Below are positions 1 to 64,000 of a stretch of DNA of 64,000 bases, one piece after another. The stretch lies in contig CBDBGZ010000009.1 of NCBI GenBank assembly GCA_965205425.1, positions 608,001 through 672,000 of the forward strand. Reading direction: 5' to 3'. The stretch is from Nitrosopumilus sp. Lineage in GTDB: Archaea; Thermoproteota; Nitrososphaeria; Nitrososphaerales; Nitrosopumilaceae. The notes under the pieces were generated by a model. The model did not search any database, was not told the origin of the DNA, and was given only the letters and a program-made list of their open reading frames with translations. Made by a program: the position numbers and the translations under genes. Numbering within the stretch: the stretch's first letter is position 1; each line of letters opens with the position of its first letter.

Positions 1-112
1 TTCCTGCACTTTCTATGGCTGAAACTGATGCTTGTGTAGTAATATCTGCAATACTTTCACTTAATTTTCCATATTTGGTGCTACCAGCGCCAAGAACACA
101 AACCTTTTCCAC
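1..112 (-). CDS. Thiolase-family protein (acetyl-CoA acetyltransferase-like), 5' part only; runs off the window
   Basis: Hand translation from GTG at 112 (alternative GTG at 121): VEKVCVLGAGSTKYGKLSESIADITTQASVSAIESAG, a typical archaeal thiolase N-terminus. Confidence 0.7.
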   Translation of the reverse strand, partial: MEKVCVLGAGSTKYGKLSESIADITTQASVSAIESAG

Positions 113-168
113 AAATGTCACTGACCTATTTCCCTATAAAAATCGTTTTAGTAAATTCATCATAGAAA

Positions 169-636
169 ATGCCAAGAAGAAAATCAAGTCTCAAAACTGT
201 TCAGATCAAAAAGCCTACAATAAGACATGTAGTCAAAACTACAAAGTCAAAAACAAACATCTTCAAAAAAGAAATTATTCAATATTTTGATAGTAATGGA
301 TTTCTGTCTTGGTCTGCAAAAGAGAAAAAATACATAATTCTTGGAACAAATTCTCCTAAAAATGGTCTAGTTCCATGTCCTGAATGTAAACTCGGAGAGT
401 TGATGGTAATCAGAAATAAAGCTACAAGAAAACGATTCATGGGTTGTTCAAATTATTATGGTGGATGTAAAGCATCATCACCATTATTACAAAGAGCAAG
501 AATGCGAGCAACAAAGACGCCTTGTGATATATGTAAATGGCCAATGATAATTTTTAGATATACACGAAATCAAAAATGGACAAAACAATGTGGAAATTTT
601 AATTGTGATAGTAGAAAAACTAAGCCTTCAAAGTAG
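169..636 (+). CDS. Stand-alone topoisomerase IA C4 zinc-ribbon domain protein
   Basis: CPEC...FMGCSNY..C and CDIC...CGNFNC motifs typical of TopA C-terminal Zn ribbons; no TOPRIM core. Confidence 0.75.
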   Translation: MPRRKSSLKTVQIKKPTIRHVVKTTKSKTNIFKKEIIQYFDSNGFLSWSAKEKKYIILGTNSPKNGLVPCPECKLGELMVIRNKATRKRFMGCSNYYGGCKASSPLLQRARMRATKTPCDICKWPMIIFRYTRNQKWTKQCGNFNCDSRKTKPSK

Positions 637-1426
637 GATAAACATCAGTTCGTCTGTTTTTAAGTAATGGTAAAATTTTTCTTGTTTGTTTTACTTTGTT
701 CAAATCAATATCTATAAAACTAATTCCTTGTTTCTTTTTCATATCAAGTAAAATTTTTCCATATGGATCAACTACTAAACTTCTTCCACAATAAATATTT
801 CCAATTTGATCTGGTGCTATAACATAACATCCATTTTCAATTGCACGTGTTTTGTTAATGGTAATCCAATGCTCCTCTTTCATATTTCCTTTAACCCATG
901 CTGATGGTGCTACTAATACTTCAGAGCCTGCAGCTGCAAGTGATCTTGACATTTCTGGAAATCTTAAATCATAACAGATCATCATGCCAATTTTTCCAAT
1001 TGATGTTTTGATTGGTTTTGAAATTTTTGAGCCTGATTTCATTTTGTCAGATTCTTTAAATCCTAATGCATCATAGAGATGTATTTTACGATAAGTAGAG
1101 ATTACCTTGCCATATTTATCAATCACAAATGCAGTATCATAAACTCGATCTTTTGTTCTACTCTTCTCATAAAATGAACCTACAACTTGAATTTTATTTT
1201 TTTTTGCAGTTTTTGCAATAGTAGTAACAAAATTTCCATTAATTGTTTCAGATAAACTTGCTAATTGTTTTGATGTTTGAGATGAATTTGTATAAAACAT
1301 CATGAATTCTGGAAATGCACAAAATGTTGCATTCTTTGATGCAGCTTTTGAAATGTATGAAAGAATTTTCTTTAGATTAACTTCCTTGTTAGTTGAAGCT
1401 GTAAACTGAACTACTGCAACTTTCAT
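620..1426 (-). CDS. Carbon-nitrogen hydrolase (nitrilase superfamily, Nit1/omega-amidase-like)
   Basis: E-K-C triad motifs FPE, YRKIHL and ICYDLRFPE. Confidence 0.92.
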   Translation of the reverse strand: MKVAVVQFTASTNKEVNLKKILSYISKAASKNATFCAFPEFMMFYTNSSQTSKQLASLSETINGNFVTTIAKTAKKNKIQVVGSFYEKSRTKDRVYDTAFVIDKYGKVISTYRKIHLYDALGFKESDKMKSGSKISKPIKTSIGKIGMMICYDLRFPEMSRSLAAAGSEVLVAPSAWVKGNMKEEHWITINKTRAIENGCYVIAPDQIGNIYCGRSLVVDPYGKILLDMKKKQGISFIDIDLNKVKQTRKILPLLKNRRTDVYPTLKA

Positions 1427-1573
1427 GAATTTGATGAATCATATCACAATAAAAGGATAAATTTGTGGTACAACTCAGAAATGTACCATTTTCTTCTTAT
1501 GCAAATTCATCATATACAATACAAACCAATCATAGTGTGTATGTCGTCCCTTGGCTGGAGGGATATTTTCCAG

Positions 1574-2278
1574 TCAAATATTTTTAAAAATAATTAAAGA
1601 AATAGAAATCCTACTAACATGTCCGTTACCACGAAGTAGAGATAAGTTATTAGAAATACCGTTGAGAGTTAGAATATCTACTCCTGGAATGTCTGGAGAA
1701 ATTTTCTTATTTCCAAATAAAAGACCTTCAGGTTCTAGAATAATTGTATCAGAAGTGAAACGAACATCAATTGTTTGACTAAAAGATTCTTGAGTAGTAG
1801 AAATCCAACCAATTTCTTCAGTTTGAGTTACTATAGCGAAAAGATAAAGTTCATGAACTAAATAATTTCAAAAACTAGAAATCAGTTGATCTTACCTATA
1901 GGTAAATACGAATAAACAAATTGAAACACCTAAAAAATAACTCACGAACTTATGCTTCTTGCTATACAAAAGTAGCATCTACATGTGGAATTATAGTAGT
2001 AAATCTTAGGAACCCATCTAAATCAGAAATTTCAGGGGATGTGGAAATGATTTGAGAATTTAAACTATCATGTAAAACCCTACATTACCACTTTGGATTG
2101 TAACCCCTTTGTCAATCTCAACTGTTTCTAATCCATATACTACATAGTTCAAAATATCTGTAATATCAGATGTTTCAGCATAAGCTACAGGTATAGAATA
2201 AAATGAAACAGATAGAGGTCCAATTACTGCAGATGATAATAAAACTAGAATAAGAAAAGACGAAGATACGGTTTTCAT
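1574..2278 (-). pseudogene. Degraded secreted/surface protein gene with a frameshift near 2075 and a MITE insertion
   Basis: Signal peptide (MKTVSS...VAYA). A second frame, VLHDSLNSQ...HVDATFV|VTQTEEIGWIST...LFGNKK..., reads through once the 1832-1966 element is removed. Confidence 0.65.
1832..1966. mobile_element. MITE family A, copy 1 (135 bp including flanking TA; IS630/Tc1-mariner-like)
   Basis: Imperfect ~29-bp terminal inverted repeats TATAGCGAAAAGATAAAGTTCATGAACTA / TAACTCACGAACTTATGCTTCTTGCTATA, TA duplication, second copy at 4076-4210. Confidence 0.88.
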
Positions 2279-2416
2279 ATAAAGTATGAAAAATATTACT
2301 ATTTTAAAATGGATCTATGTAAGAAAAAATTCTTACAAATTAAAAATAAAATTGGTTTTGTACCGTAAAGTTTTGATCGTTGTGTATTATTCTACTAGTC
2401 ACAAATAACCAGACAT

Positions 2417-2593
2417 TTACAATTGCTTTCCTGCTAAAAACCAATTTTCTTTAGGATTGTCTTCAAAAACAACAATAACGTGACTTTCTTTTGTCTTTAG
2501 AATCTCTACTGCTGATTTTGTAATTGCTTTTGCATATTCATCTTTTTGTTCCTGTGTTCTACCAGGATACATTGATACAGTAATCAAAGGCAT
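2417..2593 (-). CDS. 4-oxalocrotonate tautomerase family protein (58 aa; not in ORF track)
   Basis: MPLITVSMYPGRTQEQKDEYAKAITKSAVEILKTKESHVIVVFEDNPKENWFLAGKQL: catalytic Pro1, GRT.EQK, and W..aG C-terminus. Confidence 0.9.
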   Translation of the reverse strand: MPLITVSMYPGRTQEQKDEYAKAITKSAVEILKTKESHVIVVFEDNPKENWFLAGKQL

Positions 2594-2626
2594 ATGAATT
2601 TCAAATAGATTCAGTGATTTATTCTT

Positions 2627-3397
2627 TCAATAATCTGGTCTATAGCCATATCTTGTACCATATGTAAAGTCAGAACTGTGCATTTTTTTGTAGATATATC
2701 CAGTTCCCAAACCAACTGCAAAGCCACCAATGTGTGCAAGATATGCTACACCACCACCTGCAACACCAAATCCTCCAATGAAGAAAGGCAATAGATTTTG
2801 AAAAACTAGCCAAAAGGGCAAGAACCATCGAGCTTGTATGTGCATCATTCTCCAAATGAATCCAAGCATCATGAAAGTTTGAACTCTTGCTCTTGGAAAA
2901 ATTATCAAATATGCACCCAGTACTCCAGAAATTGCACCAGAAGCTCCAACTGCAGGAATTGCACTGCTAGGATCTCCAAGTATGTGAATTAATCCCGCAG
3001 CTATTCCCCACATTAAATAAATTCCAAAAAATTTTACTTTGCCAAACTTTTGTTCAATGTTATCACCAAATATCCATAAGAACCAGATGTTTCCACCAAG
3101 ATGAAGTAAACCACCATGCATGAAAGTGGATGTCAGTAATGTAACTTCTGAAAATGCAGGACATTGTATTATTCCATTTACAGTTTCTATTCCACTATAT
3201 GTTCCAGTAACACAAGCCGGAACCGCTCCCCAATTGTAAAACATTACAAATGCTTTTTCATTTGAAAAGTCAAAAAATTGTCCCGTATATGCTACTTCCA
3301 TAAAAAATACTATAACATTTGTAATGATTAATGCAATTGTTACTTTGGGTTTGAATCCTGGAGGATGGGGATTCTCATCTCTTAAAGGAAACAACAA
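2627..3397 (-). CDS. Rhomboid family intramembrane serine protease
   Basis: FMHGG..HL.GN, GASGAISG and AHIGG motifs; multiple TM segments. Confidence 0.95.
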   Translation of the reverse strand: MLFPLRDENPHPPGFKPKVTIALIITNVIVFFMEVAYTGQFFDFSNEKAFVMFYNWGAVPACVTGTYSGIETVNGIIQCPAFSEVTLLTSTFMHGGLLHLGGNIWFLWIFGDNIEQKFGKVKFFGIYLMWGIAAGLIHILGDPSSAIPAVGASGAISGVLGAYLIIFPRARVQTFMMLGFIWRMMHIQARWFLPFWLVFQNLLPFFIGGFGVAGGGVAYLAHIGGFAVGLGTGYIYKKMHSSDFTYGTRYGYRPDY

Positions 3398-3648
3398 TAT
3401 TCAATGTCAACTAAGATCGTATAAATAAGATACTCAATTTTTGGAAAAAATAAGATGAGAAACATTACCAAAATGACTCTTTTGTTTCTCACCTAACTAT
3501 GGCCGTATAATGTACTATTGTATAATAGATAAAAACAAAATTGGTACATTGATAATTTGTACTGGTTGATAGAAAATCTCATTTTATGTTTGTGAAATCT
3601 ACCAGAAAAATTAATTTTTTAACATTATCTTTAGGAAATTAATTTAAT

Positions 3649-4232
3649 TTAGAAAAATTGATACTTTTTAATTAAATTATGAATCAAAGGATTATTTTTA
3701 ATGAAATATTTTTTTTTGGAATTTTTTATTTTTGATATTACCAGATCATTATTAATTAATTCAGAAAGATTTTAAGAAATTGTAGGTAAAGATTTTCCAA
3801 CTTTATTTACTATTTCATGAAATTTCATGTTATTATCAATTAATGAAAATATTATTTCTCGTGAAGTAGATTTTCTTAAAAACTTAATAATTTTTATTTC
3901 TTCTAAAGCTAATTTCTGGTGAAAAGAGTCTTGTTTTGTCCTTTTCTCTATTAATATTGATAATGCCAGAAGATTCTAATTTGTTAAGATAGTGTGTTAG
4001 TACCCCATTTTTTAATCCAGATATACAGACTATTTCAGAGAAATGTAATCCAGGATTTTTGTAAATTATATCAGTTATAGCGAGAAGCATATGTTCATGA
4101 ACTATTTTCAAGGTGTTTCAGATTGTTTATTCGTATTTACCTTAGGTAAAATCATCTAATCTCTAGTTTTTTGATGATTTTTAGTTCACGAACTTTATCT
4201 TTTCGCTATAATAATGATGATCTATCAGACAC
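3649..4232 (-). pseudogene. Double winged-HTH transcriptional regulator pseudogene (MITE insertion, frameshift, internal stop)
   Basis: Reconstructed as VSDRSSLL|TDIIYKNPGLHFSEIV...GLKNGVLTHYLNKLE...RLFSPEIS, frameshift near 3905, then LEEIKIIKFLRKSTSREIIFSL...GKSLPTIS*NLSEL...KKYQFF. Confidence 0.82.
4076..4210. mobile_element. MITE family A, copy 2 (inverted relative to copy 1)
   Basis: Reverse complement aligns end to end with 1832-1966 (about 85% identity by eye); TA duplication; excision restores the wHTH frame. Confidence 0.88.
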
Positions 4233-4305
4233 AATAAAAAAAATTAAAAAATTATAGAAAAGAAAACTGGTTCATTTGTAGAATGTATTGGTATGAAATG
4301 AAAAA

Positions 4306-5862
4306 TTAAATTTTCAATATTCCATTACTAATTAGATATCGAATTCCTTGTACAAATGCATCATCATCAATGGCACCATCTGCCCACCAACCTGCATTAT
4401 TTCTAATCCAAGATGGAATTTCTTTAGATGTTGAAGTTTCTTGTTGAGTTTGAGGAATGGAGATTATTTTGTTTTTAATCATATATTCAATTCCTTGAAT
4501 GAATGTATTATCATCAATTTGTTCAGCAGACCACCATAAAGCATTATTTCTAATCCAATCAGGTAATGAAATTTCTTCATTTGCAGTTATTCTATCAATT
4601 ACAATAGGAATTGTTGTCTTTGCAAGGTTGTTGTTATCCAAGTTTTTAAAATTCAAATTTACAATACCTGAAACATCTTCAAGAATAAAAAATTCTGCAA
4701 CATTGTGTTCATCTTTTGAATCGGTACTAACACCACTTTGTTCATAAAGTATTTTTTCACCTTGAGTCACTGAAAATTCATAATTTGTTGCTACGGGTTT
4801 ATTTTTTAAGAATATATCAGTTACATCAAAAAGAATTTTTCCATTTGAATTTGATTTTAAGTTTTCTGGTTCCCAAGAAACAAGAATTCTAAACTGCCCA
4901 TTTTCAGTTACAGAACTTAGATGAGGGTAATCTTGATTTGGTTTAATTACAAAATCCATTCCATTTTGATTTGAATTATTATCAAAAATATTTTGTAATT
5001 CTTTTTGATATATTATAAAATGAACAATTCTACCATCAGCAAAGAAATCATCAATGTTTACAATATCTTGAGATAATTCTACGCCGTTGACATACATTGT
5101 AAATCCAGATACTAGTAAATCACCAAATGTTTTTGGAATTACTAGTTCTTCATGAACAACTGATGTTTGATTGATGTTTGATTGAGTCCATTCAAAAGGC
5201 ATGAAATAGCTAATTTCTTTTGAATTTGAATCATAATTAAAATTTGAAATTTCATCATAGTATGTAATGACATGAATATTTTGTTCCCCAAAATTAAGAT
5301 CTGTAAAATCATGTCTAGATGTTTGAGCAATAGAAATACCAGCATTGAAAACTAGTGGAACATCTAATTTTTGTGAATATCCATCAGCAGTTAACACACT
5401 TACATCTAACTTGTATAGTCCACCTTCACTAAGTTTAGGTCCTTTAACATGCACCATTCTACTTTCTAATCCCAACAAAGAACCAAAGAGTCCTCCTCCA
5501 TTTTCTTCTTCTAAAATTATTGAATCATTTTCTTCAGATACAAAATTAAAAACTATGAATCCATTGTCTGCTTTAAATTCTTGCTCAAAAAGAAATTGTT
5601 CTCCACGCTCTGATTTAATTAAAAATGTGACATCTCGTAGTGTAATTTTTGAATTAAAATCAATTAATGATATAGAGATTTGTTGATCATCATTTGTTTC
5701 AGGATCACTTTTGGATGATGAAACTTCTAGCGTTACAAGTTTTCCATCAAGATCAACCGGAGGAAAAGTTTCACTACCTACACCATGACCATATACATTA
5801 TCAAATCCAATAGTAAATACAAATGAAAATATTAAAACCACAAGTAATGAGAAATTTTTCAA
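4306..5862 (-). CDS. Secreted thaumarchaeal surface protein (often labelled 'peptidase'), predicted mature His1, two C-terminal PxWIRNNAxWW repeats
   Basis: Likely TTG start at 5862 (LKNFSLLVV... signal peptide, NVYG|HGVG). The ORF-track extension to 5955 overlaps the upstream gene. Paralogue of 6104-7813 and 16196-17560. Confidence 0.8.
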   Translation of the reverse strand: MKNFSLLVVLIFSFVFTIGFDNVYGHGVGSETFPPVDLDGKLVTLEVSSSKSDPETNDDQQISISLIDFNSKITLRDVTFLIKSERGEQFLFEQEFKADNGFIVFNFVSEENDSIILEEENGGGLFGSLLGLESRMVHVKGPKLSEGGLYKLDVSVLTADGYSQKLDVPLVFNAGISIAQTSRHDFTDLNFGEQNIHVITYYDEISNFNYDSNSKEISYFMPFEWTQSNINQTSVVHEELVIPKTFGDLLVSGFTMYVNGVELSQDIVNIDDFFADGRIVHFIIYQKELQNIFDNNSNQNGMDFVIKPNQDYPHLSSVTENGQFRILVSWEPENLKSNSNGKILFDVTDIFLKNKPVATNYEFSVTQGEKILYEQSGVSTDSKDEHNVAEFFILEDVSGIVNLNFKNLDNNNLAKTTIPIVIDRITANEEISLPDWIRNNALWWSAEQIDDNTFIQGIEYMIKNKIISIPQTQQETSTSKEIPSWIRNNAGWWADGAIDDDAFVQGIRYLISNGILKI

Positions 5863-5863
5863 T

Positions 5864-6088
5864 CTAGGTCCACTTGTCTGGATTTTTCTTTCTAATTTCT
5901 TTTCCATCAACGGTAACTTGATCTTCTTCTTCAAAAACAGTATGCCACCTACCATTGTCTGGAAAAATTTTATTCATTTCTTCAAATTTATCATTTGTAG
6001 GTGCTTTGTTCATTAAAGCTCCCCATCTCATGTTACGGACTTTTGGCATTATATCGTTGATGTCTTTCATTATATTTTCACTAAACAA
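5864..6088 (-). CDS. Small hypothetical protein (probable start 6070, MKDINDIMPK)
   Basis: Fills the gap between two co-oriented genes; protein-like composition with conserved-looking Trp residues. Confidence 0.7.
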   Translation of the reverse strand: MFSENIMKDINDIMPKVRNMRWGALMNKAPTNDKFEEMNKIFPDNGRWHTVFEEEDQVTVDGKEIRKKNPDKWT

Positions 6089-6103
6089 ATTTAATTTAAA
6101 AAC

Positions 6104-7813
6104 TTATGATTGTACTCTCATTATTCCTTCTTTAATCAAGAATTGGATTCCTTGTATGAATGAATCATCATCAATTTGTCCTGCTGCCCACCACTCTGCA
6201 TTATTTTTAATCCAGGCTGGTATGTCGTTTGAGCCAGAACCAGTTCCTTGTGAAGTTGGAGGAATTTTTAGAACATCTTCTTTAATCAAATATTGAATAC
6301 CTTGCACAAATGAACCATCATCAATTTGTCCTGCTGCCCACCACTCTGCATTATTTTTAATCCAACTTGGGATTGGTGTTTTTTCTGGAACCGAAGGAGT
6401 TGAAGTTGAAAAACCTGGACCAATTTCAATAATTGCTGAACCAATTCCGGCATAGGTTGGATCATAATCAAATCCTGTTCCATAAACTAGAATATCAACA
6501 CGTATTTGTCCTGCAGATGGAACATGAATTTTTTGTACATCTAACCCTTCAATAGATACAATTCCAGGATTTAGAGAATCTATACCATCATTTCGAGCTA
6601 TTTCATTTTCATTCTCATCTAAAACAACATATGCATATCTTACATCTTTGATCAAGTCTCTATTATCATCAAAGAAAGTGAATTCAAAAGGAATTTCTTG
6701 ATTGGCACCATATTTTCCATCCCATGCTATATTGACTGTAGTTGGAACTTGTTCGTAATTTGCAGTATCTACAAGATAAAATTCAGTAGAACTTTTTGAT
6801 GCTTCATCTAATGGAACTAATTTCAAATCCATTTGCAAATTATCATGATTTGAAGGACCAAGAGTTTCATTAATTTTTTCTAATTCATTTTTAGTAATTA
6901 AGAAATGAATAATATTGTTATCTTCTGAGGAATATGGATCATTAAGTAATGCTCTTTGATCAATTTCAACACCGTTAACATATCCTTTGAACTGCTTTCC
7001 ATCAGCATAAGGTGCAAATGTTTTTGGGACTCTGACTTCTTCATGTACTACCTGTACTAATCTAACATAGTCAGGATCCCAATCAAATGGCATATCAAAT
7101 GAAATAGAATTATCTAATTTATCAAAAGCAAAGTTATCAACATCATCATAATATGTTTTAATTACAACTGGAATTTCTTCAGCATTTGCAGTTTGGAAAG
7201 AGAAATTTTGATCTTGTGCAACACTGACAAAAGTCTCATAACTTAGTAAATTAGCTAATACAGTTTTTGGACTAGTGGCAGCTTCAATGTCAACTATAAT
7301 TTTGTATAACCCACCTTTAACAAATATTGGACCAGTAATTGACGGTCTACCACAAATATCTAAATTTTCATCATTACAGGCTTCTCCATGTACAAATAAT
7401 GCACCTGGTGCACTAACATGTTCAGAACCACCATAAATTGAACACTCATGAAGATTAATCTCATCACATCCAAACTGTGGTTTGATTTTAACATCTAATC
7501 TTCCATCCATATCATAAAACAAATTTCTAGCTAAAAGTTCGCCACTTTGCCAAACTTCTACTCTGTATGTGACTTTGTCAAGATTCTCATCAGATTCGAT
7601 ATCAAAGAAACGTATTTGCATGTTAGCCGAATCAACATCTCCTACCGTAATATCAGATGGACTCAATTGAGTACTAACAGTGACTTCCATATCACCAAAT
7701 GATAATGGTTCAGCTTGATCTCCTCCAAATCCATGTCCAAATGCATCAGGTAAAATAGTGGCAATTGAGAAAATACCAATTATTGAAACGAATAATGTAA
7801 ACTTGTTATACAA
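6104..7813 (-). CDS. Secreted surface protein paralogue, predicted mature His1, two [12 protein letters not shown] repeats
   Basis: Signal peptide [10 protein letters not shown]; shared core TYYD...MPFDW...VVHEE...PKTF...VNGVE...IIH. Confidence 0.85.
6166..6364. repeat. 49-bp identical direct repeat (6166-6214 and 6316-6364) encoding [16 protein letters not shown]
   Basis: CATCATCAATTTGTCCTGCTGCCCACCACTCTGCATTATTTTTAATCCA occurs twice, 150 bp apart. Confidence 0.9.
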
Positions 7814-7928
7814 TACAAAAATTGTGTTAATTCCATATTTAAAGTTGGTACAGCATTCCTACCTATGAAAATTTTTTTCCTTTGGAAAATAGAGTACAAC
7901 TTTTATTTCCGATTTTCAAAGTCAAAAC

Positions 7929-8747
7929 ATGAAATTACTTCTTGCAGTATTATTAATTCCATTATTGATTATTCCTGCATTTGCTGAATCTCAAACTTTG
8001 CCTACAGAAAAAGGAACACTAGATGTAAAATTAACACATGATGAAATAGAACCAAATATTCAAACAAAAATCAACATTGATTTTCTAAATCCACAAACAC
8101 AAAAAGTTCAAGAGCATATTGACTATACAATTTCTGTTTCCAAAGATGGTGAAAAAGTCTTTGGACCAATTCCACTAACTCACACATCAGTTGGTTCTGT
8201 AAAAATTCCAATTGAATTCAATCTTGGTGACGGTATATACACAATGGACTTTGAAATTGAAGGAATTTTATTTCAACCAATTCCAACTGAAACAGTAACA
8301 TTTGATATTGCAGTAGGTGATGCTCATGCTCAACTAACTCCTAACAATGATGTTCCACCTGTTGAAGAGAATGGTGGATGTCTAATTGCAACTGCAGCAT
8401 ATGGTTCTGAAATGGCACCACAAGTTCAACAACTCAGAGAGCTTAGAGACAATACTGTATTATCAACAGAATCTGGAATTGCTTTCATGAGTGGATTTAA
8501 TCAACTCTATTATTCATTTTCTCCCGGTGTAGCTGATCTTGAAAGAAAAAGTCCGATTTTCAAAGAAATTGTTAAAGCTGGATTAACTCCAATGTTATCA
8601 TCATTATCTTTGCTTAATCATGTTGATATTGATTCAGAGCAAGAAATGTTAGGTTACGGAATATCCATAGTACTACTAAACATCGGAATGTATGCTGGAA
8701 TTCCTGTATTTGGAATTCTAAAATTGTACCAATTTAGAAAAAATTAG
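7929..8747 (+). CDS. Exported protein with CFI-box-CTERM domain (putative copper-binding)
   Basis: Signal peptide; QEHIDY...HT motif; GGCLIATAAYGSE..PQVQ.LRE.RD C-terminal domain followed by a TM helix. Confidence 0.85.
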   Translation: MKLLLAVLLIPLLIIPAFAESQTLPTEKGTLDVKLTHDEIEPNIQTKINIDFLNPQTQKVQEHIDYTISVSKDGEKVFGPIPLTHTSVGSVKIPIEFNLGDGIYTMDFEIEGILFQPIPTETVTFDIAVGDAHAQLTPNNDVPPVEENGGCLIATAAYGSEMAPQVQQLRELRDNTVLSTESGIAFMSGFNQLYYSFSPGVADLERKSPIFKEIVKAGLTPMLSSLSLLNHVDIDSEQEMLGYGISIVLLNIGMYAGIPVFGILKLYQFRKN

Positions 8748-8804
8748 TTCCGTTTCTGGAATTTCCAGTGAGGTTTTTATGTATCCAACCGAGTAATTTG
8801 TCTA

Positions 8805-9689
8805 ATGAAGACTAAAGCACTTAGATCTTTCTTCGTACTATTTGCTATCGCAGCTGGTATTGTCGCTATGACACCAGGTGCATATGCAGATCATTCAGAA
8901 GTCACAATTGAAGCTGCACAGGGTTCTGGCGCACCAGGTTGTGAAGAAACTCCAGAGGGATGTTACATCCCAGGTACTGCAACAGTAGATGTTGGTGGTG
9001 TTGTTATCTTTTCAAATCCAGATAGCGCAGCACACACTTTCACATCAGGAGATCCAACAATGCCTGAAACAGTTCAGGTTCTATTCGATTCCGGTCTAGC
9101 TATGGCTGGAAGCACATTCGAATGGTCTCCAACTGAAACAGGTGAGGTTCCGTATTTCTGTATGGTTCATCCTTGGATGCAAGGAATAATCATAGTACAA
9201 GAAGTAGGAGCTGTAGAAGATGATCACGGTGACGATCATGGTGACGACGAGGGCATGCATATGCCAGAAGGCGATGCAACTGCAACCGGTATGTTATCTG
9301 ATAGTACAATGGTTTCAATCTGGGCTTCAACACCAACTGCAGGTGAAATGATGGAAATTTCCATTGAGTTTGCTGATGCAGAACATGTTAATCATGACAT
9401 CATGGTAACACAAAACGGTGAAGAAGTTTTACACGATGAAGGTGCACACCATCACGATGGTACAGGTGTACATACAACAGCAGCACTTAGTTCTTCTGAT
9501 CCAGTAGACATCACTATTACCTTCCAAGGTTATGGTGTTGATGATCCTAAAACAGGACCAATTGGTGAAGAAGTTGTATTCACAAATGTTGTCCCAGAAT
9601 TTGGTACAATTGCAATGATGATACTAGCTGTTGCAATCATAAGCATCGTAGCAGTAACTGCAAAATCTAGAGTCGTTCCAAGATTTTAG
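8805..9689 (+). CDS. Plastocyanin-like blue (type 1) copper protein with PEFG-CTERM anchor
   Basis: N.D...HT and YFCMVHPWM type 1 Cu ligands; His/Asp-rich linker; VVPEFG followed by a TM helix. Confidence 0.92.
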   Translation: MKTKALRSFFVLFAIAAGIVAMTPGAYADHSEVTIEAAQGSGAPGCEETPEGCYIPGTATVDVGGVVIFSNPDSAAHTFTSGDPTMPETVQVLFDSGLAMAGSTFEWSPTETGEVPYFCMVHPWMQGIIIVQEVGAVEDDHGDDHGDDEGMHMPEGDATATGMLSDSTMVSIWASTPTAGEMMEISIEFADAEHVNHDIMVTQNGEEVLHDEGAHHHDGTGVHTTAALSSSDPVDITITFQGYGVDDPKTGPIGEEVVFTNVVPEFGTIAMMILAVAIISIVAVTAKSRVVPRF

Positions 9690-9703
9690 GAATTCCTCTT
9701 TTT

Positions 9704-10348
9704 CTATTTTCTTTTTATTAATGATACTATTGCCAATATGATAGCTGCAGCTGCAATTGACAATCCAAATATTGCATAGTCATAAGCAGCACCACCATTA
9801 GAAGTAACTTCTGTTTCTCCTGAATTTAGTTTAGAAACATCTTGTTGTAATGATGAAATTGCATTCTTTAATGCTGCAATATCAGTATCGCCACCACTAT
9901 TTGAAGGAGGAAAATCTAAGACTGCTGTAGGCTCAACATCTTCTACGGGAATTTTCACATATATAGGAACACCACGAATTTCGCCTTTGAATTCTACTAG
10001 ATAACTTCCAGTTTTAGTTGGAATGATTGGCGAGTAATAGTATCCAGGTCGTGGATCAGAATTAATATCAACTTTCTTGGTAGCACCACCATACATTACA
10101 GTAGCATCAGTACTTTTGAAAACACTAGTGACTCCATTACGAGTTCCTTCTGTTTCTCCTGCTTCAGTAATTTTGAATACAAGATCATTTCGTATTCCTA
10201 CTACAGGTGGTTCTATTCCCCATCCTGCTTCAATTTCATACGGTCCAACTTCAACAGTAGTATGTGCAAATGAGGGTACAATCATGCCTATTGAAAATAA
10301 TAATGCAATAAAGCCGAAAACTGCTATCTTCACGACCATCAATGACAA
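9704..10348 (-). CDS. Membrane-anchored exported protein, predicted mature His1
   Basis: Signal peptide PSFA|HTTVEVG; GW..EPP motif; short coiled coil and C-terminal TM helix. Confidence 0.8.
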   Translation of the reverse strand: MSLMVVKIAVFGFIALLFSIGMIVPSFAHTTVEVGPYEIEAGWGIEPPVVGIRNDLVFKITEAGETEGTRNGVTSVFKSTDATVMYGGATKKVDINSDPRPGYYYSPIIPTKTGSYLVEFKGEIRGVPIYVKIPVEDVEPTAVLDFPPSNSGGDTDIAALKNAISSLQQDVSKLNSGETEVTSNGGAAYDYAIFGLSIAAAAIILAIVSLIKRK

Positions 10349-10434
10349 TTCATCAGTTATTATCTTTATGTAAATTGGTACAAATTAAGAAAAAGGTAAA
10401 CTGTTTAAATTATCATAAGTGATCTTACCAACAA

Positions 10435-13209
10435 ATGAGAAAATTCCTAATAATTTTACTAGTCTTATCATTTATTTCAATTCCATTTGCAGCAGCTCAT
10501 CCATTTACTGAAGAAACTATTCCAAATTTAGGATCAAACGCACCAGTCGGAATTTCAGAAGTAATTGTATATTTTTCAGAACCAGTTGATATCAACTTTA
10601 GTGAAATCAAAGTTTTTGATAGTAGTGGAAATCAAATTGATAACAAAGATACCAATTACTATGAAGGGGAATTATCTCTAATTGTCACCACATCACCATT
10701 AGAAGATGGAGTTTATACCGCAGCAGTTAAAGTCCTATCAAAAGTTGATGGTCATTTAGTTCCAAGTGCATTCTTGTTTGGAGTTGGAGATGTTATAATA
10801 CAAGACACTAATCCCCCACTAGTAGAATCTGAAATTATTTTCTTACCAGAAGCTGGTGCAAGATTTCCTGGAATTTTAGGTCAAACCATTGTTTTAGGTG
10901 CAGTAATAGCATCACTGATCATTTGGGGCACACAAAACAAACAACTAATCAAAGAAGAATTAGACAAAGTTGAAATTTTTCATCATGGAAAATTCATGTC
11001 CATTACCGGAATAGGGTTGATGCTAGTATTCATTTCAGATATTTTGATGATTGTAGTTCAAACTGTAAGATTAGAAACTTTTCCAATTGAAGTGATTGGA
11101 ACGTATTTTGGAACCGTTTGGCTTGCTAGAATGATTATTACAATTGTTTTACTTGGTATTTGGTTTGGAATGGATAAGAAAAAGATTCTATCAAAGAAAA
11201 ATCAAATTCCCATGCTTGTTGCATCTCTAGTATTAATTTCAACTTCTAGCTTGATTGGTCATGGTGCAGCTAGTGAACAAATGGAAGCATTAGCATTAGA
11301 CTATATTCATAATTTAGTGGCAGCAGTTTGGATTGGTGGAATCATATACTTTGTTTTTACTTTACTTCCAACATTTTCTCAACTAAAGGACACAAACAGA
11401 GAAAAAATGAGCTTGGTAATGATTCCAAGATTTTCTATTGCATTTATCACCTCAATAGGTATTGTAATAATTACAGGACCTACTCTAATGTGGTTCTTAG
11501 AAACAGATGTAGGATTAATTACAGAATCAGTATTTGGCCAATTAATAATTCTCAAAATTGCAATTGCAGCAATTATGGTAGGGTTGGGAGGATATTTCCA
11601 ACTCAGAGTACAAAAAAATGCAGAAAAGAATTTTTCATTAGGTAAAATTGTGGTTTTCAAAAAACTGAAAAAATCACTTAAAGTTGATGCGGCATTAGGA
11701 ATTATTCTTCTAGGAGTTGTTGCATTACTAACTAACGGAACATTACCTGCAGGGGAAATCCAAAAAGTTGATGCTCAAGAAATTATCTATGGATTCAAAA
11801 CTATAGAATTTTCAGAAAATGCAAAATTTGATATCGATATTTCGCCATTTTCTAGTGGAACAAATACAATTCTAGTTAAAGTAAGTGATTTTGATGGAAA
11901 CCAACTTTATGATTCTGAACAGATTAGAGTAAAAATATCAAATCCATCAAAGAATATTTCTCCTATTGAAGTTCCAATATCAATAAAGAATCTCTCAGAC
12001 CCAATTCAATTCCAAGGGGAATTAACATTTGGATTTTCAGGAGAATGGTTAGTAGAGGTTGAAGCTCAAAGAACTGAGAATGCAAATGAATCAATTATGT
12101 TAAATTTACTTGTAAAACCTAGACTAGCAAATATTCAAACACAAATTATTGAATATGATTTACCTGAAGCTGCTAAACCATTATTTGCAGTATATGATGG
12201 AAAAGATTCTTTGTGGATTAGTGATGCATCTGCTCCTAGGATATGGGAATTTTCACTTGAAACAAATGAATTTACTCCATATTCATTTGATGGTTTAGTT
12301 ACAACTTTTCTAACACAAGACAACAAAGGAAATATTTGGTTTACAGATACTCCTAGAAACCAAATTGGATTTATTGACATTGAAACTAAAGAAATTACTA
12401 CTAAAACTATACCAAAACTAGATCCAGTAATTTCAGAAAATTCACCATTGTTCCTTAAAGCAGACTTTGATGATAACATTTGGATTACAATAATCAACAA
12501 AGATAAAATTCTAAAATATTTACCAGAGCAGGATATTTTTGAGGAAATTGGTCTACCTAACAAACAATCTCTTCCATTTGCATTAACATTAGATAATGAT
12601 GGAAAGATTTGGTATTCTGCTACAGGTTCTGGTAAAATTGGATTCATTGATCCTCAAAATAATCAATTAACACAAATCTCAACTGAAACAGTATTGCAAG
12701 CACCAGAAGCTTTGATTTTTGATGAAGATGGGAATCTATGGATTGCAGAGCACACAGGGTTGGCAATTACTAAATTTAATCCAATTTTAGAGACATTTAG
12801 TAAGATAGCTGTGCCTGATAAAGAGGCATTACCATTTGGTATGACATTTGACAAATATGGAAATATTTGGTTTGCACAACATACCGTAGACAGTCTAGGC
12901 GTTTATGATCCTGACAACAATGATTTGTTAGAAATTCCAGTTCCAACTGAAACTTCTTTCATTCAATTTATGGTATCAGATGGAAATGACAATGTTTGGT
13001 TTGTTGAACAGCAATCAAATAAAATTGGAACTATAAAGATGACGGAAATTCCAGTAAGTATTTCACAGATTCAAGAATCAAATGGAGTAGAAATAAAATA
13101 TACAGAACTTGCATCTCCATTAATTGCATTAGGAATTATTGCAACATCATTATTTTATGTAAAAAGCATTCAAGATAAAAGAAGATTAAATTCTTTGATT
13201 AATTCTTAG
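10435..13209 (+). CDS. CopC-CopD fusion with C-terminal Vgb/NHL-like beta-propeller (copper uptake/resistance)
   Basis: AAA|HPF...FSEPV...S.VDGH (CopC); GHGAA...H.L...VWIGG and PRFS (CopD); repeated D..GNIWF blades. Confidence 0.9.
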   Translation: MRKFLIILLVLSFISIPFAAAHPFTEETIPNLGSNAPVGISEVIVYFSEPVDINFSEIKVFDSSGNQIDNKDTNYYEGELSLIVTTSPLEDGVYTAAVKVLSKVDGHLVPSAFLFGVGDVIIQDTNPPLVESEIIFLPEAGARFPGILGQTIVLGAVIASLIIWGTQNKQLIKEELDKVEIFHHGKFMSITGIGLMLVFISDILMIVVQTVRLETFPIEVIGTYFGTVWLARMIITIVLLGIWFGMDKKKILSKKNQIPMLVASLVLISTSSLIGHGAASEQMEALALDYIHNLVAAVWIGGIIYFVFTLLPTFSQLKDTNREKMSLVMIPRFSIAFITSIGIVIITGPTLMWFLETDVGLITESVFGQLIILKIAIAAIMVGLGGYFQLRVQKNAEKNFSLGKIVVFKKLKKSLKVDAALGIILLGVVALLTNGTLPAGEIQKVDAQEIIYGFKTIEFSENAKFDIDISPFSSGTNTILVKVSDFDGNQLYDSEQIRVKISNPSKNISPIEVPISIKNLSDPIQFQGELTFGFSGEWLVEVEAQRTENANESIMLNLLVKPRLANIQTQIIEYDLPEAAKPLFAVYDGKDSLWISDASAPRIWEFSLETNEFTPYSFDGLVTTFLTQDNKGNIWFTDTPRNQIGFIDIETKEITTKTIPKLDPVISENSPLFLKADFDDNIWITIINKDKILKYLPEQDIFEEIGLPNKQSLPFALTLDNDGKIWYSATGSGKIGFIDPQNNQLTQISTETVLQAPEALIFDEDGNLWIAEHTGLAITKFNPILETFSKIAVPDKEALPFGMTFDKYGNIWFAQHTVDSLGVYDPDNNDLLEIPVPTETSFIQFMVSDGNDNVWFVEQQSNKIGTIKMTEIPVSISQIQESNGVEIKYTELASPLIALGIIATSLFYVKSIQDKRRLNSLINS

Positions 13210-14017
13210 ATAATAGCCCTGCAGATTTTATTCCCATTGTTCCTGCAAGTAATCCAATTGCAACCAAAACAATAGTTCCTGCAGGAGTAATATCAAAAAT
13301 ATAAGAAATTAAAATTCCTGAAACCACTGAAAATACAGAGAAGCTCATAGAAATTATTGCAGTTTGTTTGAACCCTTTACCATACATAATTGCAGCAACA
13401 TTTGGAATTACAAATAGAGCAGAAATTAACAATACACCTACAAGTTGTATTGATGTGACTACAGTAATTCCTGCCATAAACACAATCAAATAATTTATTT
13501 TTTCTACAGGAATTCCACTGACTTTAGCTTGTTCCTCATTAAATGTAGAATAGAGAAGTTGTCTATAGAGGCTCAAAATTACAATAAGAATAATGCCAGT
13601 TAAAGATAAGATTAGAACTGTATCATCTACACTAACAAGTAGAATACTACCAAATAGAAAACTAAAGATGTCAATTGTAAAACCTCCAGATAATCCAATA
13701 ATTACAAGCCCAACTGCTATGCCTGAAGATAACAGTACAGCAATAGATGCATCTCCAGATATGTTATATCGATCTTTAATTTTTGTAATTATTAATGCAC
13801 TAGCAATTGAAACTCCATAGGCTGTCCATAATGGATAAATGCCTGCAAGTAATCCTAATGCAATTCCACCAAATGATGAATGCGCAATTGCATCACCAAA
13901 TAGTGAATATCGTCTCAAAACTAGAAACAGTCCTACTACAGAACAAAGAATCGCAATAGCAATACCAGAAATTAAGGCTCTATGCATAAAACTAAAAGTT
14001 AGAATTTCAAAAGACAT
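13199..14017 (-). CDS. znuB: Zn/Mn ABC transporter permease
   Basis: RR.SLFGDAIAHSSFGG, LFGSIL and VGVLLISAL motifs. Confidence 0.9.
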   Translation of the reverse strand: MSFEILTFSFMHRALISGIAIAILCSVVGLFLVLRRYSLFGDAIAHSSFGGIALGLLAGIYPLWTAYGVSIASALIITKIKDRYNISGDASIAVLLSSGIAVGLVIIGLSGGFTIDIFSFLFGSILLVSVDDTVLILSLTGIILIVILSLYRQLLYSTFNEEQAKVSGIPVEKINYLIVFMAGITVVTSIQLVGVLLISALFVIPNVAAIMYGKGFKQTAIISMSFSVFSVVSGILISYIFDITPAGTIVLVAIGLLAGTMGIKSAGLLSKN

Positions 14018-14019
14018 GA

Positions 14020-14742
14020 TTAATGATGATGCATGTGTTCCTGCATTGAAGCTTCAGAGTATTGTTTCACTAATTCATCATCTGAAAAGAATTTTTCAGA
14101 TTCACCATGAAAGAATAAAGTTCTATTCAAACATGCAACATGATTTGCTAGTTGATTTACTGCATCCAAATCATGAGATGACCAAATGATTGTAATTTTT
14201 TGTTTAGAATTTAGTTCACGTAAAATACTGTAAAATAGATCAATGCTTTGTTGATCAATTCCTGTTACTGGTTCATCTAAAATTAAAATTTTCGGATTAT
14301 TTACCAAAGCTTTTGCAATAAAGACACGTTGCTGTTGACCTCCAGATAGTTCTCCAATTCGTCTATCACGTAGTTCATGTATCCACAACTGTTGCAAAAT
14401 CTCATCAATTTTATTTTCATCAGATTCATTTGTTATACCCATTCGGACGACATCATTTACAGTTACAGGAAAATTTTTTTCAAATATTGGTTTTTGTGGT
14501 ACATATCCAATTTGTTTAAGATATTTTTTTGATTTTTTGATTTCCTCACCAAAAAATTTGATTGTACCTTCATATCTTGTGTAAAGTCCCAACATTGATG
14601 AAAATAGTGTAGATTTTCCTGCTCCGTTAGGACCTATTATGCCTAGAAAATCACCTTCATTGACCTCAAAACTGACATTATCAAGTGCCTTGACATCAGG
14701 GTATTTTACTGTAAGATTTTTGATTTCTACGACTTTCAACAC
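14020..14742 (-). CDS. znuC: Zn/Mn ABC transporter ATP-binding protein
   Basis: GPNGAGKST, LSGGQQQR, LDEP and SHD motifs; His-rich tail. Confidence 0.9.
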   Translation of the reverse strand: MLKVVEIKNLTVKYPDVKALDNVSFEVNEGDFLGIIGPNGAGKSTLFSSMLGLYTRYEGTIKFFGEEIKKSKKYLKQIGYVPQKPIFEKNFPVTVNDVVRMGITNESDENKIDEILQQLWIHELRDRRIGELSGGQQQRVFIAKALVNNPKILILDEPVTGIDQQSIDLFYSILRELNSKQKITIIWSSHDLDAVNQLANHVACLNRTLFFHGESEKFFSDDELVKQYSEASMQEHMHHH

Positions 14743-15737
14743 AATGCTTCCTTAAGATTTTCAAGATTCTCATTCATCTTAGAAATATAGGTTCCATCTG
14801 TAACAACTTCTAATGGTGACAGTATCAATACTTTACCACCTATTTCATCAGCAATAATTTCAGAAGTTTTTTGATTTACAGCTTCTTCACTGAAAATAAC
14901 TTTAATGTTAAGCTCTTTTGCTTCTGAAATTACTTTTTCTAATGTTCTTGCCGAAGCTTCACCATGTGGATTATTTGAAGAGAGTATAGTATGTTGTGTT
15001 AATTCATACTCATCTGCAAAATATGAAAATGCATCATGGAAAGCTATGAAATCACTTTTACAAGATGATAACTCTGTACGAATTTTTGAGTCAAGGTCAT
15101 CTAATTGTTTTACGTATGCAGCTGCATTTTTTTGGTAAAATTCTCTATTTTCAGGATCTGAATTTGAAAATCCGTTTGCAATATTTTGAACTTGAGTTTT
15201 AGCAAGTACTGGATTTAACCAAATATGAGGATCTCCTAAGCTGTGATTATGTTTGTCATTTGACTCTTCTTCATGTTCTTCTTCATGTTCTTCTTCATGT
15301 TCTTCTTCATGTTCTTCTTCATGTTCTTCTTCATGTTCTTCTTCATGACTTTCAACTAAAATTCCATTACTAGTATCAATAATTATTCCAGAAAAATCAT
15401 TGTTTTCTAAACTTTCAACCCATGTTTCAAAACCAATTCCATTAATAATTATAAGATCTGCTGATTGCATTTTTTGGACATCTTTAATTGTTGGTTCCCA
15501 ATCATGTGGTTCTACACCAATTGGAGTAAGCAGGATTGCGTCAATTTTCTCTTGTCCAATTTTTTGAGAGAATTCATGAAGAGGATAAAACGATGAAATT
15601 ACTTTGAGTTTTGAATTTTCAATAACGTCTGAATTTTTTACAGAATCAGTCCCATAAACTGCAAACACAGCAAGAGGAATTACCACGATAATAGCAATAA
15701 TTGCCATCTTGCTTTGACTATTCATGACCAAAAACAA
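14736..15737 (-). CDS. znuA: Zn/Mn ABC transporter substrate-binding protein with (HEEE)7 loop (ATG start probably 15725)
   Basis: EPHDWEP, DPHIWL and FHDAFSY motifs. Confidence 0.9.
   Translation of the reverse strand: MFLVMNSQSKMAIIAIIVVIPLAVFAVYGTDSVKNSDVIENSKLKVISSFYPLHEFSQKIGQEKIDAILLTPIGVEPHDWEPTIKDVQKMQSADLIIINGIGFETWVESLENNDFSGIIIDTSNGILVESHEEEHEEEHEEEHEEEHEEEHEEEHEEESNDKHNHSLGDPHIWLNPVLAKTQVQNIANGFSNSDPENREFYQKNAAAYVKQLDDLDSKIRTELSSCKSDFIAFHDAFSYFADEYELTQHTILSSNNPHGEASARTLEKVISEAKELNIKVIFSEEAVNQKTSEIIADEIGGKVLILSPLEVVTDGTYISKMNENLENLKEALC
15265..15347. repeat. Perfect 12-bp tandem repeat, about 7 copies (TCTTCTTCATGT), encoding HEEE
   Basis: Read directly from the sequence. Confidence 0.95.
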
Positions 15738-15743
15738 TCTAAA

Positions 15744-15805
15744 TTATTAATAAACCTATAAAATCTTAATAAGATTTATTGCTAAACTTATAAGCTAATT
15801 AATAA
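15744..15805. promoter_or_regulatory. Divergent znuA/NikR-like promoter with palindrome AAATCTTA-A-TAAGATTT (15761-15777) and three TTAATAA boxes
   Basis: Perfect 8-bp inverted repeat between divergently transcribed genes. Operator function is inferred. Confidence 0.45.
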
Positions 15806-15815
15806 CATTAGGCAT

Positions 15816-16199
15816 ATGCCAATAGTCTCAATCTCATTAAATGATGAAATTCTATCAGAATTAGACAAGCTTCAATCATCTATGGGGTTTTCTGGTAGGT
15901 CAGAAGCTATCAGAGCAGGAATCCGATCGTTTGTTTCTGAAGAAAAACAAAAAGCAGATTTGGAAGGAAATATTCACGCGATTCTTTTGGTAGTACACAA
16001 TGATGAATTTGATCATATAGTTTCAGGCATCACACATAATTTTGAAGATCTAATTACAACTCACCTTCATAGTAAAATTGAGAAAGAGAAATGTATGGAG
16101 CTTTTTCTAATTGATGGTGATGCAGAAAAAGTATCTACCATGACAAAAGATTTTCAGACAAATAAAAACATGGATACAGTAAAGTTAGTTGCACTTTAG
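15816..16199 (+). CDS. NikR-family ribbon-helix-helix metal-responsive regulator
   Basis: VSISL...RSEAIR RHH domain; H...HLH..C.E metal-binding domain. Confidence 0.88.
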   Translation: MPIVSISLNDEILSELDKLQSSMGFSGRSEAIRAGIRSFVSEEKQKADLEGNIHAILLVVHNDEFDHIVSGITHNFEDLITTHLHSKIEKEKCMELFLIDGDAEKVSTMTKDFQTNKNMDTVKLVAL

Positions 16200-17560
16200 A
16201 TATTAAGCGAAGTTTTTCTTGTTACAAAAATAATACTCATTATAGAAATTATCAAAACAAGTATTGCAATACTTCCAAATTCAGGTACTACAACTAGAGC
16301 AAATTCAGTTTCTTGACCTGTATTTCTAATATTTTCAAATTTAATAATTGTTGGACCAGTTTGATCTTCAGAGAATGTAAATTTCTCAAATTCTCCTCCA
16401 ATTTGAGCAGTTCCAGATGTACGGTGAATTTCTTGTCCATTTTGAATTATTACAAATGTATAATCAGAGCTTCTCATAGGTTCATTTGTTTTTCCATCCC
16501 TGATTGTAAAAATAAAATTAGTATCAATGCCAGGTTCTACAGATATAGGATCCCATGCAAGATTAATTTTGAAGTCTTCACTTTTTGTATATGCTTCTAA
16601 TGGAAATGAAGCATCTTCACTTGCAGATAATGTAAATAACATATTATCAGGTAAAGGCTTATCAGATTTTTTCATTTCATTTTTCATATATCGTAAATGA
16701 TCTTGCAATAAAACAAGATGAACTATTCTTTCATCATCTTCAGTATAATCATCAACTGCAACTGAGGATTTGAATAATTCAATTCCATTTACATTTGCAG
16801 AATAGCTAGGAGATAAAAATTCTACAAAATCTTTTGGGAAATGAGTTTCAACATGTACTACTGGTACATGAGACATTTGTTTTTCACTCCAATCAAAAGG
16901 CATTTCAAAAGTGATTTCTTTAGCCTCAGAATTATACTCAAAATTCGATATTGTGTCAAAATATGACTTTGAACCAAATTCAACAGAATTAGTCTCAGAA
17001 TCTTGCTCCATGAAAAACTTAGTCTCAATCAGGCTCAAATCTGCATTATAGATACCAGAATTCTCTATGATGTTTGTAGGTTCATCAATAGTTCTTACTT
17101 CAATTTCAAAATTATACAATCCACCTGATGTAAAAAGCGGGCCAATTATTTCAACAGGGTTGGATTCTGTTCCATGCCAAGCACCAAGTAGAGAATCTTG
17201 TTCTCCATTAATTATAAAATTATTATATCCTTGTTGAGGAGAAATCTTAATTGGTAACACACCATTTTCTGTAAAGAAATAATTTCTAAAAATCATTTCA
17301 TCTTTATGAAATAACCCAATAAGAAAAGTTACATTTTTTGCATTTTCTTTTGTTTCGTCTTCTGTTGCAGTAATTGTGATTTGGCCCTCCTGATCACTTT
17401 CAAAATACATTGGCATCTCTACTGATATTGTGAGTTGTTTACCTTGTACATCTACTGAGGATATGGTATCAATTCCAAATCCATGTCCATAGACACTACT
17501 TGCAGGAAACAATAAGCATGCAACTAGTACAAATATTACAAAATTTTTGAATGGCATCAT
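16196..17560 (-). CDS. Secreted surface protein paralogue, predicted mature His1, PEFG-CTERM anchor
   Basis: SVYG|HGFGID; core SYFD...MPFDW...VVHVE...VNGIE...IVH; VVPEFG followed by a TM helix. Confidence 0.87.
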   Translation of the reverse strand: MMPFKNFVIFVLVACLLFPASSVYGHGFGIDTISSVDVQGKQLTISVEMPMYFESDQEGQITITATEDETKENAKNVTFLIGLFHKDEMIFRNYFFTENGVLPIKISPQQGYNNFIINGEQDSLLGAWHGTESNPVEIIGPLFTSGGLYNFEIEVRTIDEPTNIIENSGIYNADLSLIETKFFMEQDSETNSVEFGSKSYFDTISNFEYNSEAKEITFEMPFDWSEKQMSHVPVVHVETHFPKDFVEFLSPSYSANVNGIELFKSSVAVDDYTEDDERIVHLVLLQDHLRYMKNEMKKSDKPLPDNMLFTLSASEDASFPLEAYTKSEDFKINLAWDPISVEPGIDTNFIFTIRDGKTNEPMRSSDYTFVIIQNGQEIHRTSGTAQIGGEFEKFTFSEDQTGPTIIKFENIRNTGQETEFALVVVPEFGSIAILVLIISIMSIIFVTRKTSLNI

Positions 17561-17562
17561 AT

Positions 17563-18270
17563 CTACACTGTTAGTAATTCTTCAACTCGTTTAATTAGTT
17601 CATCCATAGTTATAGCTTCCAAAATAGGTTGAAGTTCATGTGGATCTTTTGCACCAATTGCAGATAATGAATAGATATAATCAATTGTAGGGGTATCAGT
17701 GTTTAGATAGTATTGTTCTAAAACATGATCTAATGAATGTGAATCAACAATTTGTGGCAAAGCTTGTTTAATGATTTTCTTTTTCCATAATTCAACAAGT
17801 GCTTCCCATTTCTCAAGTGAAATGCTCTCATCAATTTCTGGAATCATCTCAACTTCAGCTTGAATGTACATTTTTTCTTCTGTTCCAATCTTTTCATGTA
17901 TTTCAGAAATTTCCTGATGTCCTTCTACTGAGAGAGGATCATAATTTGCAGGTTGAGAAATAGATGGTGGAATGATTCGTTTAATTTTAAATGAATTTCG
18001 TCCTAATGTTTCAATGTGTAATTGCAATCCATCAAGTTCTACATCCTCACATTTTGAAATTTTAGCAATAGTTCCTACTAATTTAGGAGAATTCCAGCCA
18101 TTAACAGAATTATGCTCATCAATCAAGCAAACTCCAAACTGACCATCTCCAATCATACAGTCATCTACTAGTTGCTTGTAGCGAGGCTCAAAAATTCGGA
18201 GTGGTAATTCTTGTCTTGGGAATAAAACCAAGTCTAATGGAAAAATTGGAATAATTTTTGTTTCAGTCAA
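17563..18270 (-). CDS. LON peptidase substrate-binding (N-terminal) domain protein
   Basis: IPIFPL..VLFP...LPLRIFEPRY..LV.DC motif. Confidence 0.9.
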   Translation of the reverse strand: MTETKIIPIFPLDLVLFPRQELPLRIFEPRYKQLVDDCMIGDGQFGVCLIDEHNSVNGWNSPKLVGTIAKISKCEDVELDGLQLHIETLGRNSFKIKRIIPPSISQPANYDPLSVEGHQEISEIHEKIGTEEKMYIQAEVEMIPEIDESISLEKWEALVELWKKKIIKQALPQIVDSHSLDHVLEQYYLNTDTPTIDYIYSLSAIGAKDPHELQPILEAITMDELIKRVEELLTV

Positions 18271-18322
18271 CTAGTGATATTGAAACGTCTCTAGATATAT
18301 GGAATACGGATTTTCTGAAAAA

Positions 18323-19252
18323 TTAAAATCCATTCTCATTGAGAATCATACCTAATAGAGCAGAACGTGTATGTTTTCCGTATTCAGCTTGTTCAAAGTA
18401 CTTGGCATTTTTTGTTTTATCAACATCAGCTGAAATTTCATCTATTCTTGGTAGTGGATGTAAAATTATTGAATCATTTTTCATTCGTTTTAGCATGTCT
18501 AACCCTACCACATAACTTCCCTTTACTTTGAGATATTCTTCTTCATCAGGGAATCTTTCTTTTTGAATTCTGGTAACATAAAGAACATCAAGTTCATCTA
18601 GATGTTCTTCAATATCAGCAGTTTCAGTAAAGTCTAATTTCTTTTTTATTTCATAAGTTGAATCGGATCTAATTCTTAGTGATTCGGGAGAAATTAATCT
18701 AACATCAACATCATAGTTTCCTAAACCATGTAATAGTGAGTAGACAGTTCGGCCATACTTTAGATCACCAACAATTCCAATTTTAAGACCATCAATCTTT
18801 TTCTTTTCTTTTTTAATTGTAAACAAATCTTGAATTGCTTGAGTTGGATGTTCTTCGGTACCACTGCCTGCATTGATAACTGGTTTTTCAGAAATTTCAG
18901 CTGCAAATCTACTTGAACCATCCAAAGTATGGCGTAAAACAAGTATGTCTGAATAAATGGACATTATTCTAACAGTATCAGCTAGACTTTCACCTTTTTG
19001 AGTTGAGGAAGATGTAATGTCAGAAATCCCTAATGAATTTCCACCAATTGATGCCATTGCTGAATCAAAGCTAAGACGAGTTCTGGTACTTGGCTCATAA
19101 AACAGATATCCCAAAGTTTTGCCTTTACAAATTTCCCTTCTATCAAAAGGGTTTAGCTTCATAATTTTGTCAGTGGCTGTAAAGATGGACTCTAGTTGTT
19201 CTTTAGAATAGTCCTTAATTGAGATGATGTCTTTTTGGTAGAACTCGTTCAT
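18323..19252 (-). CDS. pyrB: Aspartate carbamoyltransferase catalytic subunit
   Basis: EPSTRTR, HPTQ, GDLKYGRTV and HPLPR motifs. Confidence 0.97.
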   Translation of the reverse strand: MNEFYQKDIISIKDYSKEQLESIFTATDKIMKLNPFDRREICKGKTLGYLFYEPSTRTRLSFDSAMASIGGNSLGISDITSSSTQKGESLADTVRIMSIYSDILVLRHTLDGSSRFAAEISEKPVINAGSGTEEHPTQAIQDLFTIKKEKKKIDGLKIGIVGDLKYGRTVYSLLHGLGNYDVDVRLISPESLRIRSDSTYEIKKKLDFTETADIEEHLDELDVLYVTRIQKERFPDEEEYLKVKGSYVVGLDMLKRMKNDSIILHPLPRIDEISADVDKTKNAKYFEQAEYGKHTRSALLGMILNENGF

Positions 19253-19272
19253 TCTTTCAATAATATATACAG

Positions 19273-19755
19273 GTGACTATACAAAGTATTCTGATGGAAC
19301 AGTCCGACCTTATGGTTCGACGAATTAAGGAAGGTACTGTAATTGACCATATAGACGAAGGTAAGGGTCTTCAGGTTCTAAATGCATTAAGAATTGATGG
19401 AAGAGATGGTAGTCTAATTACCATAGCCTTGAATGTTCCAAGTGGGAAATTTAAGAAAAAAGATATCATCAAGGTAGAAAACAAGTTTCTAAAAGATGAT
19501 GACACAAACAAACTAGCAGTGATTGCACCAACTGCAACTATCAACATGATAAAAGAGTACAAGCTTGTTGAAAAAAGAAGAGTTGCGCTACCAAATGAGA
19601 TTGATAGAATTTTTAGATGTTCAAACCCAGATTGTATTACAAACAGTACAGAACACATAGAATCAGTAATGGATGTAATTGACAAGAAAGGAAGAGTGCT
19701 CAAATGCAGATATTGTGCAAGAGTCTTAGACGTAAATCAGCTAAAATATAATTAA
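19273..19755 (+). CDS. pyrI: Aspartate carbamoyltransferase regulatory subunit (ATG start probably 19294)
   Basis: GTVIDHI, KKDIIKVE, CSNPDCITN and CRYC motifs. Confidence 0.96.
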   Translation: MTIQSILMEQSDLMVRRIKEGTVIDHIDEGKGLQVLNALRIDGRDGSLITIALNVPSGKFKKKDIIKVENKFLKDDDTNKLAVIAPTATINMIKEYKLVEKRRVALPNEIDRIFRCSNPDCITNSTEHIESVMDVIDKKGRVLKCRYCARVLDVNQLKYN

Positions 19756-19792
19756 AGAAAAAATCTAAAAATTGAAAAATTTGTTGTTTGGA

Positions 19793-20098
19793 CTATTGTC
19801 CTAAGATGATAAACATCATAACTATACCGTAGATTGCGATTGATTCGACCATACCTACGAAGATGAATACCTTTGATTGTAAAGCTGGGTTCTCACTAAT
19901 GACTGCAAGACCGGCTGCACCTACTTGACCAAGACCTATTCCTGCTCCACCGGCTGCAATACCAAAGGCTAATCCAGCACCTAGAAGTTTCATAGAGTCG
20001 CCACTAGATGCACCATCTTCTGCTGCAAATGCAACTCCGGTTGAACCTAGAATTGAAATTGCTGATGCTGCCAAAAGTAACATGACGATAGATTTCAT
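19793..20098 (-). CDS. atpK: A-type ATP synthase proteolipid subunit K/c with N-terminal presequence
   Basis: Gly-rich hairpin with ENP loop and ion-binding Glu in VESIAIYG. Confidence 0.95.
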   Translation of the reverse strand: MKSIVMLLLAASAISILGSTGVAFAAEDGASSGDSMKLLGAGLAFGIAAGGAGIGLGQVGAAGLAVISENPALQSKVFIFVGMVESIAIYGIVMMFIILGQ

Positions 20099-20150
20099 TT
20101 ACGATCAGGCTCCATGATATCCATATTTAAATCATGATGAGATAAGAATT

Positions 20151-20282
20151 TTAGATTCGATCTAAAGTTTTCTTTTTGAATGATGACAGATCGTCTTTGA
20201 TAGATTTTACGAAATTATCGTAATCTCCATCTAATTCTTTCTTTGAATTATCAAGTAATTTTTTAATTTCTTCTTTTGCCAT
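20151..20282 (-). CDS. 43-aa charged helical microprotein between atpD and atpK (not in ORF track)
   Basis: MAKEEIKKLLDNSKKELDGDYDNFVKSIKDDLSSFKKKTLDRI; ATG is 2 nt after the atpD stop. Confidence 0.7.
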   Translation of the reverse strand: MAKEEIKKLLDNSKKELDGDYDNFVKSIKDDLSSFKKKTLDRI

Positions 20283-20284
20283 TA

Positions 20285-20914
20285 TTATCTACTTTCCATC
20301 TTTGCCTTCACTTTTTTTAACTTTGCGAATTCTTCTCTTTCTCTCTCTTCAAGAGTAGATAGAATAAATCGGATATTATCTTTGTATTGTGGAATAATTA
20401 CATTTTCAAGTGCATTTAGCAGTTTTTGTGTCTTTTCTAATGCTTTTGCAAGACTAAAAATAGAATTTTCATATTCTGCTGCTTTACAGATTTTTGGCAT
20501 CAATTCTTTGATTTGTTTTGCTGCTCTATCAATTGAGGAATTTGTATCTGCAAATCCATAAGGCATTGATTTTGTATCTTTCTCAGTTACGGTAAGTGCT
20601 GGAATTTTAACATCAACGACTCTTCTAACATGAACATCTACTTCCATTACAGGTGGAGTAGATTCTGCAACAGAATCAACTGTGTTGGTACCTAGTGCTA
20701 GATATGCCTCATTAACTGATTTGTAAATATCTTGTAAAGGATCCCAAATTCCACCTCTTGCTTTTGATGCTTCTTGAATCATCTCTTCAATATTTTTTAA
20801 GAGAACTTTACGTTTATCATCTAAAATTTGCTGAACCATTACGGCTATTTGTGTAGATTTTTTGTATTTGAAAAGTTCAATTTTTGTTGCTGCAACGTTT
20901 TGTCCAAATGACAT
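20285..20914 (-). CDS. atpD: A/V-type ATP synthase subunit D
   Basis: TK.EL, L..KR..L, NALE.VIIP and LEEREREEF motifs. Confidence 0.95.
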   Translation of the reverse strand: MSFGQNVAATKIELFKYKKSTQIAVMVQQILDDKRKVLLKNIEEMIQEASKARGGIWDPLQDIYKSVNEAYLALGTNTVDSVAESTPPVMEVDVHVRRVVDVKIPALTVTEKDTKSMPYGFADTNSSIDRAAKQIKELMPKICKAAEYENSIFSLAKALEKTQKLLNALENVIIPQYKDNIRFILSTLEEREREEFAKLKKVKAKMESR

Positions 20915-20918
20915 TTAG

Positions 20919-22304
20919 TTACTCTTCCTGGTAATATTTTTCTACGTGCTTGTCTTTGATTTTAGTAATCTCATTCTTTGGTAATTTTGATACAATCTTC
21001 CACATGAGAGCAAGTGTTTCTTCAATAGTTCTGTTCTCATCAGTTGCTTGTGTAAGAAATTCTTTTTCAAATGTATCACCTAGTTCCAAGTATTTGAGGT
21101 CAATTTCAGTAAGACCTGCTTTACCTACAATACCTGCTAGTGCTCTTACTTCTTGTGATCTAGAATATGCATCATAAACCTGATTAGAAACTTCACTGTG
21201 ATCATCTCTGGTACTTCCTTCACCAATTCCGTCTTTCATCAGCCTACTAAGACTCGACAAAATATTGATTGGTGGATAAACTCCTTGTCTGAATAAATCT
21301 CTACCAACTACGATTTGTCCCTCAGTAATGTAACCAGTAAGGTCAGGGATTGGGTGAGTAATGTCATCAGATGGCATTGATAGAATTGGAACTTGTGTTA
21401 CACTTCCTTTTCTTCCATTAAGTTTTCCTGCTCTTTCATAAAGTGTTGAAAGGTCAGTGTAAAGATAACCAGGATATCCTTTTCTTCCAGGAACTTCTTC
21501 TCTTGCTGCACTAATCTCTCTTAGTGCCTCTGCATAGTTTGTCATGTCAGTAATTACTACTAGAACATGCATTCCTAATTCAAATGCCAAATATTCTGCT
21601 ACAGTTAATGCTACACGCGGAGTGATGATTCTTTCAATTGCAGGATCATCTGCAGTGTTTAAGAATAGAACACTTCTTTTGAGTGCACCAGATTCTTCAA
21701 GACTTCGTCTGAAATATTCTGCTTCACTGTATTGCACACCAATTGCTGCAAAGACTACAGCAAAGTCATCTTGTTTTCCAACAACACTTGCTTGTCTTGC
21801 AATTTGTGCTGCCAAAAGATTGTGAGACATACCAGAACCTGAAAAGATTGGAAGTTTTTGTCCTCTAACTAGAGTCATCAATCCATCAATTACAGATACA
21901 CCAGTTTGAATGAAATCCTTTGGATATTCACGTTGTTCTGGATTCATTGGTTCACCGTTAATATCTACAAATTTATCAGCAATTGGATCTGGGAGTCCAT
22001 CTTTTGGTCTTCCTAATCCATCAAATACTCTACCAAGTACCTCTTTTGATACTGGCATTTCCATAACTTTACCTACAAATTTTGCGTTAGTTCCAGAGAT
22101 TGATAATCCAGTTGTTCCCTCAAAGACTTGTACAATTGCTTTTCCATTTCCTACTTCGAGAACTTTACCTAATCTTCTTTCGCCTTCAGTAGTTTCAATT
22201 TCAACTAATTCATCAAATGCTGCATTTTCAACATCATCTACAACAACTAATGGACCTTTGATTTCTGCAATCTTACTGTATTGAACTCCACCTTCTGCTG
22301 TCAA
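20919..22304 (-). CDS. atpB: A/V-type ATP synthase subunit B
   Basis: [23 protein letters not shown] and [18 protein letters not shown] motifs. Confidence 0.98.
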
Positions 22305-24079
22305 TTTGATACTTTAACTCCTGAAATTGATTTGAATTGTTCTTGCATATCTTTATCTAATTGTTCAAGTTTTGGCATCTCATCATCTTTGATATCCATT
22401 CTTGCTTTAAGTAAACTGCTTACTACACCTAATTCACGTATATCAGATAATGCTGTACCTTCTTTGAGTGCTAGTTGTCCTTTCTTGTAAAAGTCAACCA
22501 ATAATTTCATTAATTTGAATTGTTTTTCTGGACTACAATAAGTATCAACATCATCAAATGAGTTTTGTTGTAACAAACCAATCTTTACCATTCTTGCAAC
22601 CTCAAGAATTAATTTTTCTTCATCAGGTAATGCTTCAGGACCTAAGAGTCTAACAATTTCTTTTAGTGTGTCTTCTCTTTGTAGAATACCATAAGTTTCA
22701 CTTCTAATGTTAAACCAATCTTCACTAATGTTTTCACTCCACCATTTTGCAATATCTGCAAGATAGCCAGAATAGCTGTTCATCCAATTAATTGAGGGAT
22801 AGTGTCTAGAGTATGCAAGTTTTGCATCCAAAGCCCAAAAAGTTTTGATAAATCTCATTGTGTGAGTTGTAACTGGTTCTGTAAAGTCACCACCAGATGG
22901 AGAGACAGCACCAATCAAAGTAACTGAACCGTTACGGTCTGGACTACCAGATGCCTGAACACGACCTGCTCTTTCATAAAATTCTGCCAATCTAGATGCT
23001 AAGTATGATGGATAACCTTCTTCTGCAGGCATCTCTTCCAACCTGCCACTCATTTCTCTGAGTGATTCAGCCCATCTACTTGTAGAATCGGCTACTAGTA
23101 CAACGTCTTTACCCATATCTCTGTAATATTCTGCAATTGTGACACCAGTGTAGATACTTGCTTCTCTTGCGGCTACTGGCATGTTACTTGTATTTGCAAC
23201 AAGAACAGTTCTATCCATAAGTGGTTTTCCACTACGTGGATCTTTAAGATGTGGAAATTCAACTAATACTTCAGTCATTTCATTTCCTCTTTCACCACAA
23301 CCAATGTAAACAACAACTTGAGAATCAGCCCATTTTGCAATTTGGTGCAATGTAACAGTCTTTCCTGTTCCAAATGCTCCAGGAATTGAACCAGTTCCTC
23401 CTTTTGCAATTGGGAAGAATGTGTCAATAACACGTTGTCCAGTTAAGAGTGGGACAGTTGGATCGTGTCTCTTATTGTAAGGACGTGGTTTTCGTACTGG
23501 CCATTTGTGATACATTTTAACATCAACTGATTGTCCATCTTTTTCAGTAGTAGCTAGTAGAGTTTCTAAATCGTAATCTCCTTCGGATACAAGATTTGAT
23601 AGTTTTCCACCTTTATGATCTGGTGGAAGCATGATAGGGTGTTCGATAAGATCAGTTTCTTGAACAGTTCCGATAATATTTCCTGCAGCAACTTCATCTC
23701 CATTACTTGCAGTTGGAACAAAATGATATTTTTTTGTCATGTCTACAGCAGATGTTGTGATACCCCTTCCGATGAAGGAACCAGATGCTTTAGATAATTC
23801 TCTTAATGGTCTTTGAATTCCATCATAAAGTTGTCCAATAATTCCTGGACCTAATAATACACTGAGTGGGTTTCCAGTACCAACTACAGGCTCACCTGGT
23901 TTTAATCCACTTGTTGATTCGTATACTTGAATGAATGCTACATCTCCGGTAAGTCGAATAACTTCACCTACTAATTTTGAATTTCCTACAGTTACAGTCT
24001 CGTACATTTTTGCATCAGACATACCGTCTGCTCTTACAGCTGGGCCACTTACCCAAACAATTCTACCTTGAGCTGCCAT
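22301..24079 (-). CDS. atpA: A/V-type ATP synthase subunit A (no intein)
   Basis: P-loop [16 protein letters not shown] and EEGYPSYL motifs; 592 aa. Confidence 0.98.
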
Positions 24080-24082
24080 TTT

Positions 24083-24700
24083 CTAATTTCCCACTCCGAA
24101 TTTTGCTGCAATTTCTTTCCTTATTAAAGGCTTCAGACGTTCAATTCTGGCATCGATCGTATTATCGAATGTCATTGTACCATCTTTAGATTTTACTTTA
24201 ATTCCTCCAAGACAATCAATTGTATCAGAGGATAGTTCTGCTCCTGAAAATTGAGATAATGCAGACTGGACAACGTCTTTGTCTTTTGCGTTTGTAGAAA
24301 TACTAATTTCTGAAGTACCCAAAATTTGGGTTGCTTCTTCAATCAAAATTTTAATGAGATTTGAATAATCGCCACTGCGATCAGCATTTGCAATTTGGTC
24401 TAATGCGGTTGAAAATACCTTATCAACTGCTTCCTCTAATGCCATTAGTTGTTTATTTCTGGCTTCAATATCTGCACTTCCTGTGATCTGTTTTTCGATC
24501 TTGTCAGCCTCTTTTTTGCCATCAGAGATAATTTTATCATGTTCACTTTCCAATTTAGGAATAGCAGCATCTAGATTTTGTTGAGAATCATCTAATCCAG
24601 ATTTAATATTTGCCAAAATATCTTGTTCAGTGTTTTTTAGAATTTTGTCAATTGTACTTTCTAATGCAGAATTAGATGCCAATGGGTGCCGTTGACCCAT
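24083..24700 (-). CDS. atpE: A/V-type ATP synthase subunit E
   Basis: N-terminal coiled coil, GGI...DG...DNT...R motif; directly upstream of atpA. Confidence 0.92.
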   Translation of the reverse strand: MGQRHPLASNSALESTIDKILKNTEQDILANIKSGLDDSQQNLDAAIPKLESEHDKIISDGKKEADKIEKQITGSADIEARNKQLMALEEAVDKVFSTALDQIANADRSGDYSNLIKILIEEATQILGTSEISISTNAKDKDVVQSALSQFSGAELSSDTIDCLGGIKVKSKDGTMTFDNTIDARIERLKPLIRKEIAAKFGVGN

Positions 24701-24769
24701 AATGGATTTTAATGTTTGGGATGCTAATCAGAAAGATATTAAACTCAATAAAAATACCCAAAATTTGTC

Positions 24770-26869
24770 TTGGGAACAGCCGATCTAAAACTAGGAACCG
24801 TAATTTTACCAAGAAGTGAGTCTCCTAAAGCAATTTCAAGATTAACAGAGTTTGAGTGGTATCACAAAATTGATTCTGTCGGGGATTTAGTTACGCCTGA
24901 AATCGATGATTTGTTACTAAAAGCACAGCAAACTTACCAATCCATTGATGATGTCATCAAAGGGATGGGAATTCCTCTAGAAGTTGGAATTATGGAGATT
25001 CTATTCAAAGGAACTGTAATCAAGAAAAAAGACTATGAGATTAATGAAATTGAAGATATGGTAGAGCAGTTAAACAAAGAAGCTCCATCAATTATTGATA
25101 AACCAGCAGAACTTCTTGAAGAAGCAGCAACTGCCAGAGTTTCCATTGAAGAATACAAGTCACTCAAAGACACCTTAGAAGTAATTAAAAAATTAAAGAT
25201 GGATATTTCAGGATTTGGTTTAATGAGACACTTTTTCACAAATCTTTTTATAATTAATTCTGCAGATTATGATGAAATTAGTCGTTCCCTTGAAGGCATT
25301 ACTATTTACAAATATGACTTAGAGAATAAAGAAAAAGCAGCAATCTTGATTATTTCTGATTCTACAGATTCTGAAAAAGTTCTCAAAGTTTTACGTAGTT
25401 TCAATTCTAACACATTTAAAATTCCTGAAGGATTTCCTCAAATTCCTAGTGAGGCATATGCACTTGCAGAATCAAAAATAAAAGAGCTAGAAACAAAACA
25501 AGCCTCAATCAAAAAAGAGTTAGGAAAAATTACAAAGAAAGTTAGACGAGATATTCTAGCATTACATGAAAAAGCACAAGTTGCAAAAGATGTTCTTGAG
25601 ACTTTGAGAAAACCAGGTGGAACCAAAAACTTTGCAGTAATTCAAGGATTTATTCCAAAGAAAATGGAGGCAAAATTTACAGATTCAACTAAACAATGGA
25701 TGTCAGTTGTAGAAGATATCACTGACCCTAAACTAAAAGAAGAGATTCCAACCTTATTTGACAATAAACGATTTGTAAGAACTTTTGAAGTAATCACAAA
25801 AAGTCAGGGAATTCCAAAGGCTGGAGAACCAGACCCAACGCCTATGATTGCCCTAATGTGGCCAATTTTCTATGGACTGATGTTTGCAGATATGGGTCAC
25901 GGACTATTACTCATGGCTTTAGGATTACTATTCAAATTCAAAGGACAGGGAGAATTATCAAAATGGGGAATGCTCATTGCAATCTCTGGTGCATCGGCAG
26001 CTATAGCGGGTGTGGCGGCAGGAGAAGCATTTGGTTTCCATCTTGATCATATGGGTCCATTTGAAGGATTGTTGAAAGAAGGTGGAGCATTACATTCAGT
26101 TAGTTGGATAGTAGGTATTCTCAGTGTTGCTGAATTAACATTTGAACAAGTAATCAATATTCTCAAAGTTTCATTATTCATCGGAATCGTACACTTGGTT
26201 TGGGCAATGTCTCTACGTGTAATCAGATTACTAAAAGAAGGACACAAAATGGTAGTCTTTACTGAAGCAATTCCAAACATTACACTCTACGGAGGAATTG
26301 TTGTTATCATGATGTGTGCAATTGGTTCACAATATGACGTCATGAACATGTATTCCAAAGTTCACACAGAAGCTGTTCCTTGGGTAACAATGTTCCTAGG
26401 AGATTGGGCAGAAGTTTGGATTATTACAAGAATTTCAATTATTATCGTACTAGCATCAATGGTCATCATGATGGTTGGTGGCGTAATGCATGCAAAGAAA
26501 CATCCCGAAGATGGAGCAGATCCTGCCAGTGTAATCATGGAAGTTCTCTTAGGTAAAACAGTAGAGAGTTTAGCTCACACAATTAGTTATGCTCGACTTG
26601 GAATTATGTTACTGGTGCATGCGGCTCTGCTGATGACAGTAAACAATGCGTTCACATCTCTAGGAGGTGCCGAGTCTGGAGCTGCAATGGCCATGATTAT
26701 TGGAGGTAACTTGGGAATCATGATGATTGAAGGATTAATTGTATACATCCAGTCTCTAAGATTGCACTTGTATGAATTCTTTACAAAATGGTACGTAGGT
26801 GGTGCACAACCATTTAGACAAATTAGACCAGAATTGATTTACAATCAATTCATCTGGAAGAAGAAATAA
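24770..26869 (+). CDS. atpI: A/V-type ATP synthase subunit I/a (divergent from atpEABD)
   Basis: DPT, FYGLMFADMGHG, ISYARL and LRLHLYEFF motifs. Confidence 0.97.
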   Translation: MGTADLKLGTVILPRSESPKAISRLTEFEWYHKIDSVGDLVTPEIDDLLLKAQQTYQSIDDVIKGMGIPLEVGIMEILFKGTVIKKKDYEINEIEDMVEQLNKEAPSIIDKPAELLEEAATARVSIEEYKSLKDTLEVIKKLKMDISGFGLMRHFFTNLFIINSADYDEISRSLEGITIYKYDLENKEKAAILIISDSTDSEKVLKVLRSFNSNTFKIPEGFPQIPSEAYALAESKIKELETKQASIKKELGKITKKVRRDILALHEKAQVAKDVLETLRKPGGTKNFAVIQGFIPKKMEAKFTDSTKQWMSVVEDITDPKLKEEIPTLFDNKRFVRTFEVITKSQGIPKAGEPDPTPMIALMWPIFYGLMFADMGHGLLLMALGLLFKFKGQGELSKWGMLIAISGASAAIAGVAAGEAFGFHLDHMGPFEGLLKEGGALHSVSWIVGILSVAELTFEQVINILKVSLFIGIVHLVWAMSLRVIRLLKEGHKMVVFTEAIPNITLYGGIVVIMMCAIGSQYDVMNMYSKVHTEAVPWVTMFLGDWAEVWIITRISIIIVLASMVIMMVGGVMHAKKHPEDGADPASVIMEVLLGKTVESLAHTISYARLGIMLLVHAALLMTVNNAFTSLGGAESGAAMAMIIGGNLGIMMIEGLIVYIQSLRLHLYEFFTKWYVGGAQPFRQIRPELIYNQFIWKKK

Positions 26870-26906
26870 TTCTTAACTAATTTTTAGTGTAATGAATTTT
26901 CAGATT

Positions 26907-27105
26907 TTATTCTAATCCTTTTTCTAGCTTTATTTTTTTAATCACATCTTTAACTAATTCTTCATCTTTTATGACTAGTTCTTGCAATTTTTTTCTTATA
27001 TTCTTCATCACCCCATTTTTCTAGATTAAACATTTCTTTCACTAATTTTACAATTTCAGATTTATTTCTCTGATGATCACGTTTAGCTATTTCTGAACCT
27101 TCCAT
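26907..27105 (-). pseudogene. Small helical protein with an apparent 1-nt frameshift in an A7 tract
   Basis: MEGSEIAKRDHQRNKSEIVKLVKEMFNLEKWGDEEYKKK, then LQELVIKDEELVKDVIKKIKLEKGLE* in another frame; 199 bp = 66 codons + 1. Confidence 0.55.
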
Positions 27106-27152
27106 GATTTTTCTGAAAGAATAATGAACTTAAGAATATTGATGATTGGAAT

Positions 27153-27947
27153 CTAATTATTTTCATATAGATTTACTGTGACTTTTGTAGTCCATGGTTT
27201 TAGATTATCAGGGAAGATTACTAGTAGACCACTATCTTTTTTGATATTATTACAGGTGCCACTGTAGCTTTGTTTATTTTGTCCATAGCAACCTGATTCT
27301 GAATAATAATCAAATTTAGAACTAGTAAAGTGATCTTTTTGTAAAGATGATGAAACAAAATATACATCAAAACCCAAATCTTTGTTATCTGTTTTTACAC
27401 TATAATTGTACGATGTAGAATCCTGTGATGTGCAAATGGGGAAAAACTGAGCATATCCATTTTTAATTTTTAATTGTTGTTCAAAATTATCATAATTTTT
27501 GTTTTCAATATCAGGATATACAGAAACGCTAGGATCTGAACTTAATTGTTGACCTTGGACATATTCTATCTCATGTCTAACAGTATCTACTGCCTTTCTA
27601 TACAGCATTGGTTGCCATTCTTCTTGACAATCACTAAATTCATGCTTTAATTCAACATATGATTTACCGTTGATTTCATGGAGTTGATTTATGTTGTATT
27701 CTTTAGATTCTGCATTAAAGACTTGATTCACATTACTGATTTTATCGGATTTATGCCAAGTGTTTGTAACATCAAAAATAATATTTTTTGAATCACTTTG
27801 CCATTCGGATAGTAAATGAACATACACTGAATATTTGTTAACAACTTCTTGAGTTTCTGATGCAAAAATCAAATGACCAAAAAATGCATTTATAAAAATT
27901 ATAGAAAATGCAAGAACTGGAATAATTGCATAGAGAATTTTATTCAT
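27153..27947 (-). CDS. Exported hypothetical protein (probable start 27947, MNKILYAII)
   Basis: N-terminal hydrophobic segment and several Cys; its ATG overlaps the stop of the upstream microprotein. Confidence 0.75.
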   Translation of the reverse strand: MNKILYAIIPVLAFSIIFINAFFGHLIFASETQEVVNKYSVYVHLLSEWQSDSKNIIFDVTNTWHKSDKISNVNQVFNAESKEYNINQLHEINGKSYVELKHEFSDCQEEWQPMLYRKAVDTVRHEIEYVQGQQLSSDPSVSVYPDIENKNYDNFEQQLKIKNGYAQFFPICTSQDSTSYNYSVKTDNKDLGFDVYFVSSSLQKDHFTSSKFDYYSESGCYGQNKQSYSGTCNNIKKDSGLLVIFPDNLKPWTTKVTVNLYENN

Positions 27948-28068
27948 TTTGACCTCCAAAACAACTAAAAGATAATCCACAAAAACCACATGAGAATTTT
28001 TCATCTTTACATTCTATTTTTTCTGAACCACATTTGGGACATTCTTTACTTTTGATTAATTCAGTCAT
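27940..28068 (-). CDS. CPxCG-type zinc-ribbon microprotein, 42 aa (not in ORF track)
   Basis: MTELIKSKECPKCGSEKIECKDEKFSCGFCGLSFSCFGGQNE; start/stop overlaps with the genes on both sides. Confidence 0.78.
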   Translation of the reverse strand: MTELIKSKECPKCGSEKIECKDEKFSCGFCGLSFSCFGGQNE

Positions 28069-28538
28069 TCTTTCTCCTCAAAGATTGATTTTGAAATAAT
28101 GCCAATTACTGCACCAAAAATAATATGTCTAGACATAGTCATTGCTGGAACTTCAGGAGCAATATTTAATCCTGCAACACCAGCTCCTAAAGCTGGAAGT
28201 ATTCCAAACCATACAGTTGTAGCAGTTACAATTACTCCAAAAATTACTCCATGTATCCAAATTCTGCCATTTAAAATTCTCCTTGAAATAGACATGAAGA
28301 CATATCCGAAGAATAGAGTTAAACCTATACCATTTAGAATATGGAAAATATTTCCAATGATTATTGCAGATTCATCTTCTCCAACAATTAATTGTCCTAA
28401 GACAACTGAAATGTCTAAAGGTACTCCAGTAATTTCCATATCAATAAAGGCGGCAATGTAAAATGCCAAAGTTCCTACTAATCCAGCAATTACCAGACGA
28501 GAAAACTTTTGATTTCTGTATACTTGTTTTACACTCAT
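28065..28538 (-). CDS. 4-TM membrane protein with two intramembrane His (DUF6789/DUF1440-like)
   Basis: AGLVGT, G..FH..NG, G..FG, P.LG.G and RHIIFG pattern. Confidence 0.7.
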   Translation of the reverse strand: MSVKQVYRNQKFSRLVIAGLVGTLAFYIAAFIDMEITGVPLDISVVLGQLIVGEDESAIIIGNIFHILNGIGLTLFFGYVFMSISRRILNGRIWIHGVIFGVIVTATTVWFGILPALGAGVAGLNIAPEVPAMTMSRHIIFGAVIGIISKSIFEEKE

Positions 28539-28539
28539 C

Positions 28540-28833
28540 TTAGTTTACTCCAGATGCTTTTGAATTCAACCACGATGAGAGTAATTTTGAGGCTTTGGGT
28601 ATAATGAATGTCATGTAAGACGGAATTACAATTGCATTGATCATAATTACTCCCCAGAGAGGCATAAAGGAAGCCATTGAATCTAGTGCTACATTTAATC
28701 CAAAAGCCATAGGAATTGCTACTGTTACAGCAACAAGAGCTCGTTTAGAATAAGGTGGAAGACTAGACGATTGTTTATTTTTAGAGTTAGTTCTAAAAAA
28801 GAAAAAAGAAGGAGTTCGCATCATATTCATCAA
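28540..28833 (-). CDS. 2-TM protein resembling the membrane module of COG3224 (ABM-fused) proteins
   Basis: PP..K.AL....AIP....LN......MP...MT.IIP..SKLL..WL pattern. Confidence 0.6.
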   Translation of the reverse strand: MMNMMRTPSFFFFRTNSKNKQSSSLPPYSKRALVAVTVAIPMAFGLNVALDSMASFMPLWGVIMINAIVIPSYMTFIIPKASKLLSSWLNSKASGVN

Positions 28834-29168
28834 TCTGTACTTTGCAAATACTCCACTACATTCTGGGTTGTTCTTAATGGAACAATTTTTGTAGAATTGA
28901 ATTTTGCAACTTTAGTTTCTACCATAAGATCTTGTATTGCATGTGCTCCAGGAGCTTCAACTATCCATTCGAAGGTATGCTCTAAACCAGAGTGATACAT
29001 TGATAGAACTTTGATTCCTTTTGCATTTGCATCTTGTTCAAAGGTAGATGCTACCTGTAGAAGCAATTTTTTATTTTCCTCATTAAAAAGTGGGCATGCT
29101 TCAGTTGTATGAGTACCATAGATTCCATAGGTTCCCGTTGTTTGGTTTTCTGTTTGTTGTATTGTCAT
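28830..29168 (-). CDS. DUF3303/GYD-like small alpha+beta barrel protein with HxxExCP motif (probable start 29168)
   Basis: YGIYGTHTTEACP...H..EHTF.WIVEA...I.PL pattern. Confidence 0.65.
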   Translation of the reverse strand: MTIQQTENQTTGTYGIYGTHTTEACPLFNEENKKLLLQVASTFEQDANAKGIKVLSMYHSGLEHTFEWIVEAPGAHAIQDLMVETKVAKFNSTKIVPLRTTQNVVEYLQSTD

Positions 29169-29220
29169 GTTATAATATAATGAGAAATAGTACATAGGCT
29201 GACCGGACTTATTTTTATCA

Positions 29221-29290
29221 AAAAATGTCCAGATTGGACGTAAATAATAGGTTAAAAAGAAAAAATCTATCTAAAAATGTCCAGATTGGA
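29221..29290. promoter_or_regulatory. Two identical 18-bp boxes AAAAATGTCCAGATTGGA (29221-29238, 29273-29290); candidate operators
   Basis: Perfect direct repeat with a quasi-palindromic TCCA-GAT-TGGA core, 52-bp period, in a divergent intergenic region. Confidence 0.65.
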
Positions 29291-29321
29291 AATGAATATT
29301 AGATTGTTCAAATAATAAAAT

Positions 29322-30317
29322 TTGTTGGTAGACGAAGTAGACAGAATCATCTTATCACAGTTAGGGAAAAATGCTAGAATGTCTTCACAAGAATTACAAA
29401 AGATACTTGATGCATTAGGACACAATATCACTGATAGAGGAATTAGACATCGATTACAAAAATTAGAAAAAAATAATGTGATACTAGGATACTCTGCAAT
29501 TTTAAATCCTAATATTTTATCAGAAAAAATTAATCGCACCATAGTTTTGAAATTTAAATTTTCTAAAGATACTCCTGAATTAATTGACAGATTATCTAGC
29601 TATGTTATTGATGCTCAATTTTGTACATTTTCTAGTAGATTAAGTGGAGATTATGATTGGATATGTCATTTTGTTTTTGATTCTATTGAGCAATATGATC
29701 TTGAAACAAATAATTTTCTAAATAGATTTGGTGAATTAATTTCTGATTTTAGATCCTATGAATCAAATACCATAAAATCATCTCCTTACATGATTTATGA
29801 TGAACAAGAAACAAAAGAGAGAAAAAGACGGATTTATGAAATTTTAGAATCATTAAAAAAATATGACAATATTAACGATAGATTCCAAGAAATTGTTGAA
29901 TGTGTTGTAAAATATTTTGATGCATCGTTTGCTCGTATTTGGTTTGTAGATAAACAAAGGAAGGAATTGATTCTCAAATTTAGTGCTGGAAAATATACGC
30001 AAATTGATGGTAGTTTTTCTAAAGTATCAATTAATTCATTAAAAATTGGACAAATTGCAAAAACCAACAAGCCTGTAGTTTCAAATGATGTAGTAAATGA
30101 TCCGCGAATCAAAATACATGATTGGGCAAAAAAAGAGAAACTCAAATCATTTGTGGGTTATCCATTATCCTACAAAGGAAAAGCAGTGGCTGTAGTAGCA
30201 ATGTTTAGCAAGAAAAAAATGAATCATCTTGAATTTGAACTATTTGGATTATTCTCTGAGCAGCTCTCAAAAGAATTAACTGGGTTTTTTGAGGCTAAAG
30301 ATTTTCTTTCAGAATAG
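29322..30317 (+). CDS. Lrp/AsnC-family regulator fused to a C-terminal GAF domain
   Basis: DEVDRIIL..L..NAR.S HTH, G.YD RAM motif, then ARIW...IGQIA....P...ND...DPR...SFVGYPL...AVVAMFS (GAF). Confidence 0.88.
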   Translation: MLVDEVDRIILSQLGKNARMSSQELQKILDALGHNITDRGIRHRLQKLEKNNVILGYSAILNPNILSEKINRTIVLKFKFSKDTPELIDRLSSYVIDAQFCTFSSRLSGDYDWICHFVFDSIEQYDLETNNFLNRFGELISDFRSYESNTIKSSPYMIYDEQETKERKRRIYEILESLKKYDNINDRFQEIVECVVKYFDASFARIWFVDKQRKELILKFSAGKYTQIDGSFSKVSINSLKIGQIAKTNKPVVSNDVVNDPRIKIHDWAKKEKLKSFVGYPLSYKGKAVAVVAMFSKKKMNHLEFELFGLFSEQLSKELTGFFEAKDFLSE

Positions 30318-30329
30318 AATTTAAGAAAA

Positions 30330-30416
30330 TTATTGTTTTTGGATATCTGTTCCACAATGAACGCAAAAATAAGACCCATTAGGAGCCCAATAATGTTCAC
30401 AGTCTGAATCATCCAT
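30330..30416 (-). CDS. 28-aa CxH/CxxC zinc-knuckle microprotein (not in ORF track)
   Basis: MDDSDCEHYWAPNGSYFCVHCGTDIQKQ. Confidence 0.55.
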   Translation of the reverse strand: MDDSDCEHYWAPNGSYFCVHCGTDIQKQ

Positions 30417-30868
30417 ATTTGATTATGATATTTTTGATTCATTATCTCCATAGATTGTGATTTTGTACCAAATACGAAAAAAAATTCACATGCTTTTGTG
30501 TCGAAATGGATCCATGGGGATTCACCTACTAAATTGTGGATAGAAAGGACGCAGTTTTAGTTTGACACTAATAATTCAAAATAATTTCACAGTATGCAAA
30601 AAATTAGAATGGGATGAAATCATCCACAGATGTAACAATTATCACACCTTTACTGTCACCACCAATAGATTTCTTTATTGCATCAGATGTGGATTGAACC
30701 TTGTCTGAATCTACTATTGTAGCTATTATTTTTCGTGGAAGGTGTGAACTTGTGGTACTTGTTCCTCTACCAGAATGTGTTTGTTCTGTTTCTTTGCCTG
30801 CACTCTTTACGTCATATATTATGGCGTCAAGATTAAGCTCTCTTAGAGATACAATTACTGCATCAGCC

Positions 30869-31894
30869 GGGTGTGTCCTAAAAGTAGACAAATATAACAA
30901 TTTTATTCAATTCTGTAACATATTGATCGCATGGAATCACAACAACTATGCAAAACAAATCAAAAAGAGACTGGCAAGTATATGGCACATATCGCAAGGA
31001 TGAGGAGATTCTATTCTTGGAAAAAGTAAAGAAGACAGTTTGGAGTATGGATACACCATGGGAACCAAAGACAGGCGGACGTCCTGCATTTCCAACAAAA
31101 GCAAAGATAATGTGTGCAATGCTAAAGGTAAAGTTTGGATTGGATTATCGTTCCATGGAGTCCCACTTGAGATCAAGGCCGGATCTGTTGGAAATAATGG
31201 AGCTCAAAAAAGCACCAAGCAAGACTGTCATTAATGACAGTCTAAAAAGAATTCCAATGCCTTATTTGAAAAAGGTAAACGCAAAACTCACAGAACCAAT
31301 CAAAAAAAAGACATAGCTCCTGACAGTTCAGGATTTGGTACCAAAAGATGTGAGGCTTGGTTTGACATCAAGACAAACACGCACAAATCCAAGAAATTAT
31401 ATCTAAAACTGCACATCCTAATTGCAATACAGTCCATGGCAATAGTATCTTTTGACATTACTAAAGGAACTCGTGGTGATGCACCAATTCTCAAAAAACT
31501 AATCAAAGACATTCCAAAGGGAATTGGTGATTTTTGTGCAGATCCTGCATATTTGTCACGAGACATTTGCAATATGGTAGCTACTCTGCAAAAGATACCA
31601 TACATCAAACCAAAGAAGAACACAGTTAGAAATCCCAAAGGCTCTGCATCATGGAAAAAAATGATAACATTATTCCAGGACAATCAAGATGAATTTGACA
31701 GACATTATCACAAGAGGTCACTTGTTGAATCAGTATTTGCAGTACTCAAAAGAATCTTTGGAAATAGCTTGTCATCAAAAAACAAGTTGGTTCAAAGAAA
31801 AGAGTTGGCGTTGCGTGTAATTTGTTACAACATACGAGTTGTTAATTTGATGGGGGTTACAAAACATGTTAGAGGATAGTTTTAGGACACACCC
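30869..31894 (+). mobile_element. IS5-family insertion sequence, 1026 bp
   Basis: 18-bp terminal IRs GGGTGTGTCCTAAAAGTA / TAGTTTTAGGACACACCC (17/18 match); 9-bp target duplication GCATCAGCC at 30860-30868 and 31895-31903. Confidence 0.95.
30948..31879 (+). CDS. IS5-family DDE transposase, two ORFs joined by a -1 frameshift at 31304-31310
   Basis: OrfA (GRP, YR..E, P....I) ends at 31316. The -1 frame continues DIAPDSSG...LKLH...ADPAY...IKPK...YHKRSLVESVF; slippery A_AAA_AAG at the junction. Confidence 0.9.
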
Positions 31895-32036
31895 GCATCA
31901 GCCTTTTCATTTTTTACTAATACTGCCAATCTTTTCATTCCATTTGTTTATGTTCAATCATATTTAAGATTGTAAAAATTTAGATTAAAGGTGTTTTATT
32001 GAATATTCTATTATGTTCGACAGTTATCAGGTAGAT

Positions 32037-32150
32037 TTAATGTAGAAAGAATTTTTTTGTATGAGTAAATTCACAATCATCTGAACAAAAACTAGTTTTA
32101 TCTAAGATGAAACTATCATCACAATTTCTGCATTTGGGCATATTATTCAT
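32037..32150 (-). CDS. 37-aa CxxC...FCSxxC (TRASH/FCS-type) metal-binding microprotein (not in ORF track)
   Basis: MNNMPKCRNCDDSFILDKTSFCSDDCEFTHTKKFFLH. Confidence 0.65.
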   Translation of the reverse strand: MNNMPKCRNCDDSFILDKTSFCSDDCEFTHTKKFFLH

Positions 32151-32228
32151 ATTTACGTAACTTCATAAGAAATAGTATGTTCAATTAGCACAACATATTT
32201 TGTCAAAAATCTTTTGAATTTGACTGAT

Positions 32229-33005
32229 TTATTTTTCTACAGGAAGTTCTAATCTATTTCCCCATTCCCCCCAAGAACCAAGATAAACTCGAACATTTTC
32301 AAATCCCAGTTTTTTCAAAACTAGAAAAGAATTGGCAGCCCGATATGCACCTTGACAATAAGTGACAATTTCAGTATCTTTTGGAATATCATACATTTGA
32401 GATAATTTATCATCATTTTTGAAAGTACCATCTTCATTGAGATTTTGGTTCCAATCAATATTGATAGCATTAGGTATATGCCCAGATTGTGCTGCACGGA
32501 TTGTAGATCCATCATATTCTGTAGAGGAGCGAGCATCAAGAATTTTCAAATTATCTAAATTATCTCTAATATTTTCAAATCCTGAAATAATAGCTGGGTT
32601 GATTTTTCCTGAAAATCTAGAGGGTTTGAATCCATTGGGTTTTGTCTCAATGGGGAGATTTTCTTTTTTCCATTTTGTAATTCCTCCATCTAGCATGAAG
32701 ACATTTTCATGTGAAAAATACATCAACATCCAAACACCTCTAGATGCAAGCATTCCAGAAATTGAATCATAAAATATGACTCTTTTCTCAGATGTCACCC
32801 CAAGAAATGAAAGTAAATTTTGTGTTTGATTGTTAAAATTTTCAATTCCTTCTTGAGTTGTATCAATCCAATGAAATGCAAATAAATCCAAATGAACAGA
32901 TCCTGGAATATGTCCTTCAAAATATTCTTTGAAAGAACGAGTATCTACAATGATGACATTAGGATCATTTAGAATTGAATTTAGTTCAGTTGTAGAGATT
33001 AACAT
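32229..33005 (-). CDS. Tandem-domain rhodanese/thiosulfate sulfurtransferase
   Basis: GHIPG, LDGG..KW, GHIP.A, active-site YCQGAYRA and Y.GSWGEW motifs. Confidence 0.93.
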   Translation of the reverse strand: MLISTTELNSILNDPNVIIVDTRSFKEYFEGHIPGSVHLDLFAFHWIDTTQEGIENFNNQTQNLLSFLGVTSEKRVIFYDSISGMLASRGVWMLMYFSHENVFMLDGGITKWKKENLPIETKPNGFKPSRFSGKINPAIISGFENIRDNLDNLKILDARSSTEYDGSTIRAAQSGHIPNAINIDWNQNLNEDGTFKNDDKLSQMYDIPKDTEIVTYCQGAYRAANSFLVLKKLGFENVRVYLGSWGEWGNRLELPVEK

Positions 33006-33076
33006 AATTTAGATAAAATGATCAGGACTAAATTGATTTGGATTAAAATAAAAAGAAGAAAAAAAGGGTTTTTTTT

Positions 33077-34639
33077 CTATTCGTTAACGTATGCTCTTTC
33101 GCCATGCTGTGCCAAATCGAGACCAATCTCCTCTTCTTTAGGAGTGACTCTGATTCCGCCAGGCCATACGGCATCCATTACTTTTAGGATTACAATTGTA
33201 ACACCAAAGGCATAGCCTATTGATATTGCAGCACCAATGATGCTGATTGCTTGCTGTTCCATTCCTTCTGCAGTACCAGTCCATGCTCCGATACCGTCTC
33301 CAGTATCCCAAACGTGTGGGCTAGCTAATGTACCAGTCAAAATTGCACCTGTAAGACCACCCATTCCATGTACTCCCCATACATCTAATGCATCGTCCCA
33401 TTTGCGTGCACTCTTGAATGCTATTGCTGCATAACAAATTGTACCAGCTGCAATACCGATTATAATCGCAGCCATTGGACCTACCCAACCTGAGGCTGGT
33501 GTGATTGCTACCAATCCTGCTACTGCTCCTGATGCAGCTCCTACGACACTTGGTTTTCCTGTATGTGCCCAAGACATGAGCACCCAAGTGACTGCAGCCA
33601 TACCAGTTGCTGTATTTGTAACAGTCCATGCGCTGACGGTAATGCCGTCTACCATAACTTCACTTCCTGCATTGAAACCAAACCATCCAAACCAGAGTAT
33701 TCCTGCACCGAGGACTACCATTGGGATATTGTGTGGTTCCATTGGCACTTTGCCATATCCGAGACGTCTGCCAAGGACTAAGGCTCCAGCCAATGCTGCA
33801 AATCCTGAAGATATGTGTACTACAGTACCACCTGCAAAGTCTAATGCATAAGATGGCGATAAGTCTGGATCAAGGTCAATTGAACCTCCTCCTATGTAGC
33901 CTCCTCCCCAAACCCAATGTGCAATTGGGTCATAAACGAAGGTACCCCATAAGAGTACGAATACGATCAATGCGCTGAATTTGATTCTGTCAATCAAACC
34001 ACCAATAATTAGAACTGGTGTAATGATTGCGAAGGTTGCTTGGAACATTGCAAAGAGTTGGTGAGGTACTGTACCTGGCCAACCTTGACTACAATAGTCG
34101 CCATCCTTCATTTCATTCATCTGATAAGCATTAGACCATGTATCTGCACATGGACCTACTTCACCGAGAGGTGCCCATGCTGAGACTTGATTAAAGCCAA
34201 CATAATCTAAGTTACCCATGAATAAGTTTGCGTCAGAATCAACTCCACCAAATGCTAGTGAGTATCCCCATAGAACCCATTGTACTGACATTAGACCCAT
34301 TACAATAAGGGTCATACCAAGTACGTTGACGATGTTCTTTGATCTGGCTAATCCGCCATAAAAGAAACCGACTCCGGGAGACATGAGTAGTACCATTGAT
34401 GTTGCAGTTAGCATCCATGCTGTATCACCTGTGTCTATAAGACAAGGTAGCATGCCGCCTTCGCCATCATCATACCAACATTCGTTAGGGTTACCAGTGT
34501 AAATTCCACTGGTTCCTGCTACATATCCGTCCATACCATCTTCAACACTTTGTGCATATGCCTGAGACATAGCACCAGTTGCTGTGATAGATACTGCGGC
34601 TACAAGTAATAGAGCATACTTGTAGTTCCTAGAATTCAT
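33077..34639 (-). CDS. amt: Ammonium transporter (Amt) with extended Cys-containing extracellular segments
   Basis: GDTAW, FQATFA, DFAGGTVVH, WFGWFGFNAGS and DDALDVWGVHG motifs. Confidence 0.98.
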   Translation of the reverse strand: MNSRNYKYALLLVAAVSITATGAMSQAYAQSVEDGMDGYVAGTSGIYTGNPNECWYDDGEGGMLPCLIDTGDTAWMLTATSMVLLMSPGVGFFYGGLARSKNIVNVLGMTLIVMGLMSVQWVLWGYSLAFGGVDSDANLFMGNLDYVGFNQVSAWAPLGEVGPCADTWSNAYQMNEMKDGDYCSQGWPGTVPHQLFAMFQATFAIITPVLIIGGLIDRIKFSALIVFVLLWGTFVYDPIAHWVWGGGYIGGGSIDLDPDLSPSYALDFAGGTVVHISSGFAALAGALVLGRRLGYGKVPMEPHNIPMVVLGAGILWFGWFGFNAGSEVMVDGITVSAWTVTNTATGMAAVTWVLMSWAHTGKPSVVGAASGAVAGLVAITPASGWVGPMAAIIIGIAAGTICYAAIAFKSARKWDDALDVWGVHGMGGLTGAILTGTLASPHVWDTGDGIGAWTGTAEGMEQQAISIIGAAISIGYAFGVTIVILKVMDAVWPGGIRVTPKEEEIGLDLAQHGERAYVNE

Positions 34640-34766
34640 TAAATTTATCGAAATTGAAAATTATTTAAGCATTGGAGACTCGAAAGAGTACAAAAAAGTA
34701 AATTATTATATTTTAGTATATTCTGATAATAACATAAAAGATGAATATTATGATAAAGGTGAGTAA

Positions 34767-35435
34767 ATGAAAGTCAAATCTTATACGAAATTAGCAATTT
34801 TTGATACATTCAAGACAAAAGGAAGTGATCTTACTGGAGAAGCAAATAGACAAAGAGCGATCATCGCCATCCTTGGCAGTAATGCAAATCCTGCAGAAAG
34901 AACAAGGACTGGAATTTCACAGAGAATTGCAAAAAAGCATGATATTGCCTGGAAGAACATCTATTCTGGAATATTTCGGGATTTAGATGAAATTTTACTT
35001 CCTATGGGGATAGCCGAAGAAGATGGCAGATTACCTTTGAAAAGAGGACCAAAAGCATTACAGGAAAAAGGGATTCCATATTATCATTTAACAAAGAAGG
35101 GAACTTTGGTAGCATTATCAATTAACGAATGTAAAAATAGAGAAAATCTTCTGATCGAGTTTTTCTCAAAGTCCGAACCAAAAGAGAAGGAATTTGAGAA
35201 GATTCTTTCTAGTCTTTTAAAGACAAGTCCTATTTTCACATATTCAATATTTCAAAAATATGTCAAGGCATTTTGTGAAAATAAAATCAAAGAATTACTC
35301 CCATTTGATCTCTCAAAATTACAAGATATTTCAGATGAATCTCTGATTATTCAGAAAGAGATTCTTTCTGCTTTTGCTAATTTATCAAAACAAGAAAAAG
35401 ATGAAGCCATAGTATTTTTAGATAAAATTACCTAG
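34767..35435 (+). CDS. Putative winged-helix protein divergent from amt
   Basis: Helix-turn-helix-like segment (TRTGISQRIA...IYSGIFRDLDE.L) followed by a wing with a YY.LT.KG motif. Confidence 0.6.
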   Translation: MKVKSYTKLAIFDTFKTKGSDLTGEANRQRAIIAILGSNANPAERTRTGISQRIAKKHDIAWKNIYSGIFRDLDEILLPMGIAEEDGRLPLKRGPKALQEKGIPYYHLTKKGTLVALSINECKNRENLLIEFFSKSEPKEKEFEKILSSLLKTSPIFTYSIFQKYVKAFCENKIKELLPFDLSKLQDISDESLIIQKEILSAFANLSKQEKDEAIVFLDKIT

Positions 35436-35488
35436 GATTTGTTCCTAGAAACAGATCGCCAAACATTAAAATCAGTTGCATAGAGAGA

Positions 35489-36535
35489 TTGATCGAAATG
35501 GGCGGTTCTAAGAATGTCTATGCCTCAGTAAAAGCATACAGTAAACGAGGTAAATTACTTACAAGAGCAGATTTCCAAACACTTGCTGAATCAAGAGATT
35601 TGGAAGAGTTGATGACTAGAATCAAAAATACAGTATATGGAGAAGCTGTAGCAGATGTCCAAAAACCATATACTTCACAAACCATCGAATCAGCCCTTAG
35701 AAGTAAATTGGCTGATATTCATTATTCTATTGCAAAGACCTCAGGAAATTCTGGAGTATTAGATGCATATTATATGAAATTCATTGTTTCAAATTTGAAA
35801 TTAATTTTAAAAGGTAAAATCTTAGGAAAGCCTCAAGAAGAGATTGAATCCCATGTTAATCTTCATGCAGAGGAATTAATCAAACAAAGAGATGTTGTAG
35901 TTAAAGCACTGGTTGCCAAAGACTTTGAAGAAGCAGTTGCAAGTTTGAATTCAGTTCAATTTGCAGATGAGATTACAAAAGCTGCAGCATTATACAATGA
36001 AAAGAAAAACCTCCAAATCTTTGATACATATTTTGATAAAATATTATTCCAACACCTTGCAGGTGCTATGAAGAATTATGCAGATAAAGAAGCAACAAAA
36101 ATAGTTTCAATAGATATTGATTTTTACAATATTTTGAGTGTGATTAGAGGAAAATTTTGGGGACTACAAGAAGAACAAATTCAAGATTTGATAATTAGTA
36201 CCAGCCCACCAGCAAAAGAATTACTTGGAAGAATGATGACAGCAGCTACAGTTAGGGATGCATTCAATGAATTATCAAGTACAAAATACAAGGATTTGGT
36301 TCCTCAAGTTGAAAATGAATTAGATGCTATTGCCCAATTTGAAAGAGCATTTGAATTATCAATTTACAGTTCATCTCTGAGATCATTCACAAAGATGTTT
36401 AGCTTTGCAACAATTGTAGGAATTACAAAATTAACCTCATTTGAAATTAGAAATCTAGCAGCCATTGCTTTTGCTGTAGAACAAAAGATTCCAACTGAGA
36501 CTACAATGTCAAAGTTAATCCTAGAAGAAGAATAG
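35489..36535 (+). CDS. atpC: A/V-type ATP synthase subunit C/d
   Basis: YA.VKA...KLL, ID.YNI...RGK and E..NL..I motifs. Confidence 0.92.
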   Translation: MIEMGGSKNVYASVKAYSKRGKLLTRADFQTLAESRDLEELMTRIKNTVYGEAVADVQKPYTSQTIESALRSKLADIHYSIAKTSGNSGVLDAYYMKFIVSNLKLILKGKILGKPQEEIESHVNLHAEELIKQRDVVVKALVAKDFEEAVASLNSVQFADEITKAAALYNEKKNLQIFDTYFDKILFQHLAGAMKNYADKEATKIVSIDIDFYNILSVIRGKFWGLQEEQIQDLIISTSPPAKELLGRMMTAATVRDAFNELSSTKYKDLVPQVENELDAIAQFERAFELSIYSSSLRSFTKMFSFATIVGITKLTSFEIRNLAAIAFAVEQKIPTETTMSKLILEEE

Positions 36536-36545
36536 GATTTTTGAA

Positions 36546-36782
36546 ATGTTCAATTTTCCAAAGAAAAAAACTGAAATTTCTACTGAAGTATTAATCAAGT
36601 TTATCTGGGTAAGTTCATTTTTAGCCATGATTTTTGCCCTTCCTCCATTGGCAGTATTCTTAGGAATTTATTTTCTAACAGGAGAACTCATAATTGGTGC
36701 AGTTATTGGATTTGGCCTTCATTTTGTTATTCTAGCTTTTTCAGGAAAGATTTCAAAGGTAATTACCAAACTTGTGAGCTAA
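36546..36782 (+). CDS. Small 2-TM hypothetical protein
   Basis: Two hydrophobic helices; co-oriented downstream of atpC. Confidence 0.75.
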   Translation: MFNFPKKKTEISTEVLIKFIWVSSFLAMIFALPPLAVFLGIYFLTGELIIGAVIGFGLHFVILAFSGKISKVITKLVS

Positions 36783-36814
36783 GTATAAGAAGTCAAACAG
36801 GAAGATGATGTATT

Positions 36815-37465
36815 ATGATGGGAGATAGAGATTTTCGAGGCACTGTTGAAAATGCATTAAGCTCTATTGGAAAAGAGTTAGAAATTGACATAGATTCAGC
36901 AGATATTCAGACTATACATCTTCATGAGGCTGTTCAATGCCTAAGACGTTCATATTACGATAGAATCGATCCTCAAGAAATTCAAAGAAAAGGATTCAAT
37001 GAGCTTCTTACGGGATTACTTAGAAAACTACAATATGGAAGCGACCCAAAAGAATTTGATATTGAAGATATCAAACTAAAAGGCCAAGTAGACATGCTTG
37101 TTGATGATTCAATCTTCTTATTTAGAGGATCAACAAATGAATTAGAGAATCCTTTAGCAAATGATGTTCTTTATCTCAATGCTTGTATGTGGATTTATGA
37201 TAAACCAGATGGAATTATTGTTTACATTACTGGAGATAGAAAAGAAACTACATTTTCAATCTCACGAAATAAAAAGATGTTTGAGGAAGTAGTCCGACGA
37301 GTTCGAGTTCTAAATGATCTACTAAAAGAGAAAAAAACCCCCATCCTAGAACCATCCACTGAGTGTAACGATTGTCAATATTATGAAAGATGTTTTATGA
37401 AAAAGAAAAATACCAAACAATTAGACCTATCAGAAATGTTAGGTTTTGGCGACAAGAAAGATTAG
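36815..37465 (+). CDS. Solo Cas4-like PD-(D/E)XK-fold Fe-S protein with a degenerate catalytic motif
   Basis: C.RR.YY at the N-terminus plus C-terminal ECNDCQYYERC (1+3 Cys); GQVD present but no ExK. Confidence 0.8.
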   Translation: MMGDRDFRGTVENALSSIGKELEIDIDSADIQTIHLHEAVQCLRRSYYDRIDPQEIQRKGFNELLTGLLRKLQYGSDPKEFDIEDIKLKGQVDMLVDDSIFLFRGSTNELENPLANDVLYLNACMWIYDKPDGIIVYITGDRKETTFSISRNKKMFEEVVRRVRVLNDLLKEKKTPILEPSTECNDCQYYERCFMKKKNTKQLDLSEMLGFGDKKD

Positions 37466-37506
37466 TGAAAAATTAGAAAAATGTTGTAAAGGAAAAATTC
37501 CTTTGT

Positions 37507-37617
37507 TTAATCGAGTGGTTCCGGATGTCCTTTACCACGAAGAGCGAAACACACTACTGCGAGTGCAATTGCGACTCCTGCTGCTGCGCCAAATGCGGCC
37601 ATACCTGCTTCTGCCAT
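37507..37617 (-). CDS. 36-aa single-TM microprotein (not in ORF track)
   Basis: MAEAGMAAFGAAAGVAIALAVVCFALRGKGHPEPLD; locally high GC; TTATAAAA box about 25 nt upstream; T-rich tract downstream. Confidence 0.8.
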   Translation of the reverse strand: MAEAGMAAFGAAAGVAIALAVVCFALRGKGHPEPLD

Positions 37618-37715
37618 TTGATAAAAAACAATGAAACGGGCTTTTATAACTTTGCCAATATTTTTTCTCTAAAAACATATTATCACAATTTTAAGATTTT
37701 ATGATACTATTGAGT

Positions 37716-38270
37716 TTATTTTGTAAATTCGAAATGAAGTTCATTTTCTTGACCGCTAGTCATTGAACTTAGATTGTAAAAGACATCGCCTGATACTCTC
37801 CATGATGGATTATCATTTTCAAAGGCTTGCCAAAGATCGGCAGTGTTTCCAGAATTTTTAATTGTCTTAGAATCTCTTAAAATGATTGAATTTTCACCAA
37901 GTAGCGTATAGTAATTTGAACCAAATTCAACCATTCCTGTAGGTCTACTACCTATTTCACCACCAGTAATTTGTTCAGTATCAGAATATCCTGTTTCATA
38001 TAATTGATAATCCATAGTTTGTACAATCATAGCACGTGGATTTGGATTTGAAAGTTTGAAAGCTATTTCAATAGTAACTGATCGTTCAGATATTTTGGCA
38101 ATTGAAATATCTTCTAATTCAATTTGAACAGGTTTTACTTGTGGTATACTAGAAGTTTCTGGATTGCTCTCTTGATTTGTAATTTCAATTGTAGGTCCTG
38201 TTAATAGAATTCCACCTAAAATTATAGCAAGGGCTCCAACTGCAGCACCAACAAAAATTTTAGGATTCAT
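37716..38270 (-). CDS. Membrane-anchored LEA_2/WHy-like domain protein
   Basis: N-terminal TM; F.LSNPN.....MDY.L motif. Confidence 0.7.
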   Translation of the reverse strand: MNPKIFVGAAVGALAIILGGILLTGPTIEITNQESNPETSSIPQVKPVQIELEDISIAKISERSVTIEIAFKLSNPNPRAMIVQTMDYQLYETGYSDTEQITGGEIGSRPTGMVEFGSNYYTLLGENSIILRDSKTIKNSGNTADLWQAFENDNPSWRVSGDVFYNLSSMTSGQENELHFEFTK

Positions 38271-38340
38271 AAATTTTGCATTTCTCCTACATATCTTAAA
38301 TGTTAAGATAGTTATTATACCATTCCAGATAGAAAAAATT

Positions 38341-38697
38341 GTGCAGTATTTTCAAGCAGTACAACAAGGAAAACAAAGAGCAAGTAAATCACAAATGAAG
38401 ATGTTTGAAGTAGCTGGATTTGGAATGTTAACTTTAACAACCAAAAAGATTGATGGAAAATTTTATCCAGTAGGAGAAGAAGAATTTACTGCAGTAATCG
38501 AATCACCAGACGGGCATGTAACAGTGATAGTAGACAAGGATGGTTTTACGAAGGCCCAATCCAAGGCTGTGGAAAAGGAAGAAGCCTTGTTAATTTACAA
38601 AAAACTAAGAGATACAGGAATTTCAGAATATCCTGAAAAAGAGATTCAAATTTGGTCAGAAACAAGACCAACTATTCAAAACAATAATTCTGAATAA
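38341..38697 (+). CDS. Hypothetical protein
   Basis: 118-aa ORF with a TTATA box upstream; no family recognised. Confidence 0.7.
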   Translation: MQYFQAVQQGKQRASKSQMKMFEVAGFGMLTLTTKKIDGKFYPVGEEEFTAVIESPDGHVTVIVDKDGFTKAQSKAVEKEEALLIYKKLRDTGISEYPEKEIQIWSETRPTIQNNNSE

Positions 38698-39381
38698 TTA
38701 TTTTGAAGGAAGAATAATTTGGGTGCCAACATCGCCACCTTTGATTGCTTTTTCAATGATTTTTGGATCTGCTTTTAAAATTCTTGTTTTGATTTTTGAA
38801 CGTTCAATAATTTTTAGAGCAACAATATCCATTAAATCATAACCACCAGCAACAGAATCTTCATGAACTAACATATTTTTCAAATTTTTCATTTCAATAC
38901 GTTTGAATTTTTTTGCTTTTTTGAATTTATTTGGATCCATATCATAAACACCAGCAACATCAGTTGCATTTAGAAATTGTTCAGCTTTAACTTTCTCTGC
39001 AATCAGAGCAGCAGTACCATTAGTACTTTGACCAGGATGAAGACCACCTGCTACTACAATTAATCCATCATCTACTGCATGTCTAACTTCCTGCAAAGTA
39101 GTTGGTGGATGTGAATATGCTTTATTCTTTAGAGCATAAATCAACAATTTTGCATTAAGTCTTGAAATTTCAATTCCTAGTTCATCAAGAGTAGATTCAT
39201 CAGCACCAGAAGATCTTGCATGGGAAATATAATGTCGTGCTATAGTTCCCCCTCCAGCAATAACAATTGGTTGGCAAACTTTGCTAATTTTTACTAAAAA
39301 TGTAGCATAATCTTTCAAAACTTTGACGTTATCCATGGCAAAAACGCGTCCAGATAATTTAATTACAATTCGTTTTTTCAC
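38698..39381 (-). CDS. pyrH: Uridylate kinase
   Basis: VIKLSG, GGG.IAR, PGQST and TDV.GVY..DP motifs. Confidence 0.95.
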
Positions 39382-40613
39382 TTTAGATCACCAATGATTG
39401 ATTTTGCGGCAATTTCAACTTTTTTTCTGTTCTTTTGATGGGTATAAACTCGAAGTATGTTCATGAACCCAGAAATTGCAGATACCACGGGTATTTGAGA
39501 AATAGGTATCTCTTTTGCCGATGATTTTCCACCCTCATTTGATATCAAAACTATCGATTTGGACTCGTTCTTTGAAGGTGCAAGTGGAATTGATGGAGTG
39601 ACAGAACTATCAACAAAAATCTCATTTTCACTCACTTTAGATTTTTTGGAGATTTCAACTCTAAGTTCATTAGTTAAAGTTTTTTTCAAATTTGTTCTAC
39701 TTGTAAGAATTCTCTCAAAAACACACTTTAACAATTTTCTATTTTGGTAATCTTCAGCAAATTGTCTTGCTCGTTTTAGTTTAGAAGATTTTGATGAAAT
39801 TAAAGACGATAAGACGTATTCATCAGTTAATTTAACAAATTCATTTAGATTAAAAGATGTAAATCCAAACTCATCATCAGATAATCTTAATGCTTCAATG
39901 AGCATGACTTCTGCAGCGCGAACTGTTTTATGAAAATATACTGCTTTGAACATTTGGTATCTAGAATGCATCATTGATTCAAAAGAATACAATGCTGAAC
40001 GCTCCAATGCAAGTTTTTTCTTATGAATGTCAAGTGATTGTGTAATTCTTTTATGATCTACCTTGGCATGTTCAGCACCTGTGAAATAACCATCTCTAAG
40101 TAAATAATCCATCATATCTGCACTTAATGCTCCAGATACAATTTCATTTAGATATTGGAATTTTGATTCTCCAAATGCAATTTTTGTTATAAGTTTTTTA
40201 TCAAAACCTGTTTTTGTAAGTACATCTCCAATTTCAGAGTTTAAGATTATTTTTTTACCATAATCTTCATGCGAAACTTTTTTTTCTTGAATTATTTCTT
40301 CAAATAAATGAGAAAATGGTCCATGACCAATATCATGCAATAAACCTGCCAGACGTAAAACTTGAATATCATCAGAATTTAGATATCCTTTTTCATTTAA
40401 TGCAAATCCAGCTTGACTAGCAATATGCATAACTCCTAGAGAATGTTCAAATCTACTATGTTGAGCTGCAGGATAAATCAAATGTGCACCAGAGAGTTGT
40501 CTAATCCGTCTTAATCTTTGAAAAAGAGGATTATCTATAATCGGAAGTTCATAATCATATACACGAATAAAGTCGTGAATTGGATCTATAATATCTAAAT
40601 AGTTTTTTTTCAT
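39378..40613 (-). CDS. HD-domain phosphohydrolase (SAMHD1/dNTPase-like)
   Basis: [34 protein letters not shown] and D.MDYL.RD motifs. Confidence 0.92.
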
Positions 40614-41191
40614 AAGCCAAGTTTTTTTGAAAATGTTTTTAGAATTTCTTCATGAACTTCATCTTTAGATTTTGATGCATCAATAATTTTCCAATGTTTT
40701 TTCTTTGCAATAGTACGATAAATTTTAGATATTCTTCTTAAAAATTCTTCATTCTTTTCAAATTTATCTCTGTGAGTTTTTTGTCTATTAAATGATTCTT
40801 TTTGTGTTACGTCAAGTAAAATTACAAGATCAGCTTTTGGTAAACCATTATCTAAATTCTCCAGCCATTTTTGTTTCAAACCATTAGCCAAACCGTAAAT
40901 CAGATTTGAATGATAATACCTATTCATAATTAAAACAGAATTTTTTTCTTCAGCTGCTTTGATTGCGTCAAGTTTTTCCCATCTATTTGCTGCTAAAAGA
41001 CAATGAATTACCTGTGGAGGAAATTTCCGTTTTCCATCTAAATATTTCCTAATTTCCTTACCAATTGGTGTTTCGTAGTCAGGAAAATGAAATAATTTAG
41101 TCTTGATTTTACGTTTTTTCAGAGCTTTTGCTAACATTGTAGATTGTGTTAATTTACCTGCCTGATCTCCACCTTCAATGACAATAATCAT
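40610..41191 (-). CDS. tmk: Thymidylate kinase
   Basis: IEGGDQAGK.TQ, ANR.E, RY..S and LPKADL motifs. Confidence 0.94.
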   Translation of the reverse strand: MIIVIEGGDQAGKLTQSTMLAKALKKRKIKTKLFHFPDYETPIGKEIRKYLDGKRKFPPQVIHCLLAANRWEKLDAIKAAEEKNSVLIMNRYYHSNLIYGLANGLKQKWLENLDNGLPKADLVILLDVTQKESFNRQKTHRDKFEKNEEFLRRISKIYRTIAKKKHWKIIDASKSKDEVHEEILKTFSKKLGL

Positions 41192-41235
41192 AAGTTATCA
41201 AAACAGAGAAATTAATTGATTAAAAATCTATCAAG

Positions 41236-41375
41236 AGACGTCTTGCGTAATTATTTCTAGGCGTGAATTTTGCTGCAGGATTTTTCAAATTGGTTGAGAA
41301 ATTTGAATTTTCAGGTATGAATTCTGTTAAAATACAAAATTTGAGAAAAAATCTCTATAATTACGCAAGAGGTCT
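41236..41375. mobile_element. MITE family B (140 bp) in the tmk/hsp20 intergenic region
   Basis: 19-bp terminal IR AGACGTCTTGCGTAATTAT / ATAATTACGCAAGAGGTCT (18/19 match), flanked on both sides by AAG; non-coding interior; single copy in the window. Confidence 0.65.
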
Positions 41376-41411
41376 AAGGTTTATAACCAAAAATTGAGCA
41401 CATAACACAAA

Positions 41412-41792
41412 ATGGGTCTAGTTAAAGAAGTAATCAAAGAAATTGGAAACAAATCAAGGGAATTTTATGAATTTGTCCTACCACCAATTGACATGTACCT
41501 TAATGATGAAAATCTAAAAATTGTAATTGATATTCCAGGATTTACAAAAAAAGATATTGAATTATCTTTATGTGGAGATATTCTTTCTATAAATGCTAAA
41601 AAAATAATTGATGAAAAAGAATCTGAAACATTGATTTCAAATCAAAGACCAAATATTATTGATAAAAAAATTAGACTTCCTATAGAAATTAAACAGGGGG
41701 AAGAAAAAATAGAATCTGCAAAATATGAAAATGGAATTCTTACATTAATTATCTCTGTTACAAAGAAAGGAAAAAATATTCAAATAGAATAA
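41412..41792 (+). CDS. Small heat-shock protein (Hsp20/alpha-crystallin)
   Basis: DIPG..K.DI, I.LP, AKYENGIL and I.IE motifs. Confidence 0.93.
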   Translation: MGLVKEVIKEIGNKSREFYEFVLPPIDMYLNDENLKIVIDIPGFTKKDIELSLCGDILSINAKKIIDEKESETLISNQRPNIIDKKIRLPIEIKQGEEKIESAKYENGILTLIISVTKKGKNIQIE

Positions 41793-43337
41793 TTAGTATT
41801 TCCTAAAAAATCCTGAAGCTATCATTATTAATCCCGATGAAATCATTCCAATAATTCCTAATGATTCATTTGATTGGAATAATAATACAGATCCAATAAA
41901 AATTGCTGATGCAAAAATACTTCCACTAAGTAAAGCCATAGGTTTTCTTTTTTTCATAAAAATTTGAGCTTCATCCATTAGCTTTTGCATATCTGGTCCT
42001 AAACGAATTGCAGAGTCAATTGACTTTGAAAAATTTTCAAATGAGATCTTTAATTCTTCTACATATGCTCGTGGTATAAGATTCTCTTCTTGGAGAATAT
42101 TTTTTAATACTTTAACAAATTTGAAATCAACATCATGTGTTTTGTAAATTCCTTCAATAATTGATGCCATTCTCATATACAACGCTAAATTTTTGGGCAA
42201 TACAAAAGGGAATTTACTCATTGTTTGATTTGCAAGTTCCATTAAACTTTGTACTTCCATTTCATCAGGCTTATTTCCATGCATTGCACGAATCGAAAGC
42301 TCAATTCCTTTTTCAATAACTGCTCTGTTGTATCCAGGAGTTAGCATTGAAAGATCATTCATTGCATTAACTACTCGTGAAGGATTTTTTTCAACGAGTG
42401 CTAGATAAAGTCGTATTAACTTGAATCGTGTTTCATTGTTTATTCTTCCTACCATTCCATAATCATATAATATCAATTTCCCATCATCAGTCACTGAAAT
42501 GTTACCTGGATGCGGATCTGCATGAAAAATTGAATGCTTAAGAAGCATTGTGAAAAATACTTTGTGAACATCAATTACAAGTTGTTCCCTATCAATTCCT
42601 TTTTCATCTAAGGCTTGTACATTTGTGACCTTAATTCCTGGTAAATATTCCATAGTTAGAACATTTTTGGATGAAAAATCATCATAAACAGTGGGTACAA
42701 TGACGTTGTTTGAATTTTCCATGTCTTTTTTAATTTTTTTAAGATTCTCAGATTCGTTGGTATAATCCATCTCTTCATGGATGGTTTCAATAAATTGAGA
42801 AAGCATAGCTTTTGCAGAATAGCGTAAATTTGGATCAACAAATCTTAATGCGAAAGGGAGAACTTTTTTTAGAACTTTAAGATCTTTTGCTATAATTTTT
42901 TCTATTCCAGGTCTTTTGACTTTGACAACTATTTGTTGCCCAGAAATTGAACCACGATAAACTTGTCCTAATGAAGCACCTGAAATTGAATTAGGATCAA
43001 TTTCATCAAATTTTTCATCTATTGAACCAATTTCTTTTTCAATTATTGGTTTTACTTGATCAAATGGGGCAGATGGAACATTATCTTGAAGTTTTGAAAG
43101 CTCTTCCAAGTAAGGTTGAGGTAAAATATCGGCTCTTGAAGAAAGCCATTGACCTAGTTTTATGTAAACAGGTCCTAATGAAATAAAAGTATCCAAGACT
43201 TTACGAGCATTTTTTCTAAATTGTTTTGAATCAATTTGATTTTTTTCTTGATTAATCCATTTCTTTCTATCCTTACGTAATGCTAGAATAGAAGGGAGTA
43301 ATTTGAAAAGGACTTGGATTGTTCTAACAGTAGACAT
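41793..43337 (-). CDS. ABC1/UbiB/AarF atypical kinase
   Basis: LGP.YIKLGQ, ASLGQVY, VKV.RP, HADPHPGN and DYGM motifs. Confidence 0.94.
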   Translation of the reverse strand: MSTVRTIQVLFKLLPSILALRKDRKKWINQEKNQIDSKQFRKNARKVLDTFISLGPVYIKLGQWLSSRADILPQPYLEELSKLQDNVPSAPFDQVKPIIEKEIGSIDEKFDEIDPNSISGASLGQVYRGSISGQQIVVKVKRPGIEKIIAKDLKVLKKVLPFALRFVDPNLRYSAKAMLSQFIETIHEEMDYTNESENLKKIKKDMENSNNVIVPTVYDDFSSKNVLTMEYLPGIKVTNVQALDEKGIDREQLVIDVHKVFFTMLLKHSIFHADPHPGNISVTDDGKLILYDYGMVGRINNETRFKLIRLYLALVEKNPSRVVNAMNDLSMLTPGYNRAVIEKGIELSIRAMHGNKPDEMEVQSLMELANQTMSKFPFVLPKNLALYMRMASIIEGIYKTHDVDFKFVKVLKNILQEENLIPRAYVEELKISFENFSKSIDSAIRLGPDMQKLMDEAQIFMKKRKPMALLSGSIFASAIFIGSVLLFQSNESLGIIGMISSGLIMIASGFFRKY

Positions 43338-43342
43338 ATTAT

Positions 43343-43726
43343 TTACTCCAAATAACTTTTAATTTTCTTAGTTGCTACGTAGCCGAAATATCCAGAAATT
43401 ATTGACGAGAGTAAACCAGTAGAAATAGTTAATTTTTTTGAATCTTTATTCATTACTTTCTTTGCAATTTGTGAACCTCCAAAAACTCCACATGCTAAAC
43501 CAATTAAGACTTCAGGTGCATCATAAACTAAATGTCCAATCGGATCAATTCTAGGATCAATTTTATCTGTATGAACTAAAAATTTATCATTATATTCTCT
43601 AATGTGTAAATTACCATAACGGTATTGTTTATCTGCTCCATTTTTTTGTCCAAGGAATGTTTCTTCAGCATCTTCTAGCATGAATTCTCGTAATTCCTTT
43701 GGGACTTCAATTTCATCCCCAGGCAT
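43343..43726 (-). CDS. Conserved archaeal hypothetical membrane protein
   Basis: LG...GA..QYR...LHIREY...H.D..DP..DP.GHL..DAPE pattern followed by TM segments. Confidence 0.75.
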   Translation of the reverse strand: MPGDEIEVPKELREFMLEDAEETFLGQKNGADKQYRYGNLHIREYNDKFLVHTDKIDPRIDPIGHLVYDAPEVLIGLACGVFGGSQIAKKVMNKDSKKLTISTGLLSSIISGYFGYVATKKIKSYLE

Positions 43727-43959
43727 AATCGCAAGATCTAGTAATTGCTTATAATCTTACGGTATAGAATACGAACAGTCTAAGACCAATAACGAATTGT
43801 ATTTTGGTGACGACTAGATTAATTGTAGTAAAATAGTATTTAGATCTCACTGAGAATTTCTACGTGTATCTTTTATTCAGAAAAAATATATTTTATTCAA
43901 ATAGATAGGATGGAGGCTTTTCTCAAAAAATGTCCTTACACCATCTATTACATAAAATA

Positions 43960-44154
43960 TCATGTTTTCAAATTATTTTTTGTAAAAAGTATAAAACTTA
44001 TTCCAAATGCTATTAACATTAACACTCCAGTTACGTATGCATAATTAAATCCAATATTTGGATGAGTTTCTTGATGGTAATAATTTATCAAAAATGTTAG
44101 AACTAACAAAATTGCACCAAGATAAGTTAATTTGTGATGAATTTCCATCAACAT
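43960..44154 (-). CDS. Small 2-TM hypothetical protein
   Basis: Two hydrophobic helices. Confidence 0.6.
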   Translation of the reverse strand: MLMEIHHKLTYLGAILLVLTFLINYYHQETHPNIGFNYAYVTGVLMLIAFGISFILFTKNNLKT

Positions 44155-44190
44155 AAAAAAATCTCAATAACTATATGAACTTAGGAAAAT

Positions 44191-44265
44191 TTACAAAAGT
44201 GGAGTTGTGATAAATCCCACAATACTACCTGCTAGAAAGAGAAAAATGCCCTTTGCCATACCCAA
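44191..44265 (-). CDS. Possible 22-24-aa hydrophobic peptide
   Basis: (MG)MAKGIFLFLAGSIVGFITTPLL; TTATAT box about 24 nt upstream. Confidence 0.3.
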   Translation of the reverse strand: MGMAKGIFLFLAGSIVGFITTPLL

Positions 44266-44330
44266 TATTATTTCCTTAAGATATGATATAATCATGATCT
44301 AAATTTCCCAAAAATGGAAATATCTATTGA

Positions 44331-44663
44331 TTATGGGTCAGATTCCATTTGGGACAATTTTGTAATTACTTGTTCCAATTCTGCTTTGTTTTCATCAATT
44401 ACTCGTTTTATTACTTCAATCTCTTCATTAATTTGATCTAAATGTACATCATCAGAATTTGTGATTTGATTTTCTAGATCTTCTAAGACTTGTTGATTAT
44501 ACTGATTTATTTTTTCTAATTCATTTTTGTATTTTTCTAATTTTTCATATTGATTAGAAATTTCAGGAACATCAATGTATTCTTGAGATGATAGAAAACC
44601 TAATGAAATTACTACACCACCTATAGATAAGACTGCAATGAGAATGATAATAGTTAATCTCAA
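44331..44663 (-). CDS. Membrane-anchored coiled-coil protein
   Basis: N-terminal TM followed by a heptad-rich E/K/Q/L region. Confidence 0.7.
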   Translation of the reverse strand: MRLTIIILIAVLSIGGVVISLGFLSSQEYIDVPEISNQYEKLEKYKNELEKINQYNQQVLEDLENQITNSDDVHLDQINEEIEVIKRVIDENKAELEQVITKLSQMESDP

Positions 44664-44708
44664 TTTGATTAATACTTAATTCTCCATTTTAGATTTAAAA
44701 TTATATCT

Positions 44709-46013
44709 TTAATTTACCTCAATTGCAGCTTTTTTACGCCTGCGAATTATGTAAAATGCTGCACCAATTACCAAAATTAATGGAATGATAATCATTGTTG
44801 GATCAGTTTGATTTTCATCACCATTTGTTGGCTCTTCAACAAAAATTGTCTGTTCATGAGTTAGAAAGATCTCATCCCTAGTACTATCTTTGTATCTAAC
44901 TGTAATTTTGATATCATGTTCTCCATATTTTGGTTCACCATCAAATTCAATTGGGATGTTAAATGGCACTGGTGCATCAACTTCAATTTCATCAATAAAT
45001 TGAGTTGTTGATTTAATATTAGAATCACCTTTAGATTCAATAGAAACAAAACCAAATAATCCATCTTCATTTCCTTCATTAATTATCTCTCCAATTACCA
45101 TTTGTGTACCAGATAATTCAATAACATCTACATTGAAAATAGTTAAATCAATCAATCCTTTAATGTAAAAATCAACAATCTTTGAAACTTCATGCAAATC
45201 TCCATGTGCATTATAATATGAAATGGACAAAGGGATTCTTAGAGTATCACCTCTTAATGATTCAGGGACATATACTGTTGCAGTAAGATGTTTTGCAGAT
45301 TTTGGATCAATATTTCCAACATCCCAACTAGATTCCAAAATTACAACATTTTCAACATTGGTTGTAGATGATGATGTAGATGCAAGTTCAGTAGATGTAT
45401 TTGTTGCAATAATATCTACACCAGAAATTTGAGCAGTGCCATCATTAGCAATTTCAATTACTACATTATTGGATCTTAAAGAGGTAAGAAACGGTTCCAT
45501 AGCTTTAACATTGATTACACTATCACCTGTTACCTTAAAATCAAAATCAGCAAATGCTGTTCTAACTCCAGATTCTCTTAATCTAGAATAATCTACTTTT
45601 ACAGTTCCAGGATATTGTTGAATTTGTGCATTTTTGCCAATGTTTACAAAAAATGTTAAGTGGAAATTCTCTCCTGCTAATGAGTTTGAATCACTATCAG
45701 CATGAATTACTGAGCCTGGACCATCAGATGCAGAAAAACCTAATGGTAGAGATAATTGTCCTCTAATTCCTGTAATATCTTGAGTTCCTACATTAGCAAA
45801 TACAACAGTAAATGGAACATTACCGTCTCCTGATTCAACTTCAATTTTATCATTAAGCGTACCAAAATATGCATCTAAAAATTTGACATCACCAAAATCT
45901 CTTTCAAATGGAGATTGTCCAAATCCTCCAGATGTAATTTGTGCATGAGAATTACCAATAATCATTGGAAGCAACCATATCACAAGTAATGATAAAATAA
46001 TTTTAGAATTCAT
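44709..46013 (-). CDS. COG1361 S-layer-domain (CARDB-like) membrane-anchored protein
   Basis: Signal peptide, repeated N.G Ig-like motifs, C-terminal TM plus RRRKK; downstream of the ABC genes. Confidence 0.8.
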   Translation of the reverse strand: MNSKIILSLLVIWLLPMIIGNSHAQITSGGFGQSPFERDFGDVKFLDAYFGTLNDKIEVESGDGNVPFTVVFANVGTQDITGIRGQLSLPLGFSASDGPGSVIHADSDSNSLAGENFHLTFFVNIGKNAQIQQYPGTVKVDYSRLRESGVRTAFADFDFKVTGDSVINVKAMEPFLTSLRSNNVVIEIANDGTAQISGVDIIATNTSTELASTSSSTTNVENVVILESSWDVGNIDPKSAKHLTATVYVPESLRGDTLRIPLSISYYNAHGDLHEVSKIVDFYIKGLIDLTIFNVDVIELSGTQMVIGEIINEGNEDGLFGFVSIESKGDSNIKSTTQFIDEIEVDAPVPFNIPIEFDGEPKYGEHDIKITVRYKDSTRDEIFLTHEQTIFVEEPTNGDENQTDPTMIIIPLILVIGAAFYIIRRRKKAAIEVN

Positions 46014-46705
46014 TATGCAGTTATCTCCATTTTTGGTGGTACATCACCTTCAAATGCTCTACCATCTTTAATTGTAATTACTCTATCAACATCACCGAAA
46101 TGTTGTCTATCATGTGTTACGATAATGAATGTCTGGTTTAGTTTTTTGGCCATTGATTTCATTAATTGAACAATTGTTTCGGAAGTAACAGAATCAAGAT
46201 TGCCTGTTGGCTCATCTGCTAATACAATTGATGGTTTATTGATTAAACCTCGTGCAATAGCTACTCTTTGAGCTTGTCCACCAGATATTTTATTGGCACG
46301 TTTATGGATTTGACCTTCAAGTCCAACTGCTTTTAGTAAATCTATTGCATCTTTTTCAGCATTGTTATTACCTGCCATTTGTAGAGGTAACAAAACATTT
46401 TCTAAAACTGAAAGATCAGTGAGTAGATTTGAGAATTGGAAGATAAATCCAAGTTTTTTATTTCTAAATGAAGATATTTCATTATCATTGAGTGTAGTAG
46501 TATCAACTCCATCAATTGAGATTTTTCCATTTGTAGGATGATCTAATAATCCAATCATATTTAGTAATGTAGATTTACCAGATCCAGAACTACCAACAAT
46601 TAAAACAAATTCTCCTTGTTTAATTGAAAATGAAACATCATCAAGAGCTTTTACTTGACTATCACTTTCCCCATAGATTTTATTGAGATTATTAATCTCA
46701 AGCAC
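46013..46705 (-). CDS. LolD/MacB-like ABC transporter ATP-binding protein (probable GTG start 46705)
   Basis: GSSGSGKST, GFIFQ, SGGQAQRVAIAR and ADEPTGNLD motifs. Confidence 0.93.
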   Translation of the reverse strand: MLEINNLNKIYGESDSQVKALDDVSFSIKQGEFVLIVGSSGSGKSTLLNMIGLLDHPTNGKISIDGVDTTTLNDNEISSFRNKKLGFIFQFSNLLTDLSVLENVLLPLQMAGNNNAEKDAIDLLKAVGLEGQIHKRANKISGGQAQRVAIARGLINKPSIVLADEPTGNLDSVTSETIVQLMKSMAKKLNQTFIIVTHDRQHFGDVDRVITIKDGRAFEGDVPPKMEITA

Positions 46706-46706
46706 G

Positions 46707-47894
46707 TTAGACAGTTCGCATAGCCTCCACAGGTAGTAATTTTGTCGCTCTATACGACGGGTATAGAGATGCAATTATTGCTAAACTAAATGACATTAAT
46801 GCTGTTTGGAAAATTTTTTCCCAGTTATAGGTTACTTCTAGTTCAAGACTTCCAGCAAATGACATTTTTGTTTCTTTAGCGTAAAAAGTATAACCTAATC
46901 CAGCTGCAGTGCCAACACCAGCACCAATAGCTCCAATTATCATTCCTTGAAAAATAAAAATTATTAAAATATCTTTTCGTTTAGCTCCTATAGATCTCAT
47001 TACACCTATTTCTCTAGTTTTCCCATTTACTAACATCATTTGGATTGTAACAACTGCAAATGCAGAAGACATCATTCCGAAATAACCAACCATGTTAATC
47101 ATAGCAATACCAGATCTAAAACCTTCAAGTTGTGATTCAGATGCTTCTTCTGTAGTTTCAGCAATAAAGTCATCGTTAGGAAATGAACGCAAAAAGAATT
47201 CTTTAACTTCTGTTGAAGTAGAGGAATCATGTAGTTTTACCATAAATGAACTTGTATCTCCATGTCTACTCATCATATCACGTAAAGTATCAATATGAAT
47301 AACACCAGAATAATCAAATCCTGTTCCTCCTGGCGAATCTGCTATTCCAGTAACTAGAAATCTTCTAATTTGATCTTGTCCCCATCTATCAACTACAAGA
47401 ACTTTTACGCTATCACCTACTTGAGCTCCTCCTAAATCTCTTGCAACAGAAGATCCTAATACAATAGAGTTTCTTGAAAAAACAAAACTTCCATCAGAAA
47501 CAGTCGCGTGTGCTGTAGAAGCTCTAACATCATTAAATGGATCAACTCCTACCAATGGAATTCTACTTTCTTCAACTAATTTTCCATTTTTTGTCATGTT
47601 CATTTCAGATGTTGCAGATAGCCGCGGAGTTGCGGCTTTAACATCTGGGATGCGTTCAAACCATCGAATAAGAGACTGATCAGATTTATCAATAAAATCA
47701 AATTCATCAGTTACAATCACATCACCTGTAGTGTAATCACGGATATCTCTGACAAAAGCATCATACAATCCTTGAAAAATTACAAAATTTACGTGAATAA
47801 CTAAAATCCCAACAGTTACCGCTAAAATGGCTCCAATTAGACTACCTCTTTTATTGAATAGCATTCTTTTTGCAAGTTTTACCCTATAATCCAC
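46707..47894 (-). CDS. FtsX/MacB/LolE-like ABC transporter permease
   Basis: TREIGVMRSIGA and YPSYRA...PVEA motifs. Confidence 0.92.
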   Translation of the reverse strand: MDYRVKLAKRMLFNKRGSLIGAILAVTVGILVIHVNFVIFQGLYDAFVRDIRDYTTGDVIVTDEFDFIDKSDQSLIRWFERIPDVKAATPRLSATSEMNMTKNGKLVEESRIPLVGVDPFNDVRASTAHATVSDGSFVFSRNSIVLGSSVARDLGGAQVGDSVKVLVVDRWGQDQIRRFLVTGIADSPGGTGFDYSGVIHIDTLRDMMSRHGDTSSFMVKLHDSSTSTEVKEFFLRSFPNDDFIAETTEEASESQLEGFRSGIAMINMVGYFGMMSSAFAVVTIQMMLVNGKTREIGVMRSIGAKRKDILIIFIFQGMIIGAIGAGVGTAAGLGYTFYAKETKMSFAGSLELEVTYNWEKIFQTALMSFSLAIIASLYPSYRATKLLPVEAMRTV

Positions 47895-48010
47895 GATAGA
47901 AATAGAATAGTCTAATATATAATGTCTATGATGTATAGTGCTAACAGTATAGACAATTTTATATCATATTAGTTATTTCTATAGTTCATGGAGTCCTTTT
48001 AGGTGATATA

Positions 48011-48913
48011 ATGGACAATTTAGATATGAAAATATTGAATCGGTTATTGAATAATTGTAGAGAATCTGACAGGCAAATAGGCATAGAATTAGGAATTTCT
48101 GGAGGTGCAGTAAGAGCTAGAATTCGAAAGATGCAAAAAAACAAAATCATAGAGGATTTCTTCATCAAAGTAGAGCCTCCTGTATTGGGCTATGGAATAT
48201 TGTACTTTGTAGTTACAGGTGAAAATATTTCAGAAATTTTAGAGCAAGCTAGTCTCGTGGGTGAACCATATTTTGTCGTTCCATGTGTAGGAGGAATAAC
48301 AGTCTGTGGAATTTCTATTAAAGAAAATATAAATCAGAAAATTGAACTTGCAAAAAAATTGATGAAAGATGTCAGAGTTCTAAGTATATTCGAGGCAGAA
48401 AATCCTGGATTTAGTTCAAATTTAACAAAAACTGATTTAGAAATCTTAGAAGAATTAATTAAAGATCCAAGACAAAAAATTGAACAAATTGCAAAGAATA
48501 CAAAAATGTCAACAAAAACAATCACTAGATGCATAGAAAAATTTCAAGAAAATGATGGAATACAGTTTACATTAGTTTATGATCCAAAAAAAATTGAAGG
48601 TTTTATTCCTCATGCTGTACTAACATGGATTGATGGAGATTTAAAAGAAACCTTAGAAACATTAAACAATTCATTTTCAAATTCATATTTACAAATTCCT
48701 TTTATAGCAAAAAATCAAATTGTTTTGTTTATGTATAGTGATAGTATTTTTAAAATGGATGAATTAACACAAAAAGTTAGAAATGTTAAAAATGTAAAAT
48801 CAGCAGATTTGTTTATTCCAAAAAAGATTTTATTTTATATTAAATGGATAGAAAAAGCTATTAATGATTTTAAAAAATCACCTAAATTACATTTATCATA
48901 TCAAACAAATTAA
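48011..48913 (+). CDS. Lrp/AsnC-family regulator with tandem HTH-RAM units
   Basis: MDNLD.KIL..L..NCR.S and LTKTDLEILEEL..DPR HTH motifs. Confidence 0.85.
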   Translation: MDNLDMKILNRLLNNCRESDRQIGIELGISGGAVRARIRKMQKNKIIEDFFIKVEPPVLGYGILYFVVTGENISEILEQASLVGEPYFVVPCVGGITVCGISIKENINQKIELAKKLMKDVRVLSIFEAENPGFSSNLTKTDLEILEELIKDPRQKIEQIAKNTKMSTKTITRCIEKFQENDGIQFTLVYDPKKIEGFIPHAVLTWIDGDLKETLETLNNSFSNSYLQIPFIAKNQIVLFMYSDSIFKMDELTQKVRNVKNVKSADLFIPKKILFYIKWIEKAINDFKKSPKLHLSYQTN

Positions 48914-48938
48914 ATAAGAATAATTTTCTATATACAAT

Positions 48939-49454
48939 ATGAAAGAAACTAAAATTTATGAAGGAAAAATTTTAGGTCTTAGTGTTTATGATGGAAAAAT
49001 AGAAGGTAGAAAAATTAAACGAGAATATATTAAACATAGAGGAGCTGCAGCAATGCTTGCTTTTGATGAAAATAAAAAAATAATTCTTGTTAAACAGCAC
49101 AGATTCCCACATGGATATGTTTTAGAAATTCCTGCTGGAACACTAGAAAAAGAAGAAGAACCGATAAAATGTGCATTTAGAGAATTGGAAGAAGAGACAG
49201 GATACAGAGCAAAAAAGATGACTCCTTTGATTACATACTATCCTTCAATTGGCTATAATGCAGAGGTGATTCATTGTTTTGTAGCCTCAGGATTAAAGAA
49301 AATTTCAGATTTGAAACTTGATGAGGATGAGATTTTGTCAGTAGTAAAAATGGAGTTTAAAAAAGTACTATCAATGATAAAAACTGGGAAAATTCAAGAT
49401 TCAAAAACTATTTGTGCTGTTTTGACATATGCTACAAAGAAAAAATTGTATTAA
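48939..49454 (+). CDS. NUDIX hydrolase (ADP-ribose pyrophosphatase-like)
   Basis: EIPAG...[12 protein letters not shown] and DSKT motifs. Confidence 0.93.
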
Positions 49455-50435
49455 TTATTCATTGTAAATAGGTTGTACAAGATCTGCAACATCAGCCCAA
49501 GATTGTGCAATTCTTTCAAACATGTAAATTAAATCAAGGAAATCCAATGGAATTTGTTTTTTATTATCTAAACTAGTTCGTAGTAAACTAAGTTTTTCTT
49601 CATATTGTTTATGTAATGATATTGCCTCTATAGCTAAAAGTCTGTCAGGTTTTGTAAATGCATCAATAGATTTTTCTGCAAGTTTATTAAAATCTCTTAC
49701 TACATCATAAATTTTCTTTGAATATTCTTTTGATAAAGAAAAATTAAAAATGAAATTTGATAATTCAACAATAGAATCACCAGCATTTTCAAGAACATTT
49801 GCAGCAACTCTATAATCAAGCACATCAATATTTTCTAAATTAAATGCATTAGCTAATCTTCTATCAACTAAAGTACTACGAATTAGACGAACCAATAAAA
49901 AATATTGTCTATTTACTTCAACATCTCGATTTGATAATGTTTGTAGATTAGATTTATCATCTGAAATTAATCCATTTAAAACATCATCATACATTCCAAG
50001 TGCAATTGAACTCATTCTCTTGAGAATTTTTGCAGGATCAAGAGTTGTTGCATCCAAAAGAAATTGCATGTTAATATGAGATGCATCCTCTTCAATTATT
50101 TCCATTCCAACTAGACGTCTCATTGAATTACGAATTTCTTCTCTATCTTTACCTGGAATAATTGATTTTGAATTAATTTCAATTATGTCATATCCTAAAA
50201 GATATGCACCAGTAATATTTGCTACAATATTTTCTTCTTTAGGTAATGGATAAGAAATCACAAGTTCTTTTGTTGGACGAGTTTCTTTATTGGCAGAAAT
50301 TGAAATGCTATCTTGACCAGTTTCAAGTTCAACTTGGCTGCTTTTATCTAGATTATTTGCATCAACCCATTCTTTAGGTAATGATACTAGGATGCTACTT
50401 CCAATTCTTTGTAGGCGTCGAATGAATTTAGTCAA
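49455..50435 (-). CDS. Archaeal phosphate uptake regulator (AbrB + PhoU domains)
   Basis: RRLQ..GSS..VSLPK.W N-terminus; D..V.R.Y.L..R and ERIA PhoU motifs. Confidence 0.9.
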   Translation of the reverse strand: MTKFIRRLQRIGSSILVSLPKEWVDANNLDKSSQVELETGQDSISISANKETRPTKELVISYPLPKEENIVANITGAYLLGYDIIEINSKSIIPGKDREEIRNSMRRLVGMEIIEEDASHINMQFLLDATTLDPAKILKRMSSIALGMYDDVLNGLISDDKSNLQTLSNRDVEVNRQYFLLVRLIRSTLVDRRLANAFNLENIDVLDYRVAANVLENAGDSIVELSNFIFNFSLSKEYSKKIYDVVRDFNKLAEKSIDAFTKPDRLLAIEAISLHKQYEEKLSLLRTSLDNKKQIPLDFLDLIYMFERIAQSWADVADLVQPIYNE

Positions 50436-50500
50436 TTTATACTAATTTAATTAATTTAAGCCATATTCTTATATTTTGTGTAAAATTTAAACTCAGATCA

Positions 50501-51412
50501 ATGGAGGCAACCGCATTTTGTCCAGCTCACATTACAGGTTTTTTCAAAGCCCATTTAGAAGACAATCACGATAATTTAGAAAATTTAGGGTCAATGGGAG
50601 CAGGTTTCTCAATTAAGCAAGGAGTAACTACTAGAGTAAAAGTAAAGCAAAAAGATAATCAAGAATCAAATTTTAAAATTACAACTCATGGATATCAATC
50701 AGATAAAACAGATGTTTCAGAATATGTATTAAATGAATTTTTGAAACTAGGAGAATTTACAAATAAATTTTTTGAAATAGAGCATGACATTACAATTCCA
50801 GTTGGATATGGTTTAGGATCAAGTAGTGCAGTTGCATTATCTTTATCATTTGCATTAGATCAAGCCCTTGAAACAAAACTAGATAGAATAATCATAGGTC
50901 AAATTGCACATAACGCAGAAGTAAATTGTAAAACAGGACTCGGTGATGTTTTAGCTTCGTATCATGGTGGATTTGAAATTCGTGTTAAACCAGGAGCTCC
51001 AGGAATTGGTCATGTTGAAAAAATAGATACTGAAAAAATTTCTATTATTATGATTTGTTTCTCACCAATTTCTACAAATAAATTCATCAAAGAACGATTA
51101 TCTCAAATTAATGGTTTAGGAGGAAAAATGGTAAATAAATTATTAGAATCAAAAAACTATGAACATTTTCAAGATATGTCTTTAGAATTTGCAAAATATG
51201 TAGATGTTATGACCCCTAGAATGCAGAAACTAGTTGATGAGTTATCTGAAAATAATATTAAATGTGGAATAGCTCTTTTCGGTGAAACAATTTTTTCAAT
51301 GGTACCACAAAAAGAAGAATCCAAAGTGGTAGAAATTTTACAAAAATATTCTGATGGAATAATAATTCAATCAGAACTAGATGATAACGGAGCAAGGGTT
51401 CTTAATAATTAA
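50501..51412 (+). CDS. pok: Pantoate kinase (GHMP family)
   Basis: P.HITGFF, GS.GAG, PVGYGLGSS and AH.AEV...TGLGDV motifs; first gene of the CoA operon. Confidence 0.92.
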   Translation: MEATAFCPAHITGFFKAHLEDNHDNLENLGSMGAGFSIKQGVTTRVKVKQKDNQESNFKITTHGYQSDKTDVSEYVLNEFLKLGEFTNKFFEIEHDITIPVGYGLGSSSAVALSLSFALDQALETKLDRIIIGQIAHNAEVNCKTGLGDVLASYHGGFEIRVKPGAPGIGHVEKIDTEKISIIMICFSPISTNKFIKERLSQINGLGGKMVNKLLESKNYEHFQDMSLEFAKYVDVMTPRMQKLVDELSENNIKCGIALFGETIFSMVPQKEESKVVEILQKYSDGIIIQSELDDNGARVLNN

Positions 51413-51421
51413 TTAAAAATC

Positions 51422-52186
51422 ATGCCATTAATTCCTAAATCTCATCCAAGAGTAAAATCATTATTGATTCGTGAAAAATTAGTTGATGGATTTGATAAAG
51501 GATTAGTGGCTAAAGAGGGACTTTTGGCTCAAGGTAGAGGTGAAGCATTTGATTATCTTCTTGGGGAGAAAACAGGAAAAGCTGCATCGCAAGCAATCAA
51601 AGCTGCAGCAGCACAATTACTTCTAGCAGAAATGCCTGTCATTTCAATCAATGGAAACATCGCAGCATTATGTCCAAAACAAATTGTCAAGCTATCAAAT
51701 CAGATTAAAGCAAAATTAGAGGTGAATCTATTCTATTCCAATGAGAAAAGAAAACAGGCAATTATCAAAACTCTCAAAAAAAATGGTGCAAAGGAAATTT
51801 TAGGTACAAAAAGTACTTCATCTAAAAAACTACCAGGAATTGATTCAGCAAGACGAATTGTAGATAAAGATGGGATTTTTGTAGCAGATGTAGTAGTAGT
51901 TCCATTAGAAGATGGAGATAGAACGATGGCACTTAGAAAAGCAGGTAAAACAGTCATAACATTTGATCTAAATCCTCTTTCAAGAACCTCACAGACTGCA
52001 AACATTACAATTGTAGATAATGTGACAAGAGCAATTGATTTGTTAATTAATGAATCAAAAAAACTTTCAAAAAAGAACCAAAAAAGTCTTTTAAAAATTA
52101 TTGATGAATTTGATAATAAGAAAAATCTAAGAGAAAATGTCATGCAAATAAAAAATAATTTAACAAGGAGAGCAAAAATTGCATAA
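51422..52186 (+). CDS. pps: 4-phosphopantoate--beta-alanine ligase (phosphopantothenate synthetase)
   Basis: IP.SHPR..SL..RE, GRGEAFDYL.GE, PLEDGDR and DLNPLSRT motifs. Confidence 0.94.
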   Translation: MPLIPKSHPRVKSLLIREKLVDGFDKGLVAKEGLLAQGRGEAFDYLLGEKTGKAASQAIKAAAAQLLLAEMPVISINGNIAALCPKQIVKLSNQIKAKLEVNLFYSNEKRKQAIIKTLKKNGAKEILGTKSTSSKKLPGIDSARRIVDKDGIFVADVVVVPLEDGDRTMALRKAGKTVITFDLNPLSRTSQTANITIVDNVTRAIDLLINESKKLSKKNQKSLLKIIDEFDNKKNLRENVMQIKNNLTRRAKIA

Positions 52187-53018
52187 AACTGTTCAAGATA
52201 TAATTAAAATGAAAAATGAAAAGAAGAAAATTTCAGTCATAACAAGTTATGATTATACTTTAGCTTCATTATGCGATAAATCTGGAATTGATATTCTGTT
52301 AGTAGGTGACAGCGCAGGAATGGTAATGCTTGGATATGAAAATACAATTCCTGTAACTATGGATCAAATGTGTATGTTTACAGAAGCTGTTAGTAGAGCA
52401 AGAAAAGATTCCTTACTTGTATCAGATTTACCTTTCATGTCATATCAAGCAAGTATTGAAGATGCCATAAATAATTCTGGTAGATTAATCAAAGCTGGTG
52501 CAGATGCAATAAAACTTGAGGGTGGATCAATAATGGCTGAAACAATTAGTGCTATTGTAGATGTAGGAATTCCTGTTATGGGTCATATAGGATTACAACC
52601 TCAAACTACAATGCTATCAGAAGGATACAAAGTTCAAGGTAAAACAAAAGATTCTGCAATAAAATTAATCGAAGATGCAAAAGAGCTTGAAGATGCTGGA
52701 GTTTTCAGTATTGCATTAGAAATGGTTAGTCATGAAGTTGCTCAAATAATTTCTGAAACAGTCAGTGTACCAGTAATAGGAATTGGTTCAGGAGTAAACT
52801 GTGATGGTCAGGTACTTGTTGTTCAAGATTTACTAGGTATGTATGACAAAATAAAACCAAAATTTGCAAAAAGATACATGAATCTGTCTGAAGATATTGT
52901 AAAATCACTTGAAAATTATCGAAGCGATGTAGAATCAGGCCAATTTCCTACTAAAGAAAATTCATTTTCAATGAATGAAGAAGAACTGAAGAAATTACGT
53001 GAACAACTTGGCAGCTAA
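52179..53018 (+). CDS. panB: 3-methyl-2-oxobutanoate hydroxymethyltransferase
   Basis: LLVGDS, DLPF.SY, KLEGG, GHIGL.PQ and DGQVLV motifs. Confidence 0.97.
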   Translation: MHKTVQDIIKMKNEKKKISVITSYDYTLASLCDKSGIDILLVGDSAGMVMLGYENTIPVTMDQMCMFTEAVSRARKDSLLVSDLPFMSYQASIEDAINNSGRLIKAGADAIKLEGGSIMAETISAIVDVGIPVMGHIGLQPQTTMLSEGYKVQGKTKDSAIKLIEDAKELEDAGVFSIALEMVSHEVAQIISETVSVPVIGIGSGVNCDGQVLVVQDLLGMYDKIKPKFAKRYMNLSEDIVKSLENYRSDVESGQFPTKENSFSMNEEELKKLREQLGS

Positions 53019-54258
53019 AAAGAAAATTAACAAAAAAGATCATCCATCTTTGGATATAGTTAGCTCATATGGAGTTGAATTATCTGGAAAAAAAATTGTA
53101 CTGTGTGTTGCAGGTAGTGTTGCAGCATACAAATCAATAGAACTTGCAAGATTACTAATGAGACATGGTGCAGATGTAAAATGTGTAACAAGTAATGCAG
53201 TTACAAAATTAATTCAACCAGAATATTTCAAATGGGCTACAGGGAATGAAGTAATTACAAAACTTACTGGTGAATTAGAACACATTAGATTAGCAGACTA
53301 TAATCAATCAGATCTAGTAATAGTGTATCCTGCAACTGCAAACACATTAGGAAAATTAGCAAATGGAATTGATGATACGCCTGTATCAACAGTACTTACA
53401 GTAGGTTTTGGCTCAAAAATTCCAATTTTGATGTGTCTTGCTATGCATGCATCAATGTATGAAAATTCAGCAGTTAAAAAAAATATTGAATTTCTAAAAA
53501 ATAAAATTGAATTTCTTTCCCCTAAAATGATTGAAGGTAAAGCAAAATCACCTGAACCTGAAGATGTCTTAGAAAATGTATTAAAGAAATTTGGGTTTTC
53601 ATCGGTATTAAAAAATAAAAAAGTGTTAATGACTGCAGGACCCACAATTGAATACATTGATCCGGTTAGAGTAATTACAAATTTGAGTTCTGGAAAAACA
53701 GGTTCACTTTTAGCATCTGAATTAATTTCTGCAGGGGCTAAAGTAACTCTAGTTTATGGTCCTGCAAATCAAGAACCACCAATTGGTGCCAAAGTAATCA
53801 ATGTTGCAACCAACAAAGAAATGTTTGATGAGACAAAGAAAGAACTGAAGAAAAAATATGATATTGTAATTATGGCTGCAGCCGCTTCAGATTATACTCC
53901 ACTAAAAACATCAAAATCTAAGATAAAAAGTGACAAAGAATCACTTGTAATTAGGCTCAAAAAAGCCCCAAAAATCATTGATCAAGTAAAAAAATTACAA
54001 AAAGATGCACTTCTAATTGGATTCAAAGCAGAGACGAATCTAACCAAAAATGCATTAATCAAATCTGCACAAAAAAAGATCAAAGACTCGGGTGCAGATA
54101 TTATTATTGCAAATGACATTGGCAAAAAATACCAAAAAAATACAGATTATAATCAAGTATTTTTTGTAGATGATAAAAAAATAACTACATCTGGTTGGAA
54201 GAAAAAAGAAAAAATTGTGAAGTTTATCAGAAAAGAAATTGAAAAGAAAATAAAATGA
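52999..54258 (+). CDS. coaBC: Bifunctional phosphopantothenoylcysteine decarboxylase/synthetase
   Basis: GSVAAYK, PATANT, TAGPT.E.IDPVR...N.SSGK and GFKAE motifs. Confidence 0.96.
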   Translation: MNNLAAKKKINKKDHPSLDIVSSYGVELSGKKIVLCVAGSVAAYKSIELARLLMRHGADVKCVTSNAVTKLIQPEYFKWATGNEVITKLTGELEHIRLADYNQSDLVIVYPATANTLGKLANGIDDTPVSTVLTVGFGSKIPILMCLAMHASMYENSAVKKNIEFLKNKIEFLSPKMIEGKAKSPEPEDVLENVLKKFGFSSVLKNKKVLMTAGPTIEYIDPVRVITNLSSGKTGSLLASELISAGAKVTLVYGPANQEPPIGAKVINVATNKEMFDETKKELKKKYDIVIMAAAASDYTPLKTSKSKIKSDKESLVIRLKKAPKIIDQVKKLQKDALLIGFKAETNLTKNALIKSAQKKIKDSGADIIIANDIGKKYQKNTDYNQVFFVDDKKITTSGWKKKEKIVKFIRKEIEKKIK

Positions 54259-54434
54259 AAAATTCTGATATCAAAAAACTAATTTCACAATACAAAGATA
54301 CTATCATGAAACAAAAAAAGAAAAATGCTGATAGTTTTAGATTATCTGAAAAACTCAAAGAGATAGAACATAGATACTATCATGAAACAGGAAGAACATT
54401 AAAATCAGATTTAGATAATTTTAAAGAAGATTGA
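54255..54434 (+). CDS. 59-aa hypothetical protein (not in ORF track)
   Basis: MKNSDIKKLISQYKDTIMKQKKKNADSFRLSEKLKEIEHRYYHETGRTLKSDLDNFKED; 4-nt overlaps with both neighbours. Confidence 0.72.
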   Translation: MKNSDIKKLISQYKDTIMKQKKKNADSFRLSEKLKEIEHRYYHETGRTLKSDLDNFKED

Positions 54435-55267
54435 AGCAATCTGAATATAAAAAACGAAACATGACAATCTGGAATGAGGTTGCGCCAAGGTATCATAAAA
54501 GATGGGCATCTGAAGATAAAGGACCATTTGCAAGTACAAAAAAGTTAGTGTGTTTGGTTGATATTAAAAAAGGAAACAAAGTACTTGATGTTGCATGTGG
54601 AACAGGAGTTGTTATAAAAAAATTAACCCAAAAAGTTGGTAAAACTGGATATGTAATTGGTACAGATACTTCAATTACTGCAATAAAGATTGCAAAAAAA
54701 TGGAATAATAAAACATCCAATCTGTTTTTTGTAAATGCTGATGCTGAGAATTTATCATTTAAAGAAAAGTTTGATATTATTACATGTCAATACGCATTGT
54801 TTTTTTTTCCAAATGCCTCAAAGGCTCTAAAAAATATGAGAAAAAATCTCAAAGTATCAGGCAAATTAGGCATGTCTGTGCATGGTCATAGAGAGAGAGT
54901 ACCATATTTTGGAAATATTTTAGATGCTGTTACCCAGTTTATTCCAGAGTATATTCCGCCAGGAACTCCAGACTTGGATAGATTTGGTACAAAAAAATCA
55001 TTTAGAGATGAGGTGAGAAAAGCTGGATTTTCAAATGTCATAGTCAAAGATTATACTTTCAAGTATAGTCCAGGTAATTTTGATGATTATTGGAGAAATT
55101 ATCTCAAATATGTTGCAAAACCAATCAAAGAAAAATTAAACTCACTTGATAAATCACAAAGGAAAGAACTCAAAGAAATGATTAGAGAAAATACAAAACC
55201 ACACACAAAAAGAAATGGAATTATACAATTTCCTTGGGAAGTTTTAATTTTAACAGCAAAATACTAA
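54431..55267 (+). CDS. Class I SAM-dependent methyltransferase (UbiE-like)
   Basis: VLDVACGTG, ADAE.L and FD motifs. Confidence 0.9.
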   Translation: MKQSEYKKRNMTIWNEVAPRYHKRWASEDKGPFASTKKLVCLVDIKKGNKVLDVACGTGVVIKKLTQKVGKTGYVIGTDTSITAIKIAKKWNNKTSNLFFVNADAENLSFKEKFDIITCQYALFFFPNASKALKNMRKNLKVSGKLGMSVHGHRERVPYFGNILDAVTQFIPEYIPPGTPDLDRFGTKKSFRDEVRKAGFSNVIVKDYTFKYSPGNFDDYWRNYLKYVAKPIKEKLNSLDKSQRKELKEMIRENTKPHTKRNGIIQFPWEVLILTAKY

Positions 55268-55279
55268 AAATTAAGAGAA

Positions 55280-55765
55280 ATGGCCAAAGACAAGAAAAAG
55301 AAAGAAGAAGAAAAACCAAAAAAGAATGATTTCAAGTCATTCCTAAAAAAAAGAGCTCCAATCTATCTTGCTTTGATCGCAATGTTAGTAGTATTTGTAA
55401 TTCCTGAATATACCAAAGGAACACTAGAGAAAAGTTTTCCAGAATTTTCAGCTGAAGAACAATTGGTTGTAGATATTTTGATGAAATATGATGGTCCAAA
55501 TAATGATGGATTAACAGTTTTAGAAGCATTAGAGAATAAAATAGATGAAGAATATCCTAATGAAAAAATCTATGATCATAAAAAGACTGTTGTTGATTTA
55601 GTTGTAACAGGTATAGATTCTGAAGAATACAATGTAAATTTTAATTTTAAATCACATAATGGTGAAATGAATTATGATTGGAATGTAAATATAATTTCTG
55701 AAGAAATTTCTTCTAACAATCCAGATGCAAAATACATAATTGATTTAGTAAATTATTATGATTAG
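55280..55765 (+). CDS. Single-TM hypothetical protein
   Basis: Basic N-terminus, TM segment, acidic domain. Confidence 0.75.
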   Translation: MAKDKKKKEEEKPKKNDFKSFLKKRAPIYLALIAMLVVFVIPEYTKGTLEKSFPEFSAEEQLVVDILMKYDGPNNDGLTVLEALENKIDEEYPNEKIYDHKKTVVDLVVTGIDSEEYNVNFNFKSHNGEMNYDWNVNIISEEISSNNPDAKYIIDLVNYYD

Positions 55766-55767
55766 GC

Positions 55768-56832
55768 TCAGATTGTAACTAAATCTTTAGTAAATTTGTG
55801 CATTACAATTGGTCTATCCTTTACAATCAATGAATCTTCAATTCTTATTCCAAATTTATTTTGAATGTAGATTCCTGGTTCTACAGTAATTGCCATATTT
55901 TCTTTTAGTTTAGTATTACTTCTGTAAGAAACAGTTGGGAGTTCATGTACTTCTAATCCAATACCATGACCTGTCGAATGAATAAAATATTTGCCATAAT
56001 TTTTTTCTTCAATAAATTTTCTACATGCAGTATCAACATCTTTGCAATCAATATTTGGTTTTACGGATTTTAGACCAAGTTTCTGAGATTCTTTAACAAT
56101 TTCATACGCTTCATTTGCTTGTGATGGAATTTTTCCTAGTGCAAATGTTCTTGTTGCATCAGAAACGTATCCTTTGTATCTTAATGTAAGATCAGTTACT
56201 ACAAGATCACCTTTTTTGAATTTTCTGTTAGTTACTTGTGCATGTGGAAGTGCACCATTTGGGCCTCCAGCAATTATCAATGGATTTAGTGTAGATTTGT
56301 AACCAGTATCAAACATTTCTTGTTCCATTGCATATGTCATCAAAATTGTTTGTAATTCTGATTCTTTTTGACCAACTTTCATCTTTTTTGAACAAATTTG
56401 GAACATTTCATCAATGATTTTTGATGCTTTTTTGAGAATTTGGATTTCTTTTTCATCTTTTATTATTCTGGCATTGTAAAATGGTTCAGTTGATGATTTT
56501 ATTTTTGGTATTGATTTTCTCAATGACATCATAATAGAGTAATTTTGGCAATCAGTACAAACTCGATTTTTCTTTATTTTCTTAATTACAGATGAAATTA
56601 GTCCTTCTCCACGTTCAGCCGTTATAACATCACAATCTTCAGATTCTTCTATTGCTCTTCCTACTTCTAATTCAGGAGCAATAATGGTAGTTTTTCCATT
56701 TTTTTCAAGTAAACCAATTGCCTCACCCCAAAATCCGGTCATATAGAATAGATTTTCAGGCTCAAATGTAACTAACGTATCACAATCGATCTTTTGAGCG
56801 TATTTTAGAAGATTCTTTCTGCGTTGCTTCAT
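55768..56832 (-). CDS. Xaa-Pro peptidase (M24B)
   Basis: ALPH, D..GY.SD.TRT, HSTGHGIGLEVHE, EPG.Y and GIRIED motifs. Confidence 0.95.
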   Translation of the reverse strand: MKQRRKNLLKYAQKIDCDTLVTFEPENLFYMTGFWGEAIGLLEKNGKTTIIAPELEVGRAIEESEDCDVITAERGEGLISSVIKKIKKNRVCTDCQNYSIMMSLRKSIPKIKSSTEPFYNARIIKDEKEIQILKKASKIIDEMFQICSKKMKVGQKESELQTILMTYAMEQEMFDTGYKSTLNPLIIAGGPNGALPHAQVTNRKFKKGDLVVTDLTLRYKGYVSDATRTFALGKIPSQANEAYEIVKESQKLGLKSVKPNIDCKDVDTACRKFIEEKNYGKYFIHSTGHGIGLEVHELPTVSYRSNTKLKENMAITVEPGIYIQNKFGIRIEDSLIVKDRPIVMHKFTKDLVTI

Positions 56833-56858
56833 ACAGAAACATCTCTATTTCTCAATTT

Positions 56859-57911
56859 ATGTATGATGTAAAGTTTGTATATGGAAAATTGAACCAGATC
56901 GCAATGGCTGAAGAGAAGAAGAAAGTTGTTGCCTTACTATCTGGAGGATTAGATAGTCAACTTGCAGTAAGAATGATGCAAGAACAAGGTTTTGATGTTT
57001 CAGCTGTTGCAATTAAAACTCCATTTTGTGATTTTGATTGTGGAAGAGGATGTGGTTTTGAAATTAGAGAAAGAGCAGATGATCTTAATGTGAATTTAAA
57101 AACAGTTTATCTTGGTGATGAATACATTGAGATGTTAAAACATCCAAAGCATGGAATAGGTGCTGGATTTAATCCATGTGTAGATTGTAGAACAATGATG
57201 TTTGATGCAGCAAAAAAACACATGGAAGAAATTGGTGCAGAGTTTATTATTTCTGGAGAAGTATTAGGTCAACGTCCAATGAGTCAACATGCACCATCAT
57301 TACATATTATTGAAAATGAATCAAACTTGAAGGGAAAAATTGTTAGACCATTATCAGCTGGTCTCTTACCAGCATCAGATGCTGAAAAAGATGGTTTGAT
57401 TAAAAGAGAAAATCTTGGAATGATTAAAGGAAGACAAAGAAAAATTCAAATGAAAATGGCTAAAGAGTATGGAATTGAAAATCCGCCAAATGCAGGTGGT
57501 GGTTGTTTGTTAACAGAACCACAATTTGGAATCAAAGCTAAAGATTTGTTTGATCATATTGAAACTCCAACAATTAATGAAATTGATTTGTTAAAAATTG
57601 GAAGACATTTTAGATTAGACGAAGAAACAAAATTTGTTGTTGGAAGAAATAAAGATGAAAATGAAATGATCAAAGCATTAGCATTGCCAGGTGATATTTT
57701 ACTTGAGGCTAAAGATTACGTAGGACCAGTTTCAATCTTACGTGGTAAGAATGCAAAATTACATGTAAAATTTGCATCTACGGTAACTTTAAGATATTCA
57801 GATGCACCAAAAACTGAACACAGTGTTGTTTCAGTAAAAAATGGAGATTTGAATGAAGAAATTACTACAGAATGTGCAGAAGAACAATCTTATCTTAAAT
57901 TTAGAATGTAG
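56859..57911 (+). CDS. ThiI/MnmA-like PP-loop tRNA thiolation protein with DUF814 (NFACT-R) domain
   Basis: SGGLDS, NPCVDCR, GEVLGQRPMSQ, GGCLLT and GRHFR motifs. Confidence 0.85.
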   Translation: MYDVKFVYGKLNQIAMAEEKKKVVALLSGGLDSQLAVRMMQEQGFDVSAVAIKTPFCDFDCGRGCGFEIRERADDLNVNLKTVYLGDEYIEMLKHPKHGIGAGFNPCVDCRTMMFDAAKKHMEEIGAEFIISGEVLGQRPMSQHAPSLHIIENESNLKGKIVRPLSAGLLPASDAEKDGLIKRENLGMIKGRQRKIQMKMAKEYGIENPPNAGGGCLLTEPQFGIKAKDLFDHIETPTINEIDLLKIGRHFRLDEETKFVVGRNKDENEMIKALALPGDILLEAKDYVGPVSILRGKNAKLHVKFASTVTLRYSDAPKTEHSVVSVKNGDLNEEITTECAEEQSYLKFRM

Positions 57912-57984
57912 GCGTGAAATTTTTTAAAAATTAGTTAAAACTAAGGAAGAGTTTTTGAGGAAGTAGATCTCATTTTCAACAAGG

Positions 57985-58263
57985 ATGCAAAAACAAGAAA
58001 ATTCCACATATCTAAAGGCCATAACGATTAGAGACATCAGTGATGTTCATTCTATCAAAGAAGACATCAAAAAGGAGATGATCCTAATTCTAAGAGTAAC
58101 ACCATTAGCACAAAAAGACGTGGAACAACTTCGTAAAGTAGTTGAAGAGTTGTATTCTATTGCAAAAGCTGAAGATGCTGAAATCGCAAGACTAGGAGAA
58201 GAGAGAATCATAATTGCTCCATCTAGTATAAAGATCTGGAAACCAGAATACGATCTAAAATAA
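57985..58263 (+). CDS. sepF: Archaeal SepF-like cell division protein
   Basis: IK..I....ILILR.TPL...D...L...V.EL...IARLGEERII..P pattern. Confidence 0.75.
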   Translation: MQKQENSTYLKAITIRDISDVHSIKEDIKKEMILILRVTPLAQKDVEQLRKVVEELYSIAKAEDAEIARLGEERIIIAPSSIKIWKPEYDLK

Positions 58264-60195
58264 TTTTATTGCTTCTTGAACTTGTGGATAATGTGCAGGT
58301 ACCTTATACATTCGTCTAATATTCATAGCAAGATTTTCTGATTTCTTACGTTCTCCGTGATTTACTAATACACGTCGAAGTTTTGGTCGTAATCTTTGCA
58401 CAAATGACATTAGTTGATTATAATCACTATGTCCACTAAATCCATCTAATTTTTCTACACCACAATTAATTGAAACAACTTCAACTTTACCCTCTTTGCC
58501 CAACATTGTTGCTTGTTTAGAACCATCTAGAACTCTTCTTCCCAAAGTTCCATTTACTTGATAAGAAACAAACAGAACTTTGTTCTTTTTATCAGGTGCT
58601 ATATTTTTGAAATATTCTAAAACAGGTCCACCTTCTAACATTCCAGATGTAGCCAAGATAATGCATGGAGAATTATCCCTCATTGGTTCTTCTCTAGCAT
58701 CAGCGTGTTCAATGTTGGTAAAGTATTCAGAATCAAATGGATTATCATCAGTTTCTAGAATTTTTTGTTTTAGTTCTCTTGCAAGGTATTCAGGATAGGA
58801 TTCATGTATTGCTGATGCCTCAGAGATCATTCCTTCTGTAAATACAGGTGCTTCAACCATTTCTCCTGATTTCATGTAATGATCAATTACCATCATAATT
58901 TCTTGTGCACGTCCAACTGCAGGAATTGGAATTAAGACTTTACCTCCATCAGCCAAGGTATTGTTTACAGCATTAATGAAAGCAGATTCTACTTCTTGTC
59001 GAGTTGGTTGAATATCTTCTTTAAGACCATATGTACTTTCAATCAATAATGTTTCTACTCTTGGGAAATTCCAACTAGCAGCTTCAAACAAAATACTTTT
59101 TCCAAATTTAATATCACCTGAATAAACAAAGTTGTGATCACCATTTCCAATATGAAAATGACATAAAGCTGAACCTAGAATGTGTCCAGCATTTGCAAGT
59201 ACAAGTTTAATGTCAGGGGAAATATCAGTAACAGTTCCATATGGTAAAGTAATTGTTTGTCTCATAATCTGTTTAACATCTCGTTCAGAATAGATTGGAG
59301 TTCTACCTTGAGCAGAAGCTACTTTGATTGCATCTAATTGGATCAAATTCATCATTGGTAATGTTGGTTCAGTACAATAGATTGGACCTTTGTATCCATA
59401 TTTACATAATGTTGGTAAAAATCCAGTATGATCTAGGTGTGCATGTCCAATAACTATGGCATCAAGTTCATCCAATGTTATGTTTAAGGAATCTAATCTT
59501 GGAAATGCATCCATAGGAGAGCGCGCACCAGGATTTATTCCACAATCAATTAGGATTTTACTCTCAGGAGTTGATAGTAGTAATGAAGATCTTCCTACTT
59601 GACCAAATCCACCAAGAGTATAAAGTGAAACTTCTGTTCTTTGAGATAATCTAGGTCTAAAAATCTCATCACCAACCTGCTTAAGCTGTTTACTTCGTTC
59701 AACTGAGGCTTGTTTTAAAGTAGCATTGATTGTTTGAATTGTACGTGAAGGGATAGTAGTAGCTTTTCTAACACGTAATCTCCATCCTATTTTTTCAGTA
59801 ACTTCAGCATGATTGAATTCTTTAGCATTTCTTTGTAATAACCAAGGTCTTTTTGCTTCTATAGATACTTCACCAGTTGCAGTATCAAAAATTGTTCCTT
59901 GAAGATTTGCTTCTTTTGGAACACAATCAGCTAAGATTTTTCTAGCTTCATCTTCAGGTTTTCTAATTGATTCATCAGTTCGAACAACAATTCTTTTTTT
60001 AATAATATTTACAAGATTAGAAATTGTATCATTGTTTTCCATCAAGTAACGTGGAGAATTTGTATAAAGAGCAATTCTTGGTCCTTCATATTCTATTTTT
60101 GTTACACTTGCCTCTTTTGGTATACTTTGCAGTATGGTGGCCATTATATTCTGGCTAGTAGGAGGTAAATCTTTTGATTGTTGTTTTCTTTGCAT
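58255..60195 (-). CDS. Beta-CASP ribonuclease aCPSF1 / termination factor FttA (probable ATG 60195)
   Basis: KH domains (IEYEGP), LGG..QVGRS, HAHLDH, AGHILGS, GFSGHSD and HGE motifs; downstream of psmB. Confidence 0.96.
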   Translation of the reverse strand: MQRKQQSKDLPPTSQNIMATILQSIPKEASVTKIEYEGPRIALYTNSPRYLMENNDTISNLVNIIKKRIVVRTDESIRKPEDEARKILADCVPKEANLQGTIFDTATGEVSIEAKRPWLLQRNAKEFNHAEVTEKIGWRLRVRKATTIPSRTIQTINATLKQASVERSKQLKQVGDEIFRPRLSQRTEVSLYTLGGFGQVGRSSLLLSTPESKILIDCGINPGARSPMDAFPRLDSLNITLDELDAIVIGHAHLDHTGFLPTLCKYGYKGPIYCTEPTLPMMNLIQLDAIKVASAQGRTPIYSERDVKQIMRQTITLPYGTVTDISPDIKLVLANAGHILGSALCHFHIGNGDHNFVYSGDIKFGKSILFEAASWNFPRVETLLIESTYGLKEDIQPTRQEVESAFINAVNNTLADGGKVLIPIPAVGRAQEIMMVIDHYMKSGEMVEAPVFTEGMISEASAIHESYPEYLARELKQKILETDDNPFDSEYFTNIEHADAREEPMRDNSPCIILATSGMLEGGPVLEYFKNIAPDKKNKVLFVSYQVNGTLGRRVLDGSKQATMLGKEGKVEVVSINCGVEKLDGFSGHSDYNQLMSFVQRLRPKLRRVLVNHGERKKSENLAMNIRRMYKVPAHYPQVQEAIKLF

Positions 60196-60202
60196 TAAAT
60201 CA

Positions 60203-60835
60203 CTAAAGTTTGATGACGGCTTTCTTTTGCTCATCAGTTAATAGACGGAAACCATCTTTGTCCATAATTGCGACATTAATTCCGTCACCTGTACCAATGT
60301 TTCTAACTATTGCGGCTTTAACAGCTCGTAGAGCTACTTGTTTTGCTTCTTCAACTGTAAGGTCTTCTCTATATTCTTCTTCTAGTAAACCATAAGCAAC
60401 TGGAGAACCGCTACCAGTTGTTACATATGATTTCTCTTCAACTGAACCAAACATATCGACATTAAATAAAGAAGGACCATTTGCATCATATCCACCAAGT
60501 AAGATATCAGCCATGAATGGATATCCTCTATTTTGATGAAATATCAAAGAACAAAGTCTTGCAAGGGAATGAATTGAAATGTCACCTTGTTTTTCAACTC
60601 TGTGAAGATTAGAATGATAGCGTAAAATATCTACAATGTTTTGTGCGTCTGCAACACCACCGGCCAAGGTTAATCCTGCGTGTTGATCAATTTGTTGAAT
60701 TTTCATAGTGTTGTTATTTGCAATAAAATAGCCCGCACTGGCTCTCATATCAGCACATAATACGACACCGTCTTTAGCCTTAATACCTACAGTGGTAGTC
60801 CCATGCAAAATTTTTTCTTCAACGTTATTTGACAA
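60203..60835 (-). CDS. psmB: Proteasome beta subunit
   Basis: Propeptide HG|TTTVG, G.VADAQ and GSGSP.AYG motifs. Confidence 0.96.
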   Translation of the reverse strand: MSNNVEEKILHGTTTVGIKAKDGVVLCADMRASAGYFIANNNTMKIQQIDQHAGLTLAGGVADAQNIVDILRYHSNLHRVEKQGDISIHSLARLCSLIFHQNRGYPFMADILLGGYDANGPSLFNVDMFGSVEEKSYVTTGSGSPVAYGLLEEEYREDLTVEEAKQVALRAVKAAIVRNIGTGDGINVAIMDKDGFRLLTDEQKKAVIKL

Positions 60836-60910
60836 AATACACCTACTAAGATAAAGTGAAGTGAATCAATCCCTTTTAAATAACTTTTTGATCCCTTGAA
60901 ATCATAAATA

Positions 60911-61975
60911 ATGATAAAAAATCAAGATCGCATGCAATCGCACACAATGGAATTACCTAGGCTCATTGAAATTGGAGAAAAAAACATCAATGATTTTGGA
61001 AAATTCCTCATTTCATTAAACAAACCAAAAAAAGTATCATTGGTAGCTGGAACAAACGTTCAAAAAATTTTAAAGAAAAAAATAGAAAAATCATTAAAAA
61101 CAAAAAAAATTCAATTTATTTGGCATACTTCTATAGATAATCAAATAAAATCATTAAATCAAATACAAAAAGATGTTAAAAAAGATAATTCTGATTTAAT
61201 TGCAGGTATTGGTGGTGGACGTTCAGTAGATACTGCTAAATTAATTTCATACAATTTAGGAAAACCATTTGTAAGTTTGCCAACTGCAGCTTCTCATGAT
61301 GGAATGGCAAGTCCATTTGTATCAGTTAAAAGTGATAAACCGCATTCCATTGTTGCGACTGCTCCAATGGGAGTTTTTGTGGATATTGATATTATCAAAA
61401 AAGCTCCAGCAAAATTGTTAGCTAGTGGATGTGGAGATCTTATTGCTAATATTATTGCAGTAAAAGATTGGCAATTAGGTCACAAAAAGAAAAAAGAATA
61501 CTACGGAAGATATGCAGCTGATTTGGCCATGATGAGTGCCAAAATAGTAATGGAGAATTCTTCTGAATTTGCCAAAAAAGGATTAGATGCAAGAGTAATA
61601 GTTGAAGGATTGATTAGTGCAGGAGTCGCATCATGCATTGCTGGAAGTAGTAGACCATGCTCAGGTGCAGAACATCTTGTTTCACATGCACTTGATAAAC
61701 TTGCTCCAGGAATTGGATTGCATGGAGAGAAATGTGGATTGGGTTCTATTATGATGGCAAAACTGCAGGGACAAGATTGGAAAAAAATTATTAAGACTTT
61801 GAAAGATGTTGGAGCTCCAACTACTGCAAAACAAATTGGTCTTAAACCAGAAGTAATAGTTAAAGCTCTAATGATTGCACAAGATCTAAGACCAGAAAGA
61901 TATACAATTCTAAAAGAAATTAAAATGACTGAGAAAACAGCATTGAATCTTGCAAAGAACACTAAAGTAATTTAA
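60911..61975 (+). CDS. egsA: sn-glycerol-1-phosphate dehydrogenase
   Basis: GGGRSVD.AK, PTAASHDG.ASP, SRPCSGAEH..SHA and HGEKCG motifs. Confidence 0.96.
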   Translation: MIKNQDRMQSHTMELPRLIEIGEKNINDFGKFLISLNKPKKVSLVAGTNVQKILKKKIEKSLKTKKIQFIWHTSIDNQIKSLNQIQKDVKKDNSDLIAGIGGGRSVDTAKLISYNLGKPFVSLPTAASHDGMASPFVSVKSDKPHSIVATAPMGVFVDIDIIKKAPAKLLASGCGDLIANIIAVKDWQLGHKKKKEYYGRYAADLAMMSAKIVMENSSEFAKKGLDARVIVEGLISAGVASCIAGSSRPCSGAEHLVSHALDKLAPGIGLHGEKCGLGSIMMAKLQGQDWKKIIKTLKDVGAPTTAKQIGLKPEVIVKALMIAQDLRPERYTILKEIKMTEKTALNLAKNTKVI

Positions 61976-62718
61976 GCAGTTTTTTGTTCTGGAGCTTTTG
62001 CTTTAATTTCAGGTTTCTTTTCTTGAGCTTGTTTGTTGATGTGAGTTTCAACAAAGCTAACTTTTTCTAAGGTTGGAACAAATTTGAAAACATCTAATTG
62101 AATAAAGTGTTTCATGATTTGTAATCCATCAGCACGAAGAATTTCTTCAGGAATTGTAACACTTGCTTCTTTATCTTTTAAGTCAAATGCAATTTTTGTA
62201 TCCTCTACAGGTAATCTGTTTTTAAGAATTCCATCTACTCTGTCACTTGGAGAATCAAGTGATTTGATAACATTAACATCAAACAAAATTGTTTTTCCAG
62301 CATATCTGTGATTGTAATCTACTTGAACTCTACCTGAACCAATATAACGAATAATTCCTCTTTTATTATCAACTTCAATTGTGTCACCAACTGTAACTTT
62401 CTCTGCATCTTCTCCTAGTTTTCTAATAGGAATCATTCTGACTTTTCCAGAATCTCTTTCACCAAAACCTTTGTCAGGTGTTACTTCTACTGTAAGTTTA
62501 TCACCAACTGCAGTTTTTGCAAGTGCTTCATCAAGTCCTTTTAGAACAGGATAAGAAACTTCACCAATAGAAACTAGTTTTGGTTGATACTTTACATTTT
62601 GTTCATGAATAGAATGTTTTTTTGCATCTTCTTCAATTGTGGTATCAAATATTTCCTCGGTATCTTTTACTCTTGCAGTATAATCTACTAAAATTAATGA
62701 TCCTTTATCAAATGTCAA
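61972..62718 (-). CDS. Long-type archaeal FKBP peptidyl-prolyl isomerase (SlyD-like)
   Basis: VDYT...FDTT, GLDEAL, P.KGFGER and VDYNH.YAGK motifs. Confidence 0.94.
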   Translation of the reverse strand: MTFDKGSLILVDYTARVKDTEEIFDTTIEEDAKKHSIHEQNVKYQPKLVSIGEVSYPVLKGLDEALAKTAVGDKLTVEVTPDKGFGERDSGKVRMIPIRKLGEDAEKVTVGDTIEVDNKRGIIRYIGSGRVQVDYNHRYAGKTILFDVNVIKSLDSPSDRVDGILKNRLPVEDTKIAFDLKDKEASVTIPEEILRADGLQIMKHFIQLDVFKFVPTLEKVSFVETHINKQAQEKKPEIKAKAPEQKTA

Positions 62719-62759
62719 TGTGATCGGTCTCGAATTTCCTTATATTAAGTTAACAGGGT

Positions 62760-63905
62760 TTAGAGAGCTTTTAATTTTTCTTCTGCAGTTTTAAGTCCTG
62801 CTTGAGCATCTACATCATATCCCATCATTGATAGTGTAGCTGAGATTGAAGAAATAGTTCTCATTACATGATAAGGACTAACTTCACCCATACATCCAAC
62901 TCTGAAGACTTTACCTTTAAGATCACCAAAGCCACCAGCAACTAGTACTTTGAATTTATCAGCTAATGTACTTCTAAAAATTTTGTCTTCAAGTCCATCC
63001 AAGTAATTTAATGCAATAATTGAGATTGAACGATCTTCTTCTTTTGCAAATGGAGAAAGACCCATTGCACTTAGACCAGAGTATAATGCATCAGAACAAA
63101 CTTTATGACGTTTAAAGACATTTTGTAATCCTTCTTCTAAGATCATGGATAATGCTTCTCTATATGCATACATCAATGGTAATGCAGGTGTGAAAGGAGT
63201 ATGTTTTTCTCCATCATAAAACTTGAAGTATCTTGCTAAATTGAAGTAGTGTGTTGGTGGTGGATTTTCAATCATGTATTTTTTGGCTTTAGCACTAACA
63301 GATATTGGTGAAATTCCTGGAGGAGCAGCTATTGCTTTTTGTGCACCAGTAAGACATACATCAATATTCCATTTGTCTACTGGAAGTGGAGCACCGCCAA
63401 GTAGTGAAACAGAATCTACAACATAGAATGCATCATTCCTTGAAGTTAAATCAGATACTTTATCAAGATAATTTATCATTGTTCCTGTTGAAGTTTCATT
63501 GTGAACAGCATAGAATGCTTTTACATCTTTGTTATTGTCAAATGCTTCTTTAACTTGATCAAAAGTTGCGTTTTCTCCGAGTGTAGTTTGAAGTTTTACA
63601 ACATTACCTCCTTGGCCTTCAATTAATTCTGATAATCGTCTACTAAATTCTCCATTTACAGGAATGATAACTTTATCACCTTTTTTAACTAAATTTACAA
63701 CACTTGCTTCAACTGCACCAGTTCCTGATGCAGATAATGCTACAATATCGTTTTGTGTTTCAAATACTTGTTGAGTTTTATCAACAACATCAGTGTATAA
63801 TTCTACAAAATCATCGCTTCTGTGATTGATAATGGGTGCTAACATTGCCCTCATTACTCTATTTGGTACATTTGTTGGACCAGGAAGCATTGAAAGATAT
63901 TCCAT
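62760..63905 (-). CDS. Class V PLP aminotransferase (alanine-glyoxylate/serine-pyruvate type)
   Basis: PGPT.VP, SGTGA.E, HNETSTG, DSVS and QKA..APPG motifs. Confidence 0.93.
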   Translation of the reverse strand: MEYLSMLPGPTNVPNRVMRAMLAPIINHRSDDFVELYTDVVDKTQQVFETQNDIVALSASGTGAVEASVVNLVKKGDKVIIPVNGEFSRRLSELIEGQGGNVVKLQTTLGENATFDQVKEAFDNNKDVKAFYAVHNETSTGTMINYLDKVSDLTSRNDAFYVVDSVSLLGGAPLPVDKWNIDVCLTGAQKAIAAPPGISPISVSAKAKKYMIENPPPTHYFNLARYFKFYDGEKHTPFTPALPLMYAYREALSMILEEGLQNVFKRHKVCSDALYSGLSAMGLSPFAKEEDRSISIIALNYLDGLEDKIFRSTLADKFKVLVAGGFGDLKGKVFRVGCMGEVSPYHVMRTISSISATLSMMGYDVDAQAGLKTAEEKLKAL

Positions 63906-63944
63906 CTGTTATCTAACACCAGTTATTTTGGGGTTTATTTATAA

Positions 63945-64000
63945 TTAGAGATTTTTCAAATGTTCTTTGGCACCAGTTTTTTCCAAAAAGTTTCTTGTAC
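63945..64000 (-). CDS. Probable 3' end of a gene entering from beyond the window
   Basis: Open frame ...TRNFLEKTGAKEHLKNL* ending at 63945. Confidence 0.3.
   Translation of the reverse strand, partial: TRNFLEKTGAKEHLKNL

Follow-up and report, generated by a model that had tools for sequence, protein, structure and literature searches.

The window analysed here, a 64,000-nucleotide stretch of a Nitrosopumilus sp. genome, contains between positions 4,306 and 17,560 a cluster of genes for exported and metal-related proteins, and the open reading frames described in the earlier note were all found at the coordinates given there. Three minus-strand genes encode members A, B and C of one protein family. 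Member A (518 aa; 4306-5862, with a TTG start at 5862) consists of a signal peptide, a predicted mature His1-Gly2 terminus (His1 codon 5785-5787), domains D1-D2-D3 and a twin Trp-repeat tail at the C-terminus. Member B (569 aa; 6104-7813; His1 codon 7733-7735) also has His1-Gly2 and a Trp-repeat tail, and member C (454 aa; 16196-17560; His1 codon 17483-17485) combines His1-Gly2 and D1-D2-D3 with a PEFG-CTERM anchor. A conserved 68-aa ORF without a signal peptide lies between B and A (5864-6070, minus strand); it is present in all five genomes of the window's taxonomic family and in none of the 56 others, its relatives are 63-96% identical and encoded directly after B, and Pfam, NCBIfam and PDB gave no convincing match to it. 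The plus strand then carries an exported CFI-box-CTERM protein (7929-8747; NF041770, E 5.7e-21) with a Glu at its predicted mature N-terminus and a D3-like domain of MG2/YtkA type (D3 profile, E 8.6e-8), followed by a type-1 cupredoxin (8805-9689; YFCMVHPWM) with a D3-like domain, a PEFG-CTERM anchor and a predicted Asp1-His2 start. Beyond a minus-strand gene (9704-10348) for a small protein whose predicted mature form starts HTTV and which ends in a C-terminal membrane anchor lies a 924-aa CopC-CopD-(YtkA-like)-beta-propeller fusion (10435-13209, plus strand). A ZnuB, ZnuC, ZnuA-type metal ABC importer, whose ZnuA has a His/Glu-rich loop, occupies 13199-15737 on the minus strand, and a NikR-like ribbon-helix-helix regulator (15816-16199, plus strand) points away from znuA and towards C. 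Member C itself begins directly after a LON-domain gene, which follows pyrB. The cluster is made of several divergent or convergent units and is not a single operon.

Five of these exported proteins (A, B, C, the HTTV protein and the CopC fusion) have a His directly after the predicted signal cut, as had been noticed from the letters alone, and the cupredoxin junction AYA|DH, which would leave a His at position 2, was likewise borne out. Signal peptides were called by a home-made rule rather than SignalP, and the cut sites are predictions. By this rule 109 of 2560 ORFs encode signal-peptide proteins, 11 of which have His as residue +1 genome-wide, against a His background of 2.1%. At the locus the figure is five of eight (hypergeometric P = 1.9e-4), a P value that is too small given the post hoc choice of region, the paralogy of three of the five proteins and the calling rule used.

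The neighbours named in the earlier note are present. CopC and CopD lie in one chain and both exceed their Pfam cut-offs (PF04234 and PF05425; 36.1 bits against 23.3 for the CopC domain, which starts AAA|HPF and has DGH at residues 105-107), and the YtkA match after CopD stays below its own (PF13115, 18.7 against 25.9 bits). The importer shows the ZnuA, ABC-3 and ABC ATPase domains. The regulator has the Pfam RHH_1 and NikR_C domains and falls below all NCBIfam NikR cut-offs (80.5 against 111, 68.7 against 83 and 61 against 105 bits). In the HTTV protein, His1, Trp15 and Glu18 are invariant in nine of nine members; none of the nine matched DUF1775 at E <= 1, and no YcnI appeared among the PDB matches. 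Its gene also adjoins CopCD in one amoA-negative genome (G160). The HTTV protein is not a DUF1775 member; by analogy it may be a YcnI-like partner of CopCD. The CopC-CopD fusion and the HTTV protein would then be a copper-import pair resembling YcnJ/YcnI of Bacillus.

The A/B/C family had been called uncharacterised, and its core indeed has no sequence match in Pfam, NCBIfam or PDB. The predicted model of member C (pLDDT 95, pTM 0.87) has three beta-sandwich domains. HHalign (95%, E 2e-8) shows homology between D1 and D3, and D3 is absent from family forms of roughly 350 aa (L061-L063, L065). D3 superimposes on MG2 domains (Z 11.8, rmsd 1.9, 93 residues aligned) and on CrdA, a copper protein of H. 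pylori (Z 11.2, rmsd 2.6, 101 aligned), with PmoD ranking below both (Z 9.7, rmsd 2.9, 100 aligned). Because the MG2 match is as good as that to CrdA, the fold says little about copper. Foldseek returned no match for D2 at E <= 0.001, and matches to the whole model reached a TM of only about 0.2. The best VIA Z for D2, 7.3, is at the level common to beta-sandwiches, its weak matches being glycosidase accessory domains and pilins; this search with a predicted model demonstrates neither a novel fold nor a relative. Neither D1 nor D3 had profile similarity to the HTTV protein (0.2% and 13.5%), and in the ESM Atlas the nearest clusters consisted of the family's own sequences or of MG2 proteins from archaea below 0.9.

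Conservation within the family points to a metal site (residue numbering follows mature member C). Among 373 distinct family sequences, His211 is kept in 371, Glu213 in 370 and Asp245 and His256 in 369 each, about 99% in every case, while Asp177 is kept in 362 and Gly2 in 357. The VVHxE and IVH motifs, suggested earlier as places for a second histidine, indeed contain these near-invariant His/carboxylate residues. In the model His211 and Glu213 lie two apart on one strand, with Asp245 and His256 on a hairpin. Coevolving pairs 245-256, 214-255 and 197-213 agree with the predicted model, and the weak pairs 6-203 and 6-173 (z 4-5, near noise) would put the N-terminus at the D1-D2 junction; coevolution of residues 1-8 with D2 was weak in general. 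Position 1 is less uniform, with His in 245, Asp in 107 and a gap in 21 of the 373 sequences; Gln, Asn and Tyr occur once each in the 113-row alignment. At least four His/Asp changes are required on a tree of 119 sequences, so that swaps at residue 1 are nearly confined to two metal ligands. The invariance of His1 expected of a His-brace fails, since Asp1 is found in 107 of 352 sequences and forms a widespread clade. This counts in part against the copper-brace proposal of the earlier note, and the A/B/C family is not a classical His-brace family. The strongest coevolving cluster, His51/His71/His73/Asp136, is mostly all-or-none across the family and was gained or lost about 16 times on the tree, which suggests a second, 3His-1Asp site in some relatives that is absent from this window. 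The family quite probably binds metal. Zn, Mn and Fe would be as well suited as Cu to an Asp1/2-His/Glu ligand set; copper is the somewhat favoured candidate.

The same residues would also fit a surface metalloenzyme (a Zn/Mn/Fe hydrolase, peptidase or oxidoreductase) in which an HxE...H facial triad is capped by the N-terminus and proximity to CopCD merely reflects the clustering of surface genes. The family H-x-E...H resembles a 2-His-1-carboxylate triad, and the conserved second shell (Ser151 in 346 of 373 sequences, Tyr175, Asp177, Trp199 and Asp245) exceeds the needs of a simple carrier. Database names, 'peptidase' and the automatic 'Secreted periplasmic Zn-dependent protease family protein', point the same way, as do the Asp1 copies away from copper genes and the expansion of paralogues to five or six copies in some genomes. 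The 'peptidase' label, however, has no motif support. HExxH is absent from A, B and C, as previously stated; it occurs in 14 of the 113 family rows, and in 13 of these it falls at His211 on a predicted beta-strand (E209-217) and not on a helix, so that it does not mark a zincin. Pfam, NCBIfam and PDB gave no peptidase match, and there was none among the best structural matches of the all-beta domains. These results, together with a CopCD linkage seen again in three families of genomes, make a metalloenzyme unlikely.

The distribution of the family follows ammonia oxidation. Within the order, all 23 amoA-positive genomes have it and none of the 38 amoA-negative ones does, a contrast that counts as one event because all amoA-positive genomes form one clade. 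Full-length CopC-CopD tracks amoA less closely, being present in 14 of the 23 and in one amoA-negative genome; in the other nine amoA-positive genomes the family is present and no full-length CopC-CopD was found with the query used, so the family does not depend on it. A family copy lies less than 10 kb from CopC-CopD in eight of the 14 genomes that have a full-length one, though in none of three such genomes of family f3, two of which have it on other contigs. The surroundings of Asp1 copies are mostly housekeeping genes: among 80 Asp1 loci, many on short contigs, CopC/CopD was found in five, an HTTV gene in seven and a cupredoxin in 12. In L064 and L071 a family copy sits next to the COX1 operon, and in L063 an isolated amoC is two genes away from one.

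Of the constant gene system proposed for this locus, the linkage to CopCD stood, recurring in three families, and the association with ZnuABC and the NikR-like regulator did not. In the window, as in L069, L075 and L076, nikR and znuABC are the immediate neighbours of member C, an arrangement that would suit a Zn or Ni scavenger feeding the adjoining importer under control of the regulator. Three of the six His1/CopCD/HTTV clusters inspected (L064, L070 and L072) nevertheless lack ZnuABC/NikR, which occur in only two of the 80 Asp1 loci, and C is convergent on nikR and downstream of pyrB and the LON-domain gene. We consider such a scavenger very unlikely.

Published expression data were consulted for NVIE_000010, the probable N. 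viennensis orthologue by gene order and length (N. viennensis is not among the 80 loci). The expression does not look like that of a starvation-induced capture system: under Cu limitation NVIE_000010 rises by log2 0.58 (1.5-fold), about like its neighbours, against log2 2.2-2.7 for N. viennensis CopC/D, and N. maritimus CopC/D goes down (log2 -1.70). Fe limitation lowers Nmar_1648 of N. maritimus, which is assigned to B solely from gene order, and likewise Nmar_1651 and Nmar_1652, with similar counts. Two genes of the Cu-induced CopCD cluster of N. viennensis, NVIE_014340 and NVIE_014350, were considered as family members by synteny and ruled out (230 and 186 aa). An intergenic element with a TTTGTACCA core (10374-10391, minus strand) resembles the N. 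viennensis Cu-limitation motif; it lies upstream of the CopCD TATA box and is conserved in the window's taxonomic family. At three mismatches the motif has six matches in the window against 3.3 expected, which alone is chance level. When a TATA box was required as well, three of ten matches were intergenic, one of them at CopCD and none at A, B or C, so a shared regulon is not supported. Topic searches of the literature found no publication on the A/B/C family, and main texts contained no mention of Nmar_1647, 1648, 1649, 1651, 1656, 1657 or NVIE_000010. Seven of the ten Abby 2020 supplement files held no locus-tag match; the other three may already name the family among the core genes of AOA.

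Abundance bears on two further explanations. NVIE_000010 reaches log2 TPM 6.7 against 12.1 for amoX and iBAQ 2.2e8 against 7.1e9 for AmoX, about 30-fold scarcer, and it peaks in gel band B18, AmoX in B7 and B12. A family with the same distribution as amoA, a location outside the membrane and a multi-His site could in principle be an AMO subunit or the missing copper enzyme by which archaea oxidise hydroxylamine, an enzyme that PMC10030591 describes as still unknown. Given its scarcity relative to AmoX and its different gel-band peak, and since none of the copies listed for the 23 genomes comes within 10 kb of amoA, this is highly improbable. The proteins might instead be structural or adhesive components in or under the S-layer whose metal site merely stabilises the fold. 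This role would suit the three-sandwich architecture, the weak resemblance of D2 to glycosidase accessory domains and pilins, and the PEFG-CTERM and Trp-repeat anchors, which are common to many surface proteins; H2O2 is reported to raise PEFG-CTERM proteins in Nitrosopumilus (PMC6593220). The low abundance speaks against it, as do a predicted processed N-terminal His or Asp, four near-invariant ligands and a second site gained and lost, all of which suggest active metal handling; a purely structural role is distinctly unlikely.

We tentatively prefer to regard the A/B/C family as a constitutive surface chaperone for metal, probably copper, in cuproprotein assembly or trafficking. Signal cleavage would free the N-terminal amine. 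This group and the residue-1 side chain (His, but Asp in one large clade) would probably close a metal site with His211, Glu213 and His256 of D2, the middle domain, backed by Asp245 and Asp177. The surface-anchored proteins would then bind the metal, most likely copper, between the membrane and the S-layer, exchange it, as donor or recipient, with the CopC-CopD/HTTV import pair, and assist in loading copper enzymes on the outside, such as the heme-copper oxidase, cupredoxins and possibly AMO. They look constitutive and sub-stoichiometric, unlike a starvation-induced sponge. A narrower version, which we regard as unlikely, would make the family an archaeal stand-in for PmoD/AmoD: an AMO copper-loading or maturation factor acquired together with AMO and retained in every AOA, whose N-terminal site would be of a new kind, with residue 1 (His/Asp) closing a His-Glu-His triad on the neighbouring domain and the 3His-1Asp cluster as an optional hand-off site. 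The copper enzymes of ammonia-oxidising archaea are behind much of global nitrification, and bacteria rely on PmoD/AmoD proteins that these archaea lack (PMC6189053). A family that turned up in each of the ammonia oxidisers searched and in no non-nitrifying relative, with candidate ligands in hand, is directly testable biochemically. If true, a site accepting either His or Asp at a processed N-terminus would broaden the His-brace concept.

Several features of the locus recall known copper systems. B. subtilis YcnJ is a CopC-CopD-YtkA protein that supports heme-copper oxidases (PMC13344008), and YcnI is a DUF1775 protein with a monohistidine brace (bioRxiv 10.1101/2025.05.23.655588; PMC13344008). 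Like YcnJ, the window's fusion joins a CopC with His1 and DxH to CopD and a weak YtkA match, but it carries an additional beta-propeller. It is adjoined, as YcnJ is by YcnI, by a small membrane-anchored partner with a predicted His1 and invariant Trp and Glu, and related clusters adjoin a heme-copper oxidase operon in two genomes. The HTTV protein differs from YcnI in having Trp15/Glu18 in place of the order and spacing of Glu50/Trp137, as well as in its lack of a DUF1775 match, and the ycnKJI operon contains nothing corresponding to A, B or C. With the His-brace proteins CopC, LPMOs and PmoB/AmoB, the A/B/C family shares a predicted processed N-terminal His on a beta-sandwich, here followed by an invariant Gly. 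It departs from them in that about 30% of its members carry Asp at residue 1 and in that the remaining likely ligands belong to a second domain, one with no specific structural match. PmoD/AmoD/AmoE resemble the family in their signal peptide, beta-sandwich outside the membrane and C-terminal anchor, in having several paralogues per genome, some adjoining copCD, and in occurring only where there is a copper membrane monooxygenase (PMC6189053). They differ in their two conserved Cys and Cx7MxHxnC motif: the 113 A/B/C rows have no conserved Cys column (A has no Cys, C has one), and family copies are not beside amo genes. Ammonia-oxidising archaea are reported to lack PmoD (PMC6189053), so any likeness is one of analogy. 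D3, and D1 by homology, have the fold of H. pylori CrdA and of YtkA-CtaK and MG2-type Ig domains, but the conserved residues of A/B/C lie at the N-terminus and in D2 rather than in D3.

The open reading frames and signal/His junctions claimed in the earlier note were all found in place, among them three large exported paralogues on the minus strand, A (4306-5862), B (6104-7813) and C (16196-17560), the sole family members of this genome. C shares 87% identity with a protein named from N. cobalaminigenes, which makes the genome Nitrosopumilus-type. A home-made signal rule gave a set of 109 predicted exported proteins, of which 11 genome-wide have His as the +1 residue. Eight of the 109 are encoded at the locus, five of them with His at +1; the P of 1.9e-4 overstates this enrichment, since the region was picked post hoc and some of the proteins are paralogues. 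The locus comprises several transcription units. A, B and the 68-aa ORF between them lie on the minus strand; an exported CFI-box-CTERM protein (7929-8747) and the cupredoxin are on the plus strand. HTTV, a small exported His1 protein (9704-10348, minus), is divergent from the CopC-CopD fusion CopCD (10435-13209, plus), on which znuACB converges; a nikR-like gene is divergent from znuA, and C, which comes after pyrB and a LON-domain gene, converges on nikR. The 68-aa ORF (5864-6070, minus) has no signal peptide, directly follows B in the stored loci and is better conserved than its neighbours (63-96% identity); it is confined to the window's taxonomic family (5/5 genomes there, 0/56 others), and a search gave no convincing family match. 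The ZnuA-type binding protein (14736-15737) carries a His/Glu repeat loop, (HEEE)x6. A rhomboid protease gene (2627-3397, minus) lies close to the 3' end of the A/B unit, as in three other loci (L069, L070, L076); speculatively, it might process CTERM-anchored proteins.

The family was rightly called uncharacterised: its core has no match in Pfam, NCBIfam or PDB sequences. The structure model (pLDDT 95, pTM 0.87) predicts three beta domains, of which D3 is MG2/CrdA/PmoD-like, D1 is homologous to D3, and D2 gives generic matches only. That such a protein is simply structural in the envelope appears unlikely. A first alignment had 113 rows: A, B and C, five close relatives, and 105 of 150 listed representatives, namely the longer ones in which the N-terminus is present. 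Pooling all stored proteins and loci gave 505 matches; 427 of these span 80% or more of the core, and 373 are distinct. Numbered on mature C (His = 1), the distinct sequences retain H211 in 371, E213 in 370, D245 and H256 in 369 each and D177 in 362. The 'peptidase' names lack support, as HExxH is absent from the window members and in relatives lies on a beta-strand; a Zn/Mn/Fe metalloenzyme is a minor possibility, rated improbable.

His1 did not prove invariant across homologues. Of the 373 distinct sequences, 245 have His at position 1, 107 have Asp and 21 are unaligned there; Gln, Asn or Tyr occurs at this position in a few members of the 113-row alignment. Residue 1 switches at least four times on a tree of 119 sequences. 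Because Asp can stand in for His1, the proposed His-brace does not hold in its strict sense. In two loci, Gln1 copies (L068:7825-9186, QTLG; L072:2533-3909, QALG) stand back to back with His1 copies and are possibly copies deprived of the N-terminal ligand. In the model and by coevolution, H211 and E213 share one strand face and H256/D245 occupy the neighbouring hairpin. Weak coevolution places residues 6-8 at the D1-D2 junction, near 151, 173, 176 and 203. A candidate metal site formed by the N-terminus and D2 residues is therefore plausible. The top coevolving cluster, H51/H71/H73/D136, is missing from A, B and C; among 352 sequences, 61 have all four residues, 7 three, 28 one and 256 none, with enrichment in the Asp1 clade (51/107). 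Since it changed about 16 times on the tree and is predicted to cluster at one end of D1, we infer a real second site in relatives, kinship adding to the coevolution signal.

Among 61 genomes drawn across the order, exactly the 23 positive for the ammonia-oxidiser marker amoA have the family; the remaining 38 have neither. Elsewhere in the phylum, a search of 213 genomes from other families did not find it; in the class sample, one further genome weakly matched (E 1.7e-7) an alignment containing the shared tail. Because ammonia oxidisers form one clade, this distribution amounts to one gain event, as is the case for many core genes. Among the copies listed, none lies within 10 kb of amoA. That the family is the missing hydroxylamine enzyme or an AMO subunit is most improbable.

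Of the 14 amoA-positive genomes with full-length CopC-CopD, 8 have a family copy no more than 10 kb from CopCD (by taxonomic family, f1 4/5, f2 3/5, f15 1/1, f3 0/3); in four of the genomes lacking this linkage the two are on separate contigs. The cluster adjoins the COX1 operon in two loci (L064, L071) and a two-domain copper oxidase in another (L068). Asp1 loci lie chiefly among housekeeping genes, with CopCD in 5/80. The noted association with ZnuABC/NikR recurs in L069, L075 and L076 and fails in L064, L070 and L072; a Zn/Ni feeder serving ZnuABC is very unlikely. In three genomes a small His1 protein with a D3-like domain and an HSMF, HQLF or HSLF start (G000:C7:8041-8568, plus; L064:14125-14655; L071:8121-8669) adjoins CtaA-cupredoxin-COX1 genes and is possibly a CtaK/YtkA-like oxidase assembly factor. 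A 190-aa exported protein (e.g. L136:1147-1716), whose start looks D1-like by eye, directly adjoins Asp1 family genes in 20/80 loci.

The gene order pckA, sodA, 392-400-aa ORF, family gene, 132- and 129-aa ORFs and HMG-CoA synthase in Nitrososphaera (L084, L085, L094) is matched in N. viennensis, so NVIE_000010 (479 aa; PMC10030591 supplement) is the putative orthologue. According to that supplement, it rises slightly under Cu limitation (log2 +0.58, adjusted P 7.9e-7), lies about 40-fold below AmoX in transcript and 30-fold in membrane iBAQ and threefold above CopC/D_b, and its native-gel peak does not coincide with AmoX. Under the same limitation CopC/D reach log2 +2.2 and +2.7, and the nearby hcs +0.62. 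In N. maritimus, CopC/D (Nmar_1652) falls under Cu limitation (log2 -1.70). Under Fe limitation Nmar_1648 (taken as B by gene order), Nmar_1651 and Nmar_1652 fall together from roughly 65-100 spectra, at 27 C only, in the PMC12974425 supplement.

HTTV has a membrane anchor, keeps His1, Trp15 and Glu18 in 9/9 aligned relatives and does not match DUF1775. With one protein as query, full-length CopC-CopD and HTTV were each found in 14/23 amoA-positive genomes. The two also lie side by side in the amoA-negative genome G160, so the pair is not tied to nitrification. Different genera of the window's taxonomic family retain a TGGTAC-type element (10374-10411) some 20 bases upstream of the TATA box of CopCD; it is similar to the 3' half of the copper-limitation motif of N. 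viennensis. A second HTTV-type His1 gene adjoins that of glutamine synthetase (G000:C9:721327-721986, minus; L079:10909-11577); in L079 an additional family copy is adjacent to it, and L080 has a further HTTV-type gene some 5 kb away from a family copy.

The most likely reading, held tentatively, is a constitutive surface metal chaperone: the family proteins would hold metal, probably copper, at the cell surface and, with CopCD and HTTV, would load outer cuproproteins. In the part of the literature that the search covered, no paper on the family was found. The CopC/D fusion in these archaea is already known, from what PMC7785015 reports; the 924-aa protein, a CopC (His1, DGH)-CopD-weak YtkA-propeller, matches the layout of B. 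subtilis YcnJ as described in bioRxiv 10.1101/2025.05.23.655588 and PMC13344008, and adds the propeller. According to PMC6189053, archaeal ammonia oxidisers lack the bacterial copper proteins PmoD/AmoD, and a bolder version of the chaperone reading, itself unlikely, would make the family their stand-in. Our verdict is that the family is a probable variant of N-terminal metal-site surface proteins.
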